From: a virus
Lineage: Duplodnaviria > Caudoviricetes
Strand: one strand, 5' to 3'
Virus record (IMG/VR): IMGVR_UViG_3300002895_000002
Span: 96,001-160,000 of that record
DNA length: 64,000 nucleotides
Shown here: piece by piece, positions 1 to 64,000 of the stretch
Layout: the number at the start of each line of letters is the position of its first letter
How positions within the stretch are numbered: the first letter of the stretch is position 1
Notes under the pieces: generated by a model
Databases searched by the model: none
Seen by the model: the letters and a program-made list of their open reading frames with translations, nothing else
Told to the model about the DNA's origin: nothing
Translations under genes and position numbers: made by a program

Positions 1-627
1 TCAAATACTAATAGCTTCTTTTTCGGTGCTGGGCATTATGTGTGGGCTAATGTTCCCTTTGACATAGTAAATGACATCGGAGAAATAATGTTTGCATCAA
101 CACAATCACCAAGTGGCAAACATTATGTGAAATCTAATGTACCAATGTCAACAACATCTAATCACGCGGTGCCAAAGACTTCATTATTCAATGATAACTA
201 TACATTCGGTACCATTGGTGAACTTGATCCATATTACACACCAACCGGATTTACCGGCGGCAGTGCAAGTTGGTCCATAAGTAGAAATGTTGCATTGGAA
301 GCTGTTGATCTGATAGGCAACGGCGGAGCATCCGGTGAGAACGTTTTCACTATTCTTTCTTTCGATGCACCAACAGACATTTCTGGCAAAACGGTGAAAT
401 TCCATTATAGCCTAGATATACCGCACATTGGGCAAATGGGATTCATTTATTATTATGTAGCAGGTGGAAGTGATATTGTTGAGTTGTTTGATACCGGTGG
501 GACAGTTCAATTTGCTGAAATAGTTCTACCGGCCGGTGTATCGGTAATAACATGGACTCTTGGCACGGCAGGAATATTAATACCAAACACTAATACATTC
601 AGAATGTTTGACTTGATAATCGTATAA
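1..627 (+). CDS. 5'-truncated hypothetical protein, probably a virion/fibre C-terminal beta-rich domain
   Basis: Frame is open from base 1 to TAA at 625-627; G/T/S/beta-rich composition; lies among late genes. Confidence 0.55.
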   Translation, partial: SNTNSFFFGAGHYVWANVPFDIVNDIGEIMFASTQSPSGKHYVKSNVPMSTTSNHAVPKTSLFNDNYTFGTIGELDPYYTPTGFTGGSASWSISRNVALEAVDLIGNGGASGENVFTILSFDAPTDISGKTVKFHYSLDIPHIGQMGFIYYYVAGGSDIVELFDTGGTVQFAEIVLPAGVSVITWTLGTAGILIPNTNTFRMFDLIIV

Positions 628-630
628 ATA
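623..630 (+). promoter_or_regulatory. T4-type late promoter TATAAATA
   Basis: Exact consensus 8 nt before ATG 638; a gp55 gene is present in the window. Confidence 0.7.
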
Positions 631-637
631 GTTTGTA

Positions 638-982
638 ATGATTGATATAACGAAACAACATATTGATTTTGCTAGAGCTTACATCTGTTATCGGACTACA
701 CCGATGATAGATATTGACGTGAAGCAGTTCAAGAAGATAAACACTCTTCTTGGAAAACTGGAACGGACTGAGAAAGACTCTTACGCACTTGAAATCATCA
801 ACATTATCAGAACCCTCTCAAACGTGATGGATCTGAATTTGATTATCCTTGCGATGTATGAACTTATTGATTTCAAGTACCACCCAACAATGGAGTATAT
901 CCTTTTAAGGATAGATTCAGTTGACTCAGTGGCTGTTCGTAAGGCGTTCGAAGTGGATGAAACAGATGTCATTTTTGATTAG
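638..982 (+). CDS. Conserved T4-like phage hypothetical protein
   Basis: 114 aa ORF after a late promoter; helical; recalls small conserved ORFs of T4-like late regions. Confidence 0.55.
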   Translation: MIDITKQHIDFARAYICYRTTPMIDIDVKQFKKINTLLGKLERTEKDSYALEIINIIRTLSNVMDLNLIILAMYELIDFKYHPTMEYILLRIDSVDSVAVRKAFEVDETDVIFD

Positions 983-1481
983 TGAATCTTTATCAGATAC
1001 AATCATTACCTACATGGTTTTGAAGCGGCTTACCAAACCTTTTGAGGAATGGGACGCATATAAACTGGGTATTATTGATGCTGAGGGTAAAAAGATCAAG
1101 ACTCCCACATCATCGAAAGAGAAAGAAGCGTGGACTTCTCTTGATGTAATGGTGTGGAACATGAAGAAGTTGCTGGGTAAGTACATCAACAAGTCTACTC
1201 TGGCCAGATACTTCACTGCCGCAATGCTTATTTCAGAGAACATTCGGCCGTACATGAATTACAAGCTGATAACAGAGAACAAAACATATCCAGAGCTGAA
1301 TGACTTTGATTGTGACAAGCAGCTTATTCTGTTTCAAATAATCAAGAGAGTACAACTCAATCGTATAAATATGAATGAGGATGATACAGTAATCTATGAG
1401 ATTATGTTGAAGGAAAAGACAATAGATGTTTTCCTCAACGAACATGAAACAGAATTTCTCAGAAAGATAGTAGGTGAGTGA
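966..1481 (+). CDS. Conserved T4-like phage hypothetical protein
   Basis: Motif LKRLTKPFEEWDAYKLGIIDAEGK resembles a conserved T4-like core hypothetical; start at ATG 966 inferred. Confidence 0.6.
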   Translation: MSFLISESLSDTIITYMVLKRLTKPFEEWDAYKLGIIDAEGKKIKTPTSSKEKEAWTSLDVMVWNMKKLLGKYINKSTLARYFTAAMLISENIRPYMNYKLITENKTYPELNDFDCDKQLILFQIIKRVQLNRINMNEDDTVIYEIMLKEKTIDVFLNEHETEFLRKIVGE

Positions 1482-1642
1482 TGGAAGTATCACCCCCACA
1501 AGGTCAAACTACCACATCTGATATAGCGCAGGGCCCCGGACAAGTGATAGGAGACCCAGCACGCAGGGGATCTCAACCCAAAGCCGGTTCAGGCAAACCC
1601 AAACGATTCCGGGAATGGAAAAAGGAGAAGTCAAGTGAGTGA
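1481..1642 (+). CDS. Small hypothetical protein (53 aa)
   Basis: TGATG overlap with upstream stop; MEVSPPQGQTTTSDIAQGPG...RFREWKKEKSSE. Confidence 0.45.
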   Translation: MEVSPPQGQTTTSDIAQGPGQVIGDPARRGSQPKAGSGKPKRFREWKKEKSSE

Positions 1643-1656
1643 TAACAAATAACGTC

Positions 1657-2424
1657 TTAGGGCCTCTCTGATTTAGATTTTCTCTTTTCCCAAGAGTTCT
1701 TTATTGCCTGTTTATGAGATTCTGATTTTTTCTTTCCTGTATGAATTTCTGATAATTTTTTCTTTGTTTCTTCGGACATTGGCTTTCGATTTTTTGCTGC
1801 TTTTTTCATTTTTTGTTTCGTTTCTTCGGACACTGGCTTTCGATTTTTTGCTGCTTCTTTCATTTTTTGTTTCGTTTCTTCGGAATGTTCTTTACGGGGT
1901 TTCCCTTTGTGGCTTTCACTTAAATTGTTTTTGTGTTCTTCAGAAAAGAGTCTACCTTTTAATGACTTAGAAATTTTGGCCCGATGTTCACTTGTAAATT
2001 TTCTGTCTTTGAGCGTATTTTTTATTTTTTGTTTTCGCTCATTATCAAGTAAAGAACCCAATAATTTGCCTTTATTTGAATTTCCAATTTTTTGTTTGGT
2101 TTCTTCTGAATGATTGTAGTTTAGGTTCAACCATTTATAATCTTTAGAGGTATATTTTCCATTATTTGACATATAGGAAAATGCTCTAGTCATTTTCGGC
2201 CCCTTGATTTTATGTCCTCTCCATATACGGGCAAGAAGTAGATGAGCAATGAAGTGCTCACGAAGGGGAAGATTTACTCTGTTCCAGGATCCATCAATAT
2301 CATCTATTCCGTCGATTTTTGCAAATGAACGAGGAATGATGTGGTGATCCTCTGTTTGTTTCTTTACTTTTGGGGTGTTACGATTACGTTCGATAATGCG
2401 GTTATAGATTGTTTGATAATCCAT
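1657..2424 (-). CDS. HNH homing endonuclease (MobE-like) with NUMOD3 repeats
   Basis: MDYQTIYNRII..EDHHIIPRS..NRVNLPLREHFIAHLLL; C-terminal HSEETKQK repeats; AT-rich. Confidence 0.9.
   Translation of the reverse strand: MDYQTIYNRIIERNRNTPKVKKQTEDHHIIPRSFAKIDGIDDIDGSWNRVNLPLREHFIAHLLLARIWRGHKIKGPKMTRAFSYMSNNGKYTSKDYKWLNLNYNHSEETKQKIGNSNKGKLLGSLLDNERKQKIKNTLKDRKFTSEHRAKISKSLKGRLFSEEHKNNLSESHKGKPRKEHSEETKQKMKEAAKNRKPVSEETKQKMKKAAKNRKPMSEETKKKLSEIHTGKKKSESHKQAIKNSWEKRKSKSERP
1771..1883. repeat. Tandem ~51-nt repeat encoding NUMOD3 units
   Basis: cttcggaca(t/c)tggctttcgattttttgctgct.. occurs twice in tandem. Confidence 0.8.
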
Positions 2425-2484
2425 ATAAATACCTTTAGAGAAGTTTTTAACTATCAAACTTATTTATCTACATCGGAGAAAATT

Positions 2485-2694
2485 ATGAAAATTTCGGATT
2501 TTGAAACCCATGTCGAATATGAGCTCGAAACACCCGAAGGACATGCTGCATTTGTCCAGGGTGTAAAGAGCGGAGATCGTGGACAGTGGCGTCGATCTCC
2601 AGAAACTGCTGAGCTTCTGGATCAAGTCAACGCAAACACCAGACACAACAGAATCTTCGTCAAAGTCGGGAATCTCAACACCCGAGTGAAGTAA
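2485..2694 (+). CDS. Hypothetical protein (69 aa)
   Basis: GGAG RBS before ATG 2485; late promoter TATAAATA at 2424-2431. Confidence 0.65.
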   Translation: MKISDFETHVEYELETPEGHAAFVQGVKSGDRGQWRRSPETAELLDQVNANTRHNRIFVKVGNLNTRVK

Positions 2695-2713
2695 TCCAAC
2701 AACGGAGAATGAC

Positions 2714-3706
2714 ATGAAAGTTAATGAACGACACACCTATGTCAGCACTGCCAAGACATACTGGTGGGGTGTAACTGATACAACACATTCTCTCAAGCAA
2801 TATCCCGATACTCCTCCACTTCCCCTCCCTCCAGGCTGGGTCCAGACGTACCATACTGAACGCTTCACTAACCACGTTGATCTCTATAATGAGATTGTAA
2901 CGCTGTTGGACGGTATCAGCGACTACATTGACAATTATTTGGACGATGTGTCTGTCACTGGTTTGGATAAGATAAAGAACATCCTGATGCCGCTCTATAC
3001 CTACGTCAGTTTGAAAGAGTGTATCCTTCCTGATGTTGGTGATAGCGGCGTTCCTGATATGCCCCTGCAGCTTGGAAGCACAGTGAAGGACTGGTTTGCT
3101 TGGTGGACTAAGGACCTTCCGGCATATACGCCGTTCTTCGAGCTCAGAGAGTACTTTACCTTCACTCAGAAGTTCGCTGATGATTTAGATGGCGAATACT
3201 ATCTCCCGACACAGTTCCAGCCATGGGCTCAGTACCTTCCCATAGTCATCCCGGAGCAACCCGAGCCTACCCCAGAGAACCCCACACCGGTCTTCATTCC
3301 GATAGAGGCACAGTCGTTCGTCGGCACCGATTTACAGAGGGATGCTTTTGACTTCATCGCCTGGGCCTATGCTGAAGGTTACGCTACACCCAAAGGTAGT
3401 GCATGGGTGCAGATCAAAGATGAGTACAACGACCTGCTCGTGGAGATCACTGGGTATGCCTCGGCTGACCTGAACAACATCACCACATTTCAAGCGTTCG
3501 TTCCTGGTGCCATCCAAGACCGGATGATCTGGCAGGTGTATGCTCAGCCAAGACTTCGTGCTGTTAGCAGAACTGTCACAACCAACGATCCAATCGTTCC
3601 TGAATATGATGAGCCAATACCAGTCAGAGAGTTTGTCATTGGTGATTACGGCCTAGGTGATGTGGTGGATACGTTCGGGTGGGTCATCCGGGGGATCAAT
3701 GCGTAA
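2714..3706 (+). CDS. Hypothetical protein, probably virion/baseplate-associated
   Basis: 330 aa, GGAG RBS, immediately upstream of the PAAR gene; no motif recognised. Confidence 0.55.
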   Translation: MKVNERHTYVSTAKTYWWGVTDTTHSLKQYPDTPPLPLPPGWVQTYHTERFTNHVDLYNEIVTLLDGISDYIDNYLDDVSVTGLDKIKNILMPLYTYVSLKECILPDVGDSGVPDMPLQLGSTVKDWFAWWTKDLPAYTPFFELREYFTFTQKFADDLDGEYYLPTQFQPWAQYLPIVIPEQPEPTPENPTPVFIPIEAQSFVGTDLQRDAFDFIAWAYAEGYATPKGSAWVQIKDEYNDLLVEITGYASADLNNITTFQAFVPGAIQDRMIWQVYAQPRLRAVSRTVTTNDPIVPEYDEPIPVREFVIGDYGLGDVVDTFGWVIRGINA

Positions 3707-3848
3707 GCAGGGCGAGTCCTGCCGGTTCTTCTGCACCGACCTCTGTGGGCAGGTGTTATCGTGCACGAGAGGACCGGACAACGGCTGGATATGTCCGCTG
3801 AGACCGTACTGGGAGAGGCCGAAGAATGCAAGTCGCGAGGGTGTCTGA
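3699..3848 (+). CDS. Small Cys-rich hypothetical protein
   Basis: Overlaps both flanking genes; MRKQGESCRFFCTDLCGQVLSC..C. Confidence 0.4.
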   Translation: MRKQGESCRFFCTDLCGQVLSCTRGPDNGWICPLRPYWERPKNASREGV

Positions 3849-4128
3849 CGTAGTAGTGGGGACGTGCTGCTGCCATGCCGATCCGCCGTGCCGGGGAGTC
3901 ACCGGGATGATCGTGAGCGGCTCTGGGATGGCGATGGCATCAGGCCTGCCGGTTGGTCGTACCGGAGATGTGGTGATGTTCTCCTGCGGACACACGGCGG
4001 TCATCGTCACTGGTTCACTGATGTCATCCTCAGACGGTCTGTTGATAGCGCGAGTTGGTGATGCAACGGCTGGGTGTGTCACTGGTACTATAGTCACAGG
4101 TGATCCGCTGTCATCGGCGGATGGATAG
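3826..4128 (+). CDS. PAAR-like spike-tip protein (gp5.4-like)
   Basis: VARVSD, PVGRTGD..CGH, IARVGD repeats with Cys/His metal ligands. Confidence 0.85.
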   Translation: MQVARVSDVVVGTCCCHADPPCRGVTGMIVSGSGMAMASGLPVGRTGDVVMFSCGHTAVIVTGSLMSSSDGLLIARVGDATAGCVTGTIVTGDPLSSADG

Positions 4129-4137
4129 GAGATAGAG

Positions 4138-4461
4138 ATGGACATAACAGCGATATTGGCAGTGATTGCTCTAATAGCAGCGACGAATGAGCGGATCACG
4201 GAAGTAGTGAAGGGCCAGGTAGCTCCGCAGCTGAAGGGACTGAAGGAGAACACCAGGAAGAGTGTGGTGATTACTCTCTCGTGCCTGATTGGTGTAGCGG
4301 TGGCGTTCTTTATGCAGGACTCAGTCTATGCGGTGCTCCCAGTTGCTCTGCAAACCTGGCAGTCTCTCGTTGGGTGCGGACTGATCTCGGCATCGGGTGC
4401 TGGATTTATCAACAGTCTCCTGGAAGTGGTGAAGATGCTTCCGAACAAGAAAAAAGACTGA
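4138..4461 (+). CDS. Small membrane protein, holin-like
   Basis: 107 aa, about three hydrophobic segments, basic C-terminus. Confidence 0.5.
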   Translation: MDITAILAVIALIAATNERITEVVKGQVAPQLKGLKENTRKSVVITLSCLIGVAVAFFMQDSVYAVLPVALQTWQSLVGCGLISASGAGFINSLLEVVKMLPNKKKD

Positions 4462-4463
4462 AT

Positions 4464-4492
4464 TTGACTTTTCCTTTCCTTGGTTGTATAAT
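4464..4492 (+). promoter_or_regulatory. Sigma70-type promoter TTGACT-N17-TATAAT
   Basis: Near-consensus hexamers with 17-bp spacer; fires antisense through the GIY-YIG gene. Confidence 0.65.
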
Positions 4493-4495
4493 GAA

Positions 4496-5126
4496 CTAAA
4501 TGGATAGTTTACGTTTCAGATGTGCAAGTCTCATTTTTTCTTTGGTTTCAGGTGAATGTGTTTTTCCTTTCATGCCTTTTGGATGCCCATTTTTTAAACT
4601 ATCCTTTATTTTTTGGCAATGCTCTAATGAAAGTTTTTTACCTTTCTTTTCTGAAGGTTTTCCTTTGTTGGCTTTACTCATGATGTCTTTAATTTCATCA
4701 GCACGGTCAGGGCTCATTTCTTCTAAAGTACGTCCTTTACGCGCTGATGGTTTTCCTTTATGCCATTTTCCTCCACGTGCGCTTGATTCTCTAAGTCGCT
4801 CTTTGGTTTTTTCATCGGCAAATTGATACGTATTGCCGCCATTACCACCAGGAACTAAGTTATAGGTGTCTTTTCTGGAAATAAACCATTCATCAACTAT
4901 TTGTTTTTCTATTTCTAACGCATGTTCAGCTGATATACAGTAATGAAGAATAATTCTGACGAAGTTTTCTTTTCCATATTTCTTTACTGCTTTGACTATG
5001 TTTCTACCAGAACCAATATAACCGTCATCAATGCGATTAGTTGACCTTTTTTCCAACATAGATTTTGCTGTTTATTAAATTGGTGGTAAGATAAACAAAA
5101 TGAAATGACTTTTCTTCATGTGCCAT
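4496..5126 (-). pseudogene. GIY-YIG (Seg-like) homing endonuclease with NUMOD3 tail, +1 frameshift
   Basis: ATG 5126 with AGGAG RBS gives MAHEEKSFHFVYLTTNLINSKIYVGK; frame continues RSTNRIDDGYIGSG only if the T6 run 5047-5052 loses one base. Confidence 0.8.
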
Positions 5127-5143
5127 GACGGTCTCCTATAACC

Positions 5144-5228
5144 ATAAATAGAGTTGACAGGGACAACAGTTTCCTAGCTGCTGGTTGTCGTTGGCAGACG
5201 CAACCTTACCCGTTCAATACTATTTATA
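5144..5228. ncRNA. HE-associated three-way-junction element, copy E1
   Basis: ATAAATA..GGAC AACAG[TTTCCTAG]CTGCT GGTTG T CGT[TGGCAG]ACG CAACC TTACC..TATTTAT. Confidence 0.75.
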
Positions 5229-5243
5229 AACTAAGGAAAGAAA

Positions 5244-5972
5244 ATGATAAGTTTACCAAATGAATTACGATTTTCTCCCTACAGTCACAGCAAGATGTCA
5301 CTCTTCTATGAGTGTCCTCACAAGTGGTACCATACATACATCACGAAATCCATGCCGCGTGAACAGAAAGCCGCGTTTGAGAAAGGCGGCTTCATTCACT
5401 ACGCTCTGGATCATTACCCCAACCCCACCCCGAAGAAATACACGTTCAAACTCGCCAGTAATGAAATGCAAGAGGAATGGGTTGATCTTCTCAAAACCAT
5501 CCTTCAGCAGCCTCGAGTCAGAACTATCATCAAGAACAAGATTAACAGTGAATTTACCTGGATCTTGGATCACAACTTCACTCTCGGAACAAACAAGTGG
5601 AAATCGTTAATCTACGGGGTTGTTGACGGAATGACACAGACAGGAAACCGGCTCTGTCTGTACTACTGGAAGACCGGTAAGTCCGATGGCGATAGTGACC
5701 AACTCAAACTCTATGCTCTCTGGGCAATGATTGCTCGTCCCAACCTGAAAGAAGTCCTTTGCAGTTTTGAATATGTGGAGCGAAACACTTTCGATGAATT
5801 CCGGTACGACCAGAGCCAAGTCCCGGAAATGAAAGAATGGCTCTATGAGAAGATATCAAACATAGAAAACGCAACAGAATTTAGTCCAACTCCGTGCAAA
5901 GGATGTTCTTACTGTCCGAAATACACAGTATGTCCGGCACATAAGATCACAATACCTATTTCACGCGGTTGA
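5244..5972 (+). CDS. PD-(D/E)XK RecB/Cas4-like exonuclease with putative Fe-S cysteines
   Basis: SHSKMSLFYECP, KGGFIHYAL, GVVD, WKTG, QLKLYA, PCKGCSYCP..CP. Confidence 0.8.
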   Translation: MISLPNELRFSPYSHSKMSLFYECPHKWYHTYITKSMPREQKAAFEKGGFIHYALDHYPNPTPKKYTFKLASNEMQEEWVDLLKTILQQPRVRTIIKNKINSEFTWILDHNFTLGTNKWKSLIYGVVDGMTQTGNRLCLYYWKTGKSDGDSDQLKLYALWAMIARPNLKEVLCSFEYVERNTFDEFRYDQSQVPEMKEWLYEKISNIENATEFSPTPCKGCSYCPKYTVCPAHKITIPISRG

Positions 5973-6639
5973 TATGTGATTGTCTGATTTTATTTTTGGT
6001 TTCTTCCGATCTGGCTCTACCTAATAATGAGTCCCGAATTTTTTGTTTGGTTTCTTCTGAACATTTTCTTCCAGTGTTCACTTCTAATAATTTTGCTCTA
6101 TGTGATTCTGATATAGGTTTACCTTTTCTTGATTTACTCATATTTTCTTTATGTTCATCAGAAAATATTATACCTTTTCTAGACTCACTTATTTTTCTCT
6201 TGGTTTCTTCTGATCTGGGTTTAGAATTTTTACCTTTCATTGCTTTGCTTCTTTTATCAATATGCTCTTTTGATTGTTTTCTGCCTTTTTGAGATTTGCT
6301 CATTTTTATTATTGTAGCTGACGAATGTTTGTAACCTAACTTTAGCCAAGAATAATCTTTGGATGTATATTTTCCATTATTTGACATATAGGAAAAGGCT
6401 CTAGCCATCTTCGGACCTTTCACTTTATGACCTCGCCATATACGAGCAAGAAGCAGATGGGCAATGAAGTGCTCACGTAAAGGAAGATTAACTCGATTCC
6501 ATCGTCCATCGATATCATCTATTCCATCAAGTTTAGCAAAGGACCTAGGGATGATGTGGTGATTTTCAGTTTGCTTTTTGATCTTGGGGGTGGTACAATT
6601 GCGTTCGATGATACGGTTGTAAATTGATTGATAATCCAT
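5956..6639 (-). CDS. HNH homing endonuclease (MobE-like) with NUMOD3 repeats
   Basis: ENHHIIPRS..REHFIAHLLL; N-terminal ~100 aa nearly identical to the HE at 1657-2424. Confidence 0.9.
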   Translation of the reverse strand: MDYQSIYNRIIERNCTTPKIKKQTENHHIIPRSFAKLDGIDDIDGRWNRVNLPLREHFIAHLLLARIWRGHKVKGPKMARAFSYMSNNGKYTSKDYSWLKLGYKHSSATIIKMSKSQKGRKQSKEHIDKRSKAMKGKNSKPRSEETKRKISESRKGIIFSDEHKENMSKSRKGKPISESHRAKLLEVNTGRKCSEETKQKIRDSLLGRARSEETKNKIRQSHINRVK

Positions 6640-6658
6640 AGACGGTTTCTCCTAACCG

Positions 6659-6746
6659 ATAAATAAGAGTAGAACAGGGACAGCGGTTTCTCCACCGTTG
6701 AGTTTCAGGGCCAACTGAACTCTTACCTGTTTCATGTTTATTTATA
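6659..6746. ncRNA. HE-associated three-way-junction element, copy E2
   Basis: GGAC AGCGG[TTTCTCCA]CCGTT GAGTT T CAG[GGCCAA]CTG AACTC TTACC, flanked by ATAAATA/TATTTAT. Confidence 0.75.
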
Positions 6747-6769
6747 TTTTAACAGAAAGGAATAAGACA

Positions 6770-7147
6770 ATGGCTGAGAAATTTGAAGTAGTAGCTCCGA
6801 ACGGGAAGGATATCACCTTCTCTGACATGAAAGGCCGTAAAACCTATGCTCATGGCGAGCAGATTGAGATGAATTCTTTCGTTGCTATGTTCCCGGGATT
6901 CTTCAAGCGAGTTGAAGATGCAGTCAAGGAAGTAGTTGCTGATGCCAAGGAAGCGGTCGAGGAGATCGTGGAGAAGGTTGAGGAGCAGATCGAGGAGATC
7001 AAGGAAGAGGTGGCTGAGGCCGTCGAGACCGCTGAGGAAGTAGTGGAAGCGGTTGTCGAAGAGGTGAAGGAAGCCGCCGCCGAGATCGAAGAGAAGGTCG
7101 AAGGGATCGTCGAAAAGAAAACGGCTGGTAAGAAGGGCAAAAAATAA
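6770..7147 (+). CDS. Acidic Glu/Val/Ala-repeat hypothetical protein
   Basis: AAGGA RBS; long EEIVEKVEEQIEE low-complexity segment, basic tail. Confidence 0.7.
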   Translation: MAEKFEVVAPNGKDITFSDMKGRKTYAHGEQIEMNSFVAMFPGFFKRVEDAVKEVVADAKEAVEEIVEKVEEQIEEIKEEVAEAVETAEEVVEAVVEEVKEAAAEIEEKVEGIVEKKTAGKKGKK

Positions 7148-7157
7148 GAGGTGACTC

Positions 7158-7922
7158 ATGGCCCTTCCGGTCCGGATCAAGAAAAAGTCAGAGCTGGTTG
7201 ATTACATTCTCCGCAAGCTGGGTTCCCCTGCTGTCAACGTAGAATTAACCAACGAGCACCTCGACGACGCAATTGAGGATACGCTCGAGGAATTCCTTCC
7301 TCGAGCTTATTCCGGCACACTCGAACGGTATGTTCAACTCCAGCTCATAAAGGATCAGCAAGATTACAGACTTCCTGATTCTGTTTTTGCTGTTCTCGGT
7401 GTGTTCAACAACAACATCGGTGACTATACTGTCTCCTCCACTGATATGTTCTCTGCCAACCAGTACATCGCCGCAGACATCTTTGGCGGGAACCTAAAGA
7501 ACGTTGACCTGCTTACCTATACAATGACCCAGCAGTTTATTGAAACGATGGGTTTGATCTTTGGTAAGCGGATCACGTTTGACTTTAACTCCAACACCAG
7601 AATCCTTCACCTTCATGAGCCGCCGAAGAGCAACATATTCACAGTAATGCACTTCTACATGTTCCTTGAGCGTGACGAAGATCCATTAACTCAGGACGAA
7701 CTCACGAACATCTACGATAACAAGTGGGTCAAAAGGATGGCGGTTGAGATGGCTCGGTATCAATGGGGTGTGAACCTCATGAAGTACAATGGCACAGTCC
7801 TTCCGAACGGGATGAATCTCAATGCTGGTGGCATCCTGGATATGGCAGAGAAGAATAAAGAGAAACTGATGGAAGAACTCCATAACGAATGGTCTTTACC
7901 TACCGACTTCTACATCGGGTGA
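7158..7922 (+). CDS. gp13: Neck protein
   Basis: ELVDYILRKLGSPAVNVELTNEHLDDAIEDTLE; QWGVNLMKY..LPNGMNLNA; synteny with gp14/gp15. Confidence 0.9.
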   Translation: MALPVRIKKKSELVDYILRKLGSPAVNVELTNEHLDDAIEDTLEEFLPRAYSGTLERYVQLQLIKDQQDYRLPDSVFAVLGVFNNNIGDYTVSSTDMFSANQYIAADIFGGNLKNVDLLTYTMTQQFIETMGLIFGKRITFDFNSNTRILHLHEPPKSNIFTVMHFYMFLERDEDPLTQDELTNIYDNKWVKRMAVEMARYQWGVNLMKYNGTVLPNGMNLNAGGILDMAEKNKEKLMEELHNEWSLPTDFYIG

Positions 7923-7947
7923 ATGTAGGTTTCCGGTTGATTTTTTA

Positions 7948-7978
7948 CCTTTCTTGATAAATAGTATTACAAGAAAGG
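7948..7978 (+). promoter_or_regulatory. RBS-sequestering hairpin with late promoter
   Basis: cctttcttg/caagaaagg stem around (G)ATAAATA; 3' arm contains the AAGG RBS of the HE. Confidence 0.7.
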
Positions 7979-7985
7979 AAATATC

Positions 7986-9101
7986 ATGCGAGACTTTATT
8001 CTCAGCACTTTTATCACCAAACGAGGAACTTGTGATAGTTCAAAAATAAATCTTCTCTCAAATTATCATGATGACCTAGTTGAACTTGTTCCTGGGTGTG
8101 ATGGTGATGATAAAGAACGATTGTTTTGGTTATCGAGAGGGATAACAGAAGCTCCGGTTTGCAAAACTTGTGGTGGAAAAACAAAGTGGAAAGGGCTCTT
8201 TACTGTTGGAAAGAAGAGCTCTTATCCACTTTTCTGTTCTCCTGCTTGTAGAGCAAAAGATCCAGATGTTACCGAAAAACTCAAGGACTCTCAGTCAAAT
8301 CTCTATCAAGATGAAATGTTAGCAGTTTCTAATAAAGATGAATTGATAGAAATAATCAAACGTCGTTATTATAATGGCAGCAAAACAAATGGCAACTTCC
8401 TTCGTGCTCTCACTCCAAATATAAAAAGTCTACTCAATACTCTTACTCCAAAACTCAAATCTAACGACTACAAAGAAAAGATCTATTGGGTGATGAACGG
8501 ATTTGAAGACTACCCAAATTGGTGTTCGTGTGGCAACCCAATCACTCAGTTTAGAAAAGAATATAAGTGGAAGTTCTGTTCTAACAAATGCAAAGCAAAT
8601 GATCCTGATTTCCAAAAACAAAGAATCGAAACAACAACCTCACGATATGGGACTTCAAATAACAATGCAAAAACCAAACAAACAAACATAAAGAAGTATG
8701 GTGTTGAAAACGTATCACAAATCCCAGCGGTAGCTGATAAGATACTCAAAAATGGACACAGAAAGAAAGTATACACATTTCCTTCTGGAAGAAAAGTATT
8801 CGTTCAAGGATACGAGCCCCAAGCAATCGATGAATTGTTGAAAACATATAATGAAGATGATATTGTTCTTGATCGAAAACAAATACCAACATTTTGGTGG
8901 AACGACAAAACAGGAAAGAAGCACAGATATTTCCCTGATATATTCATCCCAAAAGACAATCTGGTAGTTGAAGTAAAGAGTAAGTGGACCTATGACTCTG
9001 CAAAAGATGTAAATGAGCGAAAGTTCGAACGTGTTCGGGAATCTACCTACAACTTTCGTTTGATGATACTTGATAAATACCAATGGAGGATTCTACCATG
9101 A
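7986..9101 (+). CDS. Putative homing endonuclease (Zn-ribbon repeats plus PD-(D/E)XK/TnsA-like domain)
   Basis: CxxC..CS..C repeats; KYGVENVSQ; RYFPDIFIP..VVEVKSKWT; AT-rich insert between gp13 and gp14. Confidence 0.75.
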   Translation: MRDFILSTFITKRGTCDSSKINLLSNYHDDLVELVPGCDGDDKERLFWLSRGITEAPVCKTCGGKTKWKGLFTVGKKSSYPLFCSPACRAKDPDVTEKLKDSQSNLYQDEMLAVSNKDELIEIIKRRYYNGSKTNGNFLRALTPNIKSLLNTLTPKLKSNDYKEKIYWVMNGFEDYPNWCSCGNPITQFRKEYKWKFCSNKCKANDPDFQKQRIETTTSRYGTSNNNAKTKQTNIKKYGVENVSQIPAVADKILKNGHRKKVYTFPSGRKVFVQGYEPQAIDELLKTYNEDDIVLDRKQIPTFWWNDKTGKKHRYFPDIFIPKDNLVVEVKSKWTYDSAKDVNERKFERVRESTYNFRLMILDKYQWRILP

Positions 9102-9535
9102 ACAAATTCATAGATATGCTCGAAACAGCTCCACAAGTCAATAAGAAACTTGCTGACAGTCAGGCCAAGATTGCTCAGCGAATCCGTATCCAGAAGGAAC
9201 GGGAAGCTCAGATCAAAGCAATGACCATGCAGGAATCTGAGGACTTTGATCAGTATCTTTCGTCCATTGACTCTGTGATCTATGAGAACGCTGCTGTTCA
9301 TCCTGAAGGTGGGGCAGTTCGGGATGGTGGTCGTTTTGTTCTGAGTCATCATGTCATAAAGACGGATCCCTATCTCTTCGGCATGGACACGGACGAGCAC
9401 AAGCGATTCATTTCGAAGGCAGGGACCAAAGGCGATGCAAAAGTAACAATGCATGCTCCTGGGTTCTACGATCTGTATTTTGACGATGGTGACATTGTTC
9501 CAGCAATATCCGGTCATTTCGTTAAGCCGGCATAA
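9098..9535 (+). CDS. Hypothetical protein
   Basis: GGAGG RBS; late promoter GATAAATA at 9072 inside the HE 3' end. Confidence 0.7.
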   Translation: MNKFIDMLETAPQVNKKLADSQAKIAQRIRIQKEREAQIKAMTMQESEDFDQYLSSIDSVIYENAAVHPEGGAVRDGGRFVLSHHVIKTDPYLFGMDTDEHKRFISKAGTKGDAKVTMHAPGFYDLYFDDGDIVPAISGHFVKPA

Positions 9536-9556
9536 TATACCAAGGAGAAATCAAAC

Positions 9557-10123
9557 ATGAGTAAAATGGATCTGTATCTCAAAGGTCTCGATGGTCTTGC
9601 TACAGTGATCGGTGCTGCCCTGGTTGTTGAGAGCAAAGAAGAAGTAAAAGAAGAGCCGACAGTCATCGAAGAGAGTGTTGAGGAAGAATACCTCTGTGAA
9701 GGCATCAAATCTTCCTCACTCAAGAAGGGTGATCGGGTGATGATGAAGGACAAGTATGAAGAGATTCCGGTTGAAATTCTCGGGTTCTCTCATCACTCCG
9801 CTAAGTATGGTGATCATAGCAAATATGACGCCAAACACGACCCGGAAGGCAAGTTCAAAGGCAAGGACTTTGAATCCCATAAGGAAATGTTGGATCACTA
9901 CGGAGTAAAGAGCCTCAAGGACCTCGAGCAACACGAAGACATCAAGAAAGCGGAGTATGGTCATCACCCATACATGAAACTCAAAGCCCATGAGAACGGA
10001 AACTCGTACGACTTCAACGCATACCCGTATAAGGGTCGGTGGAATGTTGGTACTAGCGCTGACAGCATTTCCTTCCGTAAGATGACCCCGGAAGAGGAAG
10101 AGAAGCATTTCGGTAGTAAGTAA
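9557..10123 (+). CDS. Hypothetical protein
   Basis: AAGGAG RBS; 188 aa; acidic linker then charged domain. Confidence 0.7.
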   Translation: MSKMDLYLKGLDGLATVIGAALVVESKEEVKEEPTVIEESVEEEYLCEGIKSSSLKKGDRVMMKDKYEEIPVEILGFSHHSAKYGDHSKYDAKHDPEGKFKGKDFESHKEMLDHYGVKSLKDLEQHEDIKKAEYGHHPYMKLKAHENGNSYDFNAYPYKGRWNVGTSADSISFRKMTPEEEEKHFGSK

Positions 10124-10138
10124 CCTATACCGCTTAGA

Positions 10139-10852
10139 TCATTTCCAGAAAAGAAACGCGACTAGTCCAATAAGGGCGGATTCACGTTGTTCCGCCCTTC
10201 GTTGTTTTATTATTTTGGACATGTATGCTTTGTGTTCATCTGAGTGGATGTGTTTACCCTTATTTGCTTCACTTATTTTTCGACAATGCTCCTCAGACCT
10301 CTGGGGTTTTGGTACTCCCCTCAATGAATCGGAAATCTTACGTTTGGTTTCGTTGGATAATGTCTTACCAGTTTGTGCTCTGGAATTTTTTGCTCTCTCT
10401 TCCACACTCACAACTCGACCAGATAGAGATTTACTTCTTTTCTCTCGAGTTTCGTTGCTTATAGATGTTGCTGCTATCCTTTTCTTGGCTCTGGTTTCTT
10501 CTGATGGGTTACGATTAGCATCTCCTATCTTCTGACGGTGTTCTTTAGAAGGGGACCTTCCTTTTCTATTGGGTGGTCTATATCCACCAGGCGTTAGGTT
10601 ATAAACATCTGTTCTGGAAAGAAATGATCTATCCACAATCCAAGACTCAATCTCATAAGCCTCTTCCTCGTTTCTGGCTAGATGAAGGATGTGTCGTTGG
10701 AAATTATTCTTTCCATACTTTTTGATGGCTTTGAGGATGTTATCTCCCGAACCCAGATATGAATCCTTGAGTCGATTAGCGGAATGGACGCCGACGTAGA
10801 TTTTGCCGTTGATAAGATTGTGAGTGAGGTAGATAAAGTGATACAGTTTCAT
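10139..10852 (-). CDS. GIY-YIG (Seg-like) homing endonuclease with NUMOD3 repeats
   Basis: YHFIYLTHNLINGKIYVGVH..YLGSG..KKYGKNNF..YNL; GGAG RBS before ATG 10852. Confidence 0.9.
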   Translation of the reverse strand: MKLYHFIYLTHNLINGKIYVGVHSANRLKDSYLGSGDNILKAIKKYGKNNFQRHILHLARNEEEAYEIESWIVDRSFLSRTDVYNLTPGGYRPPNRKGRSPSKEHRQKIGDANRNPSEETRAKKRIAATSISNETREKRSKSLSGRVVSVEERAKNSRAQTGKTLSNETKRKISDSLRGVPKPQRSEEHCRKISEANKGKHIHSDEHKAYMSKIIKQRRAEQRESALIGLVAFLFWK

Positions 10853-10862
10853 GGTGACTCCG

Positions 10863-10949
10863 ATAAATAGATGTGACAGGGACATCGGGAGTGACTCCCT
10901 TCCGTTGAGTCTCAGCTGCAACTGGACTCTTACCTGTCTATTATTTATA
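10863..10949. ncRNA. HE-associated three-way-junction element, copy E3
   Basis: GGAC ATCGG[GAGTGACTCCCTT]CCGTT GAGTC T CAG[CTGCAA]CTG GACTC TTACC. Confidence 0.75.
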
Positions 10950-10964
10950 ATACCTGGATAGAAA

Positions 10965-11639
10965 ATGCCAATACCAACATTCAACAGACAGACGACGGTT
11001 TTTAAGTTCAATGAACGTTATGCACCAGACCAAGGTGAAGCTCATTTATATCATACAATCTTGTGCGAGGCCGTTTGGAAGCACGGAACTGATGTTATTT
11101 TCATTCCCCGGGTCATCTCGGGGATTGAGAAAATCTTTGGAGAGTACCTTGCTCCTGTTCTGGAGAAAGGACATCCGTTCCGGATGTTTGTTGATGAGGT
11201 AGAGAACTGGAACGGGACTGGTGACATGTATTCCCGCTTTGGTCTCAAGGTTCAAGATTCGATGACCTGCTGGCTCCCCATCGATAGCTTCCGGGAACAG
11301 AACCCAGATGGTAGTGATGGGGAGTTGCTTTTCCCTCAGCACAATGACCTCTTATACCACGTGCCGTCCAAGAAGCTCTTTGAGATCACTCACGTGGAAA
11401 ATGAGAGTCACCCAAGTTTCTATCTGTTTGGAAACCTCCGTTGCTATAAGTTTACCACCACTCTGTACTCTTACAACCACGAAGAAGTGGTTGACGATGC
11501 ATCGCTCCCTGAAGGGCTGTTTGAGCTTAGCCAGCAAGCTGAGCCCCAAGATTTTGATCGAAACAATCAGCGGTATCAGGATAGAACAGTAACAGAGCAA
11601 ACGTTGGACAAAACTGAGAAAAATCCAATTTTTGAGTAG
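10965..11639 (+). CDS. gp14: Neck protein
   Basis: EAVWKHGTDVIFIPR..IFGE; SRFGL; DLLYHVPSKKLFEITHVE..FYLFG; synteny. Confidence 0.9.
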   Translation: MPIPTFNRQTTVFKFNERYAPDQGEAHLYHTILCEAVWKHGTDVIFIPRVISGIEKIFGEYLAPVLEKGHPFRMFVDEVENWNGTGDMYSRFGLKVQDSMTCWLPIDSFREQNPDGSDGELLFPQHNDLLYHVPSKKLFEITHVENESHPSFYLFGNLRCYKFTTTLYSYNHEEVVDDASLPEGLFELSQQAEPQDFDRNNQRYQDRTVTEQTLDKTEKNPIFE

Positions 11640-12259
11640 CTATTTCTTATATTTGCAGTTATCACCATGCCATCTCTTTATCAATGAGGGGATGGCTTCT
11701 TTTTTGCAATAAGGACATATAGCATTTGGTCTATTTCTTATAGACTCACTCATCTTCTGTTTGCTTTCTTCAGTGTGGGTCCACCCAGTATAAGGTGTTC
11801 GTTGTTTTGCTTTTTCGCTTATTATCTTTTTTGATTCATCCGAATGTTTCCACCCAGTATAAGGTGTTCGTTGTTTTGCTTTCTCACTCATTATCTTCTT
11901 TGAGTCGACTGAGTGTTTTTGCCCCTTTCTTCTCAATGCTCTTTTTTCTACATGTTCTTTTGATTGTTTTTCCCTTTTTGATTTGGTGGTCGACGACCAC
12001 CCGGGACAAGATTATAGGTGTCTTTTCTCTTTATAAAAGAATTGTCAACCATCCAAGATTCAAACTCGTAAGCTTCCTCTTCATTCCTACCGATAAAAAG
12101 AATGGTTCTTTTGAATTGATCTTTTCCATACTTTTTGATCGCAGGAAGTAATAAAAACCCAGATCCCAAGTATGAATCTTCAAACGAATCAGACGAATGA
12201 ACACCAACATAAATCATATTGTTTATAAGGTTCTGAGTAAGATAGACGAAGTGATACAC
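11640..12259 (-). pseudogene. GIY-YIG homing endonuclease with NUMOD3 repeats, -1 frameshift
   Basis: GTG 12259 with AGGAG RBS; GIY-YIG domain to 11948; joins the NUMOD3 ORF (to 11640) if the T5 run 11967-11971 gains one base. Confidence 0.8.
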
Positions 12260-12276
12260 GAATGTCTCCTGATGAC

Positions 12277-12358
12277 ATAAATAGGATTGTGGGGACAGCA
12301 GTTTCCTGGACTGTTGGTGTTCGTTGCCCGACGACACCTTACCCACAATCCTATTTAT
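12277..12358. ncRNA. HE-associated three-way-junction element, copy E4
   Basis: Perfect 17-bp outer stem ataaataggattgtggg/cccacaatcctatttat; AGCAG[TTTCCTGGA]CTGTT GGTGT T CGT[TGCCCG]ACG ACACC TTA. Confidence 0.75.
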
Positions 12359-12374
12359 CAAAATGGATGTCAAC

Positions 12375-13190
12375 ATGGTTTATTTCGCTCATAACAATCT
12401 AACTAGACGGGTTTTGGTATCTTTTCTGGATTTCTTATCAAGATTTACCATTGAAAAATATCAATATAACCAAACTACGGGAGAGTTTGAATCCAGAAAG
12501 TTCGTGAGAGTTCCTATACAATATGCGAGCAAGGAAGAATGGTTGCAGGTTCTCGATTCTACGACAGGAAGGAGACAATTCAATCCTGCTCTCATGAATC
12601 CAATAGAATCTGAATGGATTCTCCCTAGATTGTCTGCCAACATTGTGAATATGACGTATGATTCAAATAGAAAAGTTTCATCGTTGAACCGAGTTCCTGA
12701 CATTGGAAGAAATCCAGACTCAACGATGAAAAATTACTACATGCCGGTTCCTTATTCGCTGGATCTTGATGTATATGCTGTTGCCAAGAGCATGGATGAC
12801 ATCCTCCAGATAACTGAGCAGATGGTTCCATTCTTCAGTCCGTCTATGAGCATGGATGTTAAGCTGTTCCCTGATGCGCCAGCAGAGAGCATTCCCGTTG
12901 TTCTCCAAAGCACAGTTCCTGATTACCCGGACGAGATTGGTTCTGAGGATGAGATCCGACTCTATCAAATGACCTTTGGGTTCCAGATCCGCATGAACTA
13001 TTACCTGCCGAGAAGGATTGACCCAACTGTCAAGAGCGTTGTTGTTGACTACGAGCTTGAGGATGCAGAACGGTTTGCTCGGTATGTTCAGACTGCTCGA
13101 GATCTATACCCAGTAGGTGAGTATAAGGACCGTCCTAATCTTGATCTCAATCCTGTTGATGTCTCTGAGGATTTTCCTGGGATACCTTGA
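12375..13190 (+). CDS. gp15: Tail sheath stabiliser/terminator
   Basis: YFAHNNLTRRVLVSF; RVPIQYASKEEW; ILPRLS; MPVPYSL; QITEQMVPFFSP. Confidence 0.9.
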   Translation: MVYFAHNNLTRRVLVSFLDFLSRFTIEKYQYNQTTGEFESRKFVRVPIQYASKEEWLQVLDSTTGRRQFNPALMNPIESEWILPRLSANIVNMTYDSNRKVSSLNRVPDIGRNPDSTMKNYYMPVPYSLDLDVYAVAKSMDDILQITEQMVPFFSPSMSMDVKLFPDAPAESIPVVLQSTVPDYPDEIGSEDEIRLYQMTFGFQIRMNYYLPRRIDPTVKSVVVDYELEDAERFARYVQTARDLYPVGEYKDRPNLDLNPVDVSEDFPGIP

Positions 13191-13215
13191 TAAATAAAGG
13201 TGGAGGATTCCACCA

Positions 13216-13776
13216 ATGAATAAAAGCGAAAAACTACAACGACTTGAACAGAAATTTGGAGCAGCACAGACGGCAGTTGCACAGATTGATGATCTGGTTT
13301 CTGAACTAGGTATTAATAACATAGACGTAGAACCGGCGGGTGCTTTGACAGTAAAGGAAGCAAATCTTCCCTCTACTGAAACAGAGCACCTTGAGTTATT
13401 TTCTGTTCAGCGATTACTGACGGACTTTGAAATGGTCCGGAGTAACATCATTCGTCTTATCAATACCGGACAAAGGATTCTTGAAAGTACCCAGGTTCTT
13501 GATCTGGGAGATCTAAAAGCATCACAGCTTGATGCTCTCACAAATCTTCAACGAACGATTGCTGAGAACACGAAAATGCTCCTTGAGATCTACAAGGACA
13601 TGGCAGCAATCGAGAAGGCTCGGGGTGCTGGGAAAGCAAAGCCTGTTGATGTACCTGCTGGAAACGTTATGACGGGACCAGTGACACAGAACAACATTGT
13701 GTTTCAAGGAAGCACCGCAGAGCTTATGAAGTTGATACACAATGGCGGAAAAGTGATTGAGGGTGAGACTGTATGA
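13216..13776 (+). CDS. gp16: Terminase small subunit
   Basis: DFEMVRSNI; QNNIVFQGSTAELMKLI; directly upstream of gp17. Confidence 0.75.
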   Translation: MNKSEKLQRLEQKFGAAQTAVAQIDDLVSELGINNIDVEPAGALTVKEANLPSTETEHLELFSVQRLLTDFEMVRSNIIRLINTGQRILESTQVLDLGDLKASQLDALTNLQRTIAENTKMLLEIYKDMAAIEKARGAGKAKPVDVPAGNVMTGPVTQNNIVFQGSTAELMKLIHNGGKVIEGETV

Positions 13777-15449
13777 TTCATTTCTCTCTTCCAGATTTTA
13801 CGGAAGACCTAAATGGCAATAAGCTTCAGTTCAACGGGAACGAGCAGCTTAAGGGCTTACGTCAACCGCTTGCATTTACTCCCGAACACATTCAGGAGAT
13901 AATGAAGTGTAAGGATGACATCCAGTATTTCGCTGAGAAATATTATCACATCCTAAGTCTTGATGATGGTATGATCAAGATCAAGATGAGGGACTACCAG
14001 AAAGAACTGGTCCAGAACTTCAAGAACCACAGATTCAATATCGTTATGGCCACTCGGCAGTGCGGTAAGTCAACGAGCTTTGAAGTTTTCGTTCTCCATT
14101 ACATCCTTTTCCATACAGACAAGAACGTTGCTCTTCTTGCCAACAAAGCAGCAAACAGTTTCGACTTGCTCCGGAAGATTAAGAACGCATACGAGCTTCT
14201 TCCAAAGTGGCTCCAGGTTGGTGTAAAGGTTTGGAACCAAAGTCGAATTGAACTTGAAAACGGTTGTATGGTAATTGCAGCAGCAACAAGCTCATCTGCA
14301 ATTCGTTCGAAGTCCATCAACTTACTGATCATAGACGAATGTGCATTTATTCCGCCCAACATCTGGGAGAACTTCTATTCATCATCATATCCGACGATTT
14401 CATCTTCCAAAACATCAAAGGTCATCTTCGTTTCTACTCCGAACGGTATGAACCACTTCTACAAGTTCTGGACAGATGCGCAGGCAGGAAAGAATACTTT
14501 TACACCATATCAGATCCACTGGTACCAAGTACCTGGTCGTGACGAGAAGTGGAAAGAAGAGACCATTGCTAACGTCGGTCTCCAGACATTCAACCAGGAA
14601 TACCTCTGTCACTTCCTTGGGTCGGCAGGTACTCTTATTGAGGGACATGTTCTGTCCCTCATGCGGTACAAAGACCCGCTCGAGTTTACTGAGATACATC
14701 AGGACCTTCCGAATGACCTCCATAGCATGATGAGGGTCTTTGAAGTACCACAGAAGGGACATACCTACTCCATTGGTGTTGACTCGTCCAAGATGACCAA
14801 GGAGTCCAACGGTGATGCATTCTGTGTTCAGGTCCTTGACATAACCTGTCTCCCATACCGGCAGGTTGCTACGTTCTATGCCAAGAACGGATTCAACTAC
14901 ATGCAGGGACCTGAGGTCATAGTCAAACTCGGGTGGTGGTACAACGATGCTTATATTTTCATCGAGAACAATGAGATCGGTCAAGAGGTAGCAAACATCA
15001 CCGCCTTTGACTACGAATACGAGAATGTGTTCTACGAAAAACCATCTTTGCCTGGATTCCGAACCACAAAGCTCTCAAAGCGATTGGGATGTTCAAACAC
15101 AAAGATCCTTGCTGAGAACTTCAAGGTTGAGATCAACGACTTTGAAACCATCAGTCAGTTCAGTACCTTCATCAAGAAGGGAACGTCGTATGCAGCAGAG
15201 GGTGGATATCAGGATGATGCTGTTATGTCATTCATGGCGTGTTTGTTCTTCATGCAACGACAAGAATTTCAGGAGCACGAGAACAAACAGGATCTCTTCA
15301 AAGAGATTTTTGACAAACAAGCATCACAAAGAGCAGCAGAAGTTCAGCTCAACGATGATGTCCCGAGCTTCGGGATCTGTCCGGACATTGATGTTGGTGG
15401 GGACATCTCAATGCCTTGTGCATTTCCACCAGATCCTTATGATTGGTAA
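13773..15449 (+). CDS. gp17: Terminase large subunit
   Basis: Walker A ATRQCGKST; Walker B LLIIDECAF; FVSTPNG; FNQEY; nuclease GVDSS..YQDDAVM. Confidence 0.97.
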   Translation: MIHFSLPDFTEDLNGNKLQFNGNEQLKGLRQPLAFTPEHIQEIMKCKDDIQYFAEKYYHILSLDDGMIKIKMRDYQKELVQNFKNHRFNIVMATRQCGKSTSFEVFVLHYILFHTDKNVALLANKAANSFDLLRKIKNAYELLPKWLQVGVKVWNQSRIELENGCMVIAAATSSSAIRSKSINLLIIDECAFIPPNIWENFYSSSYPTISSSKTSKVIFVSTPNGMNHFYKFWTDAQAGKNTFTPYQIHWYQVPGRDEKWKEETIANVGLQTFNQEYLCHFLGSAGTLIEGHVLSLMRYKDPLEFTEIHQDLPNDLHSMMRVFEVPQKGHTYSIGVDSSKMTKESNGDAFCVQVLDITCLPYRQVATFYAKNGFNYMQGPEVIVKLGWWYNDAYIFIENNEIGQEVANITAFDYEYENVFYEKPSLPGFRTTKLSKRLGCSNTKILAENFKVEINDFETISQFSTFIKKGTSYAAEGGYQDDAVMSFMACLFFMQRQEFQEHENKQDLFKEIFDKQASQRAAEVQLNDDVPSFGICPDIDVGGDISMPCAFPPDPYDW

Positions 15450-15555
15450 AAGTAAATCGATTTCTTTGATTGAGATAAATAAAGAAGAACTCAATGTGGT
15501 AGATTGAAATGGGATAGCCCTCAGTCGAGAACATAAAACAAAGGAGACATAAGAC

Positions 15556-17904
15556 ATGGCATTTTCGCTCAGCCCTTCAGTTGATGTGAGAGAGTTCGAT
15601 CTGTCCTTGACGATTCCGAACCTCCCTTCCGCTAAGACCGGCATGGTCCTGCCGGCCGACAAGGGTCCTTGCCTCGCCATCACTGCAATCACCAGTGAAG
15701 CCGACCTTGTCAACAAGTTCGGCAAGCCGACCAAGGACAATTACAAAGAGTGGTTCAACGCATGGAACTTCCTTCAGTATGCATCGAGCCTCTACGTTGC
15801 TCGCCCGCTGCCGCAGGTTGGTGGTGTTCCTGTTGAGAACGCAGCTCTGAAGTTCAACGCTCCAGGCGGGGTTTTTGATTCCGTCAACAATGAGAGCCTC
15901 GGCGATTTCTACAACGAGGAGCTGGCTTTTGGACAGATTGAGAACCAGCATACCATGGTCGCTCTTGACGACCTGATCTTCGTCAATCGTGCTGTTACGT
16001 CAACACAAGACGCTGCTGTTGCTACTTGTTCCGACCCAGCATACTGGAACAGCCCAATCGCTAATGATGTTGCCGCTAAAGGCAAGATTGTTTTCACTGC
16101 CGGCGTTGGTGATTGTGTTGTTGATGCAACCCTGTTGGGTGAAGGTACTCCGAGCAACACCAGCCCGATCGCCACTCGCCCTGTTTATCCGGCTGGCTCT
16201 ACCAAGATCGGAGTGGAAGACGCTTCATTCTTTGCTGTAGGTGACACCTTCATTGTTGGCAACAAGAACATCGTTGTCAAAGATGTTGATGTAGTGAACA
16301 ACATCCTGACAATCTCTCCGGGTCTGCCTGTTGCTGTCGCTCAACTCAAGAAGCTCTCTATCTTCTTTGACTTTACTGCCGGACCGATCCCGGTTGGTGC
16401 AACCACCATTCCGTGTCTTTCAACATCCGGTCTGGTAAACGGAGATAAGGTTGTTGTGTATGATGACAACACCGACCAGAAGATGGAACTGACCGTTGCT
16501 GGATTGACTCCAACTTCGTTCAGTTGTGCTGCTACTACGTTCACCATTGAAGAAGATACTGCCGGATACGTTGTTGGGTCTGACTCATACCTTCGTTCAT
16601 ACGATGCTCTGTATGATTCCGCTCTGGTCAAGACTGTTCAAGCTGGTGGTTCGACTGTCAGCACCTACATCATCGGAACTGGTTCGGTTGTAACGGAAGA
16701 ACTTGTTACCTTCAACGAACTGTTCGAGTTTGAGCCGGACTGGTCCAATGACGAGTTTGTTGTTGTTGTTCTTCAGAAGTCCAATAACAAGTTCGGTCTT
16801 GCTGAGACCTTCACTGGTTCCTACAATGAGACCGCACGTGACTTCAGTGGCCGCAACATGTTCATGGAGTCCGTGATCAACAGCCAGTCCAAGCTCGTGT
16901 ACTGTCTGGTCAAAGAGAACGGCAACAAGGTTGATACTGCTCCTCAGCCGCTGCAGAAGTTTGCTTCTTCCGCTCTTACTGTTGGCGATCCAGTCGGCAC
17001 CAACGACATCATCTTCGCAGAGGACCTCTTCAGAGATCCGGAAGGCTTCGATATCAACATCCTGATTGCCAGCAAAGGCAACCTTAACGGAATGTCCGAG
17101 ATTGCCGAAACCAGGAAAGACTGTGTTGCTATCGTATGTCCGTATCAAGAGACGGACTACATTGGCAAGTCTGCAACTGACGCCTGTGCCAAACTGATTG
17201 AAGAGTTTGGTGTCAAGTCCACAATGACTGGCTCCAGGGACTTCAGCAGATTCGGTACTTACTCCGCAGTATACGGCAACATGAAATACCAGTATGACAA
17301 GTTCAACGACGTCAACCGCTGGGTAGGTGTTGCTGGTGATATCGCTGGTCTGTATGCTGCGATGGATGCAGACAGGGATCCGTGGTGGGCTCCGGCAGGT
17401 CTCGAGCGTGGTAAGATCAAAAACGCTATCAAGCTCGTCATCAACCCGAACAAGCAAAACAGAGACGACCTGTATGTCAACAGCATCAACCCGATCCTGG
17501 GCATCCCGGGTGAAGGCAACGCTGTTGTATGGGGTCAGAAGACTGCAACTGCCAAGCCGAGTGCATTTGATCGCGTCAACGTTCGTCGACTCCTAATAAC
17601 GATCGAGAAGGCTGTTGCAACTGCATCCCGCTACGGTCTCTTCGAGTTCAACGATGCATTTACCCGGTCCAGGCTGTTTGCTCTCATCGACCCGTATCTC
17701 CGCACCGTTCAGGCTCGCCGGGGTGTTTATGACTTCCTGGTTGTCTGTGATGAAAGCAACAACCCGGCAACTGTGATTGACGCTAACGCGTTGGTTATCG
17801 ACGTTTACCTGAAGCCGACCAAGGTAGCAGAATTCATCCAGATAAATATGAAAGTAACAAGGACGGATGCTAACTTCCAAGAAATTGTCGGTCAAGCCCC
17901 ATAA
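15556..17904 (+). CDS. gp18: Tail sheath protein with enlarged insertion region
   Basis: MAFSLSPSVDVREFD; WWAPAGLERG; PNKQNRDDLY; AFDRVNVRRL; YLKPTKVAEFI. Confidence 0.95.
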   Translation: MAFSLSPSVDVREFDLSLTIPNLPSAKTGMVLPADKGPCLAITAITSEADLVNKFGKPTKDNYKEWFNAWNFLQYASSLYVARPLPQVGGVPVENAALKFNAPGGVFDSVNNESLGDFYNEELAFGQIENQHTMVALDDLIFVNRAVTSTQDAAVATCSDPAYWNSPIANDVAAKGKIVFTAGVGDCVVDATLLGEGTPSNTSPIATRPVYPAGSTKIGVEDASFFAVGDTFIVGNKNIVVKDVDVVNNILTISPGLPVAVAQLKKLSIFFDFTAGPIPVGATTIPCLSTSGLVNGDKVVVYDDNTDQKMELTVAGLTPTSFSCAATTFTIEEDTAGYVVGSDSYLRSYDALYDSALVKTVQAGGSTVSTYIIGTGSVVTEELVTFNELFEFEPDWSNDEFVVVVLQKSNNKFGLAETFTGSYNETARDFSGRNMFMESVINSQSKLVYCLVKENGNKVDTAPQPLQKFASSALTVGDPVGTNDIIFAEDLFRDPEGFDINILIASKGNLNGMSEIAETRKDCVAIVCPYQETDYIGKSATDACAKLIEEFGVKSTMTGSRDFSRFGTYSAVYGNMKYQYDKFNDVNRWVGVAGDIAGLYAAMDADRDPWWAPAGLERGKIKNAIKLVINPNKQNRDDLYVNSINPILGIPGEGNAVVWGQKTATAKPSAFDRVNVRRLLITIEKAVATASRYGLFEFNDAFTRSRLFALIDPYLRTVQARRGVYDFLVVCDESNNPATVIDANALVIDVYLKPTKVAEFIQINMKVTRTDANFQEIVGQAP

Positions 17905-17930
17905 CATCGACAATAATTCATAAGTTGATA

Positions 17931-17968
17931 AAAATCCTCCTTGTGTTATAATAAACAAGGAGGATTTT
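17931..17968 (+). promoter_or_regulatory. RBS-sequestering 14-bp hairpin with sigma70 -10 in the loop
   Basis: aaaatcctccttgt/acaaggaggatttt around TATAAT; TTGATA upstream. Confidence 0.75.
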
Positions 17969-17970
17969 TT

Positions 17971-19668
17971 ATGGCCTGGAATGCTCAAAAATATAAAGAA
18001 ATAGTAGATGAGATTTTGTCCAATGATACCATTATCCCAGCATCAGAAGAAGAATTAAAAAATCACATAATAAAAAATAATTTAGAAAAAGATCCTGCGA
18101 ATATCAAGAAAAAAATAATAAATTATCCATCAATATTCAAATCGTTTATTATACTGCAACAGAAATTTGGAAATGAAACTATCCGAAGAATTTTGGAGCA
18201 AAATTTCAATCCATTTTTTTGTTCATGTGGCTCTGAGATTGCGTTTGGAAAAACACTTTGTTCAAGATGTGCAGGTATACAAACAAAAAAAGGATGGAAA
18301 GAAAATAATAAAATCATAAACATTGATGAATTATATAATTTACTTAATAATATCAAAAATAATAATTCAATGTCTCAGGAAATCATCAAACAGGGACTCT
18401 TATCTAGTCTAATTACTCATACATCTTTTTTGCCAAATTCAGCAAAGATTACAGAACGATGTTTCTGTATATTAAACCATATATCTTCTATTCAATTGTG
18501 TAAATGTGGTGCTCCTTTATCATTTTCTACTTTTAAGAAAGGATATAGATCTACATGTTCAAAAGTATGTAATGGGAAAATATCCAAAGGAAGAAATCAA
18601 ACTAAGAAGAAAAATCAGGGTTGGGAAACACTAAACAAAAAATATAACGACAATTCAACAATGAATATCATATCACCCGCTATTGATTTTTTTGATTCTA
18701 GAAAAATTACAATCAAATGTTCAAAATGTGGGTTTGAAGAACAATGGCAATATTTAGGATCTACATATTCAAAAAATTGTCCCAAGTGCACAAAAAATGG
18801 AGTTTCTTTTCCCGAAATTCAGCTAACTGAATTTCTTACGGAACATAATATCAGAGTTGAACGGGGGTTGAAAAAGAAATTTGGTCATAACGAAATTGAT
18901 CTTTTTCTTCCAGAATACAATCTTGGGATCGAATACAATGGTTTATTCTACCATTCTGAATATAATGGAGGGAAAGACCGAAGATATCATATCAACAAAA
19001 CAATAGCAATGGAAAATTGCGGATTTCAATTGCTTCATATATTTGAGGATGAATGGATTTATCACCAAGAAATAGTTAAGTCAATGATTTTATCAAAAAT
19101 AGGGAAACTTTCAAATCGAATATATGCAAGAAATACAATACCATCCATTCTAACATCCAAAGAAAAATCATTATTTCTTAATGAAAATCATATTCAAGGA
19201 AATGACCAATCATCAATAGCAATAGGTCTAAAAGACAAGACGGGAAATATTGTTGCTGTTGGTACATTTGGAAAAAGAAAACTAGGACAAAATAAAAATC
19301 CAGATTGGGAATTGATAAGATTTTGCAATATGATAAATACTAATGTTATTGGTGGAATGAGTAAAGTTATATCTGAATTTTTCAAAATAAATCCCGAAAT
19401 TAACAAACTTATTTCATATGCTGACAGACGATGGAGCACTGGAAAATCATATCTGAAAATTGGGTTTGAGCTAGTATCAGTAACACCACCAAATTATTGG
19501 TATGTCAAAGGGCAAAAAAGAATACATAGAAGTGCTTTCATGAAGAGCACATTACATTCAAAACTAAAAGATTTTGATCCACAGAAAACCGAATGGGAAA
19601 ACATGATTATAAATAATTATGATCGAGTATGGGATTGTGGATCGATGAAATTTATTCTAACCAAATAA
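17971..19668 (+). CDS. Hef-like homing endonuclease (Zn ribbons, Vsr/DUF559-like nuclease, C-terminal domain)
   Basis: IDLFLPEYNLGIEYNGLFYH..LLHIFEDEW; IYARN..FLNENHIQG..ELIRFC..SYADRRWS; very AT-rich. Confidence 0.8.
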   Translation: MAWNAQKYKEIVDEILSNDTIIPASEEELKNHIIKNNLEKDPANIKKKIINYPSIFKSFIILQQKFGNETIRRILEQNFNPFFCSCGSEIAFGKTLCSRCAGIQTKKGWKENNKIINIDELYNLLNNIKNNNSMSQEIIKQGLLSSLITHTSFLPNSAKITERCFCILNHISSIQLCKCGAPLSFSTFKKGYRSTCSKVCNGKISKGRNQTKKKNQGWETLNKKYNDNSTMNIISPAIDFFDSRKITIKCSKCGFEEQWQYLGSTYSKNCPKCTKNGVSFPEIQLTEFLTEHNIRVERGLKKKFGHNEIDLFLPEYNLGIEYNGLFYHSEYNGGKDRRYHINKTIAMENCGFQLLHIFEDEWIYHQEIVKSMILSKIGKLSNRIYARNTIPSILTSKEKSLFLNENHIQGNDQSSIAIGLKDKTGNIVAVGTFGKRKLGQNKNPDWELIRFCNMINTNVIGGMSKVISEFFKINPEINKLISYADRRWSTGKSYLKIGFELVSVTPPNYWYVKGQKRIHRSAFMKSTLHSKLKDFDPQKTEWENMIINNYDRVWDCGSMKFILTK

Positions 19669-19681
19669 AGGAGATTTTACA

Positions 19682-20200
19682 ATGGCAGATATCAAACTGG
19701 ATAGCTTCAGAAACAACCTGAAGGACCTTGCCCGTCCGAACCGGTTTCTGATGATCTTTACCAGGAGCTCAGACGAGACTCTTTCCTATCTGGCGAAAGG
19801 TGCTCAGCTCCCGGGTAGGGTGATTGACGAGATTCAGGCAAACTGGCAAGGAATGCAGGCAAAGATCGCAGGCGACCCGACCTTCAACGACTTCACTGTT
19901 ACCTTCATCAACGACTATGAGCTCAAGGCTCGCAAGTTTGTCGAGAAGTGGCTCGAAGACATCGCCGCTATGTCGACCAACGTTCGTTCAGCTCCCAGCT
20001 CAGCTGTCGCTGGTCATCACCTGGATCAAGGGTGTAGGGTTCAGCAGCTTGGGCGGACTGGTGAAGTGCTTCGTGAGTACAAGCTGGTCAATGCATGGCC
20101 GGCAGACATGGCTGACATCGATCTGAACATGGACAGCACGTCGCAGATGGCGGAGTTCACGGTTACGTTCAAATATGACTACTTCGAGGTTGTCAAGTAA
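19682..20200 (+). CDS. gp19: Tail tube protein
   Basis: DLARPNRF; AQLPGR; FNDFTVTF; QQLGRTG; AWPADMADIDLNMD; EFTVTFKYDYF. Confidence 0.93.
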   Translation: MADIKLDSFRNNLKDLARPNRFLMIFTRSSDETLSYLAKGAQLPGRVIDEIQANWQGMQAKIAGDPTFNDFTVTFINDYELKARKFVEKWLEDIAAMSTNVRSAPSSAVAGHHLDQGCRVQQLGRTGEVLREYKLVNAWPADMADIDLNMDSTSQMAEFTVTFKYDYFEVVK

Positions 20201-20231
20201 CCAGGACACGTCACAACATTCGGCAGGAAAG

Positions 20232-20256
20232 AAAGGGGTTTCTTTAGCCCCTTTTC
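20232..20256 (+). terminator. Intrinsic terminator
   Basis: aaagggg-loop-ccccttttc after gp19. Confidence 0.65.
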
Positions 20257-20287
20257 TCTTGATAAATAACATAGAACTGGAGGAAAA

Positions 20288-21241
20288 ATGAGACGGTCAT
20301 TCATCTACGCATTCATCTTGATTTTGTTTCTGTGTTCGCTCCCTTCACAAGCAGGGCCCAGGAAAGATCTGATTGCAATAATATTCCCAAGCAATGTCAA
20401 AGAGCATCTAACATCAATGACTGAAAATAGTGTTCTTGGTTGTTGCTTTCTCGGCAAGTTCAACGAGTACACCATCCGAACGTTTTTTTATGATGCTCAT
20501 ATCGACAGCCTGGATATTAGTCAATATAAAGCTAAGAAAATTGTTGAACGAATTACTCAAATCAAACCGAAGATGGTTGTTGTTTACAGCGATCAAACAT
20601 TTACCGATATAGCAGTTCCTTATCTTTACGGAAAGGTTCCTGTGGTTTTCGTAGGTGTGCATAAAGATATAGTTGACAAGAGTGGTGTTGATAAAAAACT
20701 ACTCACTGGAAGTGTAATCGACCACAATAAAGTCAATATTATAGAAAACTTATTTTCCAGTAGAAATATCAACATTTCTGGATGGACTATTCTTTACTCA
20801 AATGATCGGATATCAAAAACCGAACTTTCCATGCTACAACCAACTCTCAAAAATTCAACAACCATCCTAATAAATAACGCTCAAGATCTAAAAAGAACAT
20901 TACACGATCTAAATAAGAAAAAACCAATGTTTCTGGTAAGTCTTATTCATCAGCTGGATGACGTTGATCGTATAAATAAACTTTACCGTGATGACATAAC
21001 AAAAATCATCGTTCAATATAACAACAAGCATCCAGAAATATCATTTCATCAAGATTATGTCTATAATGGGTATATGCTTTCTATTACTCACCGAAATCAT
21101 GTAGGGTGTAAAAATGAAAGTATCGACTTTGGGTCATACAAAATATTCAATGAAGAACTGTTGATAAATAGAAATAGAGCCATTGAACTTGGATTTGACG
21201 ACCTATTCGACCAGCTCGATTATATAGATGAGGTTATATAG
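20288..21241 (+). CDS. Secreted protein resembling an ABC-type periplasmic substrate-binding fold
   Basis: Signal peptide MRRSFIYAFILILFLCSLPSQA; IKPKMVVVYSD..VPVVFVGV; resemblance judged by eye. Confidence 0.45.
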   Translation: MRRSFIYAFILILFLCSLPSQAGPRKDLIAIIFPSNVKEHLTSMTENSVLGCCFLGKFNEYTIRTFFYDAHIDSLDISQYKAKKIVERITQIKPKMVVVYSDQTFTDIAVPYLYGKVPVVFVGVHKDIVDKSGVDKKLLTGSVIDHNKVNIIENLFSSRNINISGWTILYSNDRISKTELSMLQPTLKNSTTILINNAQDLKRTLHDLNKKKPMFLVSLIHQLDDVDRINKLYRDDITKIIVQYNNKHPEISFHQDYVYNGYMLSITHRNHVGCKNESIDFGSYKIFNEELLINRNRAIELGFDDLFDQLDYIDEVI

Positions 21242-21528
21242 TGATTGCCCAAGAAAGGACAAAAAAGTACGTCGAACTGATTTTGATTGTTATTTTCGTG
21301 ATATTCATTGGCGCTAGAGTAATAGGCAATTTTTTTGTTGATTCTAATAAGACAGAGGTAGTCAAAACATTTCCGATCGAGAAAATTAGCAGAGTGTGCG
21401 TAAAGACTTCTGATGTAGAGGAGTGTATTGAACTAGATGGGACTATGGTCAAAGTCTCGCTAGTTAAAGATAACATACAGAATGGCCGGCCAGGAATGGC
21501 ATTATTAATAGAAACGAGGACGAAGTAA
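21241..21528 (+). CDS. Small N-terminally membrane-anchored protein
   Basis: One TM helix at residues ~11-28; translationally coupled to both neighbours. Confidence 0.6.
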   Translation: MIAQERTKKYVELILIVIFVIFIGARVIGNFFVDSNKTEVVKTFPIEKISRVCVKTSDVEECIELDGTMVKVSLVKDNIQNGRPGMALLIETRTK

Positions 21529-22193
21529 TGCTGGAATATTTGGATTTACTCAAGTACATCCTGTCCTCGGACACAATAGCATTCATAGTTGTGATTGCAT
21601 GTGCCTGGATGTATTTGATGAAGTATAAGCCCGCAATGGAGCGGAAGGAAAAACTCGAAAAAGAACTTGAAGTAAAGATTCTGGCAATACCAACGATCGA
21701 AGAAATAACCAAAGTCATAACTGACAATCGAGATGAACTTGCTGAGCTAGCTATTCTTGATTCCCACCGCAAAGAAATCATCAAACAGATCGAATTCCAT
21801 GTGGTTGAACTCAAGAAGGCATTGACCCAGCAGGTAGGGGAGCAGGATACACAACACCGAACCTTTGGTGAAGGCATCAATAAAATTCTAAACTTCATTT
21901 CTATCGCCAAAGACTACATCATCAAATCAGAAAACCGATTGGATGCAATAGAGAAACGTCTGGAGAAGGTAATGATATCCCTTCGAATGACGTATGCTCT
22001 GCTTGACTCTTTTGTTTCAAAAATGGAAGAATCTGGAAATGTAGGCAAAGTCGATAGAAAGTCAATAGATGACTTCCGTGAGAACATCCAAATTACCCAG
22101 GATGAACTCACTGATCTCATGACAGTTATTGGGAAGTTTATGAAGCAATCGAAACAGACCTCCAGGATGGATCGGTTTCTTAACGAGGAATAA
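21528..22193 (+). CDS. Membrane-anchored coiled-coil protein
   Basis: TM segment IAFIVVIACAWMYL followed by heptad-rich helices. Confidence 0.6.
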   Translation: MLEYLDLLKYILSSDTIAFIVVIACAWMYLMKYKPAMERKEKLEKELEVKILAIPTIEEITKVITDNRDELAELAILDSHRKEIIKQIEFHVVELKKALTQQVGEQDTQHRTFGEGINKILNFISIAKDYIIKSENRLDAIEKRLEKVMISLRMTYALLDSFVSKMEESGNVGKVDRKSIDDFRENIQITQDELTDLMTVIGKFMKQSKQTSRMDRFLNEE

Positions 22194-22196
22194 ACC

Positions 22197-23114
22197 ATGT
22201 GTAACTTTGCAGTTGATTTAGCAACATCGATTCTGAATCTGGAGATTCGGAAGAACCGTATACTTGAGAAAGACTCAAAGACAAAAAGACTCTGTCACTG
22301 TCGTAGGGAAATTCTCAAATCGTATATCAAAGCATCAGAGATGTTGTTCGTTAGAACTACTGCGAGGATCATGAAGTTTATTGATGACCACAATCCTCAA
22401 TATGCATCCATCCATGATCCCGATGAACTGAGAGAGTGGTTTCGTTCAGCTACTTATTCATCCATGTATTCCAACCCTTGTGTTAGCAATAAGATGGTTG
22501 TTGTGTTCAAACTCCTCCAGGAAGTCCTTGATGACCATTTCTTTGATTTCTTCCAGGAAAAATATGAGAAGATGATTAATGAAATGGACCCATCCACAAT
22601 ACGAAGTGACTCGAAACTTCCTGTTGTTCGTGATTTTCTCAATGAAATGTCAGAATGGCTCGAAGCATCTGTATTCAACATCCTATCGATTCGTATCGAC
22701 TGTCGTCATATAAGCGATGAAATATACTCAGATTACTATGTTCCGAGAGATACACAATGCTGCACACTGAACAATGAATTAGGAAACTGCTCGTCATGTG
22801 TTTTTGTTGACAACAAAATGACCGACTGTTCTTCACAACATGATTTGATGGTGAATCATGGTGAAGACATTCATTTGTACATAGTAGAAGAAATGCTCGG
22901 AACTGAAGGATGGATGTCAAACTTCTTTACAACCATTAACAAATATCACACCAATATCCAGAATGTTTACTTAATACTCGACTTCAGTCTTTTGGAAACA
23001 GATCAAATTATCAATCAGAAAAACATCGATGCCATAAACAAAGCAAAAGAAATATTCTGCTCTGTCTCATTCTTAGGGTATGCACGAGTTAAAAATATCA
23101 ACGAGGTCATCTGA
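22197..23114 (+). CDS. Hypothetical protein with Cys cluster
   Basis: 305 aa; CC..CSSC..C cluster; no family recognised. Confidence 0.6.
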   Translation: MCNFAVDLATSILNLEIRKNRILEKDSKTKRLCHCRREILKSYIKASEMLFVRTTARIMKFIDDHNPQYASIHDPDELREWFRSATYSSMYSNPCVSNKMVVVFKLLQEVLDDHFFDFFQEKYEKMINEMDPSTIRSDSKLPVVRDFLNEMSEWLEASVFNILSIRIDCRHISDEIYSDYYVPRDTQCCTLNNELGNCSSCVFVDNKMTDCSSQHDLMVNHGEDIHLYIVEEMLGTEGWMSNFFTTINKYHTNIQNVYLILDFSLLETDQIINQKNIDAINKAKEIFCSVSFLGYARVKNINEVI

Positions 23115-23593
23115 TGTCTTATATCGACGTAGCAAAACAGAGTAACTTCTACCTCCTGTTGAAGGACCGCAAACATGCTGAGTTCTTTGTTCAGGAGGCT
23201 TCTCTGCCTGGATTTACTCTGGCAGATGTTAACGTTCGATTCAACTGGAACCTTGTCAAACATCCAGGCGATGAAATAACCTGGGATCAACTCACACTGA
23301 CTATTCTGTGTGATGAGGATCTCAAGGCATGGACTGACATTTTTGATCTCATCTGTACCCTCAAAGACCCCGTCAAGAATACTATGGAGCTGAATGTTCC
23401 GATTTTTGATGCAGTTCTGCTCTGGACTACGAACAAGAAGAATATCGCATTTGAAATAACGTTCCACGATGCATGGTTCAGCTCATTGAGTGCTCTTCCA
23501 CTAACTCACCAAACCCTGGATGATGATCCGATTACATTCACTGCAGATTTATTCTACAACTATTATACTATAAAAAAGAAAGAGGTAGCATAA
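23114..23593 (+). CDS. gp3: Tail completion and sheath stabiliser
   Basis: FFVQEASLPGFTL; PGDEITWDQLTLTILCDEDL; FTADLFYNYY. Confidence 0.8.
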   Translation: MSYIDVAKQSNFYLLLKDRKHAEFFVQEASLPGFTLADVNVRFNWNLVKHPGDEITWDQLTLTILCDEDLKAWTDIFDLICTLKDPVKNTMELNVPIFDAVLLWTTNKKNIAFEITFHDAWFSSLSALPLTHQTLDDDPITFTADLFYNYYTIKKKEVA

Positions 23594-23605
23594 AGGATCG
23601 AACGA

Positions 23606-24079
23606 ATGAATGGAAACAAGTATTATTCCATCGTGGATATGTTCCCGCATCTCAAAAATCCCGAACGATACGTTGGAACCCGCCCAATCACCCTCCGCTC
23701 TGGATGGGAAATCAAATTTGTAACATCCTTCCTCGATTCAAACCCAAGTGTGGTGCAATGGTCCTCTGAGTCTGTTGTCCTTCAGTATTTCTATCCTGTT
23801 GACAAAAAGTGGCATCGATACTTTACTGACTTCTGGGCCCGGATGCGTCAAGAAGATGGAAGCTACAAAGACTTTCTGATTGAAATCAAGCCATACTCTC
23901 AAACTCAACAACCAAAAGAACCTAAACGAAAGACTAAGGGTTACGTCAACCAAGTCCACACCTACATCAAAAATCAAGCGAAGTGGGATACCGCTCGAGC
24001 ATACTGTGCAGAACAAACCCGAGTTGGTAAGCCGACGGAATTTTTGATCCTCACAGAAAAAGACATCCCAGGTGTCTAA
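23606..24079 (+). CDS. gp4: Head completion nuclease-like protein
   Basis: RSGWE..LDSNPSVVQWSSE..HRYFTDF..LIEIKPYSQT..NQAKW. Confidence 0.92.
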   Translation: MNGNKYYSIVDMFPHLKNPERYVGTRPITLRSGWEIKFVTSFLDSNPSVVQWSSESVVLQYFYPVDKKWHRYFTDFWARMRQEDGSYKDFLIEIKPYSQTQQPKEPKRKTKGYVNQVHTYIKNQAKWDTARAYCAEQTRVGKPTEFLILTEKDIPGV

Positions 24080-24093
24080 TTTCTAATTTCTAA

Positions 24094-24115
24094 CTGATTT
24101 TGATAAATAAATCAG
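24094..24115 (+). promoter_or_regulatory. Hairpin with late promoter in the loop, abutting the RBS
   Basis: ctgattt/aaatcag around GATAAATA, followed by GGAGG. Confidence 0.55.
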
Positions 24116-24127
24116 GAGGAAATAGTA

Positions 24128-24778
24128 ATGAGACAACCACACAGTGAAGAAACAAAAGAAAAAATAAGACAATCCCTTCTTGGTAGAAAACATTCAGAAG
24201 AAACTAAGGAGAAAATCGGAAAATCTTCTCAGGGTAGAATTCATTCAGAAGAAACTAAAGAGAAGATGAGAAGCCATAAACGATCTGAGGAAACGAAAGA
24301 GAAAATCAGACAATCTCGTTTAGGAAAACCACTACCCGAAGAAACTAAGGAAAAATTACGGGGTCAAAAAAGATCTGAGGAAACGAAAGAGAAAATCAGA
24401 CAAGCAAGACTGGGTACCAAAAGTTCTGACGAAACCAAAGCAAAAATTAGTGCAGCTACAAGTGGATCCAAAAATCCAATGTATGGAAAAGTAGGTGCAA
24501 TGAAAGGTAAGCCTAGTGCAAAAGGCTTTCTCGGAAAGAAACATACAAAAGAAACAAAACAACAAATGTCAAAGAATAATAAAGGTAAGATATTATCACC
24601 GGAAACAAGAGCAAAAATTCAATCATCTACTATTCATCATATGAGTCAACTTACTGATGATGAATTCAAGAAGTATATCCCCAAACCCAAATCAGAAAAT
24701 GATGCCATTGAATTAATCAATCAACCACAGGATATTGAATTATGGGATGACATTTGCTCCCGTATTTTCAACTTATAA
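24128..24778 (+). CDS. NUMOD3-repeat-only protein, no nuclease domain
   Basis: About eight (H/R)SEETKEKI-type repeats from residue 5; no GIY-YIG, HNH or PD-(D/E)XK motif. Confidence 0.8.
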   Translation: MRQPHSEETKEKIRQSLLGRKHSEETKEKIGKSSQGRIHSEETKEKMRSHKRSEETKEKIRQSRLGKPLPEETKEKLRGQKRSEETKEKIRQARLGTKSSDETKAKISAATSGSKNPMYGKVGAMKGKPSAKGFLGKKHTKETKQQMSKNNKGKILSPETRAKIQSSTIHHMSQLTDDEFKKYIPKPKSENDAIELINQPQDIELWDDICSRIFNL

Positions 24779-24796
24779 ATAGAGTGGGAGATTACA

Positions 24797-25219
24797 ATGG
24801 CCAAACCTTCAAAAATATCTCATTCAAGCATGTACTATTTCCGGTATGTTCATCCTGCTGGAGAAGGAAAACTCAACGTCTTTGACAAGGCTCCGTTGGT
24901 TATTCCGCTCGACTGGAACCGGAAATCCATGCTCGCTGTCAACGTTCACTGGCTGCCCCGGGGAACTAGAATGAAACTCATTCAACAAGTCCTTGCTGTT
25001 GCTGAACAGAGACGAAATGGTAAAAAACTTCCGAAGTTGCTTTACAGCATGGTTAAGTATGACCCGAACTTTCGGTTTGCTATGCAAGCAATTCGTCGGT
25101 ACCATATAGGCAGGATTACAAATTGGACAGAAATTCCACCAGAGAAATGGGAACATGCTCTGGGTGTTACACGATTCAGGGCCCGGAAAGCATATAAAGC
25201 AAAAGGCTACCGTATATAA
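24797..25219 (+). CDS. gp2: DNA end protector protein
   Basis: YYFRY..FDKAPLVIPL..LAVNVHWLP; adjacent to gp4. Confidence 0.8.
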   Translation: MAKPSKISHSSMYYFRYVHPAGEGKLNVFDKAPLVIPLDWNRKSMLAVNVHWLPRGTRMKLIQQVLAVAEQRRNGKKLPKLLYSMVKYDPNFRFAMQAIRRYHIGRITNWTEIPPEKWEHALGVTRFRARKAYKAKGYRI

Positions 25220-25229
25220 AGGACAGATC

Positions 25230-27008
25230 ATGGCAAATCTACTCGAAATAATCAAACATCCGTTTCAAACAATTGAAGAAGCTCTGAACAAACCGTTCTA
25301 CAGTCCTGTTGAAGCTGAGCTTGAGGCTCTCAAGGATTCGAGTCAGATAACCAAGGAAAAGGATACTGAACGCGGTTACGTTGCTTACGATCCATTCTCT
25401 GTCACCGCGAACATGGATCTCATCAGCTCCATTTCTGCGAATGGAAACTATGTCGATCGTCTTCGTAAGTGGCGGGATGTTGCTCAGCTTCCTGAAGTTG
25501 ATGAAGCCATTCAAGAGATTGTGAACGAAGCTATCGTTTATGATGATATTGAAGAAACGATTAAACTGAACCTGGATGGAGTTGAACTTCCCGACAAGTT
25601 TAGGAAAGCCATGAAAGACAGTTTTAATCACATTCTCTACTTACTCGACTTCAACCAACGCGGTGATGAACTGTTCCGTCAGTGGTATGTTGACGCTAAA
25701 CTGGCCCTTGAGGTTGTGTACGATAACGAGAATGTTCAAGCTGGTATCCAAAAGGTTGTTCTACTTCCTCCTCAGTACATTACCAAAGTCAAGAACGTTC
25801 AAACCGGTGAGTATCGATGGATCGTTAAGGAGAAGCCCTCATACAATCCAGTCAAAGATATTGAAGATCCAGAAAAGACTCTGTATGACGAGCAGGTCAC
25901 CTACATCGATTCCGGAGTATACTCACAGGATAAGAAATTTCCAATTTCTCATCTGAACAAGGCCCTGAAGGTTATCAACCAGCTGTATCTGATTGAGGAC
26001 TCAGTCATCATTTACCGGATCACCAGAGCCCCCGAGAAAAGGATCTTCTACGTTGATACAGGTAACCTTCCCAAGACCAAGGCTGAAGAATACATCAAGA
26101 GCTTGATTCTCAAGTATCGCCAGAAGAAGATATACAACTTCGAGACTGGTCAGGTTGAGAACAAAGCTAAGCAGATATCCATCCTGGAAGATTTCTGGTT
26201 CCCAGTCAACGCAGCAGGTAGGGGGACAAAGGTTGAGAACCTAGCTGGCACTGGTGCTGATCTTACCAACCTGGCTGACATTGATTATTTCCAGAACAAG
26301 CTCTACAAGGCACTGAATCTTCCTATCTCCCGGAGAAACCCGGAAGGTCGGATGATGATGGGGTCTAACCTGGACATTGAGAAGGACGAGCTCAAGTTCT
26401 TTAAATTCGTCCTCAAGCTACGTCGTCGCTTCAACAATATGTTCGTTGATTTGATGAAGAAGGACCTCTTGGCTAAGCAGGTCTTTACTCTGGATGACTG
26501 GAAACAGATCCAAGAGAAGATTAAGTTCATCTACGCTAATGATAATGCTTATTCTGAGATCCGTCAACTGCAAATCCTGAACATGAGAACTGAAGCTGCT
26601 CAAGGTCAATTTGGTTTGGTTGAGCAAGGCATGAATTCTAAGATCCGCATCCAGAAAGAAATCTTCAAGCGGACCGATGAAGAGATTATGGAGATTCATA
26701 ATGAATGGCTTGCAGAAAACCCACCGCCAGATGCATCTCCTGCTCAGATCCAGGAAATGATTGAAGAAGCAGTGGATGGACTCAGAGACGAAGTAAAATC
26801 CGCTCTCAGCTCAGTGATAAATACGTTGAACCTGGAGAATCTCGCAGAATTGGTTGCTGAGAAACTCAAGCCAGTTACCTCAAAAGATTCCGTCGTTATT
26901 AAGCGTTCTGTTCTCGAATCCATGAAAGAAGGCGATGTTATTGAAAGCGGAAACGAGCGATTGAAGGTCGAGAACGGCCGGGTTGTTTTTGAAAAAATAA
27001 CTAAATAG
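25230..27008 (+). CDS. gp20: Portal vertex protein
   Basis: PEVDEAIQEIVNEAI; FRQWYVD; IYRITRAPEKRIFYVDTGNLPKTKAEEY; EDFWFP; ELKFFKF. Confidence 0.96.
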   Translation: MANLLEIIKHPFQTIEEALNKPFYSPVEAELEALKDSSQITKEKDTERGYVAYDPFSVTANMDLISSISANGNYVDRLRKWRDVAQLPEVDEAIQEIVNEAIVYDDIEETIKLNLDGVELPDKFRKAMKDSFNHILYLLDFNQRGDELFRQWYVDAKLALEVVYDNENVQAGIQKVVLLPPQYITKVKNVQTGEYRWIVKEKPSYNPVKDIEDPEKTLYDEQVTYIDSGVYSQDKKFPISHLNKALKVINQLYLIEDSVIIYRITRAPEKRIFYVDTGNLPKTKAEEYIKSLILKYRQKKIYNFETGQVENKAKQISILEDFWFPVNAAGRGTKVENLAGTGADLTNLADIDYFQNKLYKALNLPISRRNPEGRMMMGSNLDIEKDELKFFKFVLKLRRRFNNMFVDLMKKDLLAKQVFTLDDWKQIQEKIKFIYANDNAYSEIRQLQILNMRTEAAQGQFGLVEQGMNSKIRIQKEIFKRTDEEIMEIHNEWLAENPPPDASPAQIQEMIEEAVDGLRDEVKSALSSVINTLNLENLAELVAEKLKPVTSKDSVVIKRSVLESMKEGDVIESGNERLKVENGRVVFEKITK

Positions 27009-27020
27009 GATATACAGTAG

Positions 27021-28298
27021 ATGAAATCCTTCAAGGATAGAACATTGGGTGAGCAGACTGGTCCTGTCGAGGTATTTGACACGATCATCCGCAAAGATCA
27101 CTTTGATGCACAGGTATTATCCGAGGCGATCGTCACTGCATTGTCCTCTATTCATCAACTGTCTGTGACCCAAGGTGAGCAAGGCCCGGCAGGGCCCTCA
27201 GGTCCTCAAGGCCCGCCTGGGGAGAAGGGTGACCAGGGTCTTACTGGACCTGAAGGACCGCAAGGTATCCCGGGACCAAAGGGAGACCAAGGCATCCAGG
27301 GCGAGCAGGGCCCACAAGGGGAACGGGGTCCTCAGGGTCCACAAGGTGAGCGTGGCGAGCAAGGGCCTGAGGGTCCTCGGGGTCCTCGGGGGGAACAGGG
27401 TCCTGAAGGTCCGATTGGCCCACAAGGGGAACAGGGTCCTCAGGGTCCACAAGGTGAGCGTGGTGAGCAAGGCCCTGTTGGCCCAAAGGGTGATAAAGGT
27501 GATAAGGGAGAACGTGGTGAGCAGGGCCCAATGGGTCTTGAAGGTCCGCGTGGCCCAGCTGGTCCAAAAGGTGATCCAGGTAAAGATGGAAAGCCAGGCA
27601 AAGACGGAGCTAAAGGACCGAAGGGTGAGAAGGGTGAGAAGGGTGAGAAGGGTGATCCTGGTCCTCAGGGTGAGAAGGGTGAAAGGGGTCCACAAGGCTT
27701 TACTGTTGTAGGTCCAGAAGGCCCTGCTGGTCCGCCAGGCCCACAAGGGGAACAGGGTCCTGAAGGTCCACAAGGACCAAAGGGCGATCCAGGCAAGACA
27801 CCCGCCCATCAGTGGAACGGTGCAGCTATCCGTTTTGAGAACCCAGATGGGACCTGGGGTACAGCTGTTGACCTGAGCAAGCTGATCGTTCGTGCACAAC
27901 CTACAGGTGGTGGGTCTGGTGCACATCCCATGTCGTTCGTTTATGATGGCCAGGTTTTACAAGAGCCACGGTACATCATCGTCGACGACCACAGCATGGA
28001 GTTGATCCCTGATGGGCTCGGTGGGGCAACACTGAAGGCCAAAGCTGGTGGTGGAGGGAATGTAGGGAACGGATGGGAGCGATCACTCTTTGTGGTAACT
28101 AATCCAGCTCAAAGAGACTACGTGGTTCCTGGAGCTATCTTTGAAAACAGCGAGACGGTAGATGTCAACGGTCTGGTTGTTGTGAATGATCCAGATTGGG
28201 ATTATGTCGTAATAAATAGTAACACCATAAGATTCAGTCCTGCAGTCATTCTGAAAGCAGGGTGGAGAATCCAAGTAAAGTACCAAACTCCGGTATAA
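27021..28298 (+). CDS. Collagen-like fibre protein
   Basis: About 69 Gly-X-Y triplets, then a globular C-terminus. Confidence 0.9.
27174..27800 (+). repeat. Gly-X-Y collagen repeat tract with internal nucleotide duplications
   Basis: [10 protein letters not shown]-type units; ~57-nt block near 27310 repeated near 27420. Confidence 0.9.
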
Positions 28299-28326
28299 CC
28301 GGACATTTCAAAAAGGAGAAAAACAG

Positions 28327-29187
28327 ATGCCTATCACACAAATCCATGGTAGCGATCAGATCCAAGATCTTACCATAAAGAACGTCGATGTGGCTACCGA
28401 TGCCGGTATCTACACAACGAAACTTCAGACCAATGCCAACTTCGACATGATGGATGTTGACACTGTCACGATGCGGAAGATCGTCAACCTGGCTGATGGT
28501 GTTGCTGACAATGACGGTGTGAACGTTGGTCAGCTGAACAATGCCATCACGACCGCTCTGACCTCGGCATTCATCTACAAGGGCACACTCGATGCCACCC
28601 TTGCAGCGAATCTGCCGACAGTCCCTGCTCCGAAAGTTGGTGACTTCTACAAGGTCACTGTTGCCGGTAACTTCGAGAACAGCGTAAGCCTGACCGATCC
28701 GACTGCCTACTTCAACATCGGTGATGCCGTTGTATGGAATGACACGACCTGGGACAAGATCGATAACGTTGACACCGTGTACAGCGAAGGCAACGGTATC
28801 AACATCACCACCAACGGTACGGGCACTGAGACTGTTTCTGTTCAGGCTAAAGCCAACGGCGGTATCGGTGTTGATGTAGACGGTGTTTACGTCGACCTCG
28901 ACGGCAACTCCCTTGTTGCTGGTCCGGGTGGTATCTCTCTGAACCAGAACGGCTTTGTTGTTGGTGAAGCTCCTGCTCAGGACGGTGGTGACGCTCGTAT
29001 CTTCACCTTGGCAAACACCCCGGTTGCTTCGTCCGAAGCCGTGTACTACAACGGTGTGAGGATGCGTCGTGGAGCCGGCAACGACTACACCATCGTCGGT
29101 GCGGTCATCACGTTCGCTGCTGGCGTAAGAGCACCGAACCTGCTCGTCGATAACGTCATCGTCGATTATCGTTTCATCCCGGCATAA
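28327..29187 (+). CDS. Virion structural/fibre-associated protein
   Basis: AAGGAG RBS; beta-rich; C-terminal VYYNGVRM..NDYTI resembles the end of the collagen protein (VDVNGLV..DWDY). Confidence 0.6.
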   Translation: MPITQIHGSDQIQDLTIKNVDVATDAGIYTTKLQTNANFDMMDVDTVTMRKIVNLADGVADNDGVNVGQLNNAITTALTSAFIYKGTLDATLAANLPTVPAPKVGDFYKVTVAGNFENSVSLTDPTAYFNIGDAVVWNDTTWDKIDNVDTVYSEGNGINITTNGTGTETVSVQAKANGGIGVDVDGVYVDLDGNSLVAGPGGISLNQNGFVVGEAPAQDGGDARIFTLANTPVASSEAVYYNGVRMRRGAGNDYTIVGAVITFAAGVRAPNLLVDNVIVDYRFIPA

Positions 29188-29248
29188 TCAGTAGCTGATG
29201 GTGGTGTGAAAGCCATCATCAGCACCAAGCAGCAACCAAGGAGCATCC

Positions 29249-29827
29249 ATGGCAATCACCAGAGTCACTGATGAGCAAATAAAAGACGAAGGCGTAACCA
29301 GAGCTGACCTGAACGTTTCCACTCCAGGTCAAGCGGTTATTACGAAAGTCGTTGCTGGACCTGGGGTGAGCATCAGTCAAACCGGTATCGATGACGGGAC
29401 AGGTGATGTCACTATTAACTATGCGGGAACATACTCGTTTGCTGAGTTGATAACATCAGCACCTCAAGCAATCGCTCAGAACGTAAACACGAAAGTTGTC
29501 TTCGGTACTGTCAGATCAGACCTAAATACTGAGTGGTCCACCGCCAATAACAGATTCGTTGCTAAGACAGCAGGGGTGTTCCAGGTCAACTCCATAATTA
29601 CCACCACCACGGCTTTCAATAACAGCATTTACTATATGTCCATCTACAAGAACGGTTCTGAATATGTAAGAGGCATTCAACATCAGAGATATAACGGATG
29701 GTCTGTCATGGTGAATGGACTTATTCCGCTTGATGTCAATGACTTCATCGAAATTTATGTGAGGTTCGATGCCTCAAGAACAATCGCTGCAGGACTTGGC
29801 TCACATCTGTCAATAGCAAAGGTATAA
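29249..29827 (+). CDS. Fibre protein with C1q/TNF-like C-terminal domain
   Basis: NRFVAKTAGVFQV..SIYKNG..IPLDVNDFIEIYV. Confidence 0.7.
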   Translation: MAITRVTDEQIKDEGVTRADLNVSTPGQAVITKVVAGPGVSISQTGIDDGTGDVTINYAGTYSFAELITSAPQAIAQNVNTKVVFGTVRSDLNTEWSTANNRFVAKTAGVFQVNSIITTTTAFNNSIYYMSIYKNGSEYVRGIQHQRYNGWSVMVNGLIPLDVNDFIEIYVRFDASRTIAAGLGSHLSIAKV

Positions 29828-29828
29828 T

Positions 29829-30428
29829 ATGACTTCTCAAGAGTTGTTCAACTACATAGTACCCAGAAGCAACGTTATGCGTGCTGCTGAGATAATGTAC
29901 CCTGGAATCACTGCAGATGATTTCTCTGTCAGATGTGATGATGGGGTGAACTACTATGTCGACATTTGGAACACTGCTTTTGGACCGAAGCCGACAGTCG
30001 ATGAGATACTAGCGGTTGTTCCAATCGTTTATGCTCAGATAAAGCGAGAAGAAATCAACGAGGCACGTGATAAGGAAGAGAAACTTGGGTTCAACTATTT
30101 GGACAGACGGTTCGACTCCGATCACGAAGCACTCCGCCGAATAAGCGTTGCTGTAATGTCTGCACAGGCTGCTATCAGTAACGGAACACCCGAAGCATTC
30201 TCGATTATCTGGACTTGCCAGGATAACTCCACTATCACCTTGGATGCATTTCAGATGGTAAGTATGCCGGTTGCTATGGCACAACATGGTGCTGCCATAC
30301 ATTACTATGCATCAGATCTCAAGAACCAGATTGAATCAATCAAGCAACAATACATCAACCAAGAGATTGATATGCCAACCGCCGCCAACATGATGGAAGC
30401 AATAGTCTGGGCGTTCCAAGAACAATGA
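29829..30428 (+). CDS. Tail-fibre assembly chaperone-like protein (DUF4376-like)
   Basis: REEINEARD..FDSD..RRI..WTCQDNSTITLDA. Confidence 0.7.
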   Translation: MTSQELFNYIVPRSNVMRAAEIMYPGITADDFSVRCDDGVNYYVDIWNTAFGPKPTVDEILAVVPIVYAQIKREEINEARDKEEKLGFNYLDRRFDSDHEALRRISVAVMSAQAAISNGTPEAFSIIWTCQDNSTITLDAFQMVSMPVAMAQHGAAIHYYASDLKNQIESIKQQYINQEIDMPTAANMMEAIVWAFQEQ

Positions 30429-30880
30429 TACCAACAAGAAAGGAACGCTTTATGCGAGCCGCATTCTACATAGGTGATCCAAAGCTCAATCCTGATGCTC
30501 GGACATTTGACAAGCTCATCTCATGGTGGACGAAGTCTCCGTACACTCACGTCGAATGGGTGTTTGATAATGGGATGTGCTTCTCTGCATCTCCGGTGGA
30601 TGGTGGGTGCCGCTTCAAGAACATCGACATCACCACACCGAAGTGGAAAGTGGTTGATGTACACTGGGCGAACCATGACGAGATCTGGGAGTTCTGTACG
30701 GACCGCGATGGGCTGAAGTATGATTGGTTGGGGATCTTCCTGAGCCAAACTCTGCCGCTGAACGTTCATGACCCCAACCGGTGGTTCTGCTCGGAGATCG
30801 TTATGGCTTCATTGCAGTGCAAGAGACCCAATGCTTATAACCCAGCGGATGTCTATGAAGTTTTTACAAGAAATCGGTAA
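30425..30880 (+). CDS. Permuted papain-like (NlpC/P60, YiiX-like) enzyme
   Basis: YTHVE..KYDWLG..RWFCSEIV (His before Cys). Confidence 0.8.
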   Translation: MIPTRKERFMRAAFYIGDPKLNPDARTFDKLISWWTKSPYTHVEWVFDNGMCFSASPVDGGCRFKNIDITTPKWKVVDVHWANHDEIWEFCTDRDGLKYDWLGIFLSQTLPLNVHDPNRWFCSEIVMASLQCKRPNAYNPADVYEVFTRNR

Positions 30881-30923
30881 ATACAAAAAGGATAGATAAA
30901 TAACATCACGGAGGAACTAACAG

Positions 30924-31097
30924 ATGTCAATGAAAACTCAAACTATCGGTACCGCGGTGCTTTCCGCAGCGAAAAAAGACTATGCCGGCTTCTCGGATAG
31001 CATTGAGAAGATCTTTACTGCTAAGATGCAGGCAAAAGTTGATCAGATGGTCGCTGACAAAAAGAGCACTCTATTCCACAATGCGGAAGAGGAGTAA
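30924..31097 (+). CDS. Prohead core protein (gp67-like)
   Basis: 57 aa helical ORF with GGAGG RBS, immediately before gp21. Confidence 0.6.
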   Translation: MSMKTQTIGTAVLSAAKKDYAGFSDSIEKIFTAKMQAKVDQMVADKKSTLFHNAEEE

Positions 31098-31099
31098 TC

Positions 31100-31783
31100 A
31101 TGAAGCCCAGTTTGTTGATTGAAGAGGTGGACTATCAGTCCATCGACAATCAAATCATTGTTGAGGCAGAAGAAGGATCAGCCCCGGTAAAGAAATATTA
31201 CATCAACGGGCCTTACCTTGAAGCTGAGACGAAAAACCACAATGGTCGGATCTATCCTCAGGCCGTTCTTGAGCGTGAGGTCAAGAAGCTCGTCGAAGGT
31301 AAGATCAAACAGAACCGGCTCATGGGTGAGCTGGAACATCCCACCACTACCACCATCAATCTGGATCGCGTTTCCCACCTGATCAAAGAACTGAAGATGG
31401 AGAAAAACATCGGCGTCGGGAAGAGCCTTGTTCTCGAGACCCCGATGGGTAAGATCGCACAGAGCCTGATCGACGCTGGTGTGAAGCTCGGTGTATCTAC
31501 TCGTGGTGTTGGCTCGCTGCGTGAGAGCATCGTCCAGAACGATTTCAGTCTCATTACTGTCGACATCGTTGCTGATCCTTCTGCTCCGAGTGCTTTCGTT
31601 GACGGCATCCTTGAGTCCAAGAAGGAATGGGTCATGGAGAATGGCATCCTGGTCGAGAAAGACTTGGAAACACTGGAAGAAAATCTTGATAAGTACACGG
31701 TAGAAGAGAAAGCAACCGCGGCTGTCAAGGTGTTTGAAGACTTTATGTCCATGATTCGCGGCGAGTACATCGCAAAAAAGTAA
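31100..31783 (+). CDS. gp21: Prohead core protease
   Basis: NHNGRIYP; GELEHP; INLDRVSH; TPMGKI; LGVSTRGVGS; DIVADPSAPSAFV. Confidence 0.96.
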   Translation: MKPSLLIEEVDYQSIDNQIIVEAEEGSAPVKKYYINGPYLEAETKNHNGRIYPQAVLEREVKKLVEGKIKQNRLMGELEHPTTTTINLDRVSHLIKELKMEKNIGVGKSLVLETPMGKIAQSLIDAGVKLGVSTRGVGSLRESIVQNDFSLITVDIVADPSAPSAFVDGILESKKEWVMENGILVEKDLETLEENLDKYTVEEKATAAVKVFEDFMSMIRGEYIAKK

Positions 31784-31860
31784 GAAATTTCGATGCTCTA
31801 TTATAAATAACCGTGTAATAGAGTTTCGGAAGTATTTCACGATAAGAGGAGACAACACAG

Positions 31861-32577
31861 ATGAAGGAACTTTTTGAGAAGATCAACTCAGAAGTTCTCA
31901 CCGACGAAGTAAAACTCCAGATCTCCGCTATCTTCGAGTCCCAGGTGAACGAGGCAATCAAAGCCAAGGAAGCCGAGCTCGAGGAAGCGAACCGTACTGA
32001 GATCGCAGAGTTCAAAGAGAGCCTCATCGACCAGATCGATGAATATCTCGGATACTTCGTTGAAGAGTTCACTAAGGAGAATGAGGCCCAAGTCAATGAA
32101 GGCGTTCTGACCTCAGTTTCCAAGCGTGTTCTTGAGAACTTCAGCAGCATGGTTGAAGAATTCAACATGCAGCTCGCAGACCAAACCCTGGAAGAAGACA
32201 AGAAGATACCCGAGCTTACCAAGCGGCTCAACGATGCAGTAACCAAGCTTGGTGAGAAGAATGCGGAGCTGCAGGAATCCCTCCGTGAACTGGCAATTCG
32301 TGATCGTATGGATCTTGTCCCTGGTGTCATTGCCAAAGAAAAGTTCCGCAAACTGGCTGAGGGCCTTTCCTACACGCTGGGCGAGGAAGAGGAGTTTGTT
32401 AGCAAGCTCAACTTCTTTGTTGAGAGCGTGAGGAGTGAAGTTACTTCTTCCGCCGAGAAGCTCGAAGAGCCCCAGGAAGTCGTTGAAGAAGGCACTAAAG
32501 ACGAGAAGACCGTCATTACCGAATCTACGGAAGAGAAGCCGGCAAGTCGGATCACCGACTATCTGTCTCGGCTGTAA
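31861..32577 (+). CDS. gp22: Prohead scaffolding protein
   Basis: Acidic coiled coil, AIFESQVNE, between gp21 and gp23. Confidence 0.88.
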   Translation: MKELFEKINSEVLTDEVKLQISAIFESQVNEAIKAKEAELEEANRTEIAEFKESLIDQIDEYLGYFVEEFTKENEAQVNEGVLTSVSKRVLENFSSMVEEFNMQLADQTLEEDKKIPELTKRLNDAVTKLGEKNAELQESLRELAIRDRMDLVPGVIAKEKFRKLAEGLSYTLGEEEEFVSKLNFFVESVRSEVTSSAEKLEEPQEVVEEGTKDEKTVITESTEEKPASRITDYLSRL

Positions 32578-32609
32578 TTCCCATACAACACAAAGGAGAC
32601 ATATCAGTC

Positions 32610-34058
32610 ATGACTAACAAAGAACAGTCCAAGATGCTCGTTGAGAAGTGGGACCAACTCATCGAGTCGCCGAAAGCGAAAGTTGTCGGCAACAAAGAGG
32701 CAATGGCCCAGCTGCTCGAGAACCAGGAGAAGTACGTTCTTGAAGAAGCTCAGAACGTTGCTGGTGACGTTGCTCAGTACACCCCGATCCTCGTTCCTGC
32801 TGTCCGTCGTATTTTCCCGAACCTGCTCGCCAATGAGATTGTCGGTGTTCAACCGCTGTCCATGCCGACTGGCTATGCATACGCTCTGCGTTACAGCTAT
32901 GCTAAAGGTACTGGCGTTGCCAACCCGCAACTCGATCGTGGCATGACCAACCGCTTCAACCTCAATGCTAACAAGCCGCTGTTTGGTTCTGTTGCATTTA
33001 TCGTCGACGGTAACATTGTTGCCAACGAAGGCGACGCGGTAACTGATGCTGCTGCTGTTGCAATTGGTACCGTTGCTTACGTTGAAGACAACAAGGTCCT
33101 GGTACAACTGACCGCTCCGGGTGCCATTGCTGCTGGTGCAACTTCCATCGTTATTGGTGCGTCCACTTACCCGGTCACGTTTGTAATGGACAACGAAGCT
33201 GGTTTCAACCTCATCTTCAAGAACTATGCCCAAGTGCTTTCCACGGCACAAGGCGAGCAGCTCGGCAAGCCGGGTACTGACTTCCGTTCCATGAGGATGA
33301 GCCTGGAGCGTACGTCCGTCGAAGCAATGACCCGTAAGCTCAAGGCTGAGTACACCATCGAACTTGCTCAGGATCTCAAGGCCGTTCACGGTCTGGACGC
33401 TGAGCAGGAACTGATCAACATCCTCGAGTACGAAATCTCCGCAGAGATCGATCGTGAGCTTGTTGACCAGATCAACAGTATCGCTACTCCGGCTGCAGCT
33501 TGGTCCTACGGCTCCACCGGTCAATGGGCTGCTCCGGCTGCTCCGGCTGCTGATGGTCGTTGGGAGCAAGAGAAGTTCCGCACCCTGTACACCAAGATCG
33601 TCAAAGAAGCAAACGCGATCGCACTGACCAGCCGCCGTGGTGCAGGTAACTTCATCATCGCCTCCACCAACGTTTGCACCGCCCTTGAAGGCCTCAGCTC
33701 CTTCATGTACTCCGCAGTTCCGGGTCAAGTTCAGGCTACCCTCGGCGTTGCGAAGGTTGGTGTTCTCGACGGTCGATTCACTGTTTACCTCGACACGTTC
33801 GCAATGACTGACTACGTGACCGTTGGTTACAAAGGACCGGGCCAGTTCGATACCGGCGTCATCTACTGCCCGTATGTACCGCTTCAGCTGATGAAGGTAA
33901 CCGATCCGGAAACCTTCCAACCGAAGATCGCGTTCATGACCAGGGATGCCATCACGTCCAACCTGTTTGGTGCTCAAAATTATTATCGCACTTTTGCAGT
34001 CGACTTTACTGGCAGTTCGTTGGCCGGTGTTCAATTCTATTCCAGCCATAACTGGTAA
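32610..34058 (+). CDS. gp23: Major capsid protein
   Basis: VRRIFPNLLANEIVGVQP; TRKLKAEYTIELAQDLKAVHGLDAEQEL; YCPYVPL; FQPKIAFMTR. Confidence 0.97.
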   Translation: MTNKEQSKMLVEKWDQLIESPKAKVVGNKEAMAQLLENQEKYVLEEAQNVAGDVAQYTPILVPAVRRIFPNLLANEIVGVQPLSMPTGYAYALRYSYAKGTGVANPQLDRGMTNRFNLNANKPLFGSVAFIVDGNIVANEGDAVTDAAAVAIGTVAYVEDNKVLVQLTAPGAIAAGATSIVIGASTYPVTFVMDNEAGFNLIFKNYAQVLSTAQGEQLGKPGTDFRSMRMSLERTSVEAMTRKLKAEYTIELAQDLKAVHGLDAEQELINILEYEISAEIDRELVDQINSIATPAAAWSYGSTGQWAAPAAPAADGRWEQEKFRTLYTKIVKEANAIALTSRRGAGNFIIASTNVCTALEGLSSFMYSAVPGQVQATLGVAKVGVLDGRFTVYLDTFAMTDYVTVGYKGPGQFDTGVIYCPYVPLQLMKVTDPETFQPKIAFMTRDAITSNLFGAQNYYRTFAVDFTGSSLAGVQFYSSHNW

Positions 34059-34077
34059 AAAGTAACACATATATGAG

Positions 34078-34111
34078 AAAAAAGGAAGCAACGAAACTTG
34101 CTTCCTTTTTT
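34078..34111 (+). terminator. Intrinsic (potentially bidirectional) terminator
   Basis: aaaaaaggaagca/tgcttcctttttt after gp23. Confidence 0.75.
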
Positions 34112-34148
34112 CTTGATTTTTTATATAAACTTAGTAAAATTATAAGTA

Positions 34149-35669
34149 ATGAAGACAAATACTGAACTTAAACAATTTATCAACGAAAAAATGAGAAGAT
34201 CTAATGGTCATCTCAACCCATATAAGTCCGAAAAATGGTTAAAAGAATTCCACCCAGATATTTTAGATGAAATTCTAAGATTGTCATCATTTCTTCCCAA
34301 AGATACACCATTTTCTCTAAGAATATATTGTATAGTTAATGATTTATATGAAATTCCAAAATGTGAATGTGGAAAAGATGTAAAATTATATCATTCTGGA
34401 TTTGCAAAATATTGTTCAAACCAATGTCATATGTCAAGCAAAGACAGAATAAACAAAATTAAAAAAACATGTATTGAAAAATATGGCACAGATAATGTAA
34501 GTAAAACTATCCATGTTAAGGAAAAAATAAAGCAGTCAAATTTAAAAACAAATGAATCTAGAAGTAAAAAAATAAGGGAATATCTAAGTAAAAAATACAA
34601 AGATCATAATATCTATTCATATCAAGAAGCAAATTTAGAACCACTAAATGATATATTTCAAAGTAGAAAATATCAACAATTCAGATGTATAAATTGTAAT
34701 CACCAATTTTCTTATATTCCTTTCATGCAGAATGGATTAAGATGTCCAAAATGCTTTCCCAAAAAAGAAAACAAAATTGAAATTTTACTCGAACAACATT
34801 TAAATAAACTAGGATTATCATTTATTCGAAATGACAGAACTCAAATAAACAAAGAACTTGATTTATTTTGTTCCGAACATAATTTTGCTATCGAAATAAA
34901 TGGAATGTTGTGGCATTCGTATGGGATATCAAAATATTCTTATCTAGATAATCTAATAAATGAAGATAAAAATAAACACATTAAAAAACTTAATCTTTGT
35001 AAAGAAAAAAATATTAGGCTATTTCAATTTACTGACATCGATATCTATAACCCTAAAAAATTAGAAATTATTTCATCAATAATAAATGTTTATTGTAATC
35101 AAGCCCAAAAGATTTATGCTAGAAAATGTGTTATAAAAGAATTATCACAGAAGGAACACGATGATTTTTTAGATGAGAATCATCTGATGGGAAGATGTAA
35201 TGCGAAGATTAGATTTGGTTTATTTTATGAAGATAAACTTGTTTTTGTGATGTCATTTTCAAAACCAAGATTCAAATCAAAAAATGAAAAATATGATTTT
35301 GAATTAATTAGGCTCTGTTCTATTAAGAATACAGTTGTGATTGGTGGATTTTCTAAAATTTTAAAATATTTAATTAAAAATAAAATAATTTTTGGAAATA
35401 TCATTAGTTATGTAGATGCATCATTCTCAGACGGAAAAGGATTTAAAACAAACGGATTCAAATTAATCAGACATTCAAATCCTAACTATGTCTACTATCA
35501 TCCATCTGGAAAAATTATAAAAAGATATGAAGCACAAAAACATAAATTATTAAAAATTTTAAATGATAAATTCGATCCTAATTTATCAGAAAAAGAAAAT
35601 ATGATCAATGCTGGTTATCGAATTTTTTATGATGCAGGAAATTATGTAATGACACTAAAACTTCAATAA
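34149..35669 (+). CDS. Hef-like homing endonuclease
   Basis: ELDLF..FAIEINGMLWH; IYARKC..FLDENHLMG..ELIRLCS..SYVD; same architecture as 17971-19668. Confidence 0.8.
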   Translation: MKTNTELKQFINEKMRRSNGHLNPYKSEKWLKEFHPDILDEILRLSSFLPKDTPFSLRIYCIVNDLYEIPKCECGKDVKLYHSGFAKYCSNQCHMSSKDRINKIKKTCIEKYGTDNVSKTIHVKEKIKQSNLKTNESRSKKIREYLSKKYKDHNIYSYQEANLEPLNDIFQSRKYQQFRCINCNHQFSYIPFMQNGLRCPKCFPKKENKIEILLEQHLNKLGLSFIRNDRTQINKELDLFCSEHNFAIEINGMLWHSYGISKYSYLDNLINEDKNKHIKKLNLCKEKNIRLFQFTDIDIYNPKKLEIISSIINVYCNQAQKIYARKCVIKELSQKEHDDFLDENHLMGRCNAKIRFGLFYEDKLVFVMSFSKPRFKSKNEKYDFELIRLCSIKNTVVIGGFSKILKYLIKNKIIFGNIISYVDASFSDGKGFKTNGFKLIRHSNPNYVYYHPSGKIIKRYEAQKHKLLKILNDKFDPNLSEKENMINAGYRIFYDAGNYVMTLKLQ

Positions 35670-35680
35670 CAAATATTACA

Positions 35681-35713
35681 GAAGGGAGGCTAAACAAATT
35701 GCTTCCCTTTTCT
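35681..35713 (+). terminator. Intrinsic terminator
   Basis: aagggaggc/gcttccctt followed by a T tract. Confidence 0.6.
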
Positions 35714-35780
35714 TATGACTTTTATATCAGATCCGAACCTGAGACCCGTTGATGGGGTGATAAATATGTTCTGACCAGGG

Positions 35781-35809
35781 TTGACAACGAAAAGGAAAGA
35801 AGGTATACT
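35781..35809 (+). promoter_or_regulatory. Sigma70-type promoter TTGACA-N17-TATACT
   Basis: Consensus -35; ATG of uvsY lies 7 nt after the -10. Confidence 0.8.
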
Positions 35810-35815
35810 CGAGAC

Positions 35816-36256
35816 ATGGAAAATAAAGACGAAACTACCTTGCTCGAAAAGGTCTATGCGAAGTTGAACGAGCTCCGGAAGGAAGCTGCGGAAGACATCA
35901 AAATAGACAAGGGGTCAATTGAAACCCAGTTCAACAGCCAGCAGAAGGTTGTGAAGTGGTTGAACAAGCGGATCGACTGGTATCGGTCTTATACGTCAAT
36001 CGAAGCCAAGCGAAAGGAAGCTTGGAAGAAGGCGTATGAATATTACCGGACTGATTACCCCATGAAGCTCAACAACGCTGAGGAATACCGGATGATGATC
36101 GAGTCAGATCCGACATATTCGGTGATTATGAACGAGGCGATTGCTATACAGGAAACCCTCTCATATATCGATTCGGTGATTGATGCTTTGAAAGGGCGAG
36201 CATTTGATGTATCCAATCTTTCAAAGTGGCTCATGTGGACCAATGGTAACAGGTAA
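35816..36256 (+). CDS. uvsY: Recombination mediator protein
   Basis: 146 aa helical; YEYY..IESDP..YIDSVIDALKGRAFDVSN; near uvsW. Confidence 0.75.
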   Translation: MENKDETTLLEKVYAKLNELRKEAAEDIKIDKGSIETQFNSQQKVVKWLNKRIDWYRSYTSIEAKRKEAWKKAYEYYRTDYPMKLNNAEEYRMMIESDPTYSVIMNEAIAIQETLSYIDSVIDALKGRAFDVSNLSKWLMWTNGNR

Positions 36257-36266
36257 GGAGAAACAA

Positions 36267-36737
36267 ATGAAGCTTGATTCGAGATTTGAAGCTCATTCAT
36301 TAACAAAAGCAATTCTGCCCTCAGTACTCAAAGGTCTTGGATATCTTTCCAGCGATGATTCAGAAAATGCCCGTCAGATGTACGGACCTCAGCAATTCAT
36401 CAGGGAAAGAGGAATAATTGGTTTGGTCCTTCCAAGACAAACCGGAAAGACCACTGCTCTCATTGATCTTTATGCTTTAATAAAGACTGCTGGGATGAAT
36501 GTTATCATTACCAGTAAATTCATAAGAATGAATGATAACATTCGGGCCAGAGTAATTGAGCGTTACGGTGTTGACCCAAGGGAGGATATGATTGAATACA
36601 CGAGACTCCCTGCTATCCTCATGGACGACAGAAAGGTGATTGACGTTGTTCTATGTGATGAGCACGACCCAGGGTCCCAGATCAATAATTTTCCTTCCCG
36701 AGCAACCAATACTCTCTTTGTGTTTTTCAAGACTTAG
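36267..36737 (+). CDS. Small P-loop NTPase-like protein
   Basis: LPRQTGKTT (terminase-like Walker A) and VVLCDE (Walker B-like) in 156 aa. Confidence 0.55.
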   Translation: MKLDSRFEAHSLTKAILPSVLKGLGYLSSDDSENARQMYGPQQFIRERGIIGLVLPRQTGKTTALIDLYALIKTAGMNVIITSKFIRMNDNIRARVIERYGVDPREDMIEYTRLPAILMDDRKVIDVVLCDEHDPGSQINNFPSRATNTLFVFFKT

Positions 36738-36764
36738 CCAGCATTAAATAAAAATAATGATGAT

Positions 36765-36796
36765 ATGGGCGTAGAGAAATCTACGCCCATTCTTTT
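36765..36796 (+). terminator. Intrinsic terminator
   Basis: atgggcgtag/ctacgcccat then tctttt. Confidence 0.75.
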
Positions 36797-36860
36797 GACT
36801 GATACAAAATTCCCTTTATTTGCTTGGAAAAATCTTGATAAATATAAGTTTTAGCCAAAT

Positions 36861-36890
36861 TTGACAGGTCCCGGATTTTCGTGTTATCCT
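36861..36890 (+). promoter_or_regulatory. Sigma70-type promoter TTGACA..TGT-TATCCT
   Basis: Consensus -35, extended -10. Confidence 0.55.
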
Positions 36891-37039
36891 TAAACCGTAG
36901 GTTGGGGCGGGGGTTCAATAGTCTTTATCCCTTATTATATCTGAGTCCTTTAGTTCCTCTCGAGATCCTCTAAGTCGCTTTAGATCCCATCTGTCTTGTC
37001 AAAAATCCCATATAAATAAAAGAAAACTCAGGGATTGTT

Positions 37040-38584
37040 ATGACAGACAGAAATCAAGTAACCATAACCAAGATAGATGAAGCAACGGTAGCTATTGACG
37101 CAAACCCCATCATCACTCAGGAGCTCATAAACTTCTTCTCGGTTTATGCTCCGAACTATCGTTGGGCCCCAGCATATAAGCAAGGTCACTGGGACGGAAA
37201 GATCCGGTTCTTCAACTACAGTAATCAGCTGCCCATTGGCCTTGTGAGTAAAGTAGCAGAATTCTGCCGCATGGGCCGGTATCCTCTCAAGATGGATTTC
37301 CAGACAGAGATCAAGCTGGACCAGACGGAGTTTACTCGGTTCGTTCATTCTCTTCATATCGTCGATGGAGATGGAAATCCGATGGAGCCGAGGGACTACC
37401 AGTTTATGTCTGCATTCGAGGCATGTTTCCGCCGACACATCTGCATGGAAGTTCCTACTGCTGGTGGTAAGACTCTGATCGCCTATATCATCGCTCGTTT
37501 CTTTGAGAAGATCGGGAAGAAGTTGCTTATCTGTGTCCCGAACGTATCTCTGGTCGAGCAGACCTACTCGGATTTCTTCTCGTATGGATGGGAAGACCTG
37601 TCTCAGTTTGTTCACATGATTTATTCTGGGAAAAAGAAAGATAGCTACTGCCCTGTGATTATCTCAACTTGGCAATCACTGCAACCAAAGCTGAAGGAGA
37701 ATCCTGAATATTTTGAACAATTTGATGGTTTGCTCATCGACGAAGCTCACGGAGCAAAAGCTACTGTCTTGAAAGACCTGACTGCTAAGTGTGTCAACGC
37801 TCAATGGCGTATGGGACTTTCCGGAACCTATCCAGACAGTAAATCTGCGGACTGGTACACAATCGTTGGTGGTCTCGGTCCGATCAAGAAATTCACTACC
37901 TACAAGGAACTCCAAGACAAGGGTCATATTGCAGGTCTGAAGATCTTTACTATCATTCTCAAGTATCCACTCTCAGTAAAAAGAGATTGCTACGAAAAAT
38001 GTGGGGATGATTATCACGTTCAGAACGATTATATCTACGGTCTTGAGTCAAGGAATGACTTCATAAAGAAGATGGTTTCTCAGCTCGACAAGAACGCTCT
38101 TGTTTTGTTCACAAAGATAGAAAAACATGGTGAGCCACTCAAGAAAATCTTGTCAACAATTCCCAAGAAGAGACTCATCTATATCGTAGGTGGAACTGAG
38201 GTCTCAGAACGGGAAATGAGTCGAGCTGTTGCTGAAAAAAGGGACGATGTAATTATTCTGGCCAGCTATGGCGTATTCTCTACCGGAGTGAACGTGAAAA
38301 ACATTCACTTCATTCTCTTTGCTTCTGGGTACAAGTCTCGGATCAAGGTACTCCAGTCTATTGGTCGGGGTCTCAGAAAGCACAAGGATAAGGTTGACCT
38401 TGTTCTCTACGATATTGTTGATGACATGAGCTTTACCAGCAAGAAGGACGAAATCCGGTTCATCAACCATTCCGTAAAGCATTTCAAGGAGCGGACGAAG
38501 ATCTATGATGAGCAGGGATTTACTCACAAGTATATCACCTACGAGATCAAAGACGAGAGCAAAACCGACCTAACAACTCTCTGA
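37040..38584 (+). CDS. uvsW: SF2 DNA helicase
   Basis: PRDYQ; PTAGGKT; STWQS; LIDEAH; GLSGT; ASYGVFSTGVN; LQSIGRGLR. Confidence 0.95.
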   Translation: MTDRNQVTITKIDEATVAIDANPIITQELINFFSVYAPNYRWAPAYKQGHWDGKIRFFNYSNQLPIGLVSKVAEFCRMGRYPLKMDFQTEIKLDQTEFTRFVHSLHIVDGDGNPMEPRDYQFMSAFEACFRRHICMEVPTAGGKTLIAYIIARFFEKIGKKLLICVPNVSLVEQTYSDFFSYGWEDLSQFVHMIYSGKKKDSYCPVIISTWQSLQPKLKENPEYFEQFDGLLIDEAHGAKATVLKDLTAKCVNAQWRMGLSGTYPDSKSADWYTIVGGLGPIKKFTTYKELQDKGHIAGLKIFTIILKYPLSVKRDCYEKCGDDYHVQNDYIYGLESRNDFIKKMVSQLDKNALVLFTKIEKHGEPLKKILSTIPKKRLIYIVGGTEVSEREMSRAVAEKRDDVIILASYGVFSTGVNVKNIHFILFASGYKSRIKVLQSIGRGLRKHKDKVDLVLYDIVDDMSFTSKKDEIRFINHSVKHFKERTKIYDEQGFTHKYITYEIKDESKTDLTTL

Positions 38585-38596
38585 TGTCAACCGAAT

Positions 38597-38625
38597 TTGA
38601 CATTCTAATGAAGTTCATGTATTAT
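38597..38625 (+). promoter_or_regulatory. Sigma70-type promoter TTGACA-N17-TATTAT
   Basis: Upstream of gp55. Confidence 0.7.
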
Positions 38626-38668
38626 GGAATTACGATATAAGAACGCGATGTAACAAGGGAGTAACATC

Positions 38669-39130
38669 ATGGCGAAGCGGGAAAAGAATCACTTCATCTC
38701 CAACGCGAGACTCACGGAAATACTTGGAGCTTGGGCAGATGAATGTCGAAAGAAGAAGGAAAAGGATGAACCCCATCCCCCTATGCCAGACGAGGTTGCA
38801 ATAGCGATTCTCCGGATGGTTGAGAAGTATGGCAGGATGTCGAACTTCTCGGGATATACCTATCTTGATGAGATGCAGTCCGAAGCAATCCTTACCTGCG
38901 TTCGCTATGCTCACAACTTTGACAGAAACAAGTCGAACAATGCTTTTGCCTGGATCACTCAAATCATCCATAACTCATTCGTTGCTGTGATCAATGATGA
39001 AAAGAAGGAAGCCCAGAAAAAGTTTGAACTCACCAAAGAACTCAACCCAAAGCTTGGAAAGTCAGACTTCCACGATATCAAACTCGACGATTCAAATTCC
39101 ATCTCAATCCCGGAAGGATTTTTGAACTAA
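38669..39130 (+). CDS. gp55: Late-transcription sigma factor
   Basis: HFISNARL; NFSGYTYLDEMQSEA; YAHNFD..NAFAWITQIIHNSF. Confidence 0.92.
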   Translation: MAKREKNHFISNARLTEILGAWADECRKKKEKDEPHPPMPDEVAIAILRMVEKYGRMSNFSGYTYLDEMQSEAILTCVRYAHNFDRNKSNNAFAWITQIIHNSFVAVINDEKKEAQKKFELTKELNPKLGKSDFHDIKLDDSNSISIPEGFLN

Positions 39131-39131
39131 C

Positions 39132-40286
39132 ATGACAGAGTCTATAAACATTCCGATTCTATCGGATATACATTTCGGACAGAAAGCATTCAATAAATCT
39201 GTCTTTGAAATGCAGATGTACTTTTTTGAGAAGCAGTTTTTCCCTTGGTGTTTGAAGCACGGGGTCAAGTATGTCCTTCACGGTGGTGACTTGTTCCATA
39301 ATAGGAACATCATCGACTGGTACATCATGACCGAGGTGAAGAAGCGTTTCTTTCAGTGGTTTGATGATAATGGGATCGAATTCCATACTATAGTTGGAAA
39401 CCACGACAGCTATTACAAGTCCACGATTGAGACCAACTCCCCTTGTGCAACAACTGCAGAATTTAAGAACGTTCACATATATTCCAAGCAAACAGTCATT
39501 CAGCTCGGAAAATATACGTTCGGGATGGTTCCGTGGATCATCGACGAGCACAATGCTGTTCTTCCGAAAGATGTTGATGTTATCCTCGGTCACTTTGAAG
39601 CCAAAGATTTCCAGCTAATGAAGGGGATATATTCTACTGATGGTTTTGACCTAACCTTCTTCAAGCCATACAAGCTAGTCTTGTCTGGTCATTATCACAT
39701 CAAATCACATAAACAGAACTTCTACATGGTTGGCACCCAGTATCAAACGTCCTGGGGTGACCACGGTATTGAGAAGGGATTCTACGTCCTTCAAGATAAC
39801 TTCAAGATGAAGTATATCGACAACACCGTTTCCCCTCGGTTTGTTAAACTCTTCTATAGAGAGATTGACGGTGTAAAGCAAATTCGCACTGTGGGTGAAA
39901 AGGGTGAAAAGACCAGAGAAGTAGATGCCAGTGAAGCCATTCAGGTTGTAAAGAAGAATTACTGTAAACTGATTGTGGAAAAATCCACAGACCAAGCGGC
40001 ACTGGATTCATTCTTTACTTCCCTCCAAGCTCGGTCGAGGGATGGTTACAAAATTGAACTCATTGATGCAAACGAAGTTATAGAATCGTTTGACTTTGAT
40101 GAGATCGAACAAAAAATCGTTGAAGAATCTGATGTTTTTGATACGATACATACATTCGTGGGTGGAATGACATTTGATAGTGATATTGACAAAGATGTGA
40201 TCTTTGATGTGTTCCGTGTTTTGTACCGTGAAGCAGAGGAACAACATACTGAGATCCAACAACAAAGAAACGGGAGTAACGAATGA
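39132..40286 (+). CDS. gp47: Recombination endonuclease subunit (Mre11/SbcD-like)
   Basis: SDIHFG; GDLFHNR; VGNHD; GHFE; SGHYH. Confidence 0.92.
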   Translation: MTESINIPILSDIHFGQKAFNKSVFEMQMYFFEKQFFPWCLKHGVKYVLHGGDLFHNRNIIDWYIMTEVKKRFFQWFDDNGIEFHTIVGNHDSYYKSTIETNSPCATTAEFKNVHIYSKQTVIQLGKYTFGMVPWIIDEHNAVLPKDVDVILGHFEAKDFQLMKGIYSTDGFDLTFFKPYKLVLSGHYHIKSHKQNFYMVGTQYQTSWGDHGIEKGFYVLQDNFKMKYIDNTVSPRFVKLFYREIDGVKQIRTVGEKGEKTREVDASEAIQVVKKNYCKLIVEKSTDQAALDSFFTSLQARSRDGYKIELIDANEVIESFDFDEIEQKIVEESDVFDTIHTFVGGMTFDSDIDKDVIFDVFRVLYREAEEQHTEIQQQRNGSNE

Positions 40287-40732
40287 ATATCAACAGAATC
40301 CTTCATCAAAAAGGCCTTTCCAAGTTTGATCTCTGCTACAAACGCTCCAGCACCGGGTTTCCTCTTCCAAAGCAAACAGTAATAACGGTGGTATGGTCCG
40401 CTGGTGTGTTTGAACCCCCACATGAAGATGAGTACGGAATAACCTACGGTATTTCCGTCAAGTGTGCTGCTGATGAGATCTACATCCCAAAGATCGGATT
40501 GACCCTGGCTGTTCGTCGTTATGATCAGTCCCCGGTTCGGTTCAAAGGAAAAATCGAGACCCTCAAAACGGAAGGGCAGTTTGACTCCAACAAGGTGCAT
40601 GGAGCAATCTGTCATTCCATTTTCAGTGAGATTTCTGAAGGCAATCTCAATCTCTTTAGTGAGAACAGCAAAACCAAGGATGATGTCCTTGCTATGTGCT
40701 TTGAGTTTTTTGACAACTCCGGTCTTCGATAG
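40283..40732 (+). CDS. Hypothetical protein
   Basis: 149 aa ORF coupled (ATGA) to gp47. Confidence 0.6.
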   Translation: MNINRILHQKGLSKFDLCYKRSSTGFPLPKQTVITVVWSAGVFEPPHEDEYGITYGISVKCAADEIYIPKIGLTLAVRRYDQSPVRFKGKIETLKTEGQFDSNKVHGAICHSIFSEISEGNLNLFSENSKTKDDVLAMCFEFFDNSGLR

Positions 40733-40767
40733 TAAACTATAAACATCACTGGAAGTTAGGGGCAACG

Positions 40768-42480
40768 ATGCTTGAGTTTGAAAGTCTTGAATGGTCGAAC
40801 TTCCTCAGCTATGGGAATCGGCCAACAAAATACGACTTCAAGAAGGGCGTGTCGAGAATAGCAGGAGAGAACGGTACTGGCAAGTCCACTATCGTTGATG
40901 CTCTCTGGTTTGCTCTTTTCGGGAAGACCTACAGGAAGATCAATCTTGGGATGTTGGTTAACTCAATCAATAAGAGAGACCTTCTGGTTATTTTGCGTTT
41001 TCGGGTTGACAACATTAAATATCGGATTGAACGTGGGCTCAAGCCGAACATTTTTCGTATCTACCAAGATGATGAGCTTGTTCCGCAAGAGGCAAAGAAC
41101 AAGTCATATCAGGAGATGCTCGAGCAGGAGATTCTTCAGTTCAACGAGAATCTTGCGGATCAAATCCTCGTAAAATCCCTCACTAAGAACATCTCTTTTC
41201 TTACCCTGGGAAAGGGCCCGAAGCGAGAGATTGTTGAAGGGATCTTTGACATTGAGATCTTCTCTACCATGAACAAGCTATGCAAGAGCAAGCTCGATCA
41301 GATTGAAACAAAGATTCTTGAGGCCAGGAAAGACATTGATGCAGCTAAAATGCTCCTGGATAACGAGTTTGCAAACGTCCAGCAGTTGATCAAACTCAAA
41401 CAGCAAATCGAAGATGATGCAAGGAAAAAAGTAGAAGCAACTGAAGAAAAGGTCCAGGAGCAACGCGATATTATTGAGAAGTGTCAGGTCGGACTTCAAA
41501 AAATAGCATCGTTCAAAACCAGGAGAAGTGACGCTAACGTTGAAAAGAGTAACGTCCTTGCCGATCTAAAGGAACTTAGGGATCAACATGCCAACCTGAA
41601 AGCAAAACATCAGTTTGCTCTAAACAAGATGAAGGTGTTTAACAGCACCTGTCCTGGCTGCCCTAAGCTCAAAGAGATTGAAGATAATACCGGAGCAGAG
41701 GACATTCTTCAGGCGATATTATCCAACGAAGCAAAACAGGAAGAGCTTGAGACTGTCAAGGCAGCACTGAATGAGAAGATCAAAAAACTTGACGAACTGA
41801 TATATAACGAGAACTTCCTTCATTCAAAAATTAAGACTGCCCAGCAATCAATCAATGATATGATAGAATCTGTTGCCACAACCGCCTCTGAGTCTATCGT
41901 CATTGATGAATCAAAGATGAAAGAATTTGAGAAGCAGAAAACTGAATGTGAATCAAAATACAATGCTCTTGTGTATCAGAAGAAGCACCTGGCTGTCGTT
42001 CGGATGCTCCTCTCGGATGAAGGAATCAAGACATATATCATCAAGCGTCATTTGCCAAGTATCAACAAGCTCCTGAATACATACCTTCAGAAGTTTCATA
42101 CAGACATCCTGTTCCACTTTGACAGTGAGTTCAATGAAGTGGTTCTCACAAGACACAAGGAGAACTTCAACTATTACAGCTTCTCAGAAGGACAGAAGAG
42201 AAGAATGGACTTGGCTGTTATGTTTGCCTTTATGGAATTTGCTAAGTTCAAAGCCAAGAAGAGCAACAACAACCTTCTCATCCTGGACGAGATAACTGCT
42301 GGGTGTGATGCCATCGCTGAAAACGCTCTTTACGACATCCTCAAGGAAGTGGTAAATAGAGAGGGTAAAGAAATCATAACTGTCAGCCACAGTATGGCTA
42401 TCGATCCTGAAAAGGTCGACCGACTTTTTCAAGTAACGATGGAACGTGGATTTAGTGTCCAAACGTCAGTAGAGGCATAA
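40768..42480 (+). CDS. gp46: Recombination ATPase subunit (Rad50/SbcC-like)
   Basis: NFLSYG; GENGTGKST; CPGCP hook; FSEGQKRRMDLA; LILDE. Confidence 0.95.
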   Translation: MLEFESLEWSNFLSYGNRPTKYDFKKGVSRIAGENGTGKSTIVDALWFALFGKTYRKINLGMLVNSINKRDLLVILRFRVDNIKYRIERGLKPNIFRIYQDDELVPQEAKNKSYQEMLEQEILQFNENLADQILVKSLTKNISFLTLGKGPKREIVEGIFDIEIFSTMNKLCKSKLDQIETKILEARKDIDAAKMLLDNEFANVQQLIKLKQQIEDDARKKVEATEEKVQEQRDIIEKCQVGLQKIASFKTRRSDANVEKSNVLADLKELRDQHANLKAKHQFALNKMKVFNSTCPGCPKLKEIEDNTGAEDILQAILSNEAKQEELETVKAALNEKIKKLDELIYNENFLHSKIKTAQQSINDMIESVATTASESIVIDESKMKEFEKQKTECESKYNALVYQKKHLAVVRMLLSDEGIKTYIIKRHLPSINKLLNTYLQKFHTDILFHFDSEFNEVVLTRHKENFNYYSFSEGQKRRMDLAVMFAFMEFAKFKAKKSNNNLLILDEITAGCDAIAENALYDILKEVVNREGKEIITVSHSMAIDPEKVDRLFQVTMERGFSVQTSVEA

Positions 42481-42483
42481 TAT

Positions 42484-42978
42484 ATGCAGTCAGCAACTCC
42501 GGAACAACTGTCACAGCTCCTCAGACTGGCTTCTATATTGAGGGAAGGATTGAGTATAGTATGTGATACTACCAACTACCCAATCAATGTATACACTTCC
42601 GAAGATAGAACAAGTCTTGTTCTGGATGGGCCGCAGTTTGTATTCTTGATGCTACACCCGACTCGAAACAGTAAAGACATGATGACTCTTCATTTAGAAG
42701 TAGACATGAAATCAGCCCGAGCGGCTGCTATCGTAAAGACCATCTCAAACTTTATTGAATCAAAACGATGGCGTCTAGGCGAAGAGTTTTACTTTGATGA
42801 ATCTGACAATACTGTTACCTATGGTGAAGAAGCCAGAATTAAAAAGAAAGAGAAATTTATAAATAACAATGGATTTGAAACATGTCTTTTCTGTGAAAGT
42901 GTCGTTCAACAAGGAGCAGTGACAGATACTGGTTGTCCGTTGTGTCAACATAAAGTAACATCAATGCTCTGGAGCTAA
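42484..42978 (+). CDS. Hypothetical protein with C-terminal Zn ribbon
   Basis: CLFC..CPLC. Confidence 0.6.
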   Translation: MQSATPEQLSQLLRLASILREGLSIVCDTTNYPINVYTSEDRTSLVLDGPQFVFLMLHPTRNSKDMMTLHLEVDMKSARAAAIVKTISNFIESKRWRLGEEFYFDESDNTVTYGEEARIKKKEKFINNNGFETCLFCESVVQQGAVTDTGCPLCQHKVTSMLWS

Positions 42979-42980
42979 GA

Positions 42981-43220
42981 ATGCCAACCCCATTAATGAA
43001 ATCACTGGCAAAGAAGTCTGGAAAAACGTCTGCTCAGGTCGAAAAAATGTGGGATTCTGTCAAGAATTCCCTCAAAGAACAAGGCCATGACGAAAATGAC
43101 CAAAGCTTCTATCCAAGATTGGTTGGCATTCTCAAGAAGAATCTTGGTTTGACAGAGCAGTATACCATCAATGAAAAGTTCATCACTCTTCTGGAGAGAT
43201 CAATAAGCGACACGAAATAA
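42981..43220 (+). CDS. Small conserved phage hypothetical protein
   Basis: MPTPLMKSLAKKSGKT..VEKMWD. Confidence 0.6.
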   Translation: MPTPLMKSLAKKSGKTSAQVEKMWDSVKNSLKEQGHDENDQSFYPRLVGILKKNLGLTEQYTINEKFITLLERSISDTK

Positions 43221-43325
43221 TCTACATACCCTACCACATACATCTATTATCCATCGCTAATCAGGGCACAGACACCGTCGCTTGAGACAAAGTCACCGCC
43301 CACAACACGCAAAGGAGAAACACAG

Positions 43326-44435
43326 ATGGCCAAAGCACCAGCCAAAGCTGGCGGTCTCGCCCAGCGAATGAAAGCAGCAGCAGGAACAGAGTATGCAGTC
43401 CTCATGGGAGAGGACGACGATCGTTTTGAGATTAAGGAATGGTTTGACACCGGGAACCTCCTTCTCAACGCCCTCATCTCTGCGGATCCATACAAGGGTG
43501 TCCCGGGCGGAAAGATCATTCAGCTCGCCGGACCAAACTCCGTTGGTAAGACCTACTTCTGTCTGGAGCTGCTCAAAGCTACTCAGAAGGCTGGGTATTT
43601 CAACATCCTGTACGATTCCGAGTTTGCCAACAACAACAAGCAAGATCTCATCAAACGTGGTTTGGATCTTGATAACCTGCTTTGGGTAGGTGTTGACATC
43701 GTTGAACGCCTCAAGACCTCCGTTCTCAAACAGCTCGACGAGATCCAGGATGGTGAGAAGGTAGCCATGATGATTGACTCCATCGGCAACCTGTCCACCA
43801 TCAAGGAAGTCACGGACTCCACTGAAGGTAACGACAAGAAAGATATGACCCGAGCCCAGCAGCTCAAGGCTCTGTTCAGAACCTGCACCCTCAAAGCCGG
43901 CGTCAAGGGTGTTCCGATGTTTCTTGTCAACCACGTCTATGCTGTGGTCGGTTCCAACGTGCCAACCAACCAGGTCGGCGGTGGCTCTGGATCCCTCTAC
44001 ATGAGCTCCATCATCCTCGAGCTGTCCAAGGCCCAAGACAAGAACGCCGACGGTGAGATCGTTGGTACGTGGATCACGTGTAAATCAGTCAAGAACCGCT
44101 TTGCTCGGGAACGCCAGAAGATCAAGGTCAACATCAACTTCAAAGAAGGGCTCGGTCGCTATTCCGGTCTCTTCGAGTTCTTCTACGACGAGGAAGAGGT
44201 CTTTACTCGGTCCGGCAACTACTACAAGAACCCGTGGACCGATCATTCCCTGCTCAAGAAAGATTTCACCCCTGAGGTTTGGGAAGAGATCCTCAAGGCT
44301 GGTGGTGCTGATTACCTCCGCAACCGGTTTGCCTACCAGTCAGACGCTATTGACATTCCTGATGAGGAAGAGACCGAGCCGGAATTGCTCACTGAGACCA
44401 AAAAGAAAAAGGGTGGCACAATAGAGATTCTGTAA
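43326..44435 (+). CDS. uvsX: RecA-like recombinase
   Basis: FDTGNLLLNALIS; AGPNSVGKT; YDSE; IDSIGNL; DMTRA; LVNHVY; GGGSG. Confidence 0.95.
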   Translation: MAKAPAKAGGLAQRMKAAAGTEYAVLMGEDDDRFEIKEWFDTGNLLLNALISADPYKGVPGGKIIQLAGPNSVGKTYFCLELLKATQKAGYFNILYDSEFANNNKQDLIKRGLDLDNLLWVGVDIVERLKTSVLKQLDEIQDGEKVAMMIDSIGNLSTIKEVTDSTEGNDKKDMTRAQQLKALFRTCTLKAGVKGVPMFLVNHVYAVVGSNVPTNQVGGGSGSLYMSSIILELSKAQDKNADGEIVGTWITCKSVKNRFARERQKIKVNINFKEGLGRYSGLFEFFYDEEEVFTRSGNYYKNPWTDHSLLKKDFTPEVWEEILKAGGADYLRNRFAYQSDAIDIPDEEETEPELLTETKKKKGGTIEIL

Positions 44436-44459
44436 GGTTACGTGAAAAACGTACCAAAT

Positions 44460-44513
44460 TTGACAGAGAAGGGGTTTGGTTGTATCATGGAAACATGAAC
44501 ACCAAACCCCTTC
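44460..44513 (+). promoter_or_regulatory. Sigma70 promoter TTGACA-N17-TATCAT embedded in a 13-bp inverted repeat
   Basis: gaaggggtttggt/accaaaccccttc with the -10 in the loop. Confidence 0.7.
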
Positions 44514-44529
44514 ATTCGTAAGGAACGGC

Positions 44530-45945
44530 ATGCTTACCGAAAACCTGTTTTACCACCTTGTTGAAAGCGAAGATTTTTGGCGAATCGTATATCCCCACAT
44601 CAAGCTTGAGTACATCGTTGAAAACATCGATCGAATTCTGTTCCAAAAGATCAAGATGTATGAATCGATGTATACCAAACGTCCGAAGTGGGCGGACCTG
44701 AAATTACTGGTCGAATCTGATACAAAAATCTCAGAAAAAGACACCCAGGATGCGTTTGATCGGATAGAGGAATATCGTAACACCGACCAGGTAGGCGACC
44801 TCAAACTTTTGATTGATGAAACAGAGAAATGGGCTCAAACGCGAGCTCTAGAACTAGCCATTCTTGAGTCGGTGGATATCATCCAGGATCCCAAAAAAGC
44901 AAACAAGGGTCTGATCCAAGATCTCATCAAAGATGCTCTCTGTGTTCAGTTCCAAGTCTCGATTGGTCACGACTACTTCAAAGACGCACCAGCCCGGTTG
45001 GAAGCATACACCACAGACGACGAAGTAATTCCCTTCAAGTTTACCCAGACTCTGAACGAAATGATGAACGGCGGACTCCGGAAGTCTTCCATGTTCATCT
45101 ACTGTGCACCACCAAACAAGGGTAAGACTCTCATTCTCTGTGACAACGCATCCCAGCTCGTTGCTGCCGGGTTGAATGTTCTGTATGTTTCTGGTGAGAT
45201 GGCTGAGACAATGATATCAAAGCGAGTTGATGCTAACTTGCTTGATATCGACATGGACAATCTGTCATCTAAGGTTGACAAGAAGCAGTTCATGTCAGGA
45301 ATAAAAGATCTGTATGAGAAGTCATGTGGCCGGCTCATTGTCAAACAATATCCGGCAGGAACAGCCACAATCCACCATATTCGTGCTCTAATTCAAGAGA
45401 TCAAGCTCAAGAAGGGGATTGATATTGATGTCCTGGTTCTGGACTACCTGAACCTCTTTGCATCAACCAGACTTCCTTCTTCTGCAATGACCAATACCTA
45501 CCTATATGTCAAAGCAGTTGCAGAAGAGTTCCGAGGTCTATGTGTTGAGCTGAACATTCCGTGTATCACTGCAACCCAGATCAACCGAGGTGCAACAAAC
45601 GCTGCTCCGGACGCCGTTGACATGACGGGTATCTCTGATAGCTTTGGTATCGCAATGACAGCAGACTTTATGGCTGCAATCATTCAAACCCCAGAACTGT
45701 TCGAACAGAGTCTGTATCTACTGAAAGTAATCAAGTCTCGGTTCAAGGATAACATCAACGAGATCTACACCATTGGGGTTGATAGGCCAAAGATGAGACT
45801 AGAGGACGTTGATGATAGTAGGAAGCAAGTGCCAATCAATGTGAAAGACCAACTCGCAGCACAAGCTCGAGGAGTGGCTGATAAACAAAAAATAGCCGGG
45901 GTTGCGATGGTGAAGGAGCTGAAGGATGATGTGTTCGAGTTCTAG
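44530..45945 (+). CDS. gp41: Replicative DNA helicase
   Basis: SIGHDY; APPNKGKTL; YVSGEM; VKQYPAG; VLDYLN; TATQINR; ISDSFG. Confidence 0.95.
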   Translation: MLTENLFYHLVESEDFWRIVYPHIKLEYIVENIDRILFQKIKMYESMYTKRPKWADLKLLVESDTKISEKDTQDAFDRIEEYRNTDQVGDLKLLIDETEKWAQTRALELAILESVDIIQDPKKANKGLIQDLIKDALCVQFQVSIGHDYFKDAPARLEAYTTDDEVIPFKFTQTLNEMMNGGLRKSSMFIYCAPPNKGKTLILCDNASQLVAAGLNVLYVSGEMAETMISKRVDANLLDIDMDNLSSKVDKKQFMSGIKDLYEKSCGRLIVKQYPAGTATIHHIRALIQEIKLKKGIDIDVLVLDYLNLFASTRLPSSAMTNTYLYVKAVAEEFRGLCVELNIPCITATQINRGATNAAPDAVDMTGISDSFGIAMTADFMAAIIQTPELFEQSLYLLKVIKSRFKDNINEIYTIGVDRPKMRLEDVDDSRKQVPINVKDQLAAQARGVADKQKIAGVAMVKELKDDVFEF

Positions 45946-45954
45946 TTTATTTCC

Positions 45955-45983
45955 TTGACACTTTCCTTTATTTTTGTTATCAT
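45955..45983 (+). promoter_or_regulatory. Sigma70-type promoter TTGACA-N17-TATCAT
   Basis: Upstream of rnh. Confidence 0.7.
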
Positions 45984-46013
45984 TTGCATAGAATGAATTC
46001 CAAGGAGAACTGA

Positions 46014-46988
46014 ATGGCTATCATCATTGACAGCTCACACCTACTCGCCCGGTGCGTGCATGGCGGAAGAAAAGAGATTCTTGAGCGACCGGAGTATGCA
46101 GCTCACATGCTCTTCAACTCCATTCTCATGAACTCCCGGAAATTTGGAGCGTCAAAAGAGAATCCGGTTATTATGGCCCTTGACACCAAGCCATACTGGC
46201 GGTCTAAGTATTATGTCGAAAATAAGGATCAGTTCGTTGAATACCGGACCAACCCTAAGTATCAAGCATACAAAGGTCAGCGGGAAAAGGACGATACCTT
46301 ACCATGGGAAAAAATCTACGAGGTGGCTAATGCCTGCTACGCTGCGATTGAACAATATTCCGATTTCCATGTTGTTGGAGTCATTGGAGCAGAGGCCGAC
46401 GATATTATCGCTGTCGGAGCAAATCACTTCTCAGAAAAAGGACAACCTGTCACTGTCGTATCTTCCGATAAGGACTTCCAACAACTCCACAGACCAGGAA
46501 GAGGAGTCCAAGTCTGGGATCCAATCAAAAAAACCTTCAGACCAGACATTGACCCGGAGTATTACAAAAAGTTACACGCGATCTCTGGAGATCCCGGAGA
46601 TAACATTCTCCCTATCAAAAGAGGAGCAGGTCCAAATACAAAAACAGCTGAACGATATGCTCGAGACCTCGATACTTACCTTGCTACAGACGCAGAGCTC
46701 AGAGATCGTTACAAATTCAACAGAACACTCACAGACTTCGATTATATTCCCGTTGAAGTATCCAGTCGCATAGTTGAGGCGATTGAGAACCATACCTACT
46801 CATTCTCTGCAATGGACTTGATGAAAGTTTTCATTAAATACAGGCTCAATGCAATTGGTGAGAGAGTTCAGGAGTTTCGCCTTCCTGAGAAGACACAAGT
46901 CAAAACCAGCACCAGTGCGAAGGTATACAAGGAAGCCGCAAAGCAACAGCAGGTACTCAACAACACATTGGAGGATTTTTTCGGCTAA
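46014..46988 (+). CDS. rnh: T4-type RNase H / 5'-3' flap exonuclease
   Basis: IIIDSSHL; YWRS; YKGQR; AEADDII; SSDKDFQQL; GDPGDNI. Confidence 0.92.
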   Translation: MAIIIDSSHLLARCVHGGRKEILERPEYAAHMLFNSILMNSRKFGASKENPVIMALDTKPYWRSKYYVENKDQFVEYRTNPKYQAYKGQREKDDTLPWEKIYEVANACYAAIEQYSDFHVVGVIGAEADDIIAVGANHFSEKGQPVTVVSSDKDFQQLHRPGRGVQVWDPIKKTFRPDIDPEYYKKLHAISGDPGDNILPIKRGAGPNTKTAERYARDLDTYLATDAELRDRYKFNRTLTDFDYIPVEVSSRIVEAIENHTYSFSAMDLMKVFIKYRLNAIGERVQEFRLPEKTQVKTSTSAKVYKEAAKQQQVLNNTLEDFFG

Positions 46989-47167
46989 CAACGACCTAGA
47001 ATCCAACCTTCAGGTTGAGTGTTTTCATTATATAACCCACATTCTTTGTTATATGGATTATTATACCAACGTTTTCCTGAAGGTATTCCTTTGTTATGTG
47101 CTGGTCTTCCTTTTCGTGTATTTTGATTCTGTTCGATGATACGGTCGTAGATAGATTGATAATCCAT
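46985..47167 (-). pseudogene. Internally deleted HNH homing endonuclease (60 aa mini-element)
   Basis: MDYQSIYDRIIEQN (matches the MobE-like HEs) fused directly to a NKG..WYNN..PEGWILGR tail; no HNH motif. Confidence 0.8.
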
Positions 47168-47178
47168 GACAGTTCCCC

Positions 47179-47269
47179 TATAAATAGATGTGACAGGGAC
47201 AGCAGGGAAGTTCCCCTCTCCGTTGGTTGTGGTGGTCAGACCCAACCTTACCTGTTCCCTTTTATTTAT
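47179..47269. ncRNA. HE-associated three-way-junction element, copy E5
   Basis: GGAC AGCAG[GGAAGTTCCCCTCT]CCGTT GGTTG T GGT[GGTCAG]ACC CAACC TTACC. Confidence 0.75.
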
Positions 47270-47297
47270 CAAATCCCATGAAAGGTATAGAAATAAT

Positions 47298-47483
47298 ATG
47301 AATGTGATGTGTAACGCAGATCCCAAGACTAGACCTAGACATTGTTGTCAACGCACCAACCTTTGTTGTGTTTTCTGTCTCAAGATTAAAGACTGTTTTG
47401 CTGAAGCAGAAGCATGTAAGATTCAGAAACCATGTGACGCGGATTGTAACACTGTTGATGATCCGTGTCCGTTCGCAATCTGA
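47298..47483 (+). CDS. Small Cys-rich protein (61 aa)
   Basis: HCCQRTNLCCVFC..DC..CKIQKPCDADC..PCP. Confidence 0.55.
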   Translation: MNVMCNADPKTRPRHCCQRTNLCCVFCLKIKDCFAEAEACKIQKPCDADCNTVDDPCPFAI

Positions 47484-47491
47484 GGTGAGCC

Positions 47492-47614
47492 ATGGAAGAT
47501 CTCAATAAATGTTGGTCCTGTGGACAGGAAAATCAGTCTGGGGATTCTGTTTGTGTCCGGTGCGGTAAGATCACTAAAGAACCTGGGATATTTGACAACC
47601 CTGTGAATGGGTAG
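47492..47614 (+). CDS. Zn-ribbon micro-protein (40 aa)
   Basis: GAGGTG RBS; CWSCG..CVRCG. Confidence 0.55.
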   Translation: MEDLNKCWSCGQENQSGDSVCVRCGKITKEPGIFDNPVNG

Positions 47615-47626
47615 TAAACTGTATTC

Positions 47627-48652
47627 ATGGCACTCGACCCGTATGATGAAATGCAGTTGGTATATCGGATAAACCTCCGGAACTTGAGAAAAGTCCCAAA
47701 CGGTTACATCTTCTCATGTCCTATCTGCAACGAGGGTACGCACCCCAATAGAAAGAGGGGTGCTATCCTCGGTCCCGTTGCAAACAAGCCCTACACAACC
47801 GTTCTTTGCCATAACTGCAATCCAGATGGGATGTCTTTTCGTCGGTTTGTAGAGACAGTCGACCCAATTCTCTTCCTCGAATACCAACGTCTTGAGAAAG
47901 AGCAGTTCATTAAGGATCTCAAAGAAGGAAAGATCAATAAGAAGCAAAAGATCATTGACAATGTAGCTCCAGTTTATGATGAGGTTAGCTTCTACAAGCT
48001 CAACCCCGATACCTTCGTTCAATGCACGGATAATCCGGCAGCATTCCAGTATGCTCACTACCAACGGAAGATCCCAAGAAATATCATCAGTGAGTTGATG
48101 TATTGCCCTAAGAAGACTATCAACGGAAGGCCCAATCCTTTCTATGACATGCTGATCTTCCCTCTGTATAGTGAACAGATCAAAGGCTACCCGATTGATG
48201 CACATGTTCATGGGTTTCAGGGTCGAAGCATTAGGGGTGAGAAACGGTTCTATACATTCAGTAAGAACGAAGCATTCAAAGTGTACAACCTTTTTCGGGT
48301 AGATCGTCGGAAGGATGTTTACATTTTTGAAGCAATCATAGACTCCCTTGGCATTCCCAACTCGGTTGCTGCTCTGGGATCGTCCATGAGTGATCGGGTC
48401 AAGGACATGCTCCCTAAGCGGGTGTGGTGTTTGGATAATGACGACACTGGATATAAGAAATCTCTAAAGCTCGTTGAACAAGGCGAGCGGGTCCTTATCT
48501 GGCCTGAGGAGATCAAAGCTAAGGACTTCAACAAACTGGTAGAAAAGGGTGTATCCCACCAGCAGTTGACACGTCTGATAGAAGAATATACAATGGAAGG
48601 GATCAAAGCAAAAGTTCATCTTGAACTGAAACTATCAAAAAAGAAGAGGTGA
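47627..48652 (+). CDS. gp61: DNA primase
   Basis: FSCPICNE..CHNC Zn finger; FQGRS; VYIFEAIIDS TOPRIM; LDND; KDFN. Confidence 0.93.
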   Translation: MALDPYDEMQLVYRINLRNLRKVPNGYIFSCPICNEGTHPNRKRGAILGPVANKPYTTVLCHNCNPDGMSFRRFVETVDPILFLEYQRLEKEQFIKDLKEGKINKKQKIIDNVAPVYDEVSFYKLNPDTFVQCTDNPAAFQYAHYQRKIPRNIISELMYCPKKTINGRPNPFYDMLIFPLYSEQIKGYPIDAHVHGFQGRSIRGEKRFYTFSKNEAFKVYNLFRVDRRKDVYIFEAIIDSLGIPNSVAALGSSMSDRVKDMLPKRVWCLDNDDTGYKKSLKLVEQGERVLIWPEEIKAKDFNKLVEKGVSHQQLTRLIEEYTMEGIKAKVHLELKLSKKKR

Positions 48653-48951
48653 TGAAGATGCCAGCGTATGATTTTTACTGCTCGCAGTGCAACAAAACGT
48701 ATGAAATCAAGATGACCATGTCCGAACACTCCGAACAGAAGGACAAAATGACCTGTCAGGAATGCCACCAACCCCTCAGTCAAACCGTATCTCCACTCCG
48801 GTTTACTCTCAAGGGCTCTGGTTGGTATGCTGATGGGCCTGGAAACAACTCGAACGGTTCTGGATATGGTGTAACTCAACGTGAGATGGACAAGAATGGG
48901 GATCTCACGAAAGGGATGGAAGACGCTATGATGAATGCTCCTCCCGAGTGA
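48649..48951 (+). CDS. FmdB-family Zn-ribbon protein
   Basis: MPAYDFYCSQC..CQEC..FTLKGSGWY. Confidence 0.85.
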   Translation: MMKMPAYDFYCSQCNKTYEIKMTMSEHSEQKDKMTCQECHQPLSQTVSPLRFTLKGSGWYADGPGNNSNGSGYGVTQREMDKNGDLTKGMEDAMMNAPPE

Positions 48952-48998
48952 TAAATATCCAGCCCCAAGAAACGAACCAATCGAAAGGAATACCTTCC

Positions 48999-49862
48999 AT
49001 GTCTCAATTTTCCACCACTGATTTCTTTCTAACAGATTTTCAACGGCTCATTTGGGCCGATAACTATCGGGATCCCCAACATGATCCGACGGTGGAAGCA
49101 ACATTTCGACGAATGGCTGCAACAATCTTCGCCAATGAATCTGAGGAGCTCCAGCAGGAACTCTTTGATCAACAACTCATGGCCAAGATCTTCTTCGGTG
49201 GTCGCGTGTATAACCTCGGTCGTGGCCTGAAGAACGTCAATGCTTTCAACTGCTATGCGGCTCAGCGGTCCACCATGCCAGTTGACTCCATCTCCAACAT
49301 CTTCGCTGATATCACCAATGCAGCGGAGATCCTGAAGACCGAGGGCGGCATTGGGTTCAACTTTAACCACATCAGACCGAAGGGTACTCTCATCAAGGGC
49401 GTCGGTGTTGGTACTCCGGGTGTCCTGGCTTTCATGGAGATTCAGGACAAGACCGCCGATGTCATCACCCGTGGTTCTACCGGTGACATTATCCAGGCCG
49501 ACGAGAATACTCCGACCAAGAAGAAGATCCGCAAGGGCGCTCAGATATCCCTGTTGGACTGCCGCCATCCGGAAATCTTCGCCTACATCGATGCCAAGAA
49601 GATCCCCAACCGGTTTGTTTGGTTCAACATGTCGGTAATTATTACGGACCGGTTTATGGAAAGATGTTTAGAAAATATAAATAAAATAGTTATTGAACTA
49701 AATGATGGAACAAAACATGAACTAGACCCCAATGAAGAAATAGAAATAGATGGGGTTATAATGACAGCGAAGGAATATAAAGATGGGTGTGAAAATAATG
49801 CCACCAAAAGACGAATTTATCAAGATGATAAAACAATCAGTTCTTCTGAAAGATGTAGCTGA
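48999..49862 (+). CDS. nrdJ: Class II ribonucleotide reductase, fragment a
   Basis: FFGGRV; AFNCY (redox Cys); GGIGFNF; RKGAQ; FNMSV; AT-rich non-RNR tail after ~49665. Confidence 0.88.
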   Translation: MSQFSTTDFFLTDFQRLIWADNYRDPQHDPTVEATFRRMAATIFANESEELQQELFDQQLMAKIFFGGRVYNLGRGLKNVNAFNCYAAQRSTMPVDSISNIFADITNAAEILKTEGGIGFNFNHIRPKGTLIKGVGVGTPGVLAFMEIQDKTADVITRGSTGDIIQADENTPTKKKIRKGAQISLLDCRHPEIFAYIDAKKIPNRFVWFNMSVIITDRFMERCLENINKIVIELNDGTKHELDPNEEIEIDGVIMTAKEYKDGCENNATKRRIYQDDKTISSSERCS

Positions 49863-50695
49863 ATATTATAAAGTAAGCCAACAATCAATAATTAAATGGA
49901 TGAAAAAATATAACATCTATGATGAATTTAATTTTAAGCGTAATGTTGGTAAAGGAAATCTTGGAAAAACAATAATTTGTTCCGAAGAACTAATAATTCG
50001 ATTAAGAAAAATGGCAGATAATCGGAAAGGACAACCCGGCCATAAAAGAATACAAAGAATAAAGGAAAGGTGTTATATATGTGAACACGAATTTATAAAA
50101 AAAGAATCTGACGAAAAAAAAGTATGTTCTAAAAAATGTGCAATAGTTCTTCGAAGTATTGAAAATATAAAATCTATAAATGTGGTGTGCACATATTGCG
50201 GTACATTTATTGAAAAACCACTGTCTCTCATCAAAGAACATAATTTTTGTGATTATAATTGTTGTAATGCATGGCGAAAAGGAAAAACATATGAAGAACT
50301 ATATGGTGAAGATAAAGCAAATATTATTAAACAAAAAATAATGGCAAATAGATCAGAAAATACTATTATGGTTCTTACTCGTCCACATATCAAACTCAAA
50401 AAATGAAATGATTTCTAATGGGTTATATGATGGATTCCAAACTTCAAAGAAAATGTATCAATTTGAAATAGATGAATATAATCATGATTTACAATTATGT
50501 TTAGAAATTGACGGCGATTATTGGCATAATTATCCTTATGGAACACAACAAGATAAAAGGAAAAATACATTTCTTGCTAATAAGGGATTTACTGTATTAA
50601 GAATATGGGAACATGATATAAACACTAATTTGGGTGGTTGTATTGAAAAAATTAAGGAGACTATTGAATGCTTAAGCTCTCAAGCAAAGAAATAA
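49783..50695 (+). mobile_element. Vsr/DUF559-like homing endonuclease inside nrdJ, +1 frameshift
   Basis: Zn fingers CxxC; EIDEY..LEIDGDYWH..DKRKN..GFTVLRIWE; the two ORFs join if the A6 run 50398-50403 loses one A; late promoter at 49676. Confidence 0.8.
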
Positions 50696-52209
50696 AGAAC
50701 GTAAGAAATGGTGGTGACTGGGACCTGTGGTTCCCTGACATCAAGCATCCCGAGTACGACAAGCTCTGGAAGGGTGACTTCGATGCATGGGAAGCTGCCG
50801 GTCTTCCCAAGGTCATCTATCAGACCATCAAGGCACGGGAGCTCTGGGATAAGCTCATCCAAAACACCTACACCAGGAACGAGCCAGGCATTCTCTTCAT
50901 CGACAATGCCGAGAAGAATAACAACCTCACCAGGTACATGAAAGTGACGGGTGTGAACCCCTGCGGCGAGATCCTGATGTGTGCTGATCCTGGCATCGTG
51001 GAGATCGACGGTGTTATCTATGAGTACCTCGGTGACATCTGTAACCTCGGTGCTATCAACCTCACCCAGTTCTTCACCATCGAGAACGGCTTTGCCTGGG
51101 ATGCTTTCAAAGAGTCCGTAGCAGTGCTCGTCCGTGCTCTGGATAACGTCATCGACATCTCTGGGTATCCGCTGGAGAAGATCAAGAACGCCGCCATGCT
51201 TCGCCGTAAAATCGGCTGTGGTGTCATGGGATACGGCTCGTTGCTCTTCATGATGGGCTTCAAGTACGGCTCCCAGAAGGCCAACGAGTTCACCGAAGTG
51301 CTAATGAAAGAGTACGCCAATGCTGCATATCAGGCATCGGCCATGCTCGCCAAGGAGAAGGGTGCATTCCCGCTCTGGAAACCCGAGATGATCAACGATG
51401 GGTACATCGGCAACTCCGGGATGCTCACCGATGAAACACTGGACCTCATAGCAGCACACGGTCTCCGTAATGCTCAGCTGATGACCATCGCCCCGACAGG
51501 CACCACATCCATCTTTGCCGGTCTCGTCAGCGGCGGTGTTGAGCCGGTCTTCGAGAAGGAGTACACCCGGTGGGTCATCTCCAACCACAGAGCAGAGGAG
51601 CTTCTGGAAGGGCTCGATGCTCCTGACTACCGCAACGGTCAGTTCGTTGAGACGAAGGACTTCAAGTTCTCTATGGCTGGGGATGAGAAGGTCCTAGTGT
51701 CTCTGGATGGCACCCTGATGATCGACCAGAATCATGGCCTTCGCAAGAAAGAGATCTGCGAGGATTACGGTTGGTACTGGGCGAAGAAGCACCGCGATCC
51801 GGATGCCGTGACCTTTGCCAAACGCCTCGGCATCTACAAGACTGCCATGGAGTTGTCAGTCAAGGAGCACATGGATGCATTTAAAGTTATGTCTAAAGCA
51901 GTTGATATGTCAATTAGTAAATGTGTTGATGTTGAAACCACTATGGTCGAAATAGATGGGAAGATTGTTTATCTTGATGAACTGGAATATGGGGAGGAAG
52001 ATTCCTTTGTCCAAATGTCCGGCATGATAAAAAATCATAATCACATTGATGTTCCGATTAAAGCAACATATAATAATGGAATCACCGATGTGGTAGAAAT
52101 AACTTTTTCTGATCGGTCCTCAATCATATGTACACCCAACCACCGGTTATATACCGAAAATGGGTTTGAGCCGGCTATTGAAATTTTGGTAGGAACAAAA
52201 ATTGTGTAA
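50668..52209 (+). CDS. nrdJ: Class II RNR fragment b fused to N-terminal split intein
   Basis: Own AAGGAG RBS; GVNPCGEI; ICNLGAINL; IAPTGTTS; GGVEP; SISK then intein. Confidence 0.9.
   Translation: MLKLSSKEIKNVRNGGDWDLWFPDIKHPEYDKLWKGDFDAWEAAGLPKVIYQTIKARELWDKLIQNTYTRNEPGILFIDNAEKNNNLTRYMKVTGVNPCGEILMCADPGIVEIDGVIYEYLGDICNLGAINLTQFFTIENGFAWDAFKESVAVLVRALDNVIDISGYPLEKIKNAAMLRRKIGCGVMGYGSLLFMMGFKYGSQKANEFTEVLMKEYANAAYQASAMLAKEKGAFPLWKPEMINDGYIGNSGMLTDETLDLIAAHGLRNAQLMTIAPTGTTSIFAGLVSGGVEPVFEKEYTRWVISNHRAEELLEGLDAPDYRNGQFVETKDFKFSMAGDEKVLVSLDGTLMIDQNHGLRKKEICEDYGWYWAKKHRDPDAVTFAKRLGIYKTAMELSVKEHMDAFKVMSKAVDMSISKCVDVETTMVEIDGKIVYLDELEYGEEDSFVQMSGMIKNHNHIDVPIKATYNNGITDVVEITFSDRSSIICTPNHRLYTENGFEPAIEILVGTKIV
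51922..52209 (+). mobile_element. Split intein N-part (95 aa)
   Basis: Starts CVDVETT after SISK; block B CTPNHRLYT; ends EILVGTKIV-stop. Confidence 0.88.
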
Positions 52210-52223
52210 ACATAACCATCTTA

Positions 52224-52265
52224 TATAAATAGATATACTCATATTGACAAAGAGGATCTATTTAT
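52224..52265 (+). promoter_or_regulatory. Late promoter plus inverted repeat occluding the HE start
   Basis: ataaatagat/atctatttat arms; the 3' arm overlaps ATG 52264. Confidence 0.6.
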
Positions 52266-53346
52266 GCGAAATGTTGTTAAAAACACAATTCATCGATGGA
52301 ATAAGACGATGGATTTATCGCAGTATTCCATCGATGAATTGGAGGAATTCTTACAAAAAAAATTATATTGACTTTCCGAGAAATGTTAGGTATAATATAG
52401 GAAAGTGGATTGGTTCAGGGAAACCATTATCTGATTATTCTATTGCCGCAGCAGCACAACATCGGTCTGTCTTTTCTACTACCTATATTGCAGAGAAAAA
52501 TAAAAGGTATATAGAAAGTCTTCCGGAAAATGAAAAAAAGATACGGTATAAAAAATCATGTGAGAAGGGGCAAATAACACGAAAAGAGAGACACGGTTCT
52601 ATTTCCGAATCTTATCGTAAAGGGTTAATCCTAAAGGGCCAACGAACCGCATTACTATTAGGAATAACCGACACATTGTCTGATACTGAATTATTGTCTT
52701 TATCCGGTTACCAAAAGAAAAATAATTACCAGTTATTAACGGAAAGTGAAAAAGAGAAAAAAAGAATAGCCTGGAAAAAACAAATCTTAAAAATACCAAT
52801 GTGTTTGAAATCATCATTTCAGAATATCCCATTTTTTCAACCGTCGATGTGAACCAGTTGTCGGATGAAGAAATAGAAACCTGGTATAGATGTTACCGAT
52901 CAATAATGTCTATTAGAAGAATGAACAATAAACATCATTCTTATGGGAGATCAGGTCATTATTATTCTAGTAAAACACGAAAGAAACATTATTACAGATC
53001 ATCATATGAATTGAAGTTACTACAAATTCTAGATGAATTTGAATTTGTGATCGATTATATGACAGAACCGTACCACATTACATTAGACATAGGAAAAAGA
53101 TATGTTCCCGATTTTGTGATTGAAACTAAAAATGGTCGAATAGTAGTTGAAGTAAAACCAACGTTTAAACTAAAAGAATTTCTCGAATCTAAAGGTTATC
53201 AATTATTTTCTCAGCTATCCAATTTCGTTATTATGACCACCGAAGAAATAGACCAAGGAGAAGAAAATGTCAGATCCCAGATTGTTGAATATACAAAAAA
53301 CGTCAGATCGCATACCAGCGAGCTACAGATCAGAAAAAACGATTGA
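52264..53346 (+). mobile_element. TnsA-like PD-(D/E)XK homing endonuclease between split-intein halves, two frameshifts
   Basis: YRSSYELK..RYVPDF..VVEVKP; continuity needs -1 at A8 52355-52362 and +1 at A6 52775-52780. Confidence 0.75.
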
Positions 53347-53542
53347 AGATATAAAAAATGACCTTAATTCACTAAATTGGGATGATGTAACCAACCAACA
53401 TTTATTTAACCTGCGGGCTGTTATTTTTCCTCAACCGAAAACTGTAACTGGAATTCGTATGGTTGGAAAAAAACAAACCGGGGACCTAGAAATAGATCAT
53501 CCATCACATTCTTATTATGCAAATGGTGTACCTACTCATAAT
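53267..53542 (+). mobile_element. Split intein C-part (92 aa, long N-terminal extension)
   Basis: TGDLEID..SYYANGVPTHN followed by Thr+1. Confidence 0.88.
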
Positions 53543-54268
53543 ACAGTGAACCTCCCAGCTGATTATCCATATGACGATTTTGACAAACTCTTCAGGGATG
53601 CATGGAAGAGCGGTGTACGGGGTATCACTACCTACCGTGAAGGCACCATGACAGCGGTCCTCGAGACCAACAAGAAGAAGGACAAAGAGACCAAGAAGGC
53701 CAAGGAAGAGCTGAAGGACTTCTACGAGGAATGGGAAGGGCATGAGGACGGCCGTGTTCGCATAGACGATGTCCAACTTCCGTCCGAGTACCCCATGACC
53801 GGTTTCAAGATCGTCTCTGAAGGCCGCAAGTGGTACATCTCCGTTGCGTTCAAAGACAAAAAGATGACCAAGCCGTTTGGCATCTTCGTCACGACGAATC
53901 ACCGTGAAAATGACGTGAAAACGTACTCTGCTCTTTCGGCCATGGAGCAGTTGGCTACTGAAGCAGGCATCCTTGAGCGGATTATCGAGGACAATCGTAA
54001 GAAGTATGCTGGCCAGACCAATATCAATAAGCTGGCTCGGACTATCAGCCTTCTGTTGCGACACAACGTGGACATCGCTCTCATCGTAAAGACCCTCGAT
54101 GCTCTCGATGACATCCCGGTGTTCTCATTCATCTACCGCATCAAGAAGTTCCTCACCAAGTACATCACCGAGATGGAGAACGGAATGAGTTGTCCTGAGT
54201 GTGGTGAAACGTTGATCTACACCGAGGGATGCATCAAATGCTCTCAGTGTGCATACAGTAAATGCTAA
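53267..54268 (+). CDS. nrdJ: C-terminal split intein fused to class II RNR fragment c (TSCPD-like domain and Zn ribbon)
   Basis: AAGGAG RBS; THN|TVNLP; AWKSGVRGITTYR; CPEC..EGCIKCSQCAYSKC. Confidence 0.9.
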   Translation: MSDPRLLNIQKTSDRIPASYRSEKTIEDIKNDLNSLNWDDVTNQHLFNLRAVIFPQPKTVTGIRMVGKKQTGDLEIDHPSHSYYANGVPTHNTVNLPADYPYDDFDKLFRDAWKSGVRGITTYREGTMTAVLETNKKKDKETKKAKEELKDFYEEWEGHEDGRVRIDDVQLPSEYPMTGFKIVSEGRKWYISVAFKDKKMTKPFGIFVTTNHRENDVKTYSALSAMEQLATEAGILERIIEDNRKKYAGQTNINKLARTISLLLRHNVDIALIVKTLDALDDIPVFSFIYRIKKFLTKYITEMENGMSCPECGETLIYTEGCIKCSQCAYSKC

Positions 54269-54279
54269 GACGAAAAAGA

Positions 54280-54321
54280 GAAAATGGCGGGTTCTATAAA
54301 TAAGTAGAATCCGCCATTTTC
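54280..54321 (+). promoter_or_regulatory. Long hairpin with late promoter TATAAATA in the loop
   Basis: gaaaatggcgggttcta/tagaatccgccattttc. Confidence 0.7.
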
Positions 54322-54339
54322 TATTTTTTGGAGAATATA

Positions 54340-54624
54340 ATGAGCAAGTTTGTCGTACTGTTGGAGCAGGTTCTCAATGAATCCCCAACCACCTATGAGC
54401 GACTGGTATCAAATGCCATCGAGAGCAAGAAGAGTAATCCTTCTGCTCCTGACTCTGAGCATATGAAGCATGTTGCTGGTGCAGACAAGGATCACAAAGA
54501 TCTTGTTGCTGCCCATCTCAAAGGTGATAAGGCCGTTGTGAAGGGTAAGATCAACATGATTTCAGGCAAAGGCCGAGTATGGAGCGACCACGCAGAAAAG
54601 CTCCGTGGAATTCTGGGGGTGTAA
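54340..54624 (+). CDS. Hypothetical late protein, possible internal head protein
   Basis: MSKFVVLLEQVLNES N-terminus; late promoter. Confidence 0.6.
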   Translation: MSKFVVLLEQVLNESPTTYERLVSNAIESKKSNPSAPDSEHMKHVAGADKDHKDLVAAHLKGDKAVVKGKINMISGKGRVWSDHAEKLRGILGV

Positions 54625-54625
54625 C

Positions 54626-55042
54626 ATGAATAACTTCACTCGTCTTCTCGAAACCATCAACGAATCATGTCAGGGGCCAAGTCAGCTCCCTCTTAACAGT
54701 GAAGGGAAGCTGGAACTGTACAACCCGGATTTCTATCGCCGCCATGGTCTTGATCAACATGCTGAACTGATCACTAAAGCCAAGGAATATCAGGGTAAGA
54801 AGAAAAACCTGGAACAGAGGAAGCAGGCCCATAACGAGTTGGTTCTTCTTTATCGGAATGTTGGAAAGGCAGGGGGAGATCATCACGCTCTAGCCAAAGC
54901 AGTGCTCCATTACGCTGGACACACCGACATCCATGACAATCCGTCCACGATGACCAATCAACACCTCGAAGACCTCAAGAAGGATCCAAGCAAGTATGGT
55001 ATGGATCATCGGGTTGCTATAACCCACGCGAGGTTCAAATAA
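54626..55042 (+). CDS. Hypothetical late protein, possible internal head protein
   Basis: MNNFTRLLETINES N-terminus. Confidence 0.6.
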   Translation: MNNFTRLLETINESCQGPSQLPLNSEGKLELYNPDFYRRHGLDQHAELITKAKEYQGKKKNLEQRKQAHNELVLLYRNVGKAGGDHHALAKAVLHYAGHTDIHDNPSTMTNQHLEDLKKDPSKYGMDHRVAITHARFK

Positions 55043-55078
55043 TCTCGCAAAAGATTGCGAAGCATATAATAAAGAAAT

Positions 55079-55132
55079 TTGACATTCCGAAGGGTTGTAT
55101 GTATACTGGAAACAGTAAGTACAACCCTTTCG
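55079..55132 (+). promoter_or_regulatory. Sigma70 promoter TTGACA-N17-TATACT within an inverted repeat
   Basis: gaagggttgta/tacaacccttt arms around the -10. Confidence 0.7.
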
Positions 55133-55237
55133 TGTGAAAAGGAACGAACGTGCCAAACTTTCTACCATTCTTCCAGAAAAAATAATTTCGACTCAAATAG
55201 GCCCATCTATTATAAATAAAGTTGGAGGATAATCAAC

Positions 55238-56144
55238 ATGTTTATAATAGAACCAAAAAAGACTAAGTCGAATAAAAAAGTAGCAGATTATACTAGGTGT
55301 GAGGTTTCCTGTGACAAATGTGGTAAAGAATATAATAGTAGCTATAAACAGGTTACTGATGGTAGACTAAAATATCAGGTTGATTTATGTCGAAGTTGTA
55401 GACAGATTTATCAATATGAAAATGGAATTAGAGATAATCAAAGAGCTTCAATTAGTAAAAATGGAAAGGTAAGACGTATGAAGAAGTATTAGGGATTGAA
55501 GGTGCAAAAAAGCGAAAGAGAAATTGAAATCTTATACTGGCGAAAAATCATCAAATTGGGGTGGAACATGGCATGGCAGTAGAGAGAAAGCGGATCAACG
55601 AAATGCTAGTATAAAAGGTAAGACTATTATAGAGATATACGGTGAAGAGAAAGCAGAAACAATACGAAAAAAATTAGGTGTACCTGGCTCTCGAAATGGA
55701 CAATTTGGAAAACCGGCACCTACAGGATCCGGGAATGGGTGGTCTGGATGGTATAAAGGGTTCTTTTTTCGGTCATTATTGGAATTATCTTTTTTGGTAT
55801 CAATGATGAAACAAGGAAAACACATCATATCCGCAGAGAGTAAAGAATTTAGAACAGAATATACAGATTGGGAGGGAAAAAGAAGAAATTATTTTCCAGA
55901 TTATGTAATTGACGGAATTGTTTATGAAATCAAACCTAGTGGATTAGTGAATACTAAAACTAATAACCTAAAATTCAATGCTGCTAGAGAAAAATTTGGT
56001 ACGGAAAGATTTATCATTCTCACAGAAAATGATGTTGATAAAATATCCGATTCTACAATAAAATTCTTGTATGATAATAACGAAATAAAGTTTATTCAAC
56101 GATATGAAGAAAAGTATAAGGAGCGTTATGCCGAACTTTCTTGA
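55238..56144 (+). pseudogene. Zn-ribbon plus TnsA-like homing endonuclease, two -1 frameshifts
   Basis: CDKC..CRSC; FRSLLEL..RNYFPDY..YEIKP; frames join by adding one A at 55457-55461 and one at 55506-55517; late promoter at 55211. Confidence 0.75.
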
Positions 56145-57768
56145 TTTTTTTGAAAAGAACAAGATAAGTCCTAGAAGTCAGCAGTGTGAAGTATTATCCA
56201 AACTTGAATCAAATTGGGATAGATATGATAATTTCGTTATATCAGCCCCAACCGGTGTAGGGAAAAGCTTCATTGCTCTCGCCATTGCTATGGGCACCAC
56301 AAACTCATTCCTTCTCACCGGAACCAAATCCCTCCAAAGTCAGTACATCGAGACGTCGGATCAGCTCTACAACATCAAAGGACGGGCAAACTATCCCTGT
56401 GGTCTTAACCGGACCGTTCGTGCTGACATGGGGCCATGTTCCATCATGCCTCAGATCAAGCGAAAATGTTATGGGAATGGGTCCTGCATCTACCACAACG
56501 CAAAGCTTGGTGCGAAGAAGGCCAAGACTATGCTGACCAATTATGCTTACTTCCTGACAGCTCTCAATTCCGGGTCTTTTGGTGAGCCATATGAGTGTAA
56601 GCGAGCGGTGGTTCTATGTGACGAAGCACATGACCTTGAGAAGTGTCTAATCAACTTCGCTGAATGTGTCATTTCACCATCTGATATCAATAAGAAGTTC
56701 CATATCCAAGATCCCGCGTGGAAGTTTGGAAACAGTGAGAAGAAAAATCTCGAGATCCTGTTTGATATCAAGGCTGAGATTGGGAAGGAGATGAACAAGT
56801 GTACCTCCCAAATCGATCTTATCTACGCCAAGTATGGCATCACTTCGGAAGATACTTCCGGGATGTTCAAGATGAACGGAGCAGACACCGATAAGATTGC
56901 TAAGCTAGGCCTTAAGTTAGCTCAGCTTGATCGAACAATCAAACCCATCGACATCTATGAGGCAAACCAGTCGTTTCGGTGGATTATTGATGCAAACACT
57001 GATGACAATACCTTGAAAATATCTCCCATATCTGCCTCTGGTATTTTCTCTGAATACATGCAGCACTTTGGTGGAAAATTTGTATTCATGTCAGCCACCA
57101 TTGGAGATCCGAATGTATTCTGTCGGGAGCTTGGTCTAGACCCGGAGCGTACTGCCTTCATTCGAACCGGAACTGATTTCCCTGCGGAGAATGCTCCCAT
57201 TGTTTTTTGTCCTGTTGGGAAAATGAATTACAAGGATCTTCCTGCTACCATGCCGAAGATTGTGGCAGGTGTGATTGAGATTCTCAAAGGTCATGCTGAA
57301 GATAAAGGGATCATACATACCGGGAATTACAAGATCTCTCAAGCCATCATTGACGGACTTCCAAGAGAGCTTAAATCCAGACTGATCCATCGAGACATGA
57401 AGTACGGACAGAAGATCAGTAACGAGGACCTAGTCCGGATGCACACCCACGATAAAGGTCCGACTGTTCTCATCTCCCCATCGTTGGGAACTGGAACCTC
57501 CCTTGATGATGACCTTTCTCGGTTCCAGATCATTGTCAAGCTGCCATTTCCTTCACTGTTGGACGCAAGGGTAAAGATAAAAGCGGATGAGGATCCCGAC
57601 TGGTACCTGGACACCATGTGGCGTGAAGTTCAACAATCTTCGGGGCGATCCATTCGAAGCATGGAAGATCATGCTGTTACTTACGTTCTGGACAGTTCTA
57701 CTGATTGGTTCTTCAAGAAAGCAGAAAAAGTTCTGCCTCCTCATTTCAAGGAAAGGTGGCACTGGTGA
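56128..57768 (+). CDS. DinG/Rad3-like SF2 helicase
   Basis: APTGVGKS; KGRANYPC Fe-S; DEAH; MSAT; IIHTGNY; FQIIVKLPFP; QQSSGRSIRS. Confidence 0.9.
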   Translation: MPNFLDFFEKNKISPRSQQCEVLSKLESNWDRYDNFVISAPTGVGKSFIALAIAMGTTNSFLLTGTKSLQSQYIETSDQLYNIKGRANYPCGLNRTVRADMGPCSIMPQIKRKCYGNGSCIYHNAKLGAKKAKTMLTNYAYFLTALNSGSFGEPYECKRAVVLCDEAHDLEKCLINFAECVISPSDINKKFHIQDPAWKFGNSEKKNLEILFDIKAEIGKEMNKCTSQIDLIYAKYGITSEDTSGMFKMNGADTDKIAKLGLKLAQLDRTIKPIDIYEANQSFRWIIDANTDDNTLKISPISASGIFSEYMQHFGGKFVFMSATIGDPNVFCRELGLDPERTAFIRTGTDFPAENAPIVFCPVGKMNYKDLPATMPKIVAGVIEILKGHAEDKGIIHTGNYKISQAIIDGLPRELKSRLIHRDMKYGQKISNEDLVRMHTHDKGPTVLISPSLGTGTSLDDDLSRFQIIVKLPFPSLLDARVKIKADEDPDWYLDTMWREVQQSSGRSIRSMEDHAVTYVLDSSTDWFFKKAEKVLPPHFKERWHW

Positions 57769-58055
57769 TGAAACAAACATGTGGCGGGTGTTATAAATTT
57801 AGTAGGGACTCATTAATATTTCATTGGGGATTGTGTTCCGTCAACAAAACCAAAAGACGGGACAACTGGACATGTGACGTCCAAAGAACAGGAGAAAGTG
57901 TTATGACAATCAAAGTGAAACATGTGGAAGGTGTGGTGGTTTGCCCGAAGTGTAGAGGGATCGGTGCAGAGATCCAGCATGATGGCAGTAAGCACTGGTG
58001 CAGGATGTGCGGAGGCGGCGGCCAACTCCTGGAGAATGATAACGTTTCCGAATAA
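57768..58055 (+). CDS. Cys-rich hypothetical protein (DnaJ-like CxxCxG motifs)
   Basis: CGGC, CPKCRGIG, CRMCGGGG. Confidence 0.55.
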   Translation: MKQTCGGCYKFSRDSLIFHWGLCSVNKTKRRDNWTCDVQRTGESVMTIKVKHVEGVVVCPKCRGIGAEIQHDGSKHWCRMCGGGGQLLENDNVSE

Positions 58056-58058
58056 TTC

Positions 58059-58112
58059 TTGACAAATCCTCCCGAATCTGTTATTATTGAATAAAATGGA
58101 TTCGGGAGGATT
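58059..58112 (+). promoter_or_regulatory. Sigma70 promoter inside a perfect 14-bp RBS-sequestering hairpin
   Basis: TTGACA-N17-TATTAT; aatcctcccgaatc/gattcgggaggatt. Confidence 0.75.
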
Positions 58113-58114
58113 GT

Positions 58115-58312
58115 GTGAGCTTCAATAAAGCTATCAAGTCCGGCAAGGAAAAACGAAAACCATATCGAGGAGCAAAGAGTTACGATGTGTCCTGTCGTAA
58201 TCATGGATCCTGTGATTACTGCAAAAGCAACCGGATCCACTTTGATGAAGTAAAACGAAAGGCAGCAGATGCTGACCTTAACGAATTCAAAAAGAAGGAC
58301 AACAACGAATGA
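58115..58312 (+). CDS. Small basic Cys/His protein
   Basis: KEKRKPYRGAK..SCRNHGSCDYCKSNR. Confidence 0.65.
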   Translation: MSFNKAIKSGKEKRKPYRGAKSYDVSCRNHGSCDYCKSNRIHFDEVKRKAADADLNEFKKKDNNE

Positions 58313-58875
58313 TTCTCATCTTCGAAGGTCCTGAGCGTTCTGGCAAAGGAACCCAGTCAATGATTTTCCGTGATATGTTCGCTATCCGGAGAATGCCAGT
58401 CCACTATCTCTATTACCCAAAATTCAACATCGCCGCGGAAAACTATAGCGGATATGCTTCAAATGAATTTAGGAGCATGTTCCGACTAATGACCATGGCG
58501 GTTGAGAACAAAATGAACCTCATTTTGGACCGGGCTCACCTTAGTGAATGGGTCTACGGCCAGATCTATCGTAAGTATATTCCTGATTTTATATGGGACC
58601 ATGAACAGCAGTATCTCGAGAACGATCTGGCAATGAAGAACACATACCTTGTGACCTTCTACGCGGCACCGGAAACGTTAATCAACCGGGACGACGGCCT
58701 TAGCTTTACCACAAGCCTGGACAAAGAAACTGCTCTCACCAACAAGCAACTCGAGCTGGACCTGTATAGTGATTGCTTTGAGCGAACCAAGTTTCGCAAC
58801 AAAATCAGATTGAATAGCGACTGTAATACAATCAGTCTACTCACCGGAAGAATCAAAGAATTCGTAGGAATGTAA
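58309..58875 (+). CDS. dNMP/thymidylate kinase-like protein
   Basis: IFEGPERSGKGTQ; ILDRAHLSEWVYG. Confidence 0.85.
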   Translation: MILIFEGPERSGKGTQSMIFRDMFAIRRMPVHYLYYPKFNIAAENYSGYASNEFRSMFRLMTMAVENKMNLILDRAHLSEWVYGQIYRKYIPDFIWDHEQQYLENDLAMKNTYLVTFYAAPETLINRDDGLSFTTSLDKETALTNKQLELDLYSDCFERTKFRNKIRLNSDCNTISLLTGRIKEFVGM

Positions 58876-58884
58876 GGAGAACAA

Positions 58885-59276
58885 ATGAAGATCAGAGAGT
58901 TTTCCAAAACATCTTCGAAAAGAAACGTGAGCTTCGGAGAACCATTGCTTCCCTTGAGAGCATCATTGATTCCAAGGTAGAGATCATCGATGAGCTCAAG
59001 CGGCAGGTCAGTGAAGCACAGGAAGCCCTTTCCAAGAAGTACGAGGACTGGGCCGATGAAGCAGTGATCGACTTTGAAGGGCTGAAGGTCGTCAGTGTGG
59101 AACGGTTCTACCGTGAAAATGCTGACATGCCGAATACCACCATCGGTTATTGGGGTGTGGACGGTGACGGGAACCCCAAGATGAAGGAGTGGATCCTGTG
59201 GATCTCCCCTGAAGAGCACAAGAAGATCGCCGCTGATTTCAGAGCATATCTGGCTAAGAAAGGAGCAAACGAATGA
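58885..59276 (+). pseudogene. Coiled-coil hypothetical protein with -1 frameshift
   Basis: AAGGAG-ATG 58885; MKIREF joins FQNIFEKK..IDFEGL if the T4 run 58900-58903 gains a T. Confidence 0.6.
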
Positions 59277-59995
59277 AAGACGAAGCACTGTTCAAGGAGA
59301 AGGTTGACGAGTTTGCTGTTCTACGTATCGAGCGAGGTGAGCAATCGTCCCGACTGAGTAAGACCGCCAAGCTGGCAAAGAACCTGATTGGGATGAAGGG
59401 GTCCGACTACAAGAAGATCACCAACATCATCTATTCCACCACGCCGGCTGCAAAAGAGCGGGCTGACAAGAAGAACACCAGTAAGAAGAAGCCGCTCACC
59501 AAGCTGGAAAAAGCGGCTGAGCAATTTGCTGAGCTCTACTCCCAGCTCACTCTCCTAGGCGAGGGTAACCGACTTGAGCTGCTCATGGCCAACAAAGGTG
59601 TGAAGATCGAGGCCGCATTCGAAGGTGCTCTCACCGACAAGTATGAGCTCCGCAAACCCAGTGAGAAGACCGAGGAGCTCTGGGAAGAGCTGATGGGTGG
59701 TGAAGAGATCCCCGCAACAACCCAAGAAAGGGCCAAGTGTCTGATCAACGCCGGCCTGGTGTGTCTCAACGATGTTGCTGAGATCTCTGACAAGATGAAC
59801 AAGGAGATTCTTGAAGAAGCGGCTGAGGACTGTGGTGTGATCAAGAAGCACCTTGTCAAAGCAGTTGGTCTCCGGGTCAAAGCAATCAAGAAAGGGGAGG
59901 ATGTTATCCCTGAAGCAGTTGACGCAATCTCGTCGGACGCGGAACAACTCTGTGAAACCCTCTCGGCAATGATTCCGGGAGAGAAAGAAGAATAA
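59273..59995 (+). CDS. Hypothetical helical protein
   Basis: 240 aa, AAGGAG RBS, strong phage codon bias. Confidence 0.7.
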   Translation: MKDEALFKEKVDEFAVLRIERGEQSSRLSKTAKLAKNLIGMKGSDYKKITNIIYSTTPAAKERADKKNTSKKKPLTKLEKAAEQFAELYSQLTLLGEGNRLELLMANKGVKIEAAFEGALTDKYELRKPSEKTEELWEELMGGEEIPATTQERAKCLINAGLVCLNDVAEISDKMNKEILEEAAEDCGVIKKHLVKAVGLRVKAIKKGEDVIPEAVDAISSDAEQLCETLSAMIPGEKEE

Positions 59996-59998
59996 GCC

Positions 59999-60223
59999 AT
60001 GAACACCAAGGATGCAAAGCATCTGGACCTGCCGCAGCTCAAGTCACGTCTCCGCGGTACCGACTATGCACTCATCCGGTCAGTGGAAGACATCGTAGAT
60101 GCACTCGTGAAAGCAGGGATCCTCAAAAGATCCCTGCTGCCCGAGGATGTCTGGGATATCATCGAGGAGCGCAAGGAACTCCGCACAAAGATCAGGGAGA
60201 TTGTTGATGCCAAAAATCCATGA
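59999..60223 (+). CDS. Hypothetical protein
   Basis: 74 aa ORF. Confidence 0.6.
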   Translation: MNTKDAKHLDLPQLKSRLRGTDYALIRSVEDIVDALVKAGILKRSLLPEDVWDIIEERKELRTKIREIVDAKNP

Positions 60224-60244
60224 ATAAAAAATGACATATTTCTG

Positions 60245-60279
60245 TGTGTATCTCATAAATACCTATGGAGGGATACACA
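60245..60279 (+). promoter_or_regulatory. RBS-sequestering hairpin with late promoter in the loop
   Basis: tgtgtatctc/gagggatacaca around CATAAATA. Confidence 0.7.
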
Positions 60280-60959
60280 TGAAAAATAAAACTCATAAAC
60301 ACCACATCATACCAAAGCATTCCGGTGGAGGGGATGAACCAGAAAACCTTATTGAACTAACAGTAGAACAACATGCACTGGCACATCTAAAATTATTTGA
60401 ACAGAATGGTAATCCTAAAGATTATTGTGCATATAAACTTCTTTCTGGCCAAGGAGACAAATTCTTTGAGACTGCATCGTTGGGTGGAAAAATACAAGGA
60501 GCAATAAACCGTGATTCTGGTCACATGAATAGAATTAGGTTATTGGTTGATGAAGAAAAAAGAATAGCCAATGCGAAAAAGACAATGTTTGAAAGAAGAA
60601 ATAATTGTTTTCTCGATCCAGAAAAAAGAAGAATATGTCAGTCAAAAGGTGGAACAATTGGTGGAAGAAAAAATGCTGCGAGCGGCCACCTAAAAAGAAT
60701 ATCCGTGGAATCAGCAAAAATAAGATCCGAAAAAATGAAAAATAGAATTCTGATCAACAATGGTAGTGAAACAAAAATGATACCTGAGAGTGATTTCGAT
60801 CTCTATCCTGGATGGAATAAAGGAAGACACACTGAAGGAAATAATAAGAATACAATATGGATCACAGACGGAAACAAAAGAAAAAGAATCAAAAAAGACA
60901 CTGATATTCCCGAAGGCTGGTCTGCGTGCAAAGTTGACATTATGCAGGTTTCGTGTTAG
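60279..60959 (+). CDS. HNH homing endonuclease with NUMOD1-like tail
   Basis: HKHHIIPKHSGGGDEPENLIELTVEQHALAHLKL; INNG..GWNKGR. Confidence 0.9.
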   Translation: MKNKTHKHHIIPKHSGGGDEPENLIELTVEQHALAHLKLFEQNGNPKDYCAYKLLSGQGDKFFETASLGGKIQGAINRDSGHMNRIRLLVDEEKRIANAKKTMFERRNNCFLDPEKRRICQSKGGTIGGRKNAASGHLKRISVESAKIRSEKMKNRILINNGSETKMIPESDFDLYPGWNKGRHTEGNNKNTIWITDGNKRKRIKKDTDIPEGWSACKVDIMQVSC

Positions 60960-60962
60960 AAT
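60934..60962 (+). promoter_or_regulatory. Sigma70-type promoter TTGACA-N17-TAGAAT
   Basis: Overlaps the HE 3' end, upstream of the gp33 operon. Confidence 0.7.
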
Positions 60963-60985
60963 GAAGTATTAGAAGGGAGATAGCA

Positions 60986-61204
60986 ATGAATGAATTAAAC
61001 GATAACCAAATGGTTTTGTATCTCAAGAAGACTGGAATACCAGTCATTGTCGATCTAGGCGAGATTTCTGAGGACGGTGAGATACCCATCGAGATTCAAC
61101 TGGAAGACAAACACAAACACCTGCTGGATCAAGCCCTTACAGAAGTTCAGGAAGTAATTCAGCTGATGCTCAAAGAAATGGCGGAGGACCTTGAAAATGC
61201 TTGA
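60986..61204 (+). CDS. Hypothetical protein
   Basis: 72 aa, GGGAG RBS. Confidence 0.6.
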   Translation: MNELNDNQMVLYLKKTGIPVIVDLGEISEDGEIPIEIQLEDKHKHLLDQALTEVQEVIQLMLKEMAEDLENA

Positions 61205-61442
61205 CGGAATCTCCCTAAAGATCGAAGAGATGGCAAAAGAAAACGGTGGGAGTTACATGGAGGCAGTTCTGGATTTCCAGGAGCAACATGAGATTCCTGA
61301 CGTGGAGGACATCACAGAAAACCTTCATAAGAACATCATCGAGAAGCTCAAGGAAGAGATCATCAGAAAGAACTTCCTGGGCAAAGACAGCAAGTTCTAT
61401 CAGGAATCGAAAGCAATCCCTTCCGAGTTTTTCGAGGACTAA
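61197..61442 (+). CDS. gp33: Late transcription coactivator
   Basis: SLKIEEMAKE..SYMEAVLDF..IIEKLKEE..NFL; size and proximity to gp32. Confidence 0.75.
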   Translation: MLDGISLKIEEMAKENGGSYMEAVLDFQEQHEIPDVEDITENLHKNIIEKLKEEIIRKNFLGKDSKFYQESKAIPSEFFED

Positions 61443-61445
61443 TCC

Positions 61446-61691
61446 ATGCACATCAAACCAAACTCCGAACTGGCTATGAAGTGGGCTCACTTTGGTGGCT
61501 CCTTGGGTGGTAAGATCATGGAGCTCAGACAAATGAACTACATCCTGTCGGGTGGAGTAGAAATCACTCCAGAAGGTCTTGAGAAACTCAAGAATCGGTT
61601 GGACCGGCTCAATCGAGAGCTCGTTATGCTCTGCAAAACCACCCCAGAAAAACTCAATGATCTAGTTGAACAAACGAAGGAGCACCTGTGA
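61446..61691 (+). CDS. Hypothetical protein
   Basis: 81 aa ORF. Confidence 0.55.
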   Translation: MHIKPNSELAMKWAHFGGSLGGKIMELRQMNYILSGGVEITPEGLEKLKNRLDRLNRELVMLCKTTPEKLNDLVEQTKEHL

Positions 61692-62659
61692 TCCATAATC
61701 CCCTCATTATCAGTCACTACGACCTTGATGGTGTTGTCTCTGCCATCTGTATGAAGAATGCTCTAAGAAAACTGGGACACGACGCTCCAGTGACTTACCA
61801 GAGCTACAAGAAAGACGACCAGCTCGTTGATAATCTCATCACTGAGTTTACTGGTCAGAAAAAGACCATCTTCTTCCTTGACTATAGGCTTGGTCTTCCT
61901 TACATCAAACAGTTACTCACTGAGCCTGAGTTCGTTGTGATTGTTGTTGATCATCACGAGTGGGAAGATCATGAGGTCACAGAGTGTCGTGATCTGGAGA
62001 AGACCGGCAGATTCCGTTTCCGGTGGGATAAGAGCAAATGTGGTGCTGAGCTAACTCAAGAAATGACCCGAGCAATGGGCCAGTATGACCCAGATCTTGA
62101 TTTCCTGGTCTACTGTACTCGGGTTTATGATCTGTGGCTGACTGATGAGCCCGAGTTCAAAGACCATTCCTTGGCCCTAAATGAGATGTTCTGGGAGCTC
62201 AAACCAGAAGGGTTTATTCATCAGTTCGATTGTGGATACTTTGGTCACCTCTCACCAATCTGTGCTGAGATCTGGCGGAAGTTTGATGATACCCGGGAAG
62301 AATACATGGCCAAAGCAATGGAAGGGTCAATGCAGTATACTTTCCCTACCGAGAAGAAGGTTCTCATCATTGGAACCCCTGAACCAAAATTCACCAACCT
62401 CTTTACTATCTACCACCCAGAGTTTCATTATTTCTTTGTGGTGAAGAGCTACAATAAAGACAACACCGTGTCTGTCTCTATTCGTATTCGTGAAGGAAAC
62501 ATGACTGTCCAAGACATTGTTGATCTGGCCAGGAAACACGTTCCGGAGATGATTGGTGGTGGACACAAGAATGCTGGTGGAGTTACTATTCCTGCTTCCA
62601 TCGAACCGGGGGATTTCTTTGAGATGATAATCGACGAGATGGAGCAGGATGGAGCGTAG
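61688..62659 (+). CDS. DHH-family phosphoesterase
   Basis: HYDLDG; FFLD; VVDHH; CGAEL; GGGHKNAGG. Confidence 0.9.
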   Translation: MIHNPLIISHYDLDGVVSAICMKNALRKLGHDAPVTYQSYKKDDQLVDNLITEFTGQKKTIFFLDYRLGLPYIKQLLTEPEFVVIVVDHHEWEDHEVTECRDLEKTGRFRFRWDKSKCGAELTQEMTRAMGQYDPDLDFLVYCTRVYDLWLTDEPEFKDHSLALNEMFWELKPEGFIHQFDCGYFGHLSPICAEIWRKFDDTREEYMAKAMEGSMQYTFPTEKKVLIIGTPEPKFTNLFTIYHPEFHYFFVVKSYNKDNTVSVSIRIREGNMTVQDIVDLARKHVPEMIGGGHKNAGGVTIPASIEPGDFFEMIIDEMEQDGA

Positions 62660-62723
62660 TTATCTTGAAGAAAATCTCAAGATTTGATAAATAATAGTAC
62701 AAAATTAAACAGTTTAACAAAAT

Positions 62724-62752
62724 TTGACAAAATAATCAAGACATAATAATAT
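62724..62752 (+). promoter_or_regulatory. Sigma70-type promoter upstream of gp32
   Basis: TTGACA-N17-TAATAT; late GATAAATA at 62687. Confidence 0.55.
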
Positions 62753-62828
62753 ACTTTTATCAACCCGAGACAAAACCTCGGTAAACCCCAGAACCCTGCG
62801 AAGAGCAGAGGAGAAAGAGAGCAAAACA

Positions 62829-63857
62829 ATGGCCGCACCACGTAAGTTCGCATTCGACTTCAACGCAGTAAAGGACCGCATCCAGAAGGACGACGCCAAG
62901 AAAGGCTACCAAAAGGATGAGCGGTTCTGGACACCCACCAAGGACGCTGAAGGTAACGCGTTCGCTGTAATCCGTTTCCTCCCTGACATGAACGGCAACC
63001 CCTTCATCAAGTATTACGCTCACTCGTTTGACTATCTGAAGAACGGCGAGAAGAAATACTGGATCAAGAACTGCATTAACACCTTCGGGTATGAGGAAGA
63101 ATGCCCCATCTGCAAAAAGAACATGACCCTTTGGGACTCCGCCTTTGAATCCGACAAGAAACTCGCCGGCAAGCAGGGCCGCAAGCTCCACTACGTCTCG
63201 AACATCCTGATTGTCAACGACACCAACAACCCGGAGAACAACGGTAAGGTCATGTTGTTCCGGTACGGTAGGAAGATCTACGAGAAGATCAAGAAGCTCA
63301 TGTTCCCTACGGAGCAGGACCTGGCAGATCCGGATTTCGTATCCTACGTTCCTTTCGACTTGTACGAAGGGGCTGACTTCAAGCTCAAAGTCAAGAAGCA
63401 GGGTGACTTCCCGAACTACGACGACTCCTCTTTCGCTCAGCGTCAGACCCCGGTAGCAAAGGGTGACGACGACGCCATCGCCGCCATCATGGAGAAGACA
63501 GTCGTTCTGGACGAGTTTCTGGATCGCAAGCTGTATCCGGAGAATGATGAGACCATCAAAGTTCTCGGTGAGTATCTGAATATGGTCGTTCCCGAAGTGG
63601 CCGACAAGAACGACGAGCCGGCTGCTGGTGAGGAACCGGCGTTCGGTTTCCAGGACAATGAGCCTGAGCCTGCCAAGCCGGCTGAGAAGAAGAAAGAGCC
63701 GCCTGTCAAGGTCAAGATCGATCCGGCTGCTGGGGAAGATGACGACGTCCCGTTTGACGGCGGGAAGAAGATTGAACCCGCTGTTGAATCTGCTCCGGCT
63801 GCATCCAACGACGACGATCTCGACTCCGACGCTGAGTTCTTCAAGACCCTCCGATAA
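62829..63857 (+). CDS. gp32: Single-stranded DNA-binding protein
   Basis: DERFW; AVIRFLP; NC..CPIC; NNGKVMLFRYG; GADFKLK; NYDDS; acidic tail. Confidence 0.95.
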   Translation: MAAPRKFAFDFNAVKDRIQKDDAKKGYQKDERFWTPTKDAEGNAFAVIRFLPDMNGNPFIKYYAHSFDYLKNGEKKYWIKNCINTFGYEEECPICKKNMTLWDSAFESDKKLAGKQGRKLHYVSNILIVNDTNNPENNGKVMLFRYGRKIYEKIKKLMFPTEQDLADPDFVSYVPFDLYEGADFKLKVKKQGDFPNYDDSSFAQRQTPVAKGDDDAIAAIMEKTVVLDEFLDRKLYPENDETIKVLGEYLNMVVPEVADKNDEPAAGEEPAFGFQDNEPEPAKPAEKKKEPPVKVKIDPAAGEDDDVPFDGGKKIEPAVESAPAASNDDDLDSDAEFFKTLR

Positions 63858-63877
63858 CATCAGCTCGGAATAAAACA

Positions 63878-63910
63878 GAAAAGGGAACTGGGAAACCAGT
63901 TCCCTTTTCT
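63878..63910 (+). terminator. Intrinsic terminator
   Basis: aaaagggaactg/cagttccctttt. Confidence 0.75.
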
Positions 63911-63938
63911 TGTGATAAATATCGAAGAGGAATTCGAC

Positions 63939-64000
63939 ATGGCTAATAATGATCTATACTTCTTTGATTTGATGAAGACAGGACGTAGCTATTCTGGGTC
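63939..64000 (+). CDS. 3'-truncated late gene
   Basis: GATAAATA promoter, GAGG RBS, MANNDLYFFDLMKTG. Confidence 0.5.
   Translation, partial: MANNDLYFFDLMKTGRSYSG

Follow-up and report, generated by a model that had tools for sequence, protein, structure and literature searches.

A c4-like RNA scaffold with a retargetable anti-RBS loop may restrain homing endonucleases in a T4-like phage

Free-standing homing endonucleases (HEs) are dangerous passengers, and in phage T4 each is held back by its own ad hoc hairpin or operator. A 213-kb T4-like phage genome, which includes a 64-kb stretch (the window) described earlier from sequence alone, raises the question whether such nucleases can be controlled by a common device, and the new data point to one conserved RNA scaffold that is retargeted via a single loop change. 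Specifically, we assign a probability of about 60% to the reading that this element is a c4-like antisense riboregulator acting on HE translation; synthesis of the two RNAs, their pairing and the resulting repression are steps that we infer.

The sequence-only reading had described five elements in the window, together with their matched words and flanking arms, and all were recovered at the positions it gave (Table 1). The complete genome holds 16 copies, on the + strand without exception, and each adjoins the start of a minus-strand HE gene in head-to-head orientation; three + strand HE genes of the same genome stand without an element. Approximately 75 distinct relatives occur in further uncultivated phage contigs. 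The neighboring genes are nucleases of at least five unrelated families with differing DNA-binding domains (HNH, GIY-YIG, LAGLIDADG, Vsr-like and TnpB-type), and replication genes are served as well, across very different phages. The earlier suggestion of one scaffold shared by GIY-YIG and HNH nucleases thus extends to a broader set on comparative evidence.

Table 1 Elements, matched words, nuclease genes and + strand neighbors in the 64-kb window
Feature	Position	Strand	Remarks
Element E1	5144-5227	+	91.3 bits; folds as three-way junction
E1 left candidate late-promoter core	5144-5150		ATAAATA; followed by P1
E1 J1/2	5162-5164		GAC
E1 P2	5165-5182		
E1 P3	5183-5205		
E1 J3/1	5206-5208		UUA; followed by P1'
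E1 right arm	5221-5228		TATAAATA read on minus strand
E1 P2 apex word	5169-5176	+	GTTTCCTA; putative anti-RBS of + RNA; 7/8 identical to 5131-5138, lone difference gives G.U (+ loop/minus mRNA)
HE1 RBS region	5131-5138	-	TAGGAGAC on minus strand; 3 nt upstream of ATG at 5127
HE1 gene	4496-5127	-	GIY-YIG; frame broken after 29 codons at A6 run (+ strand T6, 5047-5052), resuming in ORF 4496-5059
+ gene after E1	5244-5972	+	exonuclease-like; E1 would be its 5'UTR
Element E2	6659-6745	+	81.1 bits
E2 P2 apex word	6684-6693	+	CGGTTTCTCC; 10/10 to HE2 RBS region 6643-6652
E2 right arm	6739-6746		TATAAATA read on minus strand
HE2 gene	5956-6639	-	intact; Mob-like HNH/NUMOD3 endonuclease, 227 aa
+ gene after E2	6770-7147	+	
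Element E3	10863-10948	+	82.6 bits
E3 word	10891-10898	+	GTGACTCC; loop and 3' half of apical stem; 8/8 to HE3 RBS region 10854-10861
E3 right arm	10942-10949		TATAAATA read on minus strand
HE3 gene	10139-10852	-	GIY-YIG endonuclease, 237 aa; ATG at 10852
+ gene after E3	10965-11639	+	head closure
Element E4	12277-12358	+	80.2 bits
E4 word	12301-12308	+	GTTTCCTG; 7/8 to HE4 RBS region GTCTCCTG, 12264-12271; G.U-compatible
E4 right arm	12352-12359		GATAAATA read on minus strand
HE4 gene	11640-12259	-	GIY-YIG; GTG start at 12259; interrupted (103-aa ORF 11951-12259, then separate ORF 11640-11936)
+ gene after E4	12363-13190	+	tail sheath stabilizer
Element E5	47180-47269	+	88.7 bits
E5 word	47209-47217	+	AGTTCCCCT; 9/9 to RBS region 47171-47179
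E5 left arm	from 47179		TATAAATA
E5 right arm	47263-47270		GATAAATA on minus strand
HE5	46988-47167	-	60-aa N-terminal stub of Mob-like HNH gene
+ gene after E5	47298-47483	+	

The + strands of E1 to E5 each fold as a three-way junction (z-scores -1.8 to -6.9), and alifold on 12 genome copies yields 17 pairs, 12 of them compensatory. When 61 distinct members of the family are aligned, pairing is seen in 93.6% of cells and both sides change in 18 of 19 pairs; the covariation score is 0.739 (shuffles, 0.18; slid partners, no more than 0.11). These values bear out the proposed junction with covarying stems. The core consists of an invariant GAC, a near-invariant UUA, closing G-C pairs and a wobble in P2 (G.U/A.C, 35 vs 14), although the search patterns account in part for the conservation of GGGACA and CTTACC in the IMG/VR set. 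The P3 loop is semi-constant among the genome copies; the bulged T and 6-nt loop that had been called invariant are constant among close copies but vary beyond those. The minus strand is likewise able to fold as a three-way junction. The + strand is nevertheless taken as the folded one because a P1 position shows G.U 20 times and A.C once on that strand, because the junction letters read in the + orientation in members with opposite-strand and same-strand targets alike, and because of the exposure of the matched word.

That word constitutes the central evidence. In 30 of 59 cognate pairs the P2 apex copies the 6-10 nt directly 5' of the HE start codon, as opposed to 3% of non-cognate pairs (permutation p <= 5e-5), and a shared same-strand word of at least 8 nt is found in 27/59 cognate vs 1.2% of non-cognate pairs. 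With G.U allowed, at least 8 contiguous base pairs can form in 34 of 44 cognate pairs, compared with 9.5% of non-cognate ones. The observed sum was reached by 0/20,000 permutations for the own genome (n=16) and for the IMG/VR contigs (n=43), each taken alone, whereas the reverse complement, P3 and the right flank, used as controls, gave flat results. The gap from the end of the matched word to the start codon is 0-7 nt. Both words change together in close homologues, as in AGTTCCCCT vs GTTCCCTT, in L007 and L133 (TTCACCTTT vs TTTACCTTT) and in a third case (TTGGACTC vs TTTGACTC), and the match is kept for words that do not resemble a Shine-Dalgarno (SD) sequence, e.g., TCCAAATC and ACCGAT. In the predicted folds, the matched word is 74% unpaired in the + RNA (46% overall) and 48% unpaired, and hence not exposed, in the minus RNA. 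Seven of the single differences place a C in the RBS and a T in the loop, which gives G.U; the orientation in which mismatches had been read as wobbles (+ loop, minus mRNA) accordingly holds for E1 and E4 and beyond, though this C-to-T bias could instead stem from selection for a strong SD. The claim that each P2 loop repeats the RBS of its own HE stands as regards the match but not as regards a pure loop, since the words of E3 and E5 lie partly in a stem. Comparative evidence as such supports a structured + strand RNA in which a retargetable loop complements the ribosome-binding region of the HE mRNA.

Other phages offer a second view of the scaffold. There it lies upstream of its target gene, on the same strand, and covariation of loop and RBS is seen in this cis mode as well: at its SD, the same-strand gene carries a 5-8 nt complement of the P3 loop, this word differs per member, and the complementarity extends to the RBS hairpin of the target (in L027 it is the P2 loop, not P3, that is complementary to the SD word). 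In cis, the scaffold would sit in the leader of the target gene, with the P3 loop kissing a small hairpin that holds the SD. The cis-type targets include non-HE genes, namely DUF1376, a replisome organiser and a ParB-methylase. The proposed tie to HE genes, with the target on the opposite strand, thus applies to 16/16 copies here, but elsewhere the arrangement can be same-strand, in cis and with some non-HE targets.

These same-strand members also bear on an explanation in which the HE mRNA itself is functional, its leader forming the reverse-complement junction and its P2 loop mimicking the RBS as a decoy or standby site for ribosomes or an RBS-binding repressor. The two words are indeed identical on the minus strand, as expected of a mimic, and that strand can adopt the junction. 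Yet the same-strand members show complementarity rather than identity, and same-strand identity of loops to the right flank is flat; the junction letters follow the + orientation regardless of gene strand, the P1 wobbles favor the + strand, non-SD-like words are matched too, and the minus RNA shows no preferential exposure of the copies. This explanation is therefore unlikely.

How could a + strand RNA reach an RBS outside its own junction? The ATAAATA and TATTTAT arms occur where the outer stem had been proposed, but are better read as two putative T4-type late promoters in face-to-face orientation. TATAAATA occurs 27 times on the + strand, where 7 are expected, often directly 5' of an SD and ATG; on the minus strand, element right arms account for 11 of its 14 occurrences. 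Trans-type members have a right arm in 29/30 cases and cis-type members in 1/9, and matches to the late-promoter consensus flank the element on both strands with a strong strand bias, marking candidate promoters. Promoters, RNA ends and relative RNA levels of both strands are deduced here from sequence. Specifically, a late promoter (N-ATAAATA) would fire rightwards to yield the + strand RNA, the first ~70 nt of which would fold into P1, J1/2 GAC, P2 and P3 stacked without a linker, and J3/1 UUA, and the P2 apex would display 8-10 nt complementary to the ribosome-binding region of the HE mRNA (about -1 to -14). In turn, the HE mRNA would be made leftwards from the second late promoter (TATAAATA, minus strand) at the far end of the element, and with promoters at opposite ends the two RNAs would overlap head-on. 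Plain antisense overlap cannot cover the RBS because the + promoter sits between the HE RBS and the junction; the anti-RBS copy in the P2 loop may cover it instead. Pairing of loop and RBS, perhaps starting as a kissing contact, would then block 30S binding and keep HE translation low, although this match is possibly not the main contact, as the two RNAs are fully complementary over ~70 nt anyway. The nuclease silencing and the antitoxin-like role named in the sequence-only reading stay at the level of prediction.

Among known systems, the c4 antisense RNA of phages P1 and P7 (Rfam C4, RF01695) comes closest. c4 is a trans-acting immunity factor that RNase P excises from a longer transcript, whereas the 5' end of the element would be set by its promoter. 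In P1 c4 as described in PMC8198154 (citing Citron and Schuster 1990), a basal stem carries two adjacent hairpins, the second loop of which pairs to the icd SD ~45 nt downstream; the breadth of the C4 family is covered in PMC2864571. When P1 c4 was examined directly, its loop UUUCACUAA was found to pair with GUUAGUGAGG at the icd SD. Both RNAs measure ~77-86 nt and consist of a basal stem bearing two directly adjacent hairpins, and the cis-type members share with c4 a hairpin loop complementary to an SD 20-45 nt downstream in the same transcript, with loop and target co-varying between phages (through the P3 loop in the cis-type). The window elements have the same topology, but their target lies on the opposite strand; together with convergent promoters, use of the P2 loop and HE targets, this arrangement is without c4 counterpart. 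The junctions differ as well: the element has GAC and UUA, whereas c4 lacks J1/2 and has a 7-nt J3/1 that is antisense in its own right (segment a') and pairs with another target site. For the element a single contact was found, J3/1 being only UUA and neither flank holding a second word complementary to P2 or P3. The C4 model (cut-off 45 bits) finds P1 c4 at 68.8 bits but nothing in the 213-kb genome at E <= 10, the element model R1 has no match in P1 at E <= 10, and no Rfam family overlaps the elements at E <= 10 (around E1 and E2) or E <= 5. Consequently, the notion of a wholly new RNA system gives way to that of a separate family sharing the architecture and logic of c4, and these comparisons argue for a new family of c4-like riboregulators, in which the head-on trans arrangement linked to HE genes is likewise new. 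By analogy, the element most likely limits HE nuclease output as c4 RNA does for another gene of P1. The c4 principle, known from P1-like temperate phages, would thereby cover mobile nuclease genes as well as lytic T4-like and jumbo phages, with an added arrangement: an essential neighbor's leader, transcribed from the opposite strand, would act as the regulator.

A further comparison is with cis-antisense control of mobile-element nucleases, as by RNA-OUT and RNA-IN of IS10. These RNAs arise from promoters that face each other, their 5' ends overlap, and pairing begins between a stem-loop's loop and the RBS of the transposase mRNA. The element would resemble this type in its putative facing promoters, predicted 5' overlap and stem-loop RNA directed against the RBS of its own nuclease, but RNA-OUT overlaps the RBS directly, whereas here the overlap would stop short and a separate loop copy would act as anti-RBS. 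Unlike in IS10, furthermore, many unrelated genes share the scaffold, and the antisense RNA of this genome would double as the leader of a neighboring gene. The T-even HE genes I-TevI, I-TevII, I-TevIII, segB and mobE of Aeh1 carry RBS-sequestering hairpins with an embedded late promoter (PMC2988022). Common to both is an RNA structure at the RBS that restrains (here, by prediction) HE translation, with the TATAAATA late promoter just upstream. The T-even hairpins are, however, idiosyncratic and local, pair the RBS in cis and are escaped by late transcripts, while the element has a conserved, covarying junction that would be retained in the late transcript, leaves the RBS outside and, in the window, has its complementary loop on the RNA of the other strand. 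An I-TevI-type leader hairpin was rejected on similar grounds: the RBS lies 0-9 nt outside the element, the minus promoter would lie upstream of the whole junction, and, in the predicted minus RNA, pairing of the RBS word does not exceed the average.

The repeated word might instead be an operator for a protein, either for HE autorepression, as seen for I-TevI with an operator that covers its own late promoter (PMC2988022), or as a CsrA-type double-GGA site, GGA being present in many words on the minus strand. This is highly improbable. The neighbors belong to too many nuclease families with differing DNA-binding domains, and the identity is copy-dependent and 8-10 nt long, where two GGA motifs, in loop and SD, would suffice for CsrA/RsmA; several words, e.g., GAGGTGAAA and ATCGGT, lack GGA, and the same-strand members are complementary, which a protein site does not need. 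A guide RNA was likewise rejected, as the loop matches the element's own neighbor and no remote target, and the Rfam models of HEARO, IscB-TnpB guide RNAs and known self-cleaving ribozymes found nothing in the 64-kb window (gathering threshold) or around E1/E2 (E <= 10). The alternatives listed in the sequence-only reading (guide RNA, ribozyme, CsrA operator, DNA operator) are thus unsupported.

Simple antisense action does not explain the conserved junction letters, the P2 wobble and the semi-constant P3 loop. It is conceivable, if doubtful, that the junction is a portable, programmable anti-RBS module whose core recruits a partner, such as a phage or host protein or the 30S subunit, and whose loop/RBS pairs form specificity classes. 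If so, the module would travel with at least five nuclease families and be retargeted by rewriting one loop, each loop/RBS pair being distinct as in the c4 immunity types, and a phage could silence its own endonucleases, possibly also same-word ones of co-infecting relatives, each independently. The 16 natural loop/RBS pairs of one genome constitute a ready orthogonality set for the specificity of short kissing contacts, and such pairs could become designable translational repressors. Rather unlikely is a sensor, i.e., a riboswitch-like or protein-binding leader for which the kissing contact is only the expression platform, so that translation of HE and replication genes tracks a ligand, a phage or host protein, temperature or infection stage. 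The invariant GAC, near-invariant UUA, isosteric G.U/A.C wobble and closing G-C pairs do resemble a binding pocket, and the element would lie at the extreme 5' end of transcripts from differing promoter types; however, no ligand or partner can be named, the target genes have no common metabolic theme, the trans arrangement is unusual among riboswitches, and core conservation stems partly from the search patterns.

The c4-like reading also has to accommodate the + strand neighbors. The genes downstream of the elements on that strand are essential late genes, which the left promoter may also feed, thereby lowering the cost of the inserted cassette. Moreover, the HE genes are broken in 4/16 cases while the adjoining elements are intact, from which it follows that the element must serve more than HE control. 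Could it serve mainly the + neighbor, as a portable late-promoter and 5'-stabilizer cassette that restores expression after HE insertion, the loop/RBS likeness being a by-product of copying? T4 HE cassettes are known to bring promoters for their neighbors (PMC2988022), and the intact elements beside dead genes fit as well, but this leaves unexplained the concerted loop/RBS changes, the cis mode and members without a + gene on the right flank, and is decidedly unlikely. A minus-strand ORF forms the right flank in L020, L100, L113, L054 and L029, and the + RNA there is thus predicted to be a dedicated antisense transcript. In line with a role for the + neighbor, two different GIY-YIG genes share the same element and downstream gene (genome 50924 and 64380).

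The complete IMG/VR virus record, of which the window forms bases 96001-160000, is 213,116 bp long and belongs to a distant T4-like myovirus, whose tail sheath shares 37-41% identity with its counterparts in Vibrio phage Va1, Pelagibacter phage HTVC008M and Ochrobactrum phage OC; the neighbour genes (terminase, head-closure, adaptor, sheath-stabiliser) lie nearly all on the + strand. A covariance model (R1), built from alignment A2 of the genome copies, detects 16 copies of the element in this genome, scoring 43-92 bits and all on the + strand; the positions given in the sequence-only reading for its five elements, and for the two copies of every matched word, are exact. Specifically, the start codon of a minus-strand homing endonuclease (HE) gene adjoins the element in 16/16 copies; 11 of these genes encode Mob-like HNH proteins (M[DN]YQ[SA]IY...) and five encode GIY-YIG proteins, in line with the claim that a single scaffold serves unrelated nuclease families. 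The element is present at 16 of the 17 minus-strand HE-like genes and at none of the three on the + strand. Within the genome, it goes only with HE genes oriented against their neighbours.

The main finding concerns the apex of stem P2, which in each of the 16 genome copies duplicates a + strand stretch of 5-10 nt situated 0-7 nt from the start codon of the HE gene. The suggested check, whether this loop follows the adjacent ribosome-binding site (RBS) in phage metagenomes, comes out positively in IMG/VR contigs: a pattern scan that left flank and apex unconstrained, followed by the model, recovered about 45 further distinct members from AT-rich contigs, some of them jumbo phages of 359-465 kb. 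Loop and RBS region share a word of at least 7 nt in 30 of 59 cognate pairs compared with 3.1% of non-cognate ones, and one of at least 8 nt in 27 of 59 compared with 1.2%; when G.U counts as a pair, 34/44 cognate pairs form 8 or more contiguous base pairs versus 9.5% of non-cognate ones. In the genome set and the contig set, taken separately, the observed sum exceeds that of every one of 20,000 permutations, and the controls (reverse complement of P2, P3, right flank) are flat. Between homologous neighbours the words change in concert (AGTTCCCCT versus GTTCCCTT; TTGGACTC versus TTTGACTC; TTCACCTTT versus TTTACCTTT, the last pair found by a whole-record model search with no pattern used). The rule is also kept for words that do not resemble a Shine-Dalgarno (SD) sequence (TCCAAATC, ACCGAT), which argues against the repeat being two ribosome-binding sites and in favour of putative RNA-RNA pairing. 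Seven single differences place C in the RBS and T in the loop, giving G.U in the duplex of + loop and minus mRNA, the orientation in which mismatches were said to become wobbles, and the three incompatible differences all sit at alignment edges; the C-to-T bias could instead reflect selection for a strong SD.

Each + strand copy is predicted to fold into the same three-way junction, in the order P1, J1/2 (GAC), P2, P3 with no gap after P2, J3/1 (UUA) and P1'. The first pair of P2 is A-U and the next is a conserved wobble, and P3 consists of ~5 bp, often a bulged U, ~3 further bp and a loop that in the genome copies is semi-constant and often YGCC-rich. Among 61 distinct members, standard pairs occupy 93.6% of cells and 18 of 19 pairs change on both sides, counts that are biased towards structure because the alignment was fitted to the model. 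The covariation score of 0.739 compares with 0.18 for shuffles (0/500 reach 0.739) and at most 0.11 when partners are slid by 1-3 columns, in agreement with the covarying junction originally described; with 12 copies aligned by MAFFT alone, alifold already finds 12 compensatory pairs. At the P2 wobble position 35 members have G.U and 14 have A.C, and the isostericity of these pairs suggests that its geometry matters. A tertiary contact between the P2 and P3 loops was rejected (cognate mean 2.75, non-cognate 2.80), and match statistics of P3 against 150 nt of either flank are flat, so that no partner of the genome copies' P3 loops was detected. Pairing of either loop with the RBS of the adjacent + strand gene in the window was likewise rejected, with 6 nt seen by eye at E1 only and flat statistics, as was a small ORF starting from the loop SD, since no conserved start or frame was found on reading the E1-E5 sequences. 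A direct repeat arising as a target-site duplication or transposon was rejected on the grounds that it would split the conserved junction.

The ATAAATA/TATTTAT arms, previously read as an outer stem, instead correspond to a late promoter of the T4 type. The + strand has 27 occurrences of TATAAATA versus ~7 expected, often 10-30 nt ahead of an SD and ATG, and the minus strand has 14, of which 11 are right arms of elements; outside elements, ATAAATA counts are 68 for the + strand and 7 for the minus strand. On the basis of this consensus and established T4 biology (PMC2988022), two facing late promoters are predicted to flank the element. From these, a + RNA would start at P1 and the minus-strand HE mRNA at P1', with an overlap of ~70 nt. 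A search of public RNA runs returned a single weak candidate only, and that a DNA run. Sigma-70-like promoters directly downstream of three elements (table) would give some + strand neighbours an early promoter in addition to the late one.

Coordinates of individual features (L-numbers are loci with elements)
Feature	Coordinates	Strand	Remark
HE-like gene	window 7986-9101	+	without element
HE-like gene	window 24128-24778	+	without element
HE-like gene	genome 211949-212680	+	without element; plain TATAAATA and 25-nt leader
Mob-like HNH gene (MDYQ...)	window 1657-2457	minus	without element
TATAAATA	window 2424-2431	+	directly overlaps start codon of the Mob-like HNH gene at 1657-2457; RBS absent between
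Orphan element 3' half, GTTACCTGTTCTATTTATA	genome 202490-202545		outside window; reads TATAAATA on minus strand; junction absent
Element, L119	L119:1485-1572 (genome 50924)		GIY-YIG neighbour Seg-like, 307 aa
Element, L120	L120:1485-1573 (genome 64380)		GIY-YIG neighbour LEM-3-like, 259 aa
A6 run in HE1	window 5047-5052		GGA AAA AAG on coding strand
ARAGORN tRNA-Asn call	window 15803-15872		within tail-sheath ORF (15556-17904); probably a false positive
TTGACA-N17-TATAAT, L123	genome 193334-193380		directly downstream of element
TTGACA-N17-TATAAT, L127	genome 206484-206530		directly downstream of element
TTGACA-N17-TATAAT, L125	genome 61402-61460		directly downstream of element
Element, L062	L062:2941-3026		head-to-head with TnpB
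TnpB (OrfB_IS605 / Cas12f-like TNB)	L062:1722-2930	minus (locus orientation)

Cis-type relatives give further insight into the acting strand. In these members the opposite-strand gene is absent and the target sits downstream on the element's own strand, and the right-hand promoter arm is present in 1 of 9, compared with 29 of 30 trans-type members, whose target is on the opposite strand. Scans without the ATAAATA requirement yield many more cis-type members, the model confirming 14 of 19 loci; among them are several GC-rich ones, and some carry sigma-70-type promoters predicted to be positioned for an RNA start at P1. Trans members use P2 and cis members P3, whose loop complements, and does not repeat, a word at the SD (one locus, L027, uses the P2 loop). 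The cis loop/target pairs all differ (for example CCUUCA/UGAAGG, CCUUGA/UCAAGG, CGUCAC/GUGACG, CCACAC/GUGUGG, CCCUGAA/UUCAGGG, CCCUUAU/AUAAGGG, CUACUU/AAGUAG), and the target word is usually the loop of a small hairpin with the SD in its 3' arm, so that the contact is predicted to be a kissing loop. Both modes have the unpaired junction letters in the same orientation, which points to a + sense RNA as the conserved unit, with loops that would address an RBS in cis or in trans. One P1 position agrees with this strand (G.U 20 versus A.C 1) and is the only one at which the test is decisive, counts elsewhere being 17 versus 15 and the P2 wobble symmetric; the matched word, modelled as 74% unpaired in the + RNA versus 48% in the minus RNA, also agrees. 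Several contigs have a minus-strand ORF as the right flank, and there the + RNA would be a dedicated antisense transcript rather than a leader for a + strand gene.

An antisense RNA acting on the RBS is the best-supported mechanism, to which we assign a probability of roughly 0.6. The closest known system is the c4 antisense RNA of phages P1 and P7. P1 c4, located by its Rfam model and then folded, has a long basal stem carrying two hairpins side by side; the second hairpin pairs through its loop with the icd SD, ~45 nt downstream, while the strand of the 3' junction pairs with a second site. Cis-type members share this architecture and logic, whereas the junction differs and one contact was found in the element compared with two in P1 c4; since, moreover, neither the C4 model on this genome nor R1 on P1 gives a match at E <= 10, the two are separate families. 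T-even HE leader hairpins (PMC2988022) and IS10 RNA-OUT resemble the element in function but are not related to it. Rfam searches at gathering and permissive thresholds gave no family that overlaps a member in the window or the GC-rich relatives, and the element's description was not found in the literature searched. Whole-genome model searches of eight cultured phages (Ochrobactrum OC, Vibrio Va1 and SRILMA, HTVC008M, Vibrio 2.275.O, Campylobacter F348, Lak-B5, Lak-A1) gave 0 matches, blastn of E5 against phage records returned nothing relevant, and a search via the tail-sheath-stabiliser gene for an HE-less allele found no relatives. The original observation is confirmed and extended by the 16 genome copies, the IMG/VR relatives and the cis-type members, and its claim to a new RNA system stands for the family and the arrangement, the kind being that of known c4-like riboregulators.

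By Pfam, trans-type neighbours comprise NUMOD3 (15 members), three GIY-YIG families (13), HNH (5), DUF7487 (5), DUF4379 (2), DUF559/Vsr (1) and TnpB (1). The TnpB member shows a weak loop/RBS match of 5 nt. Cis targets include HNH+NUMOD3, LAGLIDADG, GIY-YIG and DUF723/DUF4379/CapR proteins; others are DUF1376 proteins, a replisome-organiser-like protein and a ParB-N/DNA-methylase fusion. The scaffold is thus strongly tied to HE genes in T4-type phages, yet not exclusive to them.

Four HE genes are dead or truncated while their elements and matched words are still intact, which suggests a second role as promoter and leader of an essential downstream gene. The frame of HE1, the GIY-YIG gene beside E1, breaks at a run of six A, where five would restore it; possible explanations are a true pseudogene, a sequencing error and a slippage site. 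The Mob-like HNH gene without an element looks like a copy with junction and RBS deleted, and the orphan 3' half is probably a remnant. Lastly, P2 and P3 are identical between the L119 and L120 elements, the 59-aa CxxC genes downstream of them are homologous and their GIY-YIG neighbours differ, which suggests that RBS and junction are exchanged as one module with breakpoints near the start codon.

What the first reader, a model, noticed from the sequence alone, without database searches (positions are those of the whole stretch)
46985..47269. MITE-like non-autonomous derivative: intact RNA element plus a 60-aa gutted HNH gene
E5 and its SD-matched loop (9/9 identity) are fully preserved, but the gene keeps only the first ~14 aa of the MobE-like HNH family (MDYQSIYDRIIEQN) fused to a terminal DNA-binding tail. 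It lies ~35 kb from the other copies, in the replication block. Retention without a nuclease suggests the element is under selection for its own sake (promoter or leader for the Cys-rich micro-ORFs, trans-acting RNA) or is mobilised in trans.
Basis: partly seen in the sequence, partly recalled or inferred. Interest (0 to 1): 0.7.

Follow-up and report, generated by a model that had tools for sequence, protein, structure and literature searches.

The report
Gutted homing-endonuclease cassette beside rnh
A 309-base insert between the RNase H and primase genes of this uncultured T4-like phage is the worn-down remnant of a selfish nuclease gene: it keeps its promoter and folded RNA leader but has lost the DNA-cutting part, an ordinary stage in the decay of such genes.

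Summary
Window 46985-47167 (-) is a 60-aa ORF. Residues 1-17 match the N-terminus of this phage's 12 Mob-type HNH paralogues. Residues 18-31 are a NUMOD3 motif. Residues 32-59 are one 'WYNN...PEGW.LGR' module that is repeated in many homing endonucleases. The HNH catalytic core is absent. Upstream lie a late-promoter box, a three-way-junction RNA (covariance model 126.8 bits, fourth best of 16 genome copies) and a P3-loop 9-mer identical to the Shine-Dalgarno string.

New here: four related phage lineages (RNase H 73-53% identical) all have rnh followed at once by the conserved Cys-rich micro-ORF. So 46989-47297 is a discrete 309-bp insertion private to this lineage.

'MITE-like' is not supported. 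This is the only gutted copy. No solo leader exists in the genome, and the two copies found in other phages precede full-length nucleases. Selection on the remnant is neither shown nor excluded.

The simplest reading is a decayed free-standing endonuclease cassette. At least 5 of the 16 cassettes are broken. Persistence could come from small size, from constraint by the flanking genes, or from hitch-hiking on nearby endonucleases.

Earlier agents of this scan already reported the RNA family from other windows of this genome; this copy adds a nuclease-free case with mapped boundaries.

The parts
46014..46988 (+). rnh (T4-type RNase H / 5'-3' exonuclease), the left flank of the insertion. Its C-terminus (..FFG) has the same length as in the relatives.
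   Evidence: Pfam PF02739 and PF09293; alignment with relatives
46989..47297 (.). 309-bp insertion that is absent from four related lineages
   Evidence: gene maps; sequence; alignment A4
46985..47167 (-). 60-aa mini-ORF. Its stop codon (46985-46987) overlaps the rnh stop codon (46986-46988).
47117..47167 (-). Codons 1-17: N-terminal helix of the Mob-type HNH family (MDYQSIYDRIIEQNQNT)
   Evidence: tblastn against the genome; paralogue list; codon comparison; AF2 helix 3-15
47075..47116 (-). Codons 18-31: NUMOD3-type motif (RKGRPAHNKGIPSG). The deletion junction lies at about codons 17-19.
   Evidence: 86% identity over 14 aa to a motif lying 116-135 residues into HNH endonucleases (L120, L121)
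46991..47074 (-). Codons 32-59: one 'GKRWYNN...QPEGWILGR' module, predicted as a small three-stranded sheet
   Evidence: repeat module in endonucleases; pLDDT about 90
47171..47179 (-). Shine-Dalgarno string AGGGGAACU, 3 nt before the ATG
47179..47186 (+). Box 2: TATAAATA on the + strand (UAUUUAUA in the - strand RNA). A late-promoter-like site that points through the junction towards the micro-ORFs.
   Evidence: 17 TATAAATA sites in the window against 1.5 expected; this is one of them
47193..47255 (-). Three-way-junction RNA. P1 47251-47255 with 47193-47197; P2 47225-47247; P3 47203-47222.
   Evidence: (95% of cells paired, 14 of 18 pairs with changes on both sides)
47209..47217 (-). 9-mer in the P3 loop, identical to the Shine-Dalgarno string
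47263..47270 (-). Box 1: GATAAATA, late-promoter-like, placed so that a transcript would start at the foot of P1
   Evidence: ATAAAT invariant in 16 copies; the start position is inferred from T4 late-promoter geometry
47271..47297 (+). Outer flank of the insert. It now forms the upstream region (AAAGG ... ATG) of the micro-ORF, which in the relatives abuts rnh.
47298..47483 (+). Conserved 61-aa Cys-rich micro-ORF, the right flank. It is not part of the insert.
   Evidence: present directly after rnh in L106, L107, L109, L110

Best explanation
A free-standing HNH homing-endonuclease cassette entered this phage lineage exactly between the rnh stop codon and the start of a conserved Cys-rich micro-ORF. 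The cassette carried a late promoter, a three-way-junction RNA and the endonuclease gene. An internal in-frame deletion or recombination later removed the HNH core and most of the DNA-binding repeats. What remains is 17 N-terminal codons, one NUMOD3 motif and the last DNA-binding module. The remnant cannot cut DNA, so it cannot home by itself. Its regulatory end is still complete, and it presumably still drives late, RNA-controlled translation of a 60-aa product. No selection on the RNA is needed to explain its persistence. The remnant is small. Its two ends are pinned by the neighbours: the stop codons overlap on the left, and the micro-ORF's new upstream region lies inside the insert on the right. 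Other endonucleases sit 2.6-6 kb away and could carry it along by co-conversion. Shown: the anatomy, the empty sites in relatives and membership of the leader family. Inferred: the order of events, transcription, and the reasons for persistence.
For: Four related lineages have an empty site. The catalytic core is absent, while the N-terminus matches 11 paralogues. Residues 18-31 match a motif that normally lies more than 110 residues into such enzymes. The tail is a terminal repeat module of endonucleases, and the ORF ends 1 residue after its 'GR', as natural C-termini do. At least 5 of the 16 leader-bearing genes in this genome are broken: TGA at codon 15, three frameshifts, and this copy. 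All five keep an intact leader. This is the only gutted copy and there are no solo leaders. DNA similarity to the paralogues stops about 50-90 nt into the ORF, and no paralogue shares the tail. Published precedents exist for defunct endonucleases that persist and for host promoters embedded in endonuclease genes that favour retention (PMC2988022, PMC2790892).
Against: The remnant is remarkably clean. The ORF is in frame, the module fits its consensus closely (pLDDT about 90), and no junction pair is disrupted uniquely in this copy. The promoter, the Shine-Dalgarno string and the loop match are all perfect. A long neutral history would be expected to leave scars. So either the deletion is recent or something is selected, and I cannot tell which because no close relative carries the insert.
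Confidence: 0.6

Rival explanations
1. The cassette is kept for its regulatory parts. The + strand TATAAATA (47179-47186) and the outer flank now supply late transcription and the upstream region of the micro-ORFs and primase. Alternatively, the + strand transcript of the junction is an antisense RNA whose loop is complementary to the Shine-Dalgarno string and acts on this gene and, in trans, on the paralogue at genome position 61299, which has the same string.
For: TATAAATA is strongly over-represented in the window, and one copy sits in box 2. Both boxes are placed so that transcripts would start at the foot of P1 (inferred from T4 geometry). The 27 nt upstream of the micro-ORF start lie inside the insert. 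A-C mismatches on the - strand, which are G-U on the + strand, outnumber G-U pairs 7 to 3. The loop and Shine-Dalgarno strings of this copy and of 61299 are identical. PMC2988022 describes embedded promoters that favour retention of endonuclease genes.
Against: Relatives express the micro-ORFs with no such element. The only gene with a matching Shine-Dalgarno string, 61299, carries a TGA at codon 15. There are no transcript data. Thermodynamic folding gave no consistent change in Shine-Dalgarno accessibility.
Confidence: 0.2
2. The 60-aa product is a working protein. One possibility is a nuclease-free DNA binder that shields the site or represses a promoter, as the I-TevI binding domain does at its operator.
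For: The ORF is in frame and has an intact Shine-Dalgarno string and start codon. The module is close to its consensus and is predicted with high confidence. Nuclease-less proteins made only of such modules occur in the databases, for example P0015 and P0037.
Against: No homologue of similar length exists among 5.8 billion proteins. A single module is unlikely to give sequence-specific binding, since full enzymes carry 2-11 of them. The nuclease-less database examples may themselves be fragments.
Confidence: 0.12
3. It is a MITE-like mini-element that spreads as such, mobilised in trans by a full-length relative.
For: The insert is discrete and has intact ends. Trans-homing of a defunct endonuclease is documented in T4 (PMC2790892). 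Endonuclease genes lie 2.6-6 kb downstream in the reductase gene.
Against: There is one copy only, and no mini copies or solo leaders in this genome. The two instances found in other phages precede full-length nucleases. There are no terminal repeats or target duplication at the insert ends. Homing moves DNA to the same site in a naive genome, not to new sites, so a family of dispersed minis is not expected.
Confidence: 0.05

Closest known systems
Defunct I-TevIII of phage T4, carried along by mobE (Wilson and Edgell 2009, PMC2790892)
   Same: A homing-endonuclease gene that has lost its activity, stays in a T4-type genome, lies near other endonuclease genes and has no mobility of its own.
   Different: I-TevIII lies in a group I intron, and its trans-mobilisation has been shown. 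Here the remnant is free-standing and far more reduced (60 aa), and hitch-hiking is only a possibility.
Late promoter plus leader RNA control of T-even endonuclease genes (I-TevI, I-TevII, I-TevIII, segB, Aeh1 mobE; review PMC2988022)
   Same: A late promoter and a folded RNA lie directly upstream of the endonuclease start. The arrangement is shared by HNH and GIY-YIG genes.
   Different: Those are simple hairpins that bury the ribosome-binding site, with the promoter inside the hairpin. Here the RNA is a three-way junction flanked by two inverted late-promoter boxes, and one loop repeats the ribosome-binding string. It is absent from Rfam 15.
Homing-endonuclease life cycle of invasion, fixation, degeneration and loss (Goddard and Burt 1999; from my own knowledge, cited in PMC2988022 as the cyclical model)
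   Same: One genome holds intact, nonsense, frameshifted and gutted copies. This copy represents the late degeneration stage.
   Different: That model was worked out for yeast intron-encoded enzymes. Here precise loss is hindered by tightly packed flanking genes.
MITEs (miniature inverted-repeat transposable elements)
   Same: A short, non-autonomous derivative of a mobile gene.
   Different: It has no family of copies, no terminal inverted repeats at the insert ends, no target-site duplication and no transposase logic.

Membership tests
Mob-type free-standing HNH homing endonucleases of T4-like phages | HNH (beta-beta-alpha-metal) catalytic core, here DHHIIP...N...EH..AH | tested here: not met
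   Pfam finds no domain. Comparison with the 11 paralogues shows the core is missing.
Mob-type free-standing HNH homing endonucleases of T4-like phages | Family N-terminus M(D/N)YQ.IY.R(I/L)I | tested here: met
   17 of 17 residues align, up to 82% identical, E 3.7e-6. The full-length paralogues are about 35% identical to annotated homing endonucleases of T4-like coliphages. Likeness to MobE itself was not tested.
Mob-type free-standing HNH homing endonucleases of T4-like phages | C-terminal DNA-binding repeats (NUMOD3 and others) | tested here: inconclusive
   One NUMOD3-type motif and one WYNN/PEGW module remain, against 2-11 in full-length enzymes. DNA binding was not tested.
Three-way-junction leader cassette of this phage's endonuclease genes (not in Rfam) | P1, P2 and P3 with the junction strands GUAAG, CAA and YUGUCC | tested here: met
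   Alignment A2 and pair counts. Covariance model 126.8 bits, E 2.5e-24.
Three-way-junction leader cassette of this phage's endonuclease genes (not in Rfam) | Inverted ATAAATA / TATTTAT boxes on either side of the junction | tested here: met
   GATAAATA at 47270-47263 (-) and TATAAATA at 47179-47186 (+).
Three-way-junction leader cassette of this phage's endonuclease genes (not in Rfam) | The P3 loop repeats the gene's own Shine-Dalgarno string | tested here: met
   9 of 9 in this copy. Across the 16 copies the mean shared string is 7.5 nt with a copy's own gene and 4.8 nt with other copies' genes.
MITE-like non-autonomous element family | Several dispersed copies of the short derivative | tested here: not met
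   The covariance model finds 16 genome copies and 2 in other phages, each before an endonuclease-length gene. This is the only gutted one.
MITE-like non-autonomous element family | Terminal inverted repeats and target-site duplication at the insert ends | tested here: not met
   The insert ends (46989 and 47297) show neither when compared with the empty sites.
Defunct endonuclease mobilised in trans (I-TevIII / mobE type) | An active endonuclease cutting within co-conversion distance in naive genomes | not testable with these tools
   DUF559-type and TnsA-like endonuclease genes lie at window 50408-50695 and 52801-53346. Their cleavage sites are unknown.

The most novel reading that the evidence does not exclude
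The nuclease-free cassette is kept because its RNA circuit or its 60-aa DNA-binding peptide has been taken over by the phage. It could act as a late promoter and leader for the micro-ORF and primase genes, as a trans-acting antisense regulator, or as a site-shielding protein. That would be a case of a selfish nuclease cassette being domesticated.
Probability: 0.2. Interest if true: 0.6.

Novelty: new member of a known kind. Interest (0 to 1): 0.3.

Why it matters
The remnant itself is an expected stage of endonuclease decay. Its value is practical. Comparison of filled and empty sites gives base-exact ends for one cassette of an undescribed RNA-controlled family. It is also a natural nuclease-free copy, so the promoter boxes, the three-way junction and the loop/Shine-Dalgarno match can be tested with reporters without a toxic nuclease. 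In addition, at least five of the 16 cassettes in one genome are in visible decay.

Tried and rejected
- blastn of the region against 50,697 phage records found no match.
- RNase H relatives in IMG/VR reach at most 32% identity and were of no use for synteny. Closer relatives came from the protein collection.
- The mini-protein matched only itself among proteins of similar length and nothing among longer ones.
- Scans of IMG/VR and JGI metagenomes with the mini-protein found only NUMOD3 or module matches in unrelated endonucleases, with no full-length ancestor and no second mini copy.
- Rfam 15 gave no hit at gathering scores on the whole window, nor at E up to 10 on six copies.
- Foldseek against the PDB gave nothing below E 1, and a profile search of PDB sequences gave only weak WW-domain hits.
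- An anti-Shine-Dalgarno model, in which the 3' arm of P3 pairs with the real Shine-Dalgarno string, fits this copy but not the GAGGUGAAA copies. I rejected it as a general rule.
- A leader peptide starting at the conserved YUG after P3 was rejected: the indels downstream are not multiples of three.
- Predicted Shine-Dalgarno accessibility in late versus read-through transcripts showed no consistent difference over the 16 copies.
- A second contig carrying the identical RNase H turned out to be the same phage, so it gave no population data.
- The 86-aa and 113-aa readings of the ORF, which start inside the RNA junction, were rejected as annotation artefacts.

Full report
**What is there.** The window is bases 96,001-160,000 of a 213,116-bp uncultured T4-like virus record. 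On the minus strand, 47167..46985 encodes a 60-aa protein. Its stop codon (46985-46987) shares two bases with the stop codon of the convergent rnh gene (46014-46988; Pfam 5'-3' exonuclease plus T4 RNase H C-terminal domain). Pfam finds nothing in the 60 residues. PHROGs gives only a marginal match of residues 29-59 to the C-terminus of an HNH endonuclease family (E 0.047).

**The three pieces of the mini-protein.**
- Residues 1-17 (MDYQSIYDRIIEQNQNT) match the N-termini of 11 other HNH genes in the same genome, best 82% identity, E 3.7e-6. The full-length paralogues are about 35% identical to annotated homing endonucleases of T4-like coliphages. After residue 17 the paralogues continue with ..PKIKKQTEDHHIIPRS.., the first part of the HNH core. 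The mini-protein does not.
- Residues 18-31 (RKGRPAHNKGIPSG) are a NUMOD3-type motif. In other phages almost the same string (TMKGRPAHNKGIPA, 86% over 14 residues) lies 116-135 residues into HNH endonucleases, after the catalytic core.
- Residues 32-59 (GKRWYNNPYNKECGLYNENTQPEGWILGR) match a module that occurs 2-11 times per protein in 45 other representatives out of 1.84 billion. Several of these carry GIY-YIG and NUMOD3 domains.

AlphaFold2 predicts a helix at residues 3-15, a loose linker, and a small three-stranded sheet for the module with pLDDT about 90. No solved structure matches it. DNA binding by the tail is inferred from its company only.

**The RNA element.** Alignment of all copies shows, in order:
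- a box (T/G)ATAAATA;
- a three-way junction: P1, 5 bp; P2, 5 plus 3 bp; P3, 3-5 bp with an 8-10 nt loop;
- a box TATTTAT;
- the Shine-Dalgarno region and the start codon.

On 16 copies, 95.2% of cells form pairs and 14 of 18 pairs show changes on both sides. No shuffle and no slid register comes near these values. Rfam 15 has no match.

In this copy the coordinates are:
- box 1: 47270-47263;
- the junction: 47255-47193;
- box 2: 47186-47179;
- Shine-Dalgarno string: 47179-47171;
- the identical 9-mer in the P3 loop: 47217-47209.

Across copies, the string shared between the loop and a copy's own Shine-Dalgarno region averages 7.5 nt, against 4.8 nt for other copies' regions. There are at least six different strings. 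The covariance model scores this copy at 126.8 bits, fourth of 16. It has one G-U and one A-C, and the A-C is shared with three other copies. The element is intact.

**Genome context corrects the picture from the window.** The genome holds 16 copies, not 5. All are on the minus strand and each precedes an HNH or GIY-YIG gene. With filters off, the model finds no further copy in the window. Two more copies turned up in other phages (L105, L136). Both precede full-length GIY-YIG genes, and both again show a loop/Shine-Dalgarno match.

No solo leader and no second gutted copy was found. That argues against a MITE-like family.

At least five of the 16 genes are visibly broken:
- TGA at codon 15 (genome position 61299);
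- a frameshift at 193230;
- frameshifts in two GIY-YIG genes (window 5126 and 12259);
- this copy.

All five keep an intact leader (87-135 bits). This fits the larger mutational target of the ORFs and does not by itself show selection on the leader.

**The decisive comparison.** The protein collection holds RNase H relatives at 73, 64, 55 and 53% identity. In all four lineages the gene order is dnaB, rnh, a 61-64-aa Cys-rich ORF, then primase. The micro-ORF starts either overlapping the rnh stop (ATGA in L106) or 9-15 nt after it. The alignment shows one clean gap: window 46989-47297, 309 bp, has no counterpart.

So the cassette is an insertion private to this lineage. The micro-ORFs are conserved host genes and are not part of it. 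The 27 nt between box 1 and the micro-ORF start belong to the insert. Neither was any relative that carries the remnant, so the age of the deletion cannot be set.

**Origin.** DNA similarity to the paralogous cassettes runs from the promoter to about 50-90 nt into the ORF and then stops. No paralogue has the WYNN tail on an HNH gene. The leader is closest (about 82%) to the copies at 61299 and 206380, whose genes end differently. The remnant is therefore not a recent deletion derivative of any gene still present in this genome.

Two origins fit. It may descend from a distinct HNH gene with a NUMOD3 motif and a WYNN tail. Or it may be a recombinant between a leader-plus-N-terminus and the 3' end of a different resident endonuclease. 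The ORF ends one residue after the module's 'GR', as natural C-termini of such proteins do. Both natural ends of a cassette are therefore present and the interior is missing.

**How it probably works now.** TATAAATA occurs 17 times in the window against 1.5 expected, so it is very likely this phage's late promoter, as in T4. By T4 geometry (my inference), box 1 would start the minus-strand mRNA at the foot of P1. Box 2, read on the plus strand, would start a transcript at the other foot of P1. That transcript would run antisense through the junction, past a U-rich tract, towards the micro-ORFs.

Earlier agents of this scan proposed that this plus-strand RNA is an antisense regulator whose loop pairs with the Shine-Dalgarno string. 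I saw the inverted boxes independently. I also found that A-C mismatches on the minus strand, which are G-U on the plus strand, outnumber G-U pairs 7 to 3. This is a weak lean and the strand remains unresolved. Folding energies gave no consistent switch in Shine-Dalgarno accessibility.

Whatever the circuit does, here it governs a product that cannot cut DNA.

**Why it persists.** Three ordinary reasons are enough.
- It is small and harmless.
- Deletions that go beyond it would damage rnh, or the upstream region of the micro-ORF that now lies inside the insert. The T4 review notes that such embedded signals favour retention of endonuclease genes (PMC2988022).
- Other endonuclease genes sit 2.6-6 kb downstream in the split reductase gene. 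A defunct endonuclease can be carried along by a neighbour's homing, as mobE does for I-TevIII (PMC2790892).

Against pure neutrality stands the cleanness of the remnant: an in-frame ORF, a near-consensus module and a flawless leader. I put neutral or constrained decay at about 0.6 and some retained function at about 0.3 in all. Spread as a MITE-like mini-element gets about 0.05.

**Verdict.** As an object this is a new member of a known kind, a degenerate homing-endonuclease gene. It sits in an RNA-controlled cassette family that is not in Rfam and that this scan has already reported from other windows of the same genome. What this copy adds is the base-exact insertion boundary and a natural nuclease-free copy for experiments.

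Noticed in passing
window 32-59 of the mini-protein (46991-47074); proteins P0002-P0046: The 'GK.WYNNG...F.EG.QPEGW..GR' module has no Pfam model. It occurs 2-11 times per protein in GIY-YIG and NUMOD3 homing endonucleases and is predicted as a small three-stranded, WW-like sheet. It looks like an unnamed DNA-binding repeat of homing endonucleases.
   Followed up: partly
window 47298-47483 and 47492-47614; L106 6972-7290; L107 6989-7300: A 61-aa Cys-rich ORF (..CC.FC..DCFAEAEA..PC..DPCPF) and a 40-aa zinc-ribbon ORF lie between rnh and primase in this phage. In the closest relative the first overlaps the rnh stop. The Cys-rich ORF is found in all four related lineages; the zinc-ribbon ORF I confirmed in L106 and L107. 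They are real conserved genes of unknown function.
   Followed up: partly
genome positions 61299, 193230; window 5126 and 12259: Four further leader-bearing endonuclease genes are broken (TGA at codon 15; frameshifts), yet their leaders are intact. I could not exclude sequencing errors or programmed frameshifts.
   Followed up: partly
genome position 61299 compared with window 47171-47217: This copy and the cassette at 61299 share identical loop and Shine-Dalgarno strings (AGGGGAACU, and the same 15 nt up to the ATG), while P1 differs by two compensated pairs. The two cassettes would have the same regulatory specificity.
   Followed up: partly
L110 4337-4954 (-), L111 3985-4572 (-): Relatives at 53% RNase H identity carry a GIY-YIG endonuclease on the minus strand directly upstream of rnh. 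Only about 46 nt separate it from rnh and it has no three-way-junction leader. The rnh neighbourhood is a repeated landing place for endonucleases.
   Followed up: partly
L105 1340-1465 (-), L136 4181-4310 (-): The leader family occurs in two other uncultured phages, in front of GIY-YIG genes. There too the P3 loop matches the gene's own Shine-Dalgarno region (6 nt and 8 nt).
   Followed up: partly
window 2424-2431 and genome position 211949 (+): Two HNH paralogues have the late-promoter box and a Shine-Dalgarno region but no three-way junction. One of them is the only family member on the plus strand.
   Followed up: no
window 47004-47017 (+): A terminator-like hairpin (CAACCTTCAGGTTG followed by a T-rich run) lies just after the rnh stop. 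On the other strand the same bases encode the conserved QPEGW of the module, so the palindrome may be incidental.
   Followed up: no
window 50408-50695 and 52801-53346: Plus-strand DUF559 (Vsr-like) and TnsA-like endonuclease genes interrupt the ribonucleotide reductase gene 3-6 kb from the remnant.
   Followed up: partly

Follow-up and report, generated by a model that had tools for sequence, protein, structure and literature searches.

A phage class II ribonucleotide reductase gene in three pieces, broken by a split-intein cassette and by an intein-less endonuclease cassette

Introduction

How did a phage come to carry its ribonucleotide reductase (RNR) as three genes, and could the three products still make one enzyme? 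The genome in question is that of a 213-kb environmental phage (IMG/VR record IMGVR_UViG_3300002895_000002), of which the 64,000 nucleotides from position 96,001 to 160,000 were analysed and are here called the window; its vitamin-B12-type RNR is encoded by three separately translated genes. An earlier note on this DNA had proposed that the active enzyme would need protein trans-splicing as well as non-covalent complementation. We find it probable that one nrdJ gene was invaded by two homing endonuclease (HE) cassettes and is expressed as three polypeptides, which are put together by trans-splicing and non-covalent assembly.

Results

Gene layout

The three ORFs are collinear and do not overlap (Table 1), and each has, as the earlier note claimed, a Shine-Dalgarno sequence (AAGGA(G)) and an ATG of its own. 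The two HE genes between the pieces are indeed unrelated, HE1 being DUF559/Vsr-like and HE2 a TnsA-like PD-(D/E)XK nuclease, although both are frameshifted here. That the breaks are of two types was borne out too: split-intein halves flank the b/c break, and neither intein nor intron is present at the a/b break. GC content is lower in the AT-rich gaps, at 27.9% and 33.6%, than in the exons (50-54%). The single terminator-like hairpin between 48600 and 54600 lies 3' of nrdJ-c, which suggests that the three pieces probably share one transcript; no RNA run holding the locus was found.

Table 1. Features of the nrdJ locus, in window positions.
Feature	Position	Strand	Description
SD of nrdJ-a	48984..48989	+	AAAGGA; 9 nt 5' of ATG 48999
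nrdJ-a	48999..49862	+	287 aa in total
nrdJ-a native part	48999..49664	+	222 aa; first redox cysteine (FNC, Cys85); 50.8% GC
Cassette 1	49665..50709	+	1.05 kb, 27.9% GC; stands in place of the 24 nt that encode HAVEADDT in the one-piece allele
NrdJ-a cassette tail	49665..49862	+	65 aa, CLENINK...ERCS, and stop; net charge -6
HE1 N-terminal part	49783..50406	+	DNA-binding; 207 aa; cut short where the A6 run 50398-50403 has one A too many
HE1 nuclease domain	50408..50695	+	95 aa, DUF559/Vsr-like; +1 frame relative to the N-terminal part
SD of nrdJ-b	50654..50659	+	AAGGAG, within HE1 3' end; 8 nt 5' of ATG 50668
nrdJ-b with N-intein	50668..52209	+	
NrdJ-b cassette head	50668..50709	+	14 aa, MLKLSSKEIKNVRN; net charge +3
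nrdJ-b native part	50710..51921	+	NPCGE from residue 97; ICNLG from residue 124; ends ...VDMSISK
N-intein	51922..52209	+	95 aa and stop; Cys1 (CVDVETT), block B (CTPNH); net charge -11
HE2	52264..53346	+	TnsA-like PD-(D/E)XK homing endonuclease gene; ATG 52264; three frame segments, shifts at A8 run 52355-52362 and T6 run 52832-52837; nuclease core in ORF 52801-53346
SD of C-intein-nrdJ-c	53255..53260	+	AAGGAG, within HE2 3' end; 6 nt 5' of ATG 53267
C-intein with nrdJ-c	53267..54268	+	
C-intein	53267..53542	+	92 aa; conserved N-terminal extension of about 55 aa; core ends ...ANGVPTHN
nrdJ-c native part	53543..54268	+	241 aa; +1 residue Thr (TVNLP)
Terminator-like hairpin	54279..54322	+	19-bp stem and T run; just 3' of nrdJ-c

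Class of the enzyme

By its motifs and profile matches the gene is a class II (adenosylcobalamin-type) nrdJ. The three pieces cover the TIGR02504 NrdJ_Z profile in order (a 17-213, b 205-583, c 566-601), for which the one-piece relative P0152 exceeds the equivalog cut-off (427.9 against 399.95 bits), and a and b cover positions 9-159 and 122-497 of PF02867. In the alignment with the best solved relative, T. maritima NrdJ (1xje), a corresponds to residues 137-233, b to 253-524 and 567-594, and c to 597-637, and Asn320, Cys322, Glu324 and Cys333 are all aligned. NPCGE is the Asn/thiyl-Cys/Glu motif and ICNLG holds the second redox cysteine, and nrdJ-c has the C-terminal cysteine-rich domain (CPECG...CIKCSQC...KC) that is typical of class II RNRs (PMC5704485). 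All catalytic residues are conserved across the three pieces, and nrdB is absent from the genome. The exons have no stops and no frameshifts, and their dN/dS against relatives is 0.02-0.055.

One- and two-piece relatives

Close relatives with the gene in one or two pieces allow each break to be mapped precisely. A one-piece nrdJ of 868 aa, 86-97% identical, was found on contigs from four other metagenome studies; in the 868-aa one-piece relative P0152, residues 3-219 match a5-221 (93%), 227-631 match b18-422 (97%) and 628-868 match c93-333 (94%). The empty sites read RFM-HAVEADDT-WDLWFP and SISK|TVNLP. At the first, the contigs from the four studies jump from 49658 to 50718/9 with 23-24 other letters in place, and at the second the one-piece contigs jump from 51911 to 53543. 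One of these lacks exactly the 1621 nt from TGT (51922) to AAT (53542), a length that is not a multiple of three; the two intein halves therefore do not share a frame, which rules out reading them as a single intein. Only the first break is present in a fifth contig, L009: it encodes a, an intact 289-aa HE1 and an intein-less b+c protein of 659 aa.

The second break

Judged from its residues, the b/c break is a canonical split intein (Cys1, TxxH, HN|Thr) at a classical intein site. In the N-intein family (n=8) SK|C1 and T..H are invariant, as are H91, N92 and T93 in the C-intein family (12 clusters, 44-55% identical), whose long form is common to L008, L010 and 12 protein clusters. Twelve homologues have contiguous inteins of 331-433 aa at the same SISK|T site, which have the N-intein and the C-intein core in common with the split one. 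The segment 51922-53542, which we call cassette 2, is a fractured-gene element: a TnsA-like endonuclease gene, free-standing and now frameshifted, between an N-intein and a C-intein. Just downstream, at 55238-56144, a further nuclease gene is also in two frames.

The first break

HE1 belongs to the DUF559 family (39.9 bits) and resembles I-Bth0305I (3r3p, E=0.002); where the window has A6 and a frameshift, L009 has A5 and a single intact ORF. The two copies of cassette 1 differ at 7 of 1045 nt (0.67%; 99.3% identical), and these are the only differences from 49635 to 50747, whereas the flanking exons are 10.4% and 6.7% different, and those of L009 are nearer to the one-piece allele L007 (96.6-98%) than to the window (93%). 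With a nearly identical cassette between exons 7-10% apart, cassette 1 must have moved recently, tails included, and on this comparison it is a mobile element that carries the tail and the head with it. Cassette 1 has neither intein nor intron and centres on a Vsr-like (I-Bth0305I-type) endonuclease gene; it gives the upstream half a stop codon and an acidic tail of 65 aa, predicted to form four short strands and one helix, and the downstream half a ribosome-binding site, an ATG and a basic head of 14 aa.

Discussion

Assembly of the three polypeptides

We propose that the N- and C-intein halves associate after translation and then trans-splice, joining NrdJ-b (418 aa) to NrdJ-c (241 aa) at SISK|TVNLP into a 659-aa protein, and that NrdJ-a (287 aa) docks non-covalently on the spliced b-c and completes the ten-stranded barrel, comparable to Aeh1 NrdA-a/NrdA-b. 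Such docking would bring Cys85 of a close to two sites of b, the thiyl site in NPCGE and the second redox cysteine. Trans-splicing, assembly, enzyme activity and any role of the tails are inferred from the catalytic residues, the conservation in the families and the complex prediction. The structure prediction that the earlier note had called for, with a, b(1-418) and c(93-333), gave an ipSAE of 0.85 compared with 0.01 for the best control, on a scale whose calibration mark was reached by 51 of the 78 solved complexes and by 2 of the 108 mismatches. Between runs at least 89% of the contacts are the same, the partner pLDDT is at least 77, and tail residues 225-264 are predicted to contact b residues 1-22. 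The score may, on the other hand, simply be due to all the chains coming from a single well-known fold, as the prediction tool itself cautions.

The gene could instead be a freshly disabled relic in which the split intein still works but the a/b break kills the enzyme, the phage using host dNTP synthesis until the gene decays. Cassette 1 is so young that the undecayed exons are uninformative and their low dN/dS says almost nothing on selection after the break, and the searches found only two copies, in the window and in L009, too few to speak for long-term tolerance of the break. The site has no long-lived precedent either, being unseen among the insertion sites of 296 homologues, and the break divides the active-site cysteines onto two chains. 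We nevertheless think this reading unlikely, as Aeh1 NrdA is fully functional with a break of this type (PMC3045599), and as cassette 1 provides a well-placed stop, Shine-Dalgarno sequence and ATG, with a tail and a head of opposite charge. It also sits in two different phage backgrounds with intact exons in both, all three frameshifts in 48999-54268 are in nuclease genes and none in the intein halves or in the exons, which total 2.6 kb, and a is docked on b-c in the complex model.

It would be quite surprising if the three-piece gene were an artefact, either a chimera of strains with one cassette each or mis-assembled breaks. The record is a metagenome assembly for which no source-read run was found, and both cassettes are known on one molecule from that assembly; one-, two- and three-piece alleles co-exist in nature, which makes mixed populations plausible. 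The nuclease-gene frameshifts, likewise known from the assembly alone, are all in homopolymers (A6, A8, T6), where sequencing errors are typically found, but 51 other homopolymer runs of at least 6 in long open frames of the window are unshifted. Each break moreover recurs in independent assemblies (the cassette 1 site in L009; the intein family in L008, L010 and the 12 clusters), the coding logic at the junctions is precise, and the b exon is 6.7% different from L009 and hence not from that strain. Self-splicing introns with endonuclease ORFs, spliced to one frame in the mRNA, can practically be dismissed: HE-bearing group I introns are common in phage RNR genes (PMC3653736) and Vsr-like endonucleases occur within them (PMC2677866), but no Rfam intron family matched 48500-54800 at E≤10, each gap is so nearly filled by endonuclease ORFs that a ribozyme core would not fit, the intein Cys1...Asn marks the borders of gap 2 to the base, and the downstream pieces each have their own strong Shine-Dalgarno sequence and ATG.

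Comparison with known split genes

For each of the two types of break there are published precedents. Among fractured genes that combine split inteins with a free-standing endonuclease are NrdJ-1, NrdJ-2, NrdA-1 to NrdA-7 and gp41-1 (Dassa et al. 2009, PMC2677866). Their layout is that of b/c (N-extein and N-intein, endonuclease gene, new Shine-Dalgarno and ATG, C-intein and C-extein), NrdJ-1 and NrdJ-2 are likewise phage class II RNRs, and the N-intein of NrdJ-1 is acidic as well. The present insertion site, however, is SISK|T near the C-terminus, whereas NrdJ-1 and NrdJ-2 adjoin the thiyl Cys; the endonuclease is TnsA-like instead of GIY-YIG or Vsr-like, and its gene is frameshifted, unlike theirs; and the C-intein has 92 aa with a conserved 55-aa extension, compared with about 40 aa.

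The a/b break resembles the genes-in-pieces RNR of Aeromonas phage Aeh1, nrdA-a/mobE/nrdA-b (Friedrich 2007; Crona et al. 2011, PMC3045599), which is active and in which the element-derived tails are essential. In both, a free-standing HE gene without intron or intein interrupts an RNR alpha gene, the inserted DNA is rich in AT, the HE gene overlaps with the gene downstream of it, C- and N-terminal tails derive from the element, and the active-site cysteines are on two polypeptides. The differences are the class (II here, with no NrdB, and Ia in Aeh1), the position (the break is flanked by the first redox Cys and the thiyl Cys here, by the thiyl Cys and the second redox Cys in Aeh1), the nuclease (Vsr-like/EDxHD here, and HNH in mobE) and the 65-aa tail predicted to be structured; our enzyme, moreover, is known from its genes alone. 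A Vsr-like endonuclease of the same family as HE1 (I-Bth0305I; PMC3239194; PDB 3r3p) also splits an SbcD-like gene without an intein (Dassa et al. 2009, PMC2677866). There, too, short inserted segments flank the break, of 25 and 9 aa compared with 65 and 14 aa here. The host gene is another one, and here the one- and two-piece alleles and the near-identical second copy show that the element takes its inserted segments along. In Thermus phage phiYS40, as cited in PMC3653736, two adjacent intein-less ORFs, nrdJ-a and nrdJ-b, encode the class II RNR, and that account places them 12 nt apart without an endonuclease cassette, whereas cassette 1 separates a and b here.

The earlier note thus over-rated the novelty, since both types of break had been published (Dassa 2009, PMC2677866; Crona 2011, PMC3045599); only their combination stands, as our literature searches found no report of an intein-less break and a split-intein break in one nrdJ. 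What the present analysis adds is the empty-site alleles, the intermediate two-piece relative and the evidence for a mobile cassette 1 that carries tails. A search for similarly split nrdJ genes, also suggested earlier, showed that metagenomic phages often have the gene in 3-4 pieces, with several split inteins to join them. In L008, L010/L011 and P0030 nrdJ is translated as 3-4 separate pieces, between which lie endonuclease genes (the break types of L010/L011 being judged from gene calls only), and L008, L010 and P0030 have the same SISK|T split-intein family as the window. All the breaks that were read in L008 (three) and P0030 (both ends) are bounded by split-intein halves, whereas one of the two here has none, and two different assembly chemistries would therefore be needed.

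Architecture of the nrdJ locus

The ribonucleotide reductase (RNR) gene nrdJ of this phage is divided among three reading frames, and we hold this architecture, taken apart from its function, to be very probably correct. The earlier note had placed three nrdJ frames here, each with its own Shine-Dalgarno sequence and start codon; all three are present as it described, and so are the translation signals (table). It had also called the endonuclease genes between the pieces (HE1 and HE2) unrelated, which agrees with a DUF559/Vsr-like nuclease in gap 1 and a TnsA-like PD-(D/E)XK nuclease in gap 2. The nrdJ exons have a GC content of 50-54%, and the gaps 27.9% and 33.6%. Within 48600-54600 the only terminator-like hairpin lies 3' of nrdJ-c, and the whole block is therefore probably a single transcript with five or more translation units; a search of RNA runs gave none that contains the locus. 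The source virus record (IMG/VR), of which the window is bases 96001-160000, is 213,116 bp long and complete according to CheckV (100%). A group I or group II intron at the breaks was rejected, since the covariance models (Rfam, E<=10) matched no intron family, and thus no ribozyme core, on 48500-54800, and since open reading frames occupy the gap at break 1.

Features of the nrdJ region, with positions in the window
Feature	Position	Length	Type	Ribosome-binding site
nrdJ-a	48999-49862	287 aa	ORF	AAAGGA, 9 nt 5' of ATG 48999
Cassette 1 (a/b break)	49665-50709			
First frame of gap 1	49783-50406	207 aa	ORF	
A6 run in HE1	50398-50403			
DUF559/Vsr-like nuclease domain	50408-50695	95 aa		
nrdJ-b+IntN	50668-52209	513 aa	ORF	AAGGAG, 8 nt 5' of ATG 50668
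Cassette 2 (b/c break)	51922-53542			
A8 run in HE2	52355-52362			
T6 run in HE2	52832-52837			
IntC+nrdJ-c	53267-54268	333 aa	ORF	AAGGAG, 6 nt 5' of ATG 53267
IntC N-terminal extension	53267-53431	~55 aa		
Terminator-like hairpin	54279-54322			
Third endonuclease-like gene	55238-56144			

Class II identity of the enzyme

The assignment to class II (NrdJ), made in the earlier note, is borne out by profile, active-site and gene-content evidence. A one-piece relative of 868 aa (P0152), which is 93% identical to piece a, 97% to b and 94% to c, and whose residues 3-219, 227-631 and 628-868 are covered by the respective pieces, scores 427.9 bits against TIGR02504, the NCBI equivalog NrdJ_Z for adenosylcobalamin-dependent enzymes with a curated cut-off of 399.95. 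The pieces are collinear on the same model (a 98.7 bits, 17-213; b 261.5 bits, 205-583; c 33.6 bits, 566-601), and also on the Pfam barrel domain PF02867 (nrdJ-a 9-159; nrdJ-b 122-497). On the Thermotoga maritima class II RNR (1xje), a covers residues 137-233, b covers 253-524 and 567-594, and c covers 597-637. The NPCGE and ICNLG motifs of nrdJ-b align with T. maritima N320, C322, E324 and C333, i.e. the Asn, the thiyl Cys, the Glu and the second redox Cys. nrdJ-a contributes FNC (Cys85), the motif of the first redox Cys, whose equivalence to T. maritima C134 is by motif position only. The C-terminus of nrdJ-c is a cysteine-rich domain (CPECG...CIKCSQC...KC), such as has been described for most class II RNRs (PMC5704485). 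Neither a match to PF00268 (nrdB/F) nor a second RNR was found anywhere in the 213-kb genome. An assembled three-piece NrdJ with these residues would be expected to reduce nucleotides in an AdoCbl-dependent manner.

Insert-free alleles

A close relative of the gene without inserts is found on contigs of all four metagenome runs (X1-X4), which come from four studies of freshwater sediment, groundwater, biofilm and activated sludge. At gap 1 all four contigs skip from 49658 to 50718/50719 and have 23-24 other letters instead, which read RFM-HAVEADDT-WDLWFP; the native 8-residue linker HAVEADDT has been replaced by cassette 1. At gap 2 three of them (X2-X4) skip from 51911 to 53543, with ten letters that complete ...VDMSISK-TVNLP, and the same uninterrupted SISK-TVNLP is found in the proteins P0152 and P0153. 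The X1 contig skips exactly 1621 nt, from TGT (51922) to AAT (53542), which places the ends of insert 2, with single-base precision, at Cys1 and the terminal Asn of an intein. Since this length does not divide by three, the N- and C-terminal intein parts (IntN and IntC) are in different frames, which rules out a contiguous intein with read-through.

L007, the 57.7-kb member of the four insert-free contigs, is syntenic with the window, the shared order being RecA-like, DnaB, 5'-3' exonuclease, a 341-aa gene, a zinc-ribbon gene and nrdJ, with the DEAD_2 helicase further downstream. Over window 46000-54300 identity to L007 and to L009, a contig with the gene in two pieces (break 1 only), is 86-95% in the nrdJ exons, whereas it is 67-73% in the genes immediately upstream. 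This suggests that phages which are otherwise diverged have exchanged the nrdJ region locally, as has been reported for nuclease-flanked genes (PMC10448857). No close phage relative was found in GenBank by DNA, where RNR identity stays below 40%, and an IMG/VR scan with the b extein gave only two loci, 38% identical.

The intein-less break between a and b

Gap 1 has a 207-aa ORF, and a single base separates its stop from the DUF559/Vsr-like nuclease domain (39.9 bits against PF04480, cut-off 20.6), which is read in the +1 frame. A search with piece a gave a 286-aa protein (P0266) that is 95% identical, C-terminal tail included; its contig, L009, has a, then an intact 289-aa Vsr-like endonuclease gene and then an intein-free 659-aa b+c frame. 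Among solved structures, the one closest to the intact endonuclease is that of I-Bth0305I (PDB 3r3p, E=0.002), founding member of the Vsr-like/EDxHD family of homing endonucleases from Dassa et al. (PMC2677866, PMC3239194). HE1, which in L009 is one ORF with a DNA-binding N-terminus and a nuclease C-terminus, is two ORFs (207 + 95 aa) here because the A6 run of the window contains an extra A.

That extra A is one of only seven differences from L009 in the 1045 positions of cassette 1 (0.67%, or 99.3% identity), and the seven are also the only differences over 49635-50747. In the flanking exons the divergence is 10.4% for a and 6.7% for b and falls largely on third codon positions, and the L009 exons are 96.6-98% identical to the one-piece L007 and 93% to the window. 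The low divergence of the cassette against that of the exons indicates that it moved recently between diverged phage backgrounds; on this comparison we take cassette 1 to be recently mobile, with co-conversion limited to about 30-40 nt per side. The mobile tract encodes the stop codon of NrdJ-a and its 65-aa C-terminal tail (CLENINK...ERCS, net charge -6), as well as the Shine-Dalgarno sequence of nrdJ-b, its ATG and a 14-aa head, MLKLSSKEIKNVRN, with a net charge of +3. The one-piece relatives lack both tail and head. Since both lie inside the 99.3%-identical tract, we regard the tails of NrdJ-a and NrdJ-b as element-borne, i.e. as part of mobile cassette 1. At break 1 the border is not exact to the residue, because HAVEADDT can be aligned both to the beginning of the tail (ERCLEN) and to the last residues of the head (NVRNGGD).

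The earlier note had read the a/b break as one without an intein, and we keep that reading: the tail has no Pfam match, intein or other, at E<=10, the head is followed by Val or Gly and not by a nucleophile, and none of 296 homologues has an insertion at this site, the populated positions being around 186, 308-334, 487 and 629. A dead split intein at the a/b junction is retained as an open minority reading, although we have not adopted it. The insert at break 1 starts with Cys and can be read as ending in Asn, and excision from Cys to Asn would leave RFMER-VRNGGDW, of the same length as the native RFMHAVEADDTW and with the conserved Val in register. A 23-aa segment of the tail, IVIELNDGTKHELD, matches block B of an N-intein on the metagenomic contig L008 with E=0.009 in a single comparison, and also aligns to block B of the IntN family profile. 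Against the phage's own IntN, however, the tail gives a BLASTP E of 0.9, which is not significant, and against the whole family profile an hhalign probability of 1.4%; it has no TxxH motif, and tail and head together make up 79 residues, too small for a HINT fold. The smallest known mini-inteins have about 120-135 aa.

A wider idea is that cassette 1 is a self-contained gene-splitting module with a dedicated adaptor pair of tail and head, which, given the Cys...Asn ends, the register of the Val and the weak likeness to block B, could be a degenerate, splicing-dead split intein. We consider this rather improbable. The acidic, beta-rich tail and the basic head would then re-associate the halves of whatever essential gene the cassette cuts and would in this way make its own insertion harmless, and the adaptor could be an intermediate between split-intein fractures and intein-less ones.

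Searches for further copies of cassette 1, with the L009 endonuclease in IMG/VR and with an exact 30-mer and the protein in JGI metagenomes, gave one distant partial relative only. The same genome has a second Vsr-like endonuclease gene outside the window (L006:1483-2295, ~67123-67935), intact and of 270 aa, with a nuclease domain 33% identical to that of HE1 and an unrelated N-terminal part, for which the similarity to the N-terminal part of HE1 was not significant. The L009 endonuclease (4561-5430) reads DGDYWY where the frameshifted window copy (50525) reads DGDYWH. A GIY-YIG/NUMOD3 endonuclease gene (L009:2919-3695, minus strand) adjoins nrdJ upstream in L009 and has no counterpart there in the window.

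The split intein between b and c

For the b/c break the earlier note had proposed a split intein, and the hallmarks of one are present: Cys1, TxxH and His-Asn/Thr, with SISK-TVNLP restored once the element is removed. IntN (95 aa) ends the upstream frame, with Cys1 in CVDVETT and block B in CTPNH. Its score lies below the cut-off of general models (E=2e-4 against Pfam Intein_splicing; 21.2 bits against TIGR01445, cut-off 24.5); it belongs to a family of eight that all end shortly after block B and share invariant SK/C1, YLDE, YNNG and T..H, with C1, T81 and H84 the same in all eight. IntC (92 aa) opens the downstream frame and ends ...ANGVPTHN, followed by TVNLP; proteins of this IntC+c type form 12 clusters, 44-55% identical, with H91, N92 and T93 unchanged throughout. 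At the same SISK/T site, 12 homologues have contiguous inteins (331-433 aa), which are similar to IntN and to the final ~35-45 residues of IntC but to neither the N-terminal extension of IntC nor HE2. From these motifs we infer that b and c would be joined by protein trans-splicing. The extension itself (with RIPxEYR and VTNxHLFNLR) is conserved in the 12 clusters, and over its first 27 codons it shares its DNA with the 3' end of HE2, read in a different frame.

HE2 is in three frame segments, broken relative to an intact 391-aa homologue on the contig L010 at the A8 and the T6 run, and these frameshifts could be either decay or sequencing error. All three frameshifts of the two endonuclease genes are in homopolymers, whereas 51 homopolymer runs of at least 6 in the long open frames of the window are unshifted; this count would favour real decay over general sequencing error, but it is biased because the frames were picked for being open. 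Just upstream of the DEAD_2 helicase gene is a third endonuclease-like gene, with a zinc-finger N-terminal part and a TnsA-like nuclease, which is in two frames (84-aa and 206-aa ORFs) compared with an intact homologue of 246 aa (L008:9475-10215).

Assembly and function

We hypothesize that IntN and IntC would associate and trans-splice b to c, and that NrdJ-a would then bind the spliced b-c protein non-covalently. The predicted product of 659 aa has exactly the length of the intein-free b+c protein of L009. A model of the three-chain complex (a, b 1-418 and c 93-333) reached an ipSAE of 0.85 against 0.01 for the best control, a mark that in calibration 51 of 78 solved complexes attain, against 2 of 108 mismatched pairs, with contact agreement of at least 89% between runs and partner pLDDT of at least 77; since all three chains come from a single well-known fold, the result speaks of compatibility and not of binding, and the score may reflect memory of the single-chain fold. 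In the model, tail residues 225-264 contact b residues 1-22 as part of the interface. For NrdJ-a alone, a single-sequence AlphaFold2 model was poor (mean pLDDT 38.7), with the tail (231-265) alone moderately confident, as four short strands and a helix. The dN/dS of all nrdJ exons against L007 and L009 is 0.02-0.055; as a test of selection after the break it was discarded as uninformative, given that the divergence of the exons is far older than cassette 1. We think that the full functional model of the three-piece NrdJ is probably right, though with less assurance than the architecture. Should the three chains come together, two distinct post-translational routes would each contribute to building a single active site.

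Comparison with other fractured genes

Of all phage enzymes, RNR is the one most often invaded by selfish elements. Published examples include RNR genes that carry several introns and inteins and the class II nrdJ of phage phiYS40, which is split by 12 nt (PMC3653736). NrdJ-1/2, fractured at the thiyl-Cys site by split inteins, have also been published, together with an SbcD gene that a Vsr-like endonuclease splits without an intein, with inserted segments of 25 aa and 9 aa (PMC2677866), as has a class Ia NrdA which is endonuclease-split and intein-less, and nevertheless fully active, with essential tails (PMC3045599). The fractured genes of Dassa 2009 have an intact free-standing endonuclease gene, whereas HE2 is broken by two frameshifts.

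The a/b break resembles the genes-in-pieces RNR of phage Aeh1, where a free-standing endonuclease gene likewise splits the gene without an intron or intein and element-derived terminal tails are found on both halves. The endonuclease is another one, MobE-type HNH in Aeh1 and DUF559/Vsr-like here, so cassette 1 would act in the manner of the Aeh1 cassette while standing outside the mobE cassette family. The origin of the Aeh1 tails from the mobE element was only inferred (PMC3045599), while those of cassette 1 lie inside the mobile tract. Neither a class II fracture of the Aeh1 type with an endonuclease cassette nor the combination of intein-less and split-intein fracture in one gene was found in the literature or sequence collections searched. 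Among the cases found, the three-piece nrdJ would be the first Aeh1-like intein-less fracture of class II, and, as judged from the cassette comparison, it is the first in which putative rescuing tails demonstrably move along with the endonuclease cassette and have not evolved locally.

Near-identical genes in one, two and three pieces, with base-exact empty sites, make up a natural allele series, in which the tolerance of a radical enzyme to fragmentation can be studied cleanly. The locus also adds a conserved natural split-intein family with Thr+1, a 95-aa IntN and a 92-aa IntC with a conserved extension, which could serve as an orthogonal tool for protein ligation.

The search for similarly split nrdJ genes that the earlier note had called for gave, besides the two-piece L009, unpublished metagenomic cases in which the gene is fractured several times. 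In L010/L011, known from gene calls and Pfam hits only, there are four nrdJ pieces with three genes between them, presumably endonucleases (L010:413-7981); this phage needs TGA to be read as Trp, and at least 24 contigs carry the same protein. In P0030 a middle piece of nrdJ is flanked by IntC and IntN. The relative L008 is syntenic and about 50% identical, and its nrdJ consists of four pieces with three split inteins between them (L008:2072-9408), one of them the same SISK/T intein with a long IntC; two of its endonuclease genes are intact (312 and 340 aa) and the third is a degraded, truncated TnsA-like remnant. Another of the L008 inteins seems atypical, with an IntN of roughly 165 aa, estimated from the translation of piece 2, and a short IntC that ends ...ILNVD/CGE, where Asp replaces the usual terminal Asn.
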